Shown piece after piece: positions 1 through 19,038 of a DNA stretch of 19,038 nucleotides. A model generated the notes under the pieces. It saw nothing but the letters and a program-made list of their open reading frames with translations. It was not told the DNA's origin and did no database searches. The stretch covers positions 1 through 19,038 of the forward strand of contig JACRKZ010000088.1 of assembly GCA_016235455.1 (NCBI GenBank), read 5' to 3'. The stretch comes from Armatimonadota bacterium (GTDB lineage Bacteria > Armatimonadota > UBA10988). The number at the start of each line of letters is the position of its first letter. The stretch's first letter is position 1. The translations under genes and the position numbers were made by a program.

Positions 1-1010
1 CGCGCGACGACGATCAGGTCGTCGCCGTCGAACTGCCAGTCGAGATACTGCCAGGCATGGACCTGCGGGTCGGGGTGGTAGAACAGCACGCTGCGCAGCG
101 TCCAGTGCCGCAGGTCGGTCGAGTGGAGCAGCGCCTGGGTATTGCGCACAGTGTCGGGGCGGTTGGTGACGTGGTGTGGCGGCACCCAGTTGGCCAGCGT
201 CCAGTAGCCGCCGCCGCGCGGATCGGGCTTGATGGAGAACTTCTTGCTGCCGCCGGGCAGGTCGACGAAGTCGGTGGCCGGGTCGAAGCTCGCGCCCTTG
301 CCGTCGGCGGCGATGTGGACGATGGCCGCCTTCTCGGGCTGCGCGGGCTGATGGACCCGCAGGATGTCGACGATGTCGCCCGCGGGCGTGACCACGGCGT
401 TGCCTTCCAGCCAGCCGCCGAAGGTGTTGCCCAGCCAGCTCGCGTCACGCGCCAGGGGCTCGGAGATGGTCCAGTTCGACGCTTCCAGCAGGTTGGCGTC
501 TTCGGGCGCCGAGAGCATGTGCGCGCGGAAGCAGACGCCCCAACCCTGGCCACCGCGCATGTCTTCGAACGCGCGCCACAGGCGGCCGCGGTGGACGACC
601 ACGGGCATTGGCGCGGTGTGCCACAGGCCGTCGGGCGTGAGCAGGCCGGTGTGCTGGTCGACGGGCTGGGTCCAGGTACGCCCGCCATCGTCGCTGCGGC
701 GGATGGCGACGTGGCCGTTCTCGCCGCTGGTGCCCATCAGGTAGAGCACGCCGCGATGGACGAACAGGCCGCTCCAGAAGGCGTGGCGCACAAGCGCCAG
801 CGGCTGCCAGGTCAGGCCCTTGTCGGACGAGCCGTAGACCAGGACGACGTTGTCCTTCTTGTCGGTCTTGGGGCCGAAAAGGTCGTGTGAGGCGACCAGC
901 TTGCCGTCGGGCAGCGCCACGATGCTCGGCGAGCCGATGTAGCAGCCGCTGGCGGCCGCCTGGTAGTGGATGACGATGCCCGGTGGCGGCGGCGGTGGCA
1001 GTTCGTTCAT
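1..1010 (-). CDS. BNR/Asp-box repeat exo-alpha-sialidase-like beta-propeller protein (3' end runs off the window)
   Basis: Absent from the ORF track because no stop lies in the window. Manual translation from ATG 1010: [46 protein letters not shown]..., with Asp-boxes [16 protein letters not shown] and STDLRHW, plus WLEGN and [16 protein letters not shown] AGGAG overlaps the upstream TAG. No signal peptide. Confidence 0.82.
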   Translation of the reverse strand, partial: [336 protein letters not shown]

Positions 1011-1021
1011 GCGCGGCTCCT

Positions 1022-3121
1022 CTAGCGGATACGGCTGAGCGCCACCTGGTCGAGGTCGACGGTGCCGGCGGCGCGCAGGCTGATCTCCAGGCCGACCTCG
1101 GTGGCCGGCGCGGTGAAGCGGAGGGTCTGGCGCTGCCAGGCGGCGCCGGCGGCCGGCTTGGTCTGCGCCAGGTAGCCCTGGTTGGCCAGGTCGCGGATGA
1201 TGACGCGGGCGTCGGCCACGGTGCTGCCGCGCGAGCTCAAGGTCAGCTCGTAGGTACGGCCCGCCACCAGCCCGACGAGGTGCCGCGCCAGCTCCAGCCG
1301 GCCGGTGCTGGTCAGCCGCACGAAGCGCGTGCCGTCGGCGGCGTCGCCCTCGATGACGACCGCGCCGGCGGGCGGCTTGGGCCAGTCGGCCAGGCCGGCC
1401 TCGAACGAGCCGTTGGCCAGCGGCGGCAAGGGTGGCGGCGGCAACTCGGCCTCGGGGCCGGGCCACGTGCCCGCGGGCGGCACGGTGAGCGACTCGCGTC
1501 GGCGCGGCAGCACGGGCATGGCTTCGCCCGCCTGCAAGGCGCCGGCGGCCGGTGCGGCGCCCTTGAAGTAACCCGGTTCGCAGCCCGGCAGCACGCGGCC
1601 GACCAGCTTGGCCAAGTCGCCGCCACGGCCCAGCGCGGGGCTCTGATCGGTCAGGCTCAGGTCGCCGGCCGCCACGTCGCGGAAGCCGGGCTCGCCGGCC
1701 AGCCAGGCGCTGTGTGCATCGAGCCCGAGCCTCGCCGCGAGGGCCTTGCCTTCGTCCCAGGCGATGCGTTCCTCGCGCCGCACGTAGACGTTGTAGTCGC
1801 CCTTCCAGTTGGGCTCGATGGAGGTGCCGCCCGAGTTGGCCCACCATTGCGCGCACCAGAACAGGTTGCCCGCGTAGACGTACCGGACGTTGCCGATGCC
1901 GAGCACCTTGTTCGAGGTGATGGCCGCGCGCGAGGTGCAGGTGTTGTGGTAGACGTAGACCTCGGCCGGCCGCAGTTCCACCTCGCCGTAGTTGCGATAG
2001 TCCTCGCTGTTGGCCAGAAACAGGTTGCGGTAGGCGTAGAGCGGGCCCTTGGTCGGCGCCTTGATGCGGAAGCCGCAGATCGACTTCTGCACCACATTGT
2101 CGTGCCACTGGCAGTCTTCCTCGGCGCCGTTGGGCTCCAGCCCGTCATCCGAGACGTTGTAGATGCGGTTGTGGTGGATGCGCAGGCCCTGGTTCTCGCC
2201 CGGCTTGCCCACATCCTCGATGCCGTCCCAATGGTCGTGGATATCGTTGTCGTGGATCTCGTGGCCGCCGAGGCTGTTGCGGATCGCCACGCCGTAGCGG
2301 TCATAGTGGCCGCCGGTCTTGTGGGCCTGCCAGTTGTCCCAGGCACCTTCGAGCTTGGGGTCGGCGCCCGAGTAGGGGTCCATGAACAACTCGCAGAAGC
2401 GCACCGTGCAGCGGTCCGAGCCCGCCGACAGCCAGACGCCGTAGTCGGCCGGGCCGATGACGCACTGCTCCACCACGCTGCCCACGGAGTTCTCGATGAA
2501 CACGCCATACGAGCCGTTGCGCAGGGCGAGACCGCGCACCACGCAGCGGTTGGCGCCGTCGATGCGGATGATCGGCTCGCGCGGCGCCACGGTCATGGCG
2601 ATGGTGCGCGGGTCGAGGTCGCCCAGGAAGCGCACGAGCAGTTCGCGCGGCTTGTCCAAGCAGAGCGCCAGCGCCTTGACGCCGCGGAAGCCCGACGGGC
2701 CGACGCCGGCTGCCAACAGCTTGGGCCAGGCCCAGGCGTCGGTGCGGTCGGCCTTGACCCGGTCCTCACGCAGCATGGTGACGATCTTGCCGCCGGCGGT
2801 CAGCGTGTAGACGGGCGCGGTGACCTTGGCGCGCCAGACGCCGGGCGCTATGTCCGGCGCGGGCTGCCAGTCGAGCTTCACCGGGTCGCTGCCGTCGATG
2901 ATCGCGCCAGGATCGCCGGTCAGCGTCACCGGCTGGCCGTGCCGGCCACCATGGGTCAGCTTGACGCGTTCGCGATAGACGCCCGGCCGCAGCCAGACCG
3001 TATCACCCGGCTGCGCGCGGTCGAGCGCGGCCTGGATGCCCTGCGGCGGGTCCACATAGATTGTCGCCGCGCCGAGCCAGGTCGGCAGCAGGAGCAGAGA
3101 GAGCAGCAAGCCACGTCGCAT
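1022..3121 (-). CDS. Secreted right-handed parallel beta-helix protein (polysaccharide lyase/hydrolase-like) with C-terminal CBM4/9-like module
   Basis: Signal peptide MRRGLLLSLLLLPTWLGA; IQAALDRAQPGDTVWLRPGVYRE start typical of beta-helix enzymes; IHDNDIHD / IHHNRIYN / WHDNVV / AYRNLF / VYHNT coils; Pro linker followed by LANGSFEAGLADW...WQRQTLRF...LDQVAL. Confidence 0.82.
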   Translation of the reverse strand: MRRGLLLSLLLLPTWLGAATIYVDPPQGIQAALDRAQPGDTVWLRPGVYRERVKLTHGGRHGQPVTLTGDPGAIIDGSDPVKLDWQPAPDIAPGVWRAKVTAPVYTLTAGGKIVTMLREDRVKADRTDAWAWPKLLAAGVGPSGFRGVKALALCLDKPRELLVRFLGDLDPRTIAMTVAPREPIIRIDGANRCVVRGLALRNGSYGVFIENSVGSVVEQCVIGPADYGVWLSAGSDRCTVRFCELFMDPYSGADPKLEGAWDNWQAHKTGGHYDRYGVAIRNSLGGHEIHDNDIHDHWDGIEDVGKPGENQGLRIHHNRIYNVSDDGLEPNGAEEDCQWHDNVVQKSICGFRIKAPTKGPLYAYRNLFLANSEDYRNYGEVELRPAEVYVYHNTCTSRAAITSNKVLGIGNVRYVYAGNLFWCAQWWANSGGTSIEPNWKGDYNVYVRREERIAWDEGKALAARLGLDAHSAWLAGEPGFRDVAAGDLSLTDQSPALGRGGDLAKLVGRVLPGCEPGYFKGAAPAAGALQAGEAMPVLPRRRESLTVPPAGTWPGPEAELPPPPLPPLANGSFEAGLADWPKPPAGAVVIEGDAADGTRFVRLTSTGRLELARHLVGLVAGRTYELTLSSRGSTVADARVIIRDLANQGYLAQTKPAAGAAWQRQTLRFTAPATEVGLEISLRAAGTVDLDQVALSRIR

Positions 3122-3136
3122 CGACCGTCCTCGAGG

Positions 3137-5089
3137 TCACCAGATGTACTCGCCCGCCAGTTCGCGCTTGTCGTGGTCGGAGAGCACATGGAACACGCGC
3201 AGCTTCTTCAGCGTGACCGGCGACAGCCCTCCCAGCGGCAGGTAGCAGATCTGCCGCCCGAGCCGGCCGGCCCAGGTCTGGAAGTGCGAGCGCGGCGGTT
3301 TGGCGGCCACATAGACGACATGTTTGTCGAGGCTGTAGTCCAGCGCCGCCATCAGCAGCACCTCGGGCTTGGTCAGGCCGCCGCGGTAGTCGGGGTCCTC
3401 CCACACGTCCATCATGCGGCCCGGCGGATAGCTCATCGCAAAGCCGCCGTACTCGCAGCGCGCGATGCCGGGTCCGACGATCTGGCGGCCGGGATCGGTG
3501 GCGTAGAACGCCATGTCCGATTCCTGGTCGTGCTCGCCCAGCCAGGTCATGCGCCAGGGGTAGCGCTCGTCGTGGTCCTCGTCGAAGATGACCACCACCC
3601 CACCCACCTCGCCGCGGATGCGCCGCAGCTCCTTGACGTACAGCGTCTTCTCGAACCAGTTGCGCACCGTCTCGCGCACGTCGATGCCATCGAGCGTGGA
3701 GGTGGTGAACTTCTCCACGCGCGCATCGTCCTCGGCCAACTGGTGCTTGGCGCGCCGGTGCAGGTGGCGACCGAACTCCTCGATGGCCACGTCCTCGGGC
3801 GGGTAGCTGCAGATGCCCCAGCCGTCGGCGAACTCACGCCGCCACTCGCCCGCGCGCTTCTCGGACCGGCGCTCGCGCTTGGACACCGCGTGCAGGCGCA
3901 TCTTGCGCCGCTGCACCCGCGGCCGTAGCGCGAAGCGCCGGCTGCCCAGCCACATCTCGTCAGGCGTCATCTCCACCGTGGGCAGCACTGACCATTCCTG
4001 TTGCCACGGCCACCAGCTGCCCAGGTCCCACACCTCGTGGGCCAGGTTGTCGTCGGCCACGCCACGCGCGCCGACGATGAGCTGGTAGAGGTCGGGCAGC
4101 AGCGCGCCCTCGAGCAGCGCATAGTTGCGGACGAACTGCAGCCAGGTGCGCACGTAGCTCAGCCCCAGATGCTCGCCGGTCTGCACCTCATAGGCCTCGC
4201 GCGCGGCCTGCACCAGGCCCAGCAGCAGTCGCTGGCGGTCCAGCGGCTGGTCCACCTCGCCCGCGGCGCTGGCCAGGTTGACCTGCACCCGAGCCCGCCG
4301 GTCGGCCTGCTGACGCGTCGTCTCCAAGCCGCTGGAGACCAGTGTCAGTCCCGAGGCGTGGCGCGTGGTGATGACCTTAGGCGTGGGCAGCGGCTCGGGC
4401 ACGGCCAGGCGGCGGCGTTCGTAGATTGCGCTGACGAACGGCGTCACGCCCATCACCGAGCGCGCGCTGTCGGGGTGCAGGTTGAACACGTTGACCTGCT
4501 GCCGGCTGATGCGCTGCATCTGCTGTGCCTGCGGCTCATCGAGCGCGGCCAGGATGCCGGGGGTGTGCGCCATGCCGCAGACCACGAGGACGCTGTCATG
4601 CTCCGCGGCCAGCGTCTGCGCGTGCCAGGCCAGGTTGGCCTCGCGGCGGATGTCGTCACTGGTGCGCGCGGGGATCGGGTCGGCCGCGCGCCAGGCCGCG
4701 TAGTAGGGCGCGATGCCGAGCCGCGCCACGGCGTAGGCATCGGGGAACGCCTCCTCATACAGCGGGAACTCGTCCACGTCGACATCGCCGAAAACCACCG
4801 GGATGTCTTGCTCCAAGCCCGAGCGCACGGCCTCGATGAAGGCATCGCACGGCTCGACGGGCAGGTAGACGGGCAGACCCAGCTCGCTGAGGTAGACAAT
4901 CACCGACAGCTCGGGCAGCCGCCGCACGGCCAGGCGCACTTGCGGCTCCAGCGTGGGCGGCAGCTCCACCACCACGGCGCCCGGCCGTAGTTGGCGCAGC
5001 GCGAGGCGCGCGGCGTCAGCGAACTCCATCTGGTAGTGGAGCACGGGCAGAATGGTGATGTTGCCGTGCCGGGGCAGGTTGTCGAGCAT
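3137..5089 (-). CDS. Conserved hypothetical protein, N-terminal TraB/GumN/DUF5682-like (EreA/ChaN-type) domain plus uncharacterised C-terminal domain
   Basis: 650-aa ORF that reads as a real globular protein. Motifs LPVLH...VVVELP and RREANLA...VLVVCGMAH resemble the H/E...R-E...GxxH pattern of TraB/TIKI-like folds (inference). Good upstream promoter. Confidence 0.7.
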   Translation of the reverse strand: MLDNLPRHGNITILPVLHYQMEFADAARLALRQLRPGAVVVELPPTLEPQVRLAVRRLPELSVIVYLSELGLPVYLPVEPCDAFIEAVRSGLEQDIPVVFGDVDVDEFPLYEEAFPDAYAVARLGIAPYYAAWRAADPIPARTSDDIRREANLAWHAQTLAAEHDSVLVVCGMAHTPGILAALDEPQAQQMQRISRQQVNVFNLHPDSARSVMGVTPFVSAIYERRRLAVPEPLPTPKVITTRHASGLTLVSSGLETTRQQADRRARVQVNLASAAGEVDQPLDRQRLLLGLVQAAREAYEVQTGEHLGLSYVRTWLQFVRNYALLEGALLPDLYQLIVGARGVADDNLAHEVWDLGSWWPWQQEWSVLPTVEMTPDEMWLGSRRFALRPRVQRRKMRLHAVSKRERRSEKRAGEWRREFADGWGICSYPPEDVAIEEFGRHLHRRAKHQLAEDDARVEKFTTSTLDGIDVRETVRNWFEKTLYVKELRRIRGEVGGVVVIFDEDHDERYPWRMTWLGEHDQESDMAFYATDPGRQIVGPGIARCEYGGFAMSYPPGRMMDVWEDPDYRGGLTKPEVLLMAALDYSLDKHVVYVAAKPPRSHFQTWAGRLGRQICYLPLGGLSPVTLKKLRVFHVLSDHDKRELAGEYIW

Positions 5090-5098
5090 GTACGGGTC

Positions 5099-5126
5099 AG
5101 GGTAACGAGTGGGGTTGGGTTGTCAA
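5099..5126 (-). promoter_or_regulatory. Sigma70-type promoter TTGACA-N16-TACCCT, 9 nt upstream of ATG 5089 (leaderless or very short leader)
   Basis: Perfect -35 TTGACA (5126-5121), TAnnnT -10 (5104-5099), no SD before the ATG. Confidence 0.6.
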
Positions 5127-5181
5127 GGGTCGACTGCCCCGACGACGGCTCCGACCCGAGCCCGCGCGACCGGCATCGCAC

Positions 5182-5282
5182 GGATCTGGGAGCGCCAGGC
5201 GCCAGCTCGGCATTTCCGGCCCAGCCCCGCAATGTCGGCCTGACGGCCGATTGCCAAGCTCGAGCTTGGCGCTCCCAGATCC
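5182..5282. repeat. REPIN-like element: two inverted 31-bp REP-like units
   Basis: 5182-5212 GGATCTGGGAGCGCCAGGCGCCAGCTCGGCA versus the reverse complement of 5252-5282 GGATCTGGGAGCGCCAAGCTCGAGCTTGGCA: 27/31 identical, first 16 perfect. Each unit is GGAG followed by a palindrome; the right one is the perfect 18-mer GCCAAGCTCGAGCTTGGC (5253-5270). Confidence 0.75.
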
Positions 5283-5285
5283 ACG

Positions 5286-6317
5286 TTAGGTGGCGGCCCT
5301 GGTTGGCACGATGCCCAGCCCCGCGCCGTCGGGCAGGACCACGCGTCCCCGCGGCAGCGTCACGCCGGCGAACGGGTCGTCGGCCACCAGCAGCGCGCCG
5401 TCGAGGTCGCGCCAGTCGGCCAGCGGCGCGAGTAGCGCCGTGGCCGTCACGGAGATCGACGACGAGCCGAAGCAGCCGATCATCACCCCCAAGCCGGCGG
5501 CGCGAGCGGCATGGACCGCGCGCAGCCCGGCGCTGATGCCGCCCACCTTGTCCAACTTGATGTTGACGCCGTCGACCGCGCCCCACAGGCGGGCCACGTC
5601 GCTCATCTGGGCGCAGCTCTCGTCGGCCACGATGGGCACAGGCGAGACCGCCTTCACCGCCGCCAGCCGCTCCAGGTCGCCGTCGCCCGAGGGCACCGGC
5701 TGCTCGATCATGACCACGCCGAGTTCGGCCAGCGCGCCGGCCAGCTCAGCCGCCTGCTCGGGCTGCCAGCCGCAGTTGGCATCGACCCACATCGGCTTGC
5801 CGGTGGCCTCGGCCAGGGCGCGGACATTGGCCAGGTCGTCGGGCCCGCCGCACTTGACCTTGAGGATCGGCATGTCGACCACTTCAGCGGCCTTGGCCAG
5901 CATGACCTCGCGGTCCGCCAGGCCGATGGTCATGCAGCTGGTGCCCGCGCGCGCCGCGTCGAGCCCCAGCAGCCGCCACAGGGGCTGGCCCAGGCGCTGG
6001 CCATGCAGGTCCCACAATGCCGAGACCACGGCGTTGACCGCCGGCCGCACCGCGCCAAACTCGTCCAGCAGGTCCATGGCCAAGGCGTCGGGCGCGACCT
6101 CGCTCAGCGGCGCCAGGCGCGGCGCCATGGCCGCCAGCGTCGACTCAACGACCTCGTCGGGCCAGCCCAGGAACGAGAAGGGGACGGCCTCGCCACGCCC
6201 GACCAGATCGCCGTCGCGCAGTTCAACCAGCACATTCGTGGCCTGCGTCGCGCTGCCGCGCGAGATGCCAAAGGCATGGCGGTAGGTCAGGGTCAGGCGG
6301 CGGTACGTTAGTTGCAT
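5286..6317 (-). CDS. Dipeptide epimerase (L-Ala-D/L-Glu epimerase family, enolase superfamily MLE subgroup)
   Basis: FGISRG, GRGEA, KxK (LKVK), metal ligands DAN / EQP / DES, NIKLDKVGG and the C-terminal DLDG motif typical of YcjG/YkfB-like epimerases. Confidence 0.92.
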   Translation of the reverse strand: MQLTYRRLTLTYRHAFGISRGSATQATNVLVELRDGDLVGRGEAVPFSFLGWPDEVVESTLAAMAPRLAPLSEVAPDALAMDLLDEFGAVRPAVNAVVSALWDLHGQRLGQPLWRLLGLDAARAGTSCMTIGLADREVMLAKAAEVVDMPILKVKCGGPDDLANVRALAEATGKPMWVDANCGWQPEQAAELAGALAELGVVMIEQPVPSGDGDLERLAAVKAVSPVPIVADESCAQMSDVARLWGAVDGVNIKLDKVGGISAGLRAVHAARAAGLGVMIGCFGSSSISVTATALLAPLADWRDLDGALLVADDPFAGVTLPRGRVVLPDGAGLGIVPTRAAT

Positions 6318-6340
6318 GGCATCACTTTCGCTGCTATGGT
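6312..6340 (+). promoter_or_regulatory. Sigma70-type promoter TTGCAT-N17-TATGGT with extended -10 (TGc) for the AEC transporter
   Basis: -35 at 6312-6317 overlaps the epimerase start codon on the opposite strand; -10 at 6335-6340 lies 9 nt before ATG 6350; no SD. Confidence 0.55.
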
Positions 6341-6349
6341 GTGCCGACC

Positions 6350-7282
6350 ATGGAATTCATCGCTTCCCTGCTCGGCATCTTCCAGAACTGTCTGCTTCCC
6401 GTGTTCCTGCTCATCGGGCTCGGCTTCGCCGTGCAGCGCCGGTTCGGGCTGGATGTGCGCACCCTGACCCGGCTCAACCTGTGGATCTTCGTACCCGCAC
6501 TCGTGCTCGACCGGCTCAGCCGCGCCAACCTGTCGGGCGGCGACCTGGGCCGCGTGGTCGGCTTCACCTTGCTGCTCATGGCCGGCATGTATGCCGTCGC
6601 GCAGATCTGGTGCCGCGCGCGACGCTACTCGGTTGGCCTTTCCGCGGCGTTCACCTGCGCGGTCATCTTCTATAACAGCGGCAACTACGGCCTGCCGGTC
6701 ATCGAGCTGGTGTTCGGCAAGGACTCGCCGGCCATGGCGCTCCAGACCATCGTGCTGGCCGTGCAGAACGTGACCACCTTCAGCCTGGGGGCGATCATCA
6801 TCCGCGGACCCAGCGTCGGCGTGCGCGCGGCGGTGGTCGAGTACCTGAAGATGCCCTTCCTCTACGCCATCGGACTCGGTCTGCTGCTGCAGCGTACAGG
6901 CTGGCAACTGCCCATGCCCATCGGCAAGGCCGTCCAGATCGCCGGTGACGGGCTGGTGCCCATCGCGCTGGTCACCCTCGGCGCGCAACTGGGCCAGGTG
7001 AGCTGGTCGGGCCGCGCCAAGACCATGGTCGCCTCGACCGCCATGCGGCTGGCCATCGCGCCGGCCGTGGCCTTCTGTCTGCTCCGCGCGCTCGGCTGGA
7101 CCGGTCTGGTGGCGCAGCAACTGCTCATCTCCACCTCCTTCCCCTCGGCCATCAACGCCGCGCTGCTGGCCATCGAGTACGACAACGAGCCCGACTTCGC
7201 CGCGCAGGCCGTGATGACCGCCACACTGCTCTCCGCACTCACCGTGGCGATCACCATCTACGTCGCCCGCCACGCGTTCTGA
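6350..7282 (+). CDS. AEC (auxin efflux carrier / Mem_trans) family transporter
   Basis: About 10 hydrophobic segments; LLPVFLLIGLG, IFVPAL, NSGNYGLPV, VPIALVTLGAQL, FPSAINA...EY motifs. ATG 6350 preferred over GTG 6341. Confidence 0.92.
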   Translation: MEFIASLLGIFQNCLLPVFLLIGLGFAVQRRFGLDVRTLTRLNLWIFVPALVLDRLSRANLSGGDLGRVVGFTLLLMAGMYAVAQIWCRARRYSVGLSAAFTCAVIFYNSGNYGLPVIELVFGKDSPAMALQTIVLAVQNVTTFSLGAIIIRGPSVGVRAAVVEYLKMPFLYAIGLGLLLQRTGWQLPMPIGKAVQIAGDGLVPIALVTLGAQLGQVSWSGRAKTMVASTAMRLAIAPAVAFCLLRALGWTGLVAQQLLISTSFPSAINAALLAIEYDNEPDFAAQAVMTATLLSALTVAITIYVARHAF

Positions 7283-7366
7283 GACGCTTTCGCAATAGAA
7301 ACTCAACACCGGGAAGCGAACCGGCGCTGGCGGCCCGGCGTCTTTTCGGGTACAAACAGCTACACA

Positions 7367-7407
7367 GAGCCGTTGGCCTGCTCGGCTACTCCGAAGGCCA
7401 GCGGCTC
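7367..7407. terminator. Strong hairpin between convergent genes (possible terminator)
   Basis: GAGCCGTTGGCCT (7367-7379) pairs with AGGCCAGCGGCTC (7395-7407), with inner TCGG/CCGA stem. It overlaps the stop codon at 7406-7408; U-tract is weak. Confidence 0.45.
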
Positions 7408-9493
7408 ATCCATTTGGGGTCTGGCGCCGCCAGACCGACAGTCTCCGTTCGCCACCCGCGGTGAGGGTCACGGGCAAGCCGTCCACCAGTTCGCTCCCGG
7501 TCCTTGTCCCACCCGAGCCGTCCCACCAGTCGAGTTGATAGCGCGCGTCGCGCTGGGCGGTGAACCACTCGGGGAACTGGTTGATGCGCGGGTAGTCGAC
7601 GGGCAGGTGCAGGTTCTCGCTGTGGCGCGGCCGGTCGAACAGCAGCCGGCCCGACCACGGCGCATCGGCGCTCAGGCTGACCCGCAGCGTGTCGCCGTCG
7701 AGCACCGCGCCGACGCGCACATCGTCCCGCCAGGGCTCAAGGTGCAGCCCCTGGGTGCGCCACAGCGTGACCATGATAGTGGTGCGCGCGAAGTTGCCGT
7801 CGCCATGCCAGCGCTCAATGGTGCCGTCGGGCTGCTGCGCGTTCCACATCTCGCGCGTCTGGTGGTCGAGGTAGGCCGGCACGTTGGGCAGTCGCTCGCG
7901 GTTGTAGAGGTTGAGCGCGCCCTCGACGCTATCGGCGATGCCATCCTGTGACGTGTCGGCCCACGGCCGGCCGTGGTACCTGGGGCCCAAGTTGCTTAGC
8001 ACATGCCGCACCGCCGCGCGGTACTCGGGCACCCCGTCGACCAGGCCCGCGGTGAGCAGCCCGTCGTAGTTGTATCCCCAGGTGTCGCACAGGCTGGCGG
8101 CGTGGGTGCCCGCGCGCGGGTCGATGCTGGTCCACAGCAGACCGTCGGGGTTGCGACCAACCGCCAACATGCACCGGTAGAGCTCGTGCAGCGGCGCGCG
8201 CCACTGCTCGCGCTTGGCTGGCCGGGCATAGGCACAGGCCAGATACAGTTCCGACAGCCCGTTGATCACCTCGCAGTCGTGGTCGGCGAATCGCAACTGC
8301 GCCAGATCGCGGCTGGGATGGTGATCACCCAGCAGGTAGTAGTCGCCCAGCCGGATGCCCCAATCCAGGAACTTGCCCTGCCCGGTGAACCAGTAGAGAC
8401 GGGCGCAGGACTGCATCAGGTCGCCGTTGACCTCGAGGGTCTGGGTGGGGATGGTGCCAAAGCGCGTGGCCACGGCCGCGTTCTTCCAGATGTCCTCAAC
8501 CAACTCGACCATGCGGTCCGACCACGGGCTGGGCCCGAGCCATTCGGTCAGCGGGATGAGCCCGTCCTTCACGTACTCGGCATTGTCGAAGACCATGCGC
8601 TCGGGATCGGGCTGGGGATACCAGAACGATTGCGTCGAGAAGCGCCACTGGTCGCCCAGCCGGTCCAGCCGGCGCGTGAGCGCGCGCTCCGTGGCCAGGA
8701 TGGCGCGCATCCGCCCATCGAGCAGCGCGCGGTCGGTCAGCGCGCAGGTGAGCACCATGAACGGGTAGTTGTCCGCGGCGGAGTCGCGCCCGTTCCACAG
8801 ATCGCGGCTGTCGCCCAGGTTGCGCGGGATGAGCCCGCTGACCGGGTCGGCCTGCGCCAGCCAGCCATCGACGTACCGACGGCAACGGTACAGCCCTTCG
8901 CTGGCCAGGCGACTGTGGCGCTCGGCGGCGCGGAAGGCCGATTCGGCGCCGCCGGGCTGGCCCTCGGGGTAGACCGGCACGCGGTCCCATCGCGGCCGCA
9001 TGGCAGGGAAGGCGTCGGGCCGCGGCGGCACGACTGCCGCGGCGGTGGTCACCGACGCCAGATGGCGCGGCGCGGCGAGGTCGCCGTCGGCGCTGCTGTC
9101 GCTGAGGAAGCGCACTTCGGCGATGAAGGCTGGCTTGCCCTCGGTCGGCGCGGACAAGGTGCAGAGCAGCGGGGCGGTCGTGGGGCCGATGGGCATGATG
9201 ACCCATTCGTAACCATCGTAGCCGCCGTGGCGTACGACCTGCTGGTCCCGGCCGATGGCCAGCCGCGCGGCGCGGTCATCCTGCTTGGCGCCCCACAACA
9301 GCGCGACCGCGACGATGCGCTCGGGCGCGTCGCAGTGCACCTGCAGCGTCACCTCGCCCAGCCACCAGTAGTTGCGCTCGGCGTAGACCTGTGCCGACTG
9401 CTGACAGCGGACCCAGGCCGTCGCGCTGCCGACACCGGGCAGGGCGGCACCGATCGTGGACGTGACGAGCAGCAGCAGGCACCAGCGTGGCAT
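7406..9493 (-). CDS. Secreted hypothetical protein, probable (alpha/alpha)6 six-hairpin glycosidase-like domain with N-terminal beta-rich module
   Basis: Signal peptide MPRWCLLLLVTSTIGA; helical aromatic/acidic core (WNGRDSAADNYPFMVLT, EYVKDGL, EVNGD, DHDCE, DTWGYNY, DGIADSVEG, WHGDGNFART); C-terminal beta segment. Fold assignment is inference. Confidence 0.65.
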   Translation of the reverse strand: MPRWCLLLLVTSTIGAALPGVGSATAWVRCQQSAQVYAERNYWWLGEVTLQVHCDAPERIVAVALLWGAKQDDRAARLAIGRDQQVVRHGGYDGYEWVIMPIGPTTAPLLCTLSAPTEGKPAFIAEVRFLSDSSADGDLAAPRHLASVTTAAAVVPPRPDAFPAMRPRWDRVPVYPEGQPGGAESAFRAAERHSRLASEGLYRCRRYVDGWLAQADPVSGLIPRNLGDSRDLWNGRDSAADNYPFMVLTCALTDRALLDGRMRAILATERALTRRLDRLGDQWRFSTQSFWYPQPDPERMVFDNAEYVKDGLIPLTEWLGPSPWSDRMVELVEDIWKNAAVATRFGTIPTQTLEVNGDLMQSCARLYWFTGQGKFLDWGIRLGDYYLLGDHHPSRDLAQLRFADHDCEVINGLSELYLACAYARPAKREQWRAPLHELYRCMLAVGRNPDGLLWTSIDPRAGTHAASLCDTWGYNYDGLLTAGLVDGVPEYRAAVRHVLSNLGPRYHGRPWADTSQDGIADSVEGALNLYNRERLPNVPAYLDHQTREMWNAQQPDGTIERWHGDGNFARTTIMVTLWRTQGLHLEPWRDDVRVGAVLDGDTLRVSLSADAPWSGRLLFDRPRHSENLHLPVDYPRINQFPEWFTAQRDARYQLDWWDGSGGTRTGSELVDGLPVTLTAGGERRLSVWRRQTPNG

Positions 9494-9569
9494 GGTCAGC
9501 CCCTCGTAGCGCGCAGCGGACGTGACCGCCCGCGCTGGCAGGTTCGGCAGGGCGCTGACCGGCTCCTCC
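9494..9569 (-). promoter_or_regulatory. 5'-UTR stem-loop abutting the start codon and sequestering the proximal SD; second SD upstream of the stem
   Basis: Minus strand reads GGAGGAG-CC-[GGTCAGCgCCCT...AGCGCG-GGCGG-loop-CCGCT-g-CGCGCT...AGGGGCTGACC]-ATG. Confidence 0.45.
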
Positions 9570-9633
9570 GTAGCCAGATGTGACTATTGGCAGAGAGCGT
9601 TGTCTCAATGGGTGGGACGAGTTGGAGTACGGG

Positions 9634-10566
9634 GTGCAGGCGCGTGCGCCGAAAGCATGGAGCCAGGCTGCCGGCCGACCGGACGCGGTGACCGCGCCGG
9701 TAGCCGACGGCTCCGCGCTGCCCGCCGCGGCGGGCGCCGTGGTGGCGCTGGCCAGCACGCTCCTGCCGCTGCTCAAACCGGGCACCGACGGCCGACTGCC
9801 GCGCGCCGTGGCGCTGGCCCTGCTGCGCCGGGCGTTGGGTGTGAGTGCGCTGCCGCCCGAGGCGGAACTGGCGCTGACCCAAGCCGAGCCCGAGGCCATG
9901 CCCGCTGCCGGCGCGTTCCATGCCGCCAGCGTGCGCGCGGCGCTGCTCTCGCACTGGAGCGAGGTGCGCCGCTGGAACCTGCCCGCGGCCGACGCCGAGG
10001 CCTTCGTGGCCCTGGCCAACGAGCACCTGCGTCTGCTCGACCCCAGCGATTACGGCGGCAACGCCATGGTCTGCGATGCCGTGCGCCAGCGCATCGACCA
10101 GGCCCTGCGCATGGCGGTGCGTGGTCTGGACCGCGAGCAACTGCGGCTGCTGCCGGCTCTGTTCGAGGCGCTGGGCCTGCCCGGCGGCTTGCACGACGGC
10201 CGCCTGGCGAGCGAACTGGCCGGCCAGGTGACCGCGCCGGCCAACATCACCGCCGTGCTGGAAGCCATGACCGCGGCCGGCGAATGCGTGCGCCACCTCC
10301 GCGCCGATGGCCGACCGGTGTATCTCGACCCCGACCTGGTGGGCGAACTGGCCGAGACCCGCCAACGCGAACTCGCGCTGGAGCAGCGCCTGGGCCGGAC
10401 ACTCGTGGCGCGCGGCGCTGCCGACTCAGCCCCCGAACCCGATGTGCAGGCCCAAGTCGACAGCTTCCGCCGGCGCCTGAAAACGCTCGAAGGGCTGGCC
10501 GCTCAGGGCATCATCACCGCCGACGAGTTCGGCGAACGGCGCGCGGAGATCCTGCGCGAGATCTGA
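9634..10566 (+). CDS. Hypothetical helical protein with C-terminal SHOCT domain
   Basis: C-terminus RRLKTLEGLAAQGIITADEFGERRAEILREI matches SHOCT. GTG 9634 is preceded by GGAG (9624-9627); alternative start GTG 9580. Confidence 0.75.
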   Translation: MQARAPKAWSQAAGRPDAVTAPVADGSALPAAAGAVVALASTLLPLLKPGTDGRLPRAVALALLRRALGVSALPPEAELALTQAEPEAMPAAGAFHAASVRAALLSHWSEVRRWNLPAADAEAFVALANEHLRLLDPSDYGGNAMVCDAVRQRIDQALRMAVRGLDREQLRLLPALFEALGLPGGLHDGRLASELAGQVTAPANITAVLEAMTAAGECVRHLRADGRPVYLDPDLVGELAETRQRELALEQRLGRTLVARGAADSAPEPDVQAQVDSFRRRLKTLEGLAAQGIITADEFGERRAEILREI

Positions 10567-10613
10567 GCGCGTCGGCATCGGACCGCACGCCGCGCCGCCC
10601 GGCCGGCGCCATC

Positions 10614-10642
10614 TTGCCTCGGCCACCTGCTTGGCGCACAAT
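10614..10642 (+). promoter_or_regulatory. Sigma70-type promoter TTGCCT-N17-CACAAT
   Basis: Correct 17-nt spacing; followed by SD GAGGGA and ATG 10663. Confidence 0.5.
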
Positions 10643-10662
10643 ACGAGCGTGAGGGACACACC

Positions 10663-11814
10663 ATGCGACGATTAGCGTTTCTGGCCGTTCTGGTCGCTTC
10701 GATGGCCGTGGCCGCCGAGGATCAGGCCTTCTTCGCCATTGAGGCCGAGACTTCGAGCACCAAGATGCTCGGCATGCCCGAGATCAAGTTGCCGCCCGGG
10801 TTCCAGCTGCCCGCCGGCATGCAGATGCCGCCCGGCGTCATGGCCATGATGAGTGGTGCGCCGACGCGCAAGCTCAACATCCGGCTGTGGTCGCCGAGCA
10901 TCGCGCCGGCCGGCGCCACCGCCTCGGTCGTGCCACCGCCCGGGCTCAAGCAGGGCGACCGCCTCAACCTGGAGCTGTACCGGCCCCGGCCCGAGCAGAC
11001 CGGCCCCGAAACGCCCGGAGTCCCCGCCGCAGGCACGCCCGGCCAGATGCCCGACATGACCATCAAGCTGTACTGGGGCTCGTCCAAGACGGTCAAGCCC
11101 GGTCAGCCCAAAGTCATCAAGATCGGCGACCTGACACCCGACCAGCGCGCCCAGGCGGCCGCGGCCCAGCGCCGCTCCGGCGCTGGTGGCGACTACTTCT
11201 ACAAGCCGGGCTGGACCACCGCCTACTGGCCGACCAAGGATCAGGCGGGCGCCATCGACCCGGCCGCCGCGCTGCCGGGCAGCTTCGCGCTGAGCAGCAG
11301 CTACACCGGCAACGTCACGCTGCCGGTGCCCGACGACGTCAACTTCCTCGACCCCTTCGACCTGACCAGCCCCAAGCTCAGCGCCAAGCCCGACCTGACC
11401 AAGTTCCTCGACTTCCAGTGGAAGCCCATCCCCAGTCTGCTGGGGGCGAACGCCATGATGATGGGCTTCGAGGGCAAGAACACGATGATCATCTGGTCGT
11501 CGTCGGAGGTGGAGGACTACCCCCACATGGGTGGCTACCTGCAAATGGCCGAGGTGCGCCAGATGGTCGCCGACCGCAAGTTCATGGGGCCTGACCAGAC
11601 GCAGGTCTACGTACCCGAGGGCATCTTCGCCAAGGCCACCATGCCGATGCTGATGATGAACGGCTGGGGCAAGGGCACGGCCATCGACGCCGCGCAGCCG
11701 CTGCCGCGCCTGCAGACCAAGGTCAGCCTGATGCTCACCATGGGCATGCCCGGCGGCCGCGGCATGCCCGCCATGCCGCCTGGCGCCGACGGTGGCGATG
11801 GTGGCGACAACTAG
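10663..11814 (+). CDS. Secreted Met/Pro/Gly-rich hypothetical protein
   Basis: Signal peptide MRRLAFLAVLVASMAVA; strong GC3 codon bias; SD present; beta-rich core (IKLYWGSS, FQWKPIP, IIWSSSE, VPEGIF). Confidence 0.8.
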   Translation: MRRLAFLAVLVASMAVAAEDQAFFAIEAETSSTKMLGMPEIKLPPGFQLPAGMQMPPGVMAMMSGAPTRKLNIRLWSPSIAPAGATASVVPPPGLKQGDRLNLELYRPRPEQTGPETPGVPAAGTPGQMPDMTIKLYWGSSKTVKPGQPKVIKIGDLTPDQRAQAAAAQRRSGAGGDYFYKPGWTTAYWPTKDQAGAIDPAAALPGSFALSSSYTGNVTLPVPDDVNFLDPFDLTSPKLSAKPDLTKFLDFQWKPIPSLLGANAMMMGFEGKNTMIIWSSSEVEDYPHMGGYLQMAEVRQMVADRKFMGPDQTQVYVPEGIFAKATMPMLMMNGWGKGTAIDAAQPLPRLQTKVSLMLTMGMPGGRGMPAMPPGADGGDGGDN

Positions 11815-11817
11815 ATA

Positions 11818-11841
11818 GCCGCGCCTGCCCGGCAGGCTGGC
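11818..11841. terminator. Small GC hairpin between convergent genes
   Basis: GCCTGC-ccg-GCAGGC (11823-11837) with outer GCC/GGC; no U-tract. Confidence 0.3.
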
Positions 11842-11850
11842 ACCGTTCGT

Positions 11851-12843
11851 TCACTCGCGACCCCGCGGACCATCATCGGCCGCGGGGTCGCTGTCGGTTG
11901 GGCTGAGGCCGCGCCGCGGCTCGGGCAGCTCCGCGGTGTACTGGCTCAAGGCGCGGTCGTCGACTTTGGCCTGGGCCTGCGTGCTGGCCAGGGCGGCGGG
12001 ATCGAGTTCGGCTAAGGCCCAAGCGGCGCAGCGGCGCGCGGCGGGCGAGGTCGAGTGACGCATCAGTTCCACCAGGGGTCGCACCGCCGGCCGACCCACC
12101 TGGACCAGCAGTGCTACGGCGCGCCCGGCGCGGGCATTGTCGCGGCTGTCGAGCTCGGCGATGAGCGCGGGCACCATGGCCGCGCGCGTCGGCTCGGGCG
12201 TCTCCTCGCGCAGCCAGTCGATGCTCTGCTCGCGATTGGCCAGCAGGTAGCCAACTGCCTCGGCCGCCTGGGCGCCATCGCCCCAGTGCAGGTAGGCGCG
12301 CACCGCCCATTCACGCACGAGGCGCGGCTCCTCGCGGCTGGACCACAGGCGGTAGAGCAACTCGCGGTCGTCGGCGCCCATGTCGGGCTCCAGCAAGTGC
12401 AGCCCGGCCAGCTTGCCATGCTGGCGCTGCTCGGAGAAGGCGCGGTAGCCCACGCCGCGCGGCTGCGGCGCAGCCAGCATGGCGCGCAGCGCCGGATAGG
12501 CCGGAGCTCCACAGCGCCGTATCACCTGCTGCGCGAGGCACAGGATATCGTCGCGCGCGGCCTCGTCGAGGAAGCTGCCGCCGCGCGTGGGCGCGGGCCA
12601 CAGCGCGGCGCACAGGTACCGCGGCGTGTCCTGATGCCCCAACTGCCGCCGGCCCTCGGGCCGCGAGGTCAGCCGAAACAGCACCTGCATGGCCCGCTGC
12701 CGGCCGCCCGTGGTAGGCAGTGTCGCCGCTGCCTGGGCCAGGCGCGCCACGCGCTCGGGCGTCGCCGTGAGCAGGGCAGCCGTCCACGTCAGCACCCAGC
12801 GGCCGGTGCAGAGACGGTCCCAGAGCTGCTCGGGGTCGGGCAT
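11851..12843 (-). CDS. HEAT-like repeat protein, array paralogue P1 (last in transcription order)
   Basis: MPDPEQLWDRLCTGRW...ATPERVARL; HGKLAGL; EPRLVR; AAMVPALIAEL...VGRPAVRPLVELM...RRCAAWALAEL; tail RALS-x10-RGLS. Start ATG 12843 chosen by alignment to the paralogues. Confidence 0.8.
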   Translation of the reverse strand: MPDPEQLWDRLCTGRWVLTWTAALLTATPERVARLAQAAATLPTTGGRQRAMQVLFRLTSRPEGRRQLGHQDTPRYLCAALWPAPTRGGSFLDEAARDDILCLAQQVIRRCGAPAYPALRAMLAAPQPRGVGYRAFSEQRQHGKLAGLHLLEPDMGADDRELLYRLWSSREEPRLVREWAVRAYLHWGDGAQAAEAVGYLLANREQSIDWLREETPEPTRAAMVPALIAELDSRDNARAGRAVALLVQVGRPAVRPLVELMRHSTSPAARRCAAWALAELDPAALASTQAQAKVDDRALSQYTAELPEPRRGLSPTDSDPAADDGPRGRE

Positions 12844-12855
12844 GGTCGGCACTCG

Positions 12856-13833
12856 TCAGGGGTCGTTCGCCGTCGGGGCACTGGGTTCCTCGCTGGGGCT
12901 CAGACCGCGGGTCGGGTCCGTGCTGGGCGGCGCGGCCGGGCTCAGCGCGCGGCCGTCGGTGCGGCGCTCGGCACGCGCCGCGCGGAGCGCGTCTCGGTCG
13001 AGCCGCGCCAGCACCTCCTGGGCCACCTGTCGGACCGCGTGATCATCGCCGCTCCGCACCGCGTCGGCGAGCGACTCGACCGCCAGGTCGCCCAACGCGG
13101 CCAGCAGGACCAGAGCGCGGTGGCGGGTGGTGTGGTCCGCCGCGCGCAAGCCCTCGGCCAGCGGTGGCACCATGGCCTGACGTGCTTCAGCCGGCGCCTC
13201 ACCCAACGGCCACATGGGGCGTGGCAACGGCGCGCGCAGCAGCGCCTCAGCCACGGCGGCCGCATGCTCCGCGGCGGTCAGCGCCAGGAGTGGCCGGATG
13301 GCCGCGAACCGGACCTCGTGGGGCTCGTGGGGGTCGACGGCGACGGCCAGCAGCATGGCGCCGTCGTTTGGCGACAGGTGGGGCGCCAGCAGTTCCAAGG
13401 CGGCCAGCTTGCCCCCGGCGCTGGCCCAGCCTTCGAGCGCCACCACGGGCAGAGGCGGCCCGGACACCACCTCGCGCAGCAGGCGCAGGTGCCGGTCTCC
13501 CGCGTTCGCGAGCAGCAGCATGGCCGTCTGGGCCACGGCCGCCGAGACATCGTTGCCGATCAACTCGGCCATCGCCGTGTAGTCAAAGCAGGGCGCCGTC
13601 GCCCCGATGAGCACCCGCAGCGTCGGGTCATCCAGGTCACCGGCCGCGCCGGTCAGCCAGCGCAGCCCGAGGGCGATCCTCAGCCGCCGGCGCACGCCGC
13701 CAGGCTCGAGCATGGCGCGCACCAGCCGGGCCATGCGCTGTGGATCGGCGGTCCGTTGCAGCGTCGCCCGCCGCCACGGCCAGAGGTAGCCGCCGGCGCA
13801 AACGTGGTCCCACAGCCGGTCGGCATCGGCCAT
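12856..13833 (-). CDS. HEAT-like repeat protein, array paralogue P2
   Basis: Likely start ATG 13833 (SD GAGGAG; TGATG overlap with the P3 stop): MADADRLWDHVCAGGYLWPW; GPP...GGKLAALELL; EPHEVR; tail RALS-x10-RGLS. Confidence 0.8.
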   Translation of the reverse strand: MADADRLWDHVCAGGYLWPWRRATLQRTADPQRMARLVRAMLEPGGVRRRLRIALGLRWLTGAAGDLDDPTLRVLIGATAPCFDYTAMAELIGNDVSAAVAQTAMLLLANAGDRHLRLLREVVSGPPLPVVALEGWASAGGKLAALELLAPHLSPNDGAMLLAVAVDPHEPHEVRFAAIRPLLALTAAEHAAAVAEALLRAPLPRPMWPLGEAPAEARQAMVPPLAEGLRAADHTTRHRALVLLAALGDLAVESLADAVRSGDDHAVRQVAQEVLARLDRDALRAARAERRTDGRALSPAAPPSTDPTRGLSPSEEPSAPTANDP

Positions 13834-14741
13834 CACAACTCCTCGCTGGGGCTCAAGCCGCGAGTCGGGTCCGCGGTCGGGGCCTCGGCCGGACTCAGCG
13901 CGCGGTCCAGCGCGTCCACCAACTCCGCCACCTGCGCGTAGTCGACCGGCGAAATGCGGCGCAGCGCCTGCCCGGCGCGCCGGCGCACGCTGCGCGGCGC
14001 GGAGCCGCGCATCACCTCGACCAACGCCGGCACGGCCACCAGGCCCAGGCGAGAGAGCACGTCCGCCGCGGCCGCCGACACGCCGGGCACCAGGCCGCAC
14101 AGCGCCGCGATCAGCGCCGGCACCATGGCCGCCCGCACCTCTGTCCGCAGCAGATGGCCGGGCGCCTCAAGGAGTTTGGACCCATAGGTGACCATGGCCC
14201 GCGCCACGTCAGGCGCATGGCCCACGCCGTCCAGCCACAGCAGACGCTCGCCGATGGCATCGCGCACGCGGTCGGGCTCGCGGCCGTCGTCCAGCAGGCG
14301 CAGGAGCAGCGGGGCGTCAGCCGGGCCGAGTTGGTCGCGTAGCACATTGAGGGCGGTCAGCTTGGCCCCGAGGAACCGCGGTGGGCCGCTCGTCGGCGAC
14401 TCGACGACCAACTGCGCTGGTCCCACCAACACCTGGTACAGCAGGTCGCAGCAGGCCGGTGCGGCGCGCGTCACCAACTGGTCGGCCGCGGCGCAGACGC
14501 TGGTAACATGCCATAGGTCTACGCTCGACCACGACGAAGCCGTCGACCAGTTCGGCCGCAACGCCTGCACCAACGACTCCAGCACCTCCGGCGAGGTCAG
14601 CCAGGGCGCTTCCTCCTCGGCCCGCGCCAGGTCAAGCAGCACGCGCGCCGCTCTGACTCGTTCGCCGAAAGACGGGCTCGCGGCCATGGCGTGTGCGAGG
14701 CTCGCAGCCCGCGATCTGCCATCCTGCCGTTGCTCGCTCAT
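13833..14741 (-). CDS. HEAT-like repeat protein, array paralogue P3 (lacks the N-terminal Trp motif)
   Basis: GAKLTALNVL; EPDRVR; AAMVPALIAAL...LGLVAVPALVEVM; tail RALS-x10-RGLS; purine-rich SD GGGGAAGG. Confidence 0.8.
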   Translation of the reverse strand: MSEQRQDGRSRAASLAHAMAASPSFGERVRAARVLLDLARAEEEAPWLTSPEVLESLVQALRPNWSTASSWSSVDLWHVTSVCAAADQLVTRAAPACCDLLYQVLVGPAQLVVESPTSGPPRFLGAKLTALNVLRDQLGPADAPLLLRLLDDGREPDRVRDAIGERLLWLDGVGHAPDVARAMVTYGSKLLEAPGHLLRTEVRAAMVPALIAALCGLVPGVSAAAADVLSRLGLVAVPALVEVMRGSAPRSVRRRAGQALRRISPVDYAQVAELVDALDRALSPAEAPTADPTRGLSPSEEL

Positions 14742-14756
14742 GCCTTCCCCTGCTGT

Positions 14757-15812
14757 TCAGCCGCCAGGTTCCCCGCCGTCCGGGCGGCTCAGCCCGCGCC
14801 GCGCATCGGCCTCGCCCGGCGCGGCGGGGCTCAGCGAGCGGCCGTCGGCCTCACGCAAGGTCCGCGCCGTGTGCAGAGCGTCGAAGTCGATCTCGCGCAG
14901 CGTCGCCTCAGCCTGCTCGCGAGTCTGCCATACCGTGGCGTTGCGCACCAGCTCCGCCAGGGCTGGCACAGCCGCGCATCCGATGTCGACCAGCAACCGG
15001 TGGGCGCGGTCGCGCACCAGGAATGAGGTGCTGGCCAGCCCGGACACCAAACGGCCTGCCAGCTCGCCAGCCAGCGTCTCGTGGGCCGCCTTGAGCGGCA
15101 GGCTACGGTCGTCGACGGGCGCCTCCAGCAGCAGGGCTGCGATCTCGTCCACATGGGGCTGGCCGTTGAGCGCCAGAAGTCGGTATGCTGCATCCGCGCG
15201 CACCGACGCGGGCTGTCCCGTGTCGCGCATGAGCGCCAGCAGCACCGGCTCTGCCTCCGGCGCGTGGCGCAAGCGGTCCAGCGCCTTGGCCCGGACCGGC
15301 CAGGGCTCATCAGCCTTGCCGGCCAACGCCAGCAACAGCGCCTCGTCGGCGTCCGTCGGCGGCAACGTGTCCAATGCGAACAGCTTGGCGCCGACCATGA
15401 CGCGGCTCGCCATCACCGGAAGGCTGACCACCGCCAGCGGCGGGCCGGCCAGCAGCGCGCGCAGTTCTGGCGCCACGTCGCGCCAGCGATAGCGCAGCAG
15501 GTCCTGCGCCAGCAGGGCGGCCTTGGCGACGTACTCCATGCGCATCGCCTCGGCCGGGCCATCGAAGCGCGGCGTGAGCGCCGGCAGCAGCGCGCGGTGC
15601 ACCTCCGGGTCGTGGCTGGCCGCGGTCAGCCACAGGCCGCTCAGCAACTGCGCGGCACGCAGCCGGTACACGGGTTCGGGCAACTCGGCCGCGGCCCGGG
15701 CCAGACGGCTCAGCCGCTCGGGTGTGGCGCTGCTCTCCAGGCGCACGCGCTGCCACGGCCACAGCCACTCGCCGGCCGAGCCCCTGGCCCATAGCGCGTT
15801 GTCGTCAGCCAT
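14757..15812 (-). CDS. HEAT-like repeat protein, array paralogue P4 (one extra repeat)
   Basis: MADDNALWARGSAGEWLWPW...SATPERLSRL; GPP...GAKLFAL; two LLAL-x6-P-x2-VRA units; IGCAAVPALAELV; tail RSLS-x10-RGLS. Confidence 0.8.
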   Translation of the reverse strand: MADDNALWARGSAGEWLWPWQRVRLESSATPERLSRLARAAAELPEPVYRLRAAQLLSGLWLTAASHDPEVHRALLPALTPRFDGPAEAMRMEYVAKAALLAQDLLRYRWRDVAPELRALLAGPPLAVVSLPVMASRVMVGAKLFALDTLPPTDADEALLLALAGKADEPWPVRAKALDRLRHAPEAEPVLLALMRDTGQPASVRADAAYRLLALNGQPHVDEIAALLLEAPVDDRSLPLKAAHETLAGELAGRLVSGLASTSFLVRDRAHRLLVDIGCAAVPALAELVRNATVWQTREQAEATLREIDFDALHTARTLREADGRSLSPAAPGEADARRGLSRPDGGEPGG

Positions 15813-15854
15813 GCTGGTCACCTGCAAACACGGACATCCTGCCTAGCGACCGAC

Positions 15855-16835
15855 CTACCCGCCGCGTTCCTGCCCGTCGCTCCGGCTCAGCCCGCGTTCG
15901 GCATCGGCGCCGCCCGGCTCGGCAGGGCTTAACGATCGCCCATCCGCCTCCCGCAGGCTCAGCGCCGCGCGCAGCGCGTGGCGGTCGATGTGGCCCAAGG
16001 CTTCTTCAGCGTTCTGGCGCGCCTGCCAGGTCTCGGCCGCGCGGACCTCGGCGGCGAGTGCGTCGGTGGCGGGCTGGCCTACGGCGACCAGCAGGCCACG
16101 CGCGCGCATACGCAGTTCGGGCGTGTCGCCGTGCAGCGCGGCCACGAAGTGCGGCACCAGCGCCGCCAGCGCCGCCTCGGGCAGCGCGTCGCGCCAGCGG
16201 CGAAGCAGGTCCGACGGACGGGTCAGCAGGTACTCGGCCAGCGCCGCCGACTGGCTCGGCCCGCACAGCCGCAGCCAGCAGCGCGCCGCCTCGTCGCGCA
16301 CCTCGTCGGGCTCGTCGGGGTTGGTCACCAGCGCGCCCAGCAGCGCGTCATCGGCCACGGTCAGGCTGCCGTCGAGCAGTTCGAGCGCGGCCAGCTTGGC
16401 GCCCAGCGGGGTGTCGATACCGTTGGCCGTGACCAGCGTGAGCGGCCGAGGCGGCCCGCCGAGCAACTGGCGCAGAGCCGGCTCGGCGTGGGGGCCGAGA
16501 TCGGCGACGACCGCGCGCAGCGTGAGGAAGATGCTATAGATCCAGGTGTCCTGGTTCTGCCACCAGTCCTCGCCGATGTGCCGCACGTCGAGCGCGTCGA
16601 CCAAGGCGGTCAGCAGGGGCGGTTGGTTCAGGAGATCCGTGCAGCCAAGGCCGGCCAGCCAGCGCAGCGACCGCGCCGCGACAAAGCGGCGGTAGAGCTG
16701 AGGCAGCCCGGTGATGGCGTCGAGCAACCGAGCCAGGCGGTCGGGCGTCGCGGAGGCGAGCACGGCGCGTTTGGACCAGAACCAGACCGAACGGCCCTGG
16801 CAGAGGCGGTCCCACAGGCGGTCAACGACGTCCAT
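15855..16835 (-). CDS. HEAT-like repeat protein, array paralogue P5 (first in transcription order)
   Basis: MDVVDRLWDRLCQGRSVWFW...SATPDRLARL; GPP...GAKLAALELL; EPDEVR; VGQPATDALAAEV; tail RSLS-x10-RGLS. Confidence 0.8.
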   Translation of the reverse strand: MDVVDRLWDRLCQGRSVWFWSKRAVLASATPDRLARLLDAITGLPQLYRRFVAARSLRWLAGLGCTDLLNQPPLLTALVDALDVRHIGEDWWQNQDTWIYSIFLTLRAVVADLGPHAEPALRQLLGGPPRPLTLVTANGIDTPLGAKLAALELLDGSLTVADDALLGALVTNPDEPDEVRDEAARCWLRLCGPSQSAALAEYLLTRPSDLLRRWRDALPEAALAALVPHFVAALHGDTPELRMRARGLLVAVGQPATDALAAEVRAAETWQARQNAEEALGHIDRHALRAALSLREADGRSLSPAEPGGADAERGLSRSDGQERGG

Positions 16836-16843
16836 GATGTGCC

Positions 16844-16852
16844 ATCGTAGCA
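16844..16852 (-). promoter_or_regulatory. Extended -10 promoter TGcTACGAT, 8 nt upstream of ATG 16835 (putative promoter of the paralogue array)
   Basis: TGnTAnnnT match, no SD and no well-spaced -35; geometry consistent with a leaderless transcript. Confidence 0.5.
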
Positions 16853-16885
16853 CATCGCCTGGCTCTCAAACCGGGAGCGGACGCC

Positions 16886-17452
16886 TCAGTGGGCAGTCGC
16901 GGCGGCCGCGGACGAGCGCGACCGCCGCGACCGCGGGGGTGGCCCGCATTCCTGCTCGAAGTCGAGTACGCCGAGCCGTGGCGGTGTGTGACCGGCGCGC
17001 CTCAACAGGTCGCACATGAGTGTGCGCTGCTCCGTGCTGTGGTGCAGTACATGCGAGAGAATGGTGCGGGGCGAGGCTTCGCGCATCTCGCCTTCAGGCT
17101 CGCCAGGGTAGAGAATGGGCTGGTCCAGACGCGTGGCGAGTTTGTTGACCTGCGCGGGCCACAGATTGCCCAGCATCTCGGCCATGTCGGCGCAGTGCGC
17201 GGCTGTCCAGGCGGGGTACAGCTCCTCGGCCTCATAGCGCACGCCGCGCAGACGCTCCATCCAGATCTTCTCGACCACCAGCAGATGGCCGAGATGGCTG
17301 GCCGCTTGCGCACAACTCCCGGGCACGGCCACCGGCCGGTCGTCGCCGGACGGACACGCCTCTCGGCAGGCGCCGTCCAGCGCCTCGCAGGCGCGGCGAT
17401 TAGCCCATCGATTGTAGGCAAAGGCCCGGCAGAGCGCCGCCAGGTCCGTCAT
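16886..17452 (-). CDS. DinB family protein (DinB/YfiT-like four-helix bundle)
   Basis: AYNRWANRR, LGHLLVVEKIWMERL, ILSHVLHHSTEQR..LRRAGHTPP. ATG 17452 follows SD AAGGGAG. Confidence 0.85.
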   Translation of the reverse strand: MTDLAALCRAFAYNRWANRRACEALDGACREACPSGDDRPVAVPGSCAQAASHLGHLLVVEKIWMERLRGVRYEAEELYPAWTAAHCADMAEMLGNLWPAQVNKLATRLDQPILYPGEPEGEMREASPRTILSHVLHHSTEQRTLMCDLLRRAGHTPPRLGVLDFEQECGPPPRSRRSRSSAAAATAH

Positions 17453-17477
17453 ACGTCGAGCTCCCTTGGTAGGGATC

Positions 17478-17483
17478 ATTGTA
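17478..17483 (-). promoter_or_regulatory. -10 element TACAAT for the DinB-family gene
   Basis: Near-consensus -10 upstream of the SD; TTGAAC lies only 15 nt upstream, which is suboptimal spacing. Confidence 0.45.
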
Positions 17484-17550
17484 GCCAAAACCGCGATGGT
17501 TCAATGCCCGCCGTGTGACACCAAGGCAACACCGACCTGAACTGAGCAGG

Positions 17551-17575
17551 CTAATCCGCCTACAGAGCGGATTGG
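17551..17575. terminator. Hairpin downstream of the deaminase gene
   Basis: CTAATCCGC-ctacaga-GCGGATTGG; the short T-run lies on the + strand side, so direction is uncertain. Confidence 0.3.
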
Positions 17576-17607
17576 TCCTTTTGAAATGGCCCTTTCTGGC
17601 CACGCCG

Positions 17608-18225
17608 TCAGCCGGTCGAGACGCGCACCACGGGCCAGCACCAGGTGTCGTTGGCCACAAACTCCCAGTCGGCCAGCGGCGCATTGACCACGGGCATCTG
17701 GCCACGCGCCGCCTCGGGCGCCTGGCTCATGGGCAGCGGCGGCTCCGGGTCGGCCCAGGTGATGCTCGGCGCGGGGCCGACATACAGCGCGAGTTCCACG
17801 CCCGTCTCGGTCAGGAACTCCAGCGGCATGGTGTCGCGGTACGGCTTGCGGAAGATGACCCGCCGGCAGCCGCACTGGATGAGCAGCTTGGCGCACATCA
17901 GACACGGGCTGTAGCCGCTCAGGTAGCAGGTGCAGCCGGTCAGGTCGACCCCATAGCGTGCCGCGTAGGCCACGGCGTTCTGCTCGGCGTGGGCCGTCTC
18001 GGCGCAGCCGCCATCGGCCGTGCGGCGGCAGGTGCCCTGTCCGCGGCAGTCGGGATTGCCGCCCACCGGTCCGTTGTAGCCCGTGGCCAGCAGCCGGTTC
18101 TCACGCACCAGCGCCACGCCCACGCGGCCGCGCTCGCAGGTGGCCCGCGTCGCCGCCAGCACGGCCATGGCCATGAAGTACTCGTCCCACGAGGGCTTGC
18201 GATAACCCGGACCGCCATCGGACAT
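17608..18225 (-). CDS. Cytidine/deoxycytidylate (dCMP) deaminase family protein, ComEB-like
   Basis: KPSWDEYFM, RATC, VG, ATGYNG, HAEQNA and SPCLMCAK zinc motifs. Start ATG 18225 (SD GGGAG) or leaderless ATG 18240. Confidence 0.92.
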   Translation of the reverse strand: MSDGGPGYRKPSWDEYFMAMAVLAATRATCERGRVGVALVRENRLLATGYNGPVGGNPDCRGQGTCRRTADGGCAETAHAEQNAVAYAARYGVDLTGCTCYLSGYSPCLMCAKLLIQCGCRRVIFRKPYRDTMPLEFLTETGVELALYVGPAPSITWADPEPPLPMSQAPEAARGQMPVVNAPLADWEFVANDTWCWPVVRVSTG

Positions 18226-18247
18226 GGACTGCGCTCCCATCGCGCTG

Positions 18248-18276
18248 AGTGTGCCGGAGCGCGGCCGGCGCGTCAA
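18248..18276 (-). promoter_or_regulatory. Sigma70-type promoter TTGACG-N17-CACACT
   Basis: Good -35 and spacing; -10 lies 7 nt before ATG 18240. Confidence 0.45.
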
Positions 18277-18334
18277 GCAGCGGCGGCCGAACAGAACAGC
18301 CAGCCTGCCGCACAATGCCCTTGGAGAGAGTCCC

Positions 18335-19038
18335 ATGCACAAGGCCATAGGGGCGGTTCTGATGGCCGCCCTCTCAATCTCGGCAGCCAGCGCACTCGAA
18401 GTCGGCGATGTGGCGCCGCCCGTGCGGCTGCTCGACCAGACTGGCACGCTGCGCGATGTCTCAGCCAGTTACGGGCGCTGGGCCGTCCTGACCTTCTACC
18501 CGGTCGACGGCACCGCCGGCTGCACCAAGGAGGCGCTCAACATCACGGCCAACCTGGACAAGCTCGTCGCCGAGAGCGTCGATGTGTACGGCGTGTCCAC
18601 CCAGGACGTGGCCAGCAAGCAGGCCTTCTGTGCCGCGCAAGGACTGAAGCACACACTGCTCGCGGACACCGACAAGTCGGTCAGCACCGCTTACGGCACG
18701 CTCATCGCCGACCGCGGCATCTCGAACCGCGTCACTTTCTACATCGACCCGACGCGCACCGTCCGGCTCATTGACCGCGCCGTGCAGGTAGCCACCCATG
18801 GCGAGGACATCCTCAAGACCGTGGCCACGCTCGCCGCCGAGGACGCCAAGACGCCACTGCCCAAGCTGGGCGAGACGGCGACCTTCGGCGGTCTGAGCTG
18901 GCACCTGCCCGCCAACTGGACGCGCCGCCTCGTCGAGGGCGCGGTGGTCATGGCCGGCCCCGATGGCGCCACGCTGACGCTCTCATCGTCCACCGGCGAC
19001 GCCACCAAGCCCGGCGCCCTGCCCGATGGCGCGACCAA
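18335..19038 (+). CDS. Secreted peroxiredoxin (AhpC/TSA, BCP/PrxQ-like) with additional C-terminal region; 3' end runs off the window
   Basis: Not in the ORF track (no stop). Manual translation MHKAIGAVLMAALSISAASALEVGDVAP...FYPVDGTAGCTKEA (PxxxTxxC)...VYGVS...AFC...LLADTD...NRVTFYID. SD GGAGAG. Confidence 0.9.
   Translation, partial: MHKAIGAVLMAALSISAASALEVGDVAPPVRLLDQTGTLRDVSASYGRWAVLTFYPVDGTAGCTKEALNITANLDKLVAESVDVYGVSTQDVASKQAFCAAQGLKHTLLADTDKSVSTAYGTLIADRGISNRVTFYIDPTRTVRLIDRAVQVATHGEDILKTVATLAAEDAKTPLPKLGETATFGGLSWHLPANWTRRLVEGAVVMAGPDGATLTLSSSTGDATKPGALPDGAT

What the first reader, a model, noticed from the sequence alone, without database searches (positions are those of the whole stretch)
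11851..16835. Operon-like array of five diverged HEAT-like alpha-solenoid paralogues: candidate undescribed system
Seen: five co-oriented 302-351 aa genes separated by 42, 15, -1 (TGATG) and 12 nt, behind a candidate extended -10 promoter. All share the same order of motifs (LW.R...G.W.W; ATPER.ARL; L..LL.GP; G[AG]KL.AL; D..LL..L....EP..VR; A.VP.L...L; G..AV..L...R...A...L..ID; tail), although P3 lacks the first two. They are highly diverged between motifs and all frames are intact, implying old duplications kept by selection. No signal peptide, TM segment or catalytic motif is visible. Inference: a family of cytoplasmic binding proteins on one scaffold with different specificities, such as a poly-immunity cassette, sensor/adaptor repertoire or exported effector set. 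I recognise no named family beyond generic HEAT repeats.
Basis: partly seen in the sequence, partly recalled or inferred. Interest (0 to 1): 0.85.

Follow-up and report, generated by a model that had tools for sequence, protein, structure and literature searches.

The report
Tagged HEAT-like paralogue array
Five neighbouring genes encode diverged copies of a clade-specific helical-repeat protein, and each ends in a short conserved tail that about 28 unrelated proteins of the same genome, mostly membrane proteins, also carry, which points to an undescribed shared recognition tag.

Summary
Five co-oriented minus-strand genes (326, 351, 302, 325 and 330 aa; gaps 42, 15, -1 and 12 nt) are true paralogues: 32-37% identity, BLASTP E 1e-5 to 1e-26. 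The AlphaFold2 model of the first is a confident alpha-solenoid (pLDDT 89) with a disordered C-terminal tail. No characterised family fits full length; only two C-terminal PBS/HEAT-type repeats match known profiles.

It is a bipartite motif, [AGS]-L-S, then 10-13 residues, then R-G-L-S. It is the most conserved stretch of the family (53% against 28% pairwise identity). A tail profile hits 33 of 57,798 six-frame ORFs in this genome, every hit within 16 residues of the ORF end, with 0 hits on reversed sequences. The other carriers are unrelated two-to-four-TM, PH-like membrane proteins, also in tandem arrays.

Tag, solenoid family and membrane family were each found in 5 of 5 same-family genomes and 0 of 35 other genomes of the phylum.

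Most likely the tag is a short linear motif read by one trans-acting partner that I could not identify. The function is inferred, not shown. No RNA data were found.

The parts
15855..16835 (-). PA, first paralogue (326 aa): alpha-solenoid body plus disordered tagged tail
   Evidence: AlphaFold2 pLDDT 89.4, with residues 306-326 below 50.
14757..15812 (-). PB, second paralogue (351 aa), with a 29-residue insertion that looks like an extra HEAT-type repeat
13833..14741 (-). PC, third paralogue (302 aa), lacking the N-terminal LW...W.W block
12856..13833 (-). PD, fourth paralogue (325 aa); its ATG overlaps the PC stop by 1 nt (TGATG)
11851..12843 (-). PE, fifth paralogue (330 aa)
15867..15977 (-). 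C-terminal bipartite tag of PA (DGRSLSPAE...ERGLS)
   Evidence: Tail-profile match, E 9.3e-10; 7.0e-9.
14766..14879 (-). C-terminal tag of PB
   Evidence: Tail-profile match, E 8.6e-10.
13839..13946 (-). C-terminal tag of PC
   Evidence: Tail-profile match, E 1.8e-11.
12880..12990 (-). C-terminal tag of PD, followed by a variable post-tag end (12856-12881)
   Evidence: Tail-profile match, E 2.7e-9. Cluster of 6 non-synonymous and 2 synonymous strain variants in codons 318-325.
11884..11988 (-). C-terminal tag of PE
   Evidence: Tail-profile match, E 3.2e-9.
16836..16885 (-). 50-nt spacer between the DinB-family gene and PA.
   Evidence: Sequence read. No promoter-like site by the consensus scan.

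Best explanation
The five genes are tandem paralogues of a small clade-restricted family of soluble, cytoplasmic alpha-solenoid (PBS/HEAT-like) proteins. Each consists of a diverged helical-repeat body of about 300 residues and a disordered C-terminal tail.

The tail carries a bipartite serine motif: [A/G/S]-L-S-x-[A/P]-x, then 10-13 residues, then [D/E]-R-G-L-S, followed by 2-25 unconstrained, mostly acidic residues. This tail is a portable tag. In the same genome it ends about 28 further proteins of unrelated fold. Most of these have two TM hairpins each followed by a PH-like beta domain, and they too lie in tandem arrays.

I infer that the tag is a short linear recognition motif. Through it, one trans-acting factor of this clade (a docking receptor, a serine-directed modifying enzyme or a protease) would handle all tagged proteins on the cytoplasmic side of the membrane. 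The solenoid bodies would supply diversified binding surfaces, making these five proteins the soluble adaptor or scaffold class of the tagged set.

Shown here: paralogy, fold, disorder of the tail, tag sharing, strict C-terminal position and clade restriction. Inferred: that the tag is read in trans, the cytoplasmic location, and any binding role of the bodies. My sub-odds for the reader of the tag, given that it is read in trans, are docking receptor 40%, Ser modification 30%, degron or processing 20%, other 10%.
For: 1. Paralogy and fold.

2. The tail is the most conserved part. Mean pairwise identity is 53.4% in PA residues 297-319 against 28.0% in 1-296 (17 sequences, 136 pairs). The best 23-residue window of the whole alignment starts at residue 295. 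RGLS is invariant in 17 of 17 rows and present in 13 of the 14 non-window relatives that I fetched.

3. Conservation is at the protein level. The tail DNA of the five genes differs at synonymous sites (TTA/CTG/TTG, AGC/AGT, GGG/GGC/GGT).

4. Tag sharing. A profile of 25 tails hits 33 of 57,798 six-frame ORFs of at least 60 aa at E<=0.01. Eight of these were not in the training set. All hits end 16 residues or less from the ORF end. There were 0 hits on the reversed ORFs. Of 153 RGLS occurrences in 10,034 coding-like ORFs, 47 lie in the last 40 residues.

5. Unrelated bodies. The 33 regex-selected tailed ORFs fall into body clusters of 22, 6 (the solenoids), 2, 1, 1 and 1. Pfam gives bPH_6 above cut-off for 2 of 10 other-family members tested, plus weaker YcxB and DUF6232 hits, and no HEAT. 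Nearly all have TM-grade hydrophobic segments. The AlphaFold2 model of one member shows a TM hairpin followed by a beta-sandwich and helix, twice over (pLDDT 67).

6. Co-restriction. The tag, the solenoid family at full length and the membrane-family body without its tail were each found in 5 of 5 same-family genomes and 0 of 35 genomes of 21 other families of the phylum. The order holds only 7 genomes in the collection, and 6 of the 7 have the tag.

7. A 565-aa relative (P0035) is a fusion of two solenoid copies and keeps the tag only at its extreme C-terminus.

8. Selection. Of the 36 listed strain variants that fall in the five genes, 19 synonymous and 9 non-synonymous lie outside PD codons 318-325. 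The post-tag end of PD has 6 non-synonymous and 2 synonymous. No indels are listed.
Against: No partner was identified. No non-tagged gene recurs specifically beside tagged genes, either within the genome or across six genomes. The only recurrent neighbours belong to families that occur in several copies among the regions examined and that I recall as abundant in this phylum (DUF1559 pilin-like proteins, large secreted proteins).

The monomer model does not dock the tail on the body (pLDDT below 50).

The neighbourhood of the array is not conserved. In three relatives it is followed by a 170-aa gene (and, in two of them, a Zn-ribbon/TM gene) that lies elsewhere in this genome.

There are no expression data. 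The tag profile was trained on this genome, so counts in relatives (1-17 per genome) may be underestimates, and absence elsewhere is 'not found in those searched'. Cytoplasmic topology of the membrane carriers is inferred from hydropathy and a medium-confidence model only.
Confidence: 0.5

Rival explanations
1. Exported or translocated repertoire. The C-terminal tail is a secretion or translocation signal, and the solenoids are effectors delivered out of the cell, as with C-terminal signals of type IV or type I substrates.
For: The signal is strictly C-terminal, disordered, acidic and shared by unrelated, expanding, clade-specific families. ARM/HEAT-like repeats are common in bacterial effectors (general knowledge, recalled).
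Against: Most carriers are polytopic membrane proteins. No VirB4, TssC or encapsulin gene was found in the 93%-complete genome. As I recall them, known C-terminal secretion signals are loose compositional signals and not a sharply defined bipartite motif. The distance from RGLS to the C-terminus varies from 2 to about 25 residues.
Confidence: 0.12
2. Poly-immunity or defence cassette. The paralogues are immunity (or sensor) proteins against a set of polymorphic toxins or phages.
For: The array is tandem, diverged and intact. A deaminase-domain gene lies two genes upstream. There are weak sub-threshold hits to repeat regions of the NACHT antiphage proteins HyoA and EruA.
Against: The deaminase scores best as ComEB/dCMP deaminase (109 bits, below the equivalog cut-off of 219) and has no toxin architecture. 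No toxin, Rhs, CdiA or LXG-type gene lies in the window. PADLOC gave 0 hits for the five proteins and for four other tagged proteins. Neighbourhoods differ between genomes. The idea does not explain a tag shared with membrane proteins.
Confidence: 0.1
3. Processed precursors. The tail is cleaved by a dedicated peptidase (for example a C39-type one), as a double-glycine leader is, releasing or removing a short C-terminal peptide.
For: The LS-x-x-E...G spacing loosely resembles the double-glycine leader consensus (recalled, not tested). The only three Peptidase_C39 paralogues of the genome, with Cys, His and Asp conserved, lie directly downstream of a tagged gene at contig C3:32406-35103.
Against: There is no Gly-Gly or Gly-Ala at the expected position, and the spacing varies from 10 to 13. 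The C39 subfamily was found in only 2 of 5 tag-bearing relatives (weak, E 4e-8 and 4e-11) and in 9 genomes (7 families) without the tag. Post-tag peptides are short, variable and accumulate non-synonymous changes.
Confidence: 0.06
4. Ordinary generic HEAT-repeat proteins whose similar tails are a by-product of common descent or composition and have no separate function.
For: The ESM Atlas and Foldseek return only generic HEAT/ARM neighbours. High GC favours Arg/Gly/Leu/Ser/Ala codons.
Against: There are 0 hits on reversed ORFs of identical composition, and every hit is at a C-terminus. The tail sits on non-homologous bodies. It is about twice as conserved as the body across five genera.
Confidence: 0.04

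Closest known systems
PBS/HEAT-like repeat proteins (Pfam HEAT_2, PF13646; natural example MTH187, PDB 1te4; consensus-designed alphaRep binders)
   Same: Two C-terminal repeats (profile positions 227-283) match at the sequence level, with best E 1.2e-44 summed over repeats of one alphaRep chain. The overall fold is an alpha-solenoid. The family has the 'E-P-x-x-V-R' and 'A-x-x-L-x-x-x-G' repeat signatures.
   Different: Each protein is below the Pfam cut-off. The N-terminal two thirds (the LW..W.W block, the LL.GPP block with its beta-hairpin, and GAKL.AL) match nothing. Foldseek TM-scores are only 0.23-0.41. The tagged tail has no counterpart.
Armadillo/importin-alpha-type peptide receptors with an autoinhibitory terminal segment
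   Same: A solenoid with a potential peptide-binding groove plus a disordered terminal motif. The top Foldseek hits are designed armadillo proteins bound to peptides.
   Different: This is a resemblance of architecture only. The monomer model gave no evidence of tail docking.
Shared terminal tags on unrelated proteins: encapsulin cargo-loading peptides, dockerins, and Haft-type C-terminal sorting signals (PEP-CTERM, LPXTG, GlyGly-CTERM). These properties are recalled, not tested.
   Same: A short conserved C-terminal element carried by many unrelated proteins of one lineage. It is duplicated in two half-sites, as in dockerins.
   Different: No encapsulin gene was found. The tail has no hydrophobic helix or basic cluster after the motif. 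No NCBIfam model matches the tail at E<=1. The carriers include cytoplasmic and inner-membrane proteins rather than exported ones.
Phycobiliprotein lyase CpcE/CpcF and deoxyhypusine hydroxylase
   Same: They are HEAT-like repeat proteins of similar size.
   Different: CpcF equivalog scores are 16.1 and 17.8 bits against a cut-off of 220. PDB 5n3u_B reaches only E 0.0077. There is no invariant or near-invariant His in the 17-sequence alignment, whereas the hydroxylase needs His-Glu metal sites (recalled).

Membership tests
HEAT_2 / PBS-type HEAT-like repeat superfamily | Score at or above the Pfam gathering cut-off (27.7 bits) for PF13646 | tested here: not met
   14.9, 14.9, 19.4, 18.0 and 23.3 bits for PA to PE.
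HEAT_2 / PBS-type HEAT-like repeat superfamily | Stacked helix-turn-helix repeats forming an alpha-solenoid, with repeat-level sequence similarity to known PBS-HEAT repeats | tested here: met
   AlphaFold2 model with 17 helices, pLDDT 89.4. The family profile matches alphaRep chains and MTH187. Foldseek probability is 1.00 to ARM/HEAT chains.
Phycocyanobilin lyase CpcE/F | NCBIfam equivalog score at or above 220 bits | tested here: not met
   16.1 bits (PC) and 17.8 bits (PE); no hit for the other three.
Deoxyhypusine hydroxylase | Conserved His-Glu metal-binding pairs in the HEAT repeats (feature recalled from knowledge) | tested here: not met
   No His among the 12 invariant or 11 near-invariant columns of the 17-sequence alignment.
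Polymorphic-toxin immunity cassette | Adjacent toxin gene or orphan toxin-domain fragments | tested here: not met
   The neighbours are a DinB-family protein, a ComEB-like dCMP deaminase, a peroxiredoxin, a signal-peptide protein without a family, and a SHOCT protein.
Known anti-phage defence systems (PADLOC-DB 2.0) | A match to any defence-protein model | tested here: not met
   0 families at E<=0.01 for 9 of 9 proteins tested.
Double-glycine leader / C39 peptidase substrates | Gly-Gly/Ala/Ser at -2/-1 of the cleavage site, and co-occurrence with a C39 peptidase | tested here: not met
   The motif is R-G-L-S with variable spacing. The C39 subfamily was found in 2 of 5 tag-bearing relatives and in 9 genomes (7 families) without the tag.
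Encapsulin cargo (C-terminal loading peptide) | An encapsulin shell gene in the genome | tested here: not met
   PF04454 gave 0 matches in the 93%-complete genome, while the control genomes were found.
Sortase-, exosortase- or rhombosortase-type C-terminal sorting signals | The motif is followed by a hydrophobic TM helix and a basic cluster | tested here: not met
   After RGLS come 2-25 mostly acidic or polar residues and no hydrophobic stretch. No NCBIfam hit covers the tail.

The most novel reading that the evidence does not exclude
The bipartite [AGS]LS...RGLS tail is the address label of a previously undescribed, clade-specific protein-handling system in an uncultured lineage filed by NCBI under Fimbriimonadaceae. 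The system could be a targeting, tethering or serine-modification pathway. It would mark at least 30 proteins per genome in three or more unrelated, lineage-born, tandemly expanding families. The five solenoids would be its soluble adaptor arm and the PH-like membrane proteins its membrane arm. The cognate reader would be a new protein family.
Probability: 0.3. Interest if true: 0.8.

Novelty: new variant of a known kind. Interest (0 to 1): 0.62.

Why it matters
Shared terminal motifs on unrelated proteins have repeatedly led to new cell-biology machinery, such as sortases, exosortases, encapsulin loading and dockerin-cohesin (recalled).

Here a sharply defined C-terminal motif, two protein families that carry it and their tandem expansions all appear together in one small uncultured clade and nowhere else among the genomes searched. 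That gives a concrete, testable handle on the biology of a lineage with no characterised lineage-specific systems: find the factor that reads the tag.

The value for annotation is immediate. About 33 'hypothetical proteins' per genome can be grouped by one feature. The five-gene array should be read as part of that set and not as an isolated HEAT operon.

Tried and rejected
Binding of the tail by the solenoid. Complex prediction with PA residues 1-300 (alignment A2) against the 42-residue tail alignment (A5) returned 'no answer' (score 0.00). This is not evidence either way.

Expression. The look-up of sequencing runs listed 8 DNA holders from two studies (groundwater and freshwater metagenomes) and no RNA holder. 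Transcription and operon structure are therefore untested.

Promoter and terminator scan of 11600-17600: 0 and 0 sites.

Conserved partner by neighbourhood. I clustered ORFs within 7 kb of tagged genes in this genome (with Pfam) and across 24 loci of five relatives plus this genome. The only recurrent untagged neighbours were DUF1559 pilin-like proteins, large PD40/HZS-alpha proteins and DUF6785 with an FAD oxidoreductase. I take these to be neighbours by abundance.

C39 peptidase lead: rejected as an obligate partner.

The 170-aa gene and Zn-ribbon/TM gene that follow the solenoid arrays in G002 and G003, with a 170-aa-like ORF in G004, lie at contig C37:19332-20566 in this genome. There they sit beside an AAA ATPase-like ORF (my reading of the translation, no family search) and not beside solenoid genes. 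This remains a weak lead only.

Database reach. The search for homologous proteins with the tail profile (27 hits, mostly this genome) and with A2 (4 hits) were both limited to 8000 word-sharing candidates. The ESM Atlas gave generic HEAT clusters only. Foldseek of the membrane-family model gave no match at E<=0.001; the weak rows were PH/PTB/FERM-type chains.

Literature. Searches for 'Fimbriimonadaceae' + 'HEAT repeat' (0 papers), 'RGLS motif' (0) and 'Armatimonadetes' + 'C-terminal' + 'sorting signal' (0) found nothing. 'Fimbriimonadaceae' + 'genome' + 'secretion system' found 1 paper, which I judged unrelated from its listing. 'bacterial PH domain' + 'membrane' + 'tandem' found 2, also judged unrelated from their listings. 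No paper was read beyond the search listing. Supplementary files were not consulted.

dN/dS between paralogues was not attempted, because synonymous sites are saturated at about 30% amino-acid identity. The synonymous/non-synonymous count covers only the 40 of 97 variant positions that one search printed.

Full report
**1. What is there**

The window is 70-75% G+C, so long spurious ORFs occur in every frame. Codon-position GC singles out five minus-strand frames between 11851 and 16865, with GC3 0.87-0.89, GC1 0.77-0.79 and GC2 0.52-0.57.

- PA, 15855-16835, 326 aa
- PB, 14757-15812, 351 aa
- PC, 13833-14741, 302 aa
- PD, 12856-13833, 325 aa
- PE, 11851-12843, 330 aa

They are separated by 42, 15, -1 and 12 nt. 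Identity to PA is 32-37%, with 37 invariant columns. Pairwise BLASTP on the bodies alone gives E from 9e-6 to 6e-26. PC lacks the N-terminal LW...W.W block, and PB has a 29-residue insertion.

The proposed extended -10 is only a string match. The consensus scan found no promoter-like or terminator-like site in 11600-17600. A DinB-family gene (16886-17488, same strand) ends 50 nt upstream of the PA ATG. Beyond it lie a ComEB-like dCMP deaminase and a divergent peroxiredoxin. Downstream is a convergent signal-peptide protein with no family.

**2. Independent support for the genes**

Public DNA contigs from three runs of one study cover the array continuously. One piece of 3308 nt spans 11545-14852, and others span 14823-15981 and 15952 onward. 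A run from a second study holds a relative a few percent divergent. No insertions or deletions are listed.

Of the 40 variant positions printed (57 more were not shown), 36 fall in the five genes: 21 synonymous and 15 non-synonymous. Eight of these (2 synonymous, 6 non-synonymous) sit in PD codons 318-325, after the conserved tail motif. The rest are 19 synonymous to 9 non-synonymous. This fits purifying selection on the bodies and a free post-motif end.

**3. Fold and family**

Pfam gives only sub-threshold HEAT_2 (14.9-23.3 bits, cut-off 27.7). NCBIfam gives nothing near a cut-off; CpcF scores 16-18 bits against 220. PADLOC gives nothing.

AlphaFold2 on the five-sequence alignment models PA as a 17-helix solenoid with one beta-hairpin at residues 133-144. 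Mean pLDDT is 89.4 and pTM 0.82. Residues 306-326 are below pLDDT 50.

Foldseek against the PDB finds 25 chains at E<=0.001. All are generic ARM/HEAT proteins such as designed armadillo proteins, alphaRep, beta-catenin, importin-alpha and PP2A-A, at TM-scores of 0.23-0.41. A 17-sequence family profile matches 26 PDB sequences at E<=0.01. Nearly all of these matches are through profile positions 227-283, which are two PBS-type repeats. The ESM Atlas lists generic HEAT clusters.

So the proteins are alpha-solenoids whose last two repeats are canonical PBS/HEAT repeats and whose first two thirds are family-specific.

**4. Range of the family**

In this genome (6.5 Mb, 185 contigs, 93% complete) there is one more full-length copy, at contig C62:10507-11433 (E 8.7e-29). 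Other hits cover only the repeat region.

Among 40 relatives, matches covering most of the profile occur in all 5 genomes of the same family. They are often in tandem: four copies on G003:C98, three on G002:C27, three on G004:C57 and two on G005:C53. The 35 genomes of 21 other families give only partial repeat matches or none.

An exhaustive profile search of 1.84 billion representatives lists, among its best 150, 19 proteins that match along most of the profile. Five are the window's own. The remaining 131 are long multi-repeat HEAT proteins that score by repetition.

The record title of one same-family relative names an uncultured Fimbriimonadaceae bacterium. One tail-search hit (P0159) is also named Fimbriimonadaceae bacterium by NCBI. 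The order holds only 7 species genomes in the collection.

**5. The tail is the key feature**

In the 17-sequence alignment only 12 columns are invariant, and four of them are R-G-L-S in the tail. R300, L302, S303 and A305 are nearly invariant.

Mean pairwise identity is 53.4% for PA residues 297-319 against 28.0% for residues 1-296. The best 23-residue window of the whole protein starts at residue 295. The tail DNA differs at synonymous positions among the five genes, so the constraint is on the peptide. Of the 14 non-window relatives that I fetched, 13 carry RGLS. The 565-aa relative P0035 is a fusion of two copies and carries the motif only at its very end.

**6. The tail is a portable tag**

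A regular-expression scan of all six-frame ORFs of the genome found the same bipartite ending on many ORFs that the solenoid profile does not match. In coding-like ORFs, 47 of 153 RGLS occurrences lie within the last 40 residues.

A profile built from 25 tails (alignment A5) hits 33 of 57,798 ORFs at E<=0.01. Eight of these were not in the training set. Every hit ends 16 residues or less from the ORF end. The same search on the reversed ORFs gives 0 hits.

With tails removed, the 33 regex-selected ORFs cluster into groups of 22, 6 (the solenoids), 2, 1, 1 and 1. Members of the large group and its satellites:
- They have TM-grade hydrophobic segments.
- Two of the 10 tested score above cut-off for bacterial PH domain bPH_6, with weaker YcxB and DUF6232 hits.
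- One member models as two units, each a TM hairpin followed by a beta-sandwich and helix (pLDDT 67). Its only Foldseek neighbours are weak and of PH/PTB/FERM type.

They also lie in tandem arrays: contig C167 has 5, C98 has 5, C120 has 3-4, C114 has 2-3 and C135 has 2.

There are two flavours of the tag. One is P-[DE]-x-A-L-S-x-A...E-R-G-L-S. The other is E-R-G-L-S-R-P-E...D-R-G-L-S. The solenoids have D-[GD]-R-[AS]-L-S...R-G-L-S.

**7. Co-restriction**

The tag profile finds 1-17 matches in each of the 5 same-family genomes and none in the 35 others. A body-only profile of the membrane family (A7) shows the same 5 of 5 against 0 of 35 pattern.

In the loci that I fetched from the five relatives plus this genome, 40 of 55 membrane-family ORFs and 13 of 17 solenoid ORFs carry a tag at E<=0.01.

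**8. What the tag is not**

- It has no hydrophobic helix or basic cluster, so it is not a sortase- or exosortase-type signal.
- No NCBIfam model matches it.
- No encapsulin, VirB4 or TssC gene was found.
- The genome's only three C39-peptidase paralogues lie next to a tagged gene, but that subfamily does not follow the tag phylogenetically.
- No untagged gene recurs specifically next to tagged genes.

**9. Reading**

The best-supported account is as follows. The five genes encode the soluble, solenoid class of a clade-specific set of proteins. All of these end in one short linear motif with two Leu-Ser half-sites. That motif is recognised in trans by a common partner that I could not identify.

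The strict C-terminal position, the disorder, the two invariant serines and the free residues after the motif fit a docking or modification site better than a free-carboxylate ligand or a loose secretion signal. The function of the bodies (binding scaffolds with diversified surfaces) is inferred from the fold alone. Nothing here shows binding, modification, localisation or expression.

**10. Limits**

- The two word-indexed protein searches were capped at 8000 candidates.
- Genomes other than G000 could be searched only query by query, so proteome-wide phylogenetic profiling, the obvious decisive computation, could not be run.

Noticed in passing
G000 contigs C167:20351-26390, C98:1-4627, C120:3866-6706, C114:29838-32969, C135:37897-39481 (loci L041, L044, L043, L047, L042): Tandem arrays of clade-specific membrane proteins with TM hairpins and PH-like domains. 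They end in the same bipartite ALS...RGLS tail as the five solenoids.
   Followed up: yes
G000 contig C3:32406-35103 (locus L055:10407-13104): Three tandem membrane-anchored Peptidase_C39-like paralogues with Cys, His and Asp conserved, directly downstream of a tagged PH-like gene. Their phyletic pattern does not follow the tag.
   Followed up: yes
G000 contig C167:25352-26390 (locus L041): The fifth gene of that array reads as N- and C-terminal halves in two overlapping frames. This could be a frameshift, a pseudogene or an assembly error.
   Followed up: no
window 15270-15360 (PB residues about 152-180): A 29-residue insertion unique to PB. It resembles the following repeat (D-E-P-x-x-V-R type), so it is probably an internal repeat duplication.
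   Followed up: partly
window 12859-12881: A cluster of 8 strain variants (6 non-synonymous) in the last 8 codons of PD, after the RGLS motif, seen in runs of two studies.
   Followed up: partly
L033:4877-6196 (G003), L034:9484-10833 (G002), L035:7462-8478 (G004); G000 contig C37:19332-20566: In G002 and G003 the solenoid array is followed by a conserved 170-aa gene and a Zn-ribbon/TM gene (weak Ima1_N-like Pfam hit). G004 has only a 170-aa-like ORF there. In this genome the pair lies elsewhere, next to an AAA ATPase-like ORF (not family-searched).
   Followed up: partly
protein P0035 (565 aa): A natural fusion of two solenoid-family copies. Only the second copy keeps the tag.
   Followed up: partly
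window 3137-5089 (-), 7406-9493 (-), 10663-11814 (+): Three sizeable coding-like ORFs (650, 695 and 383 aa) with no Pfam or NCBIfam match. The last has a signal peptide and Met/Pro/Gly-rich stretches.
   Followed up: no
G000 contig C62:10498-11514 (locus L037:6499-7515): The sixth solenoid paralogue has a degenerate tail (RGLS...RGVT) below the tag-profile threshold. A GNAT acetyltransferase gene lies directly downstream of it.
   Followed up: partly
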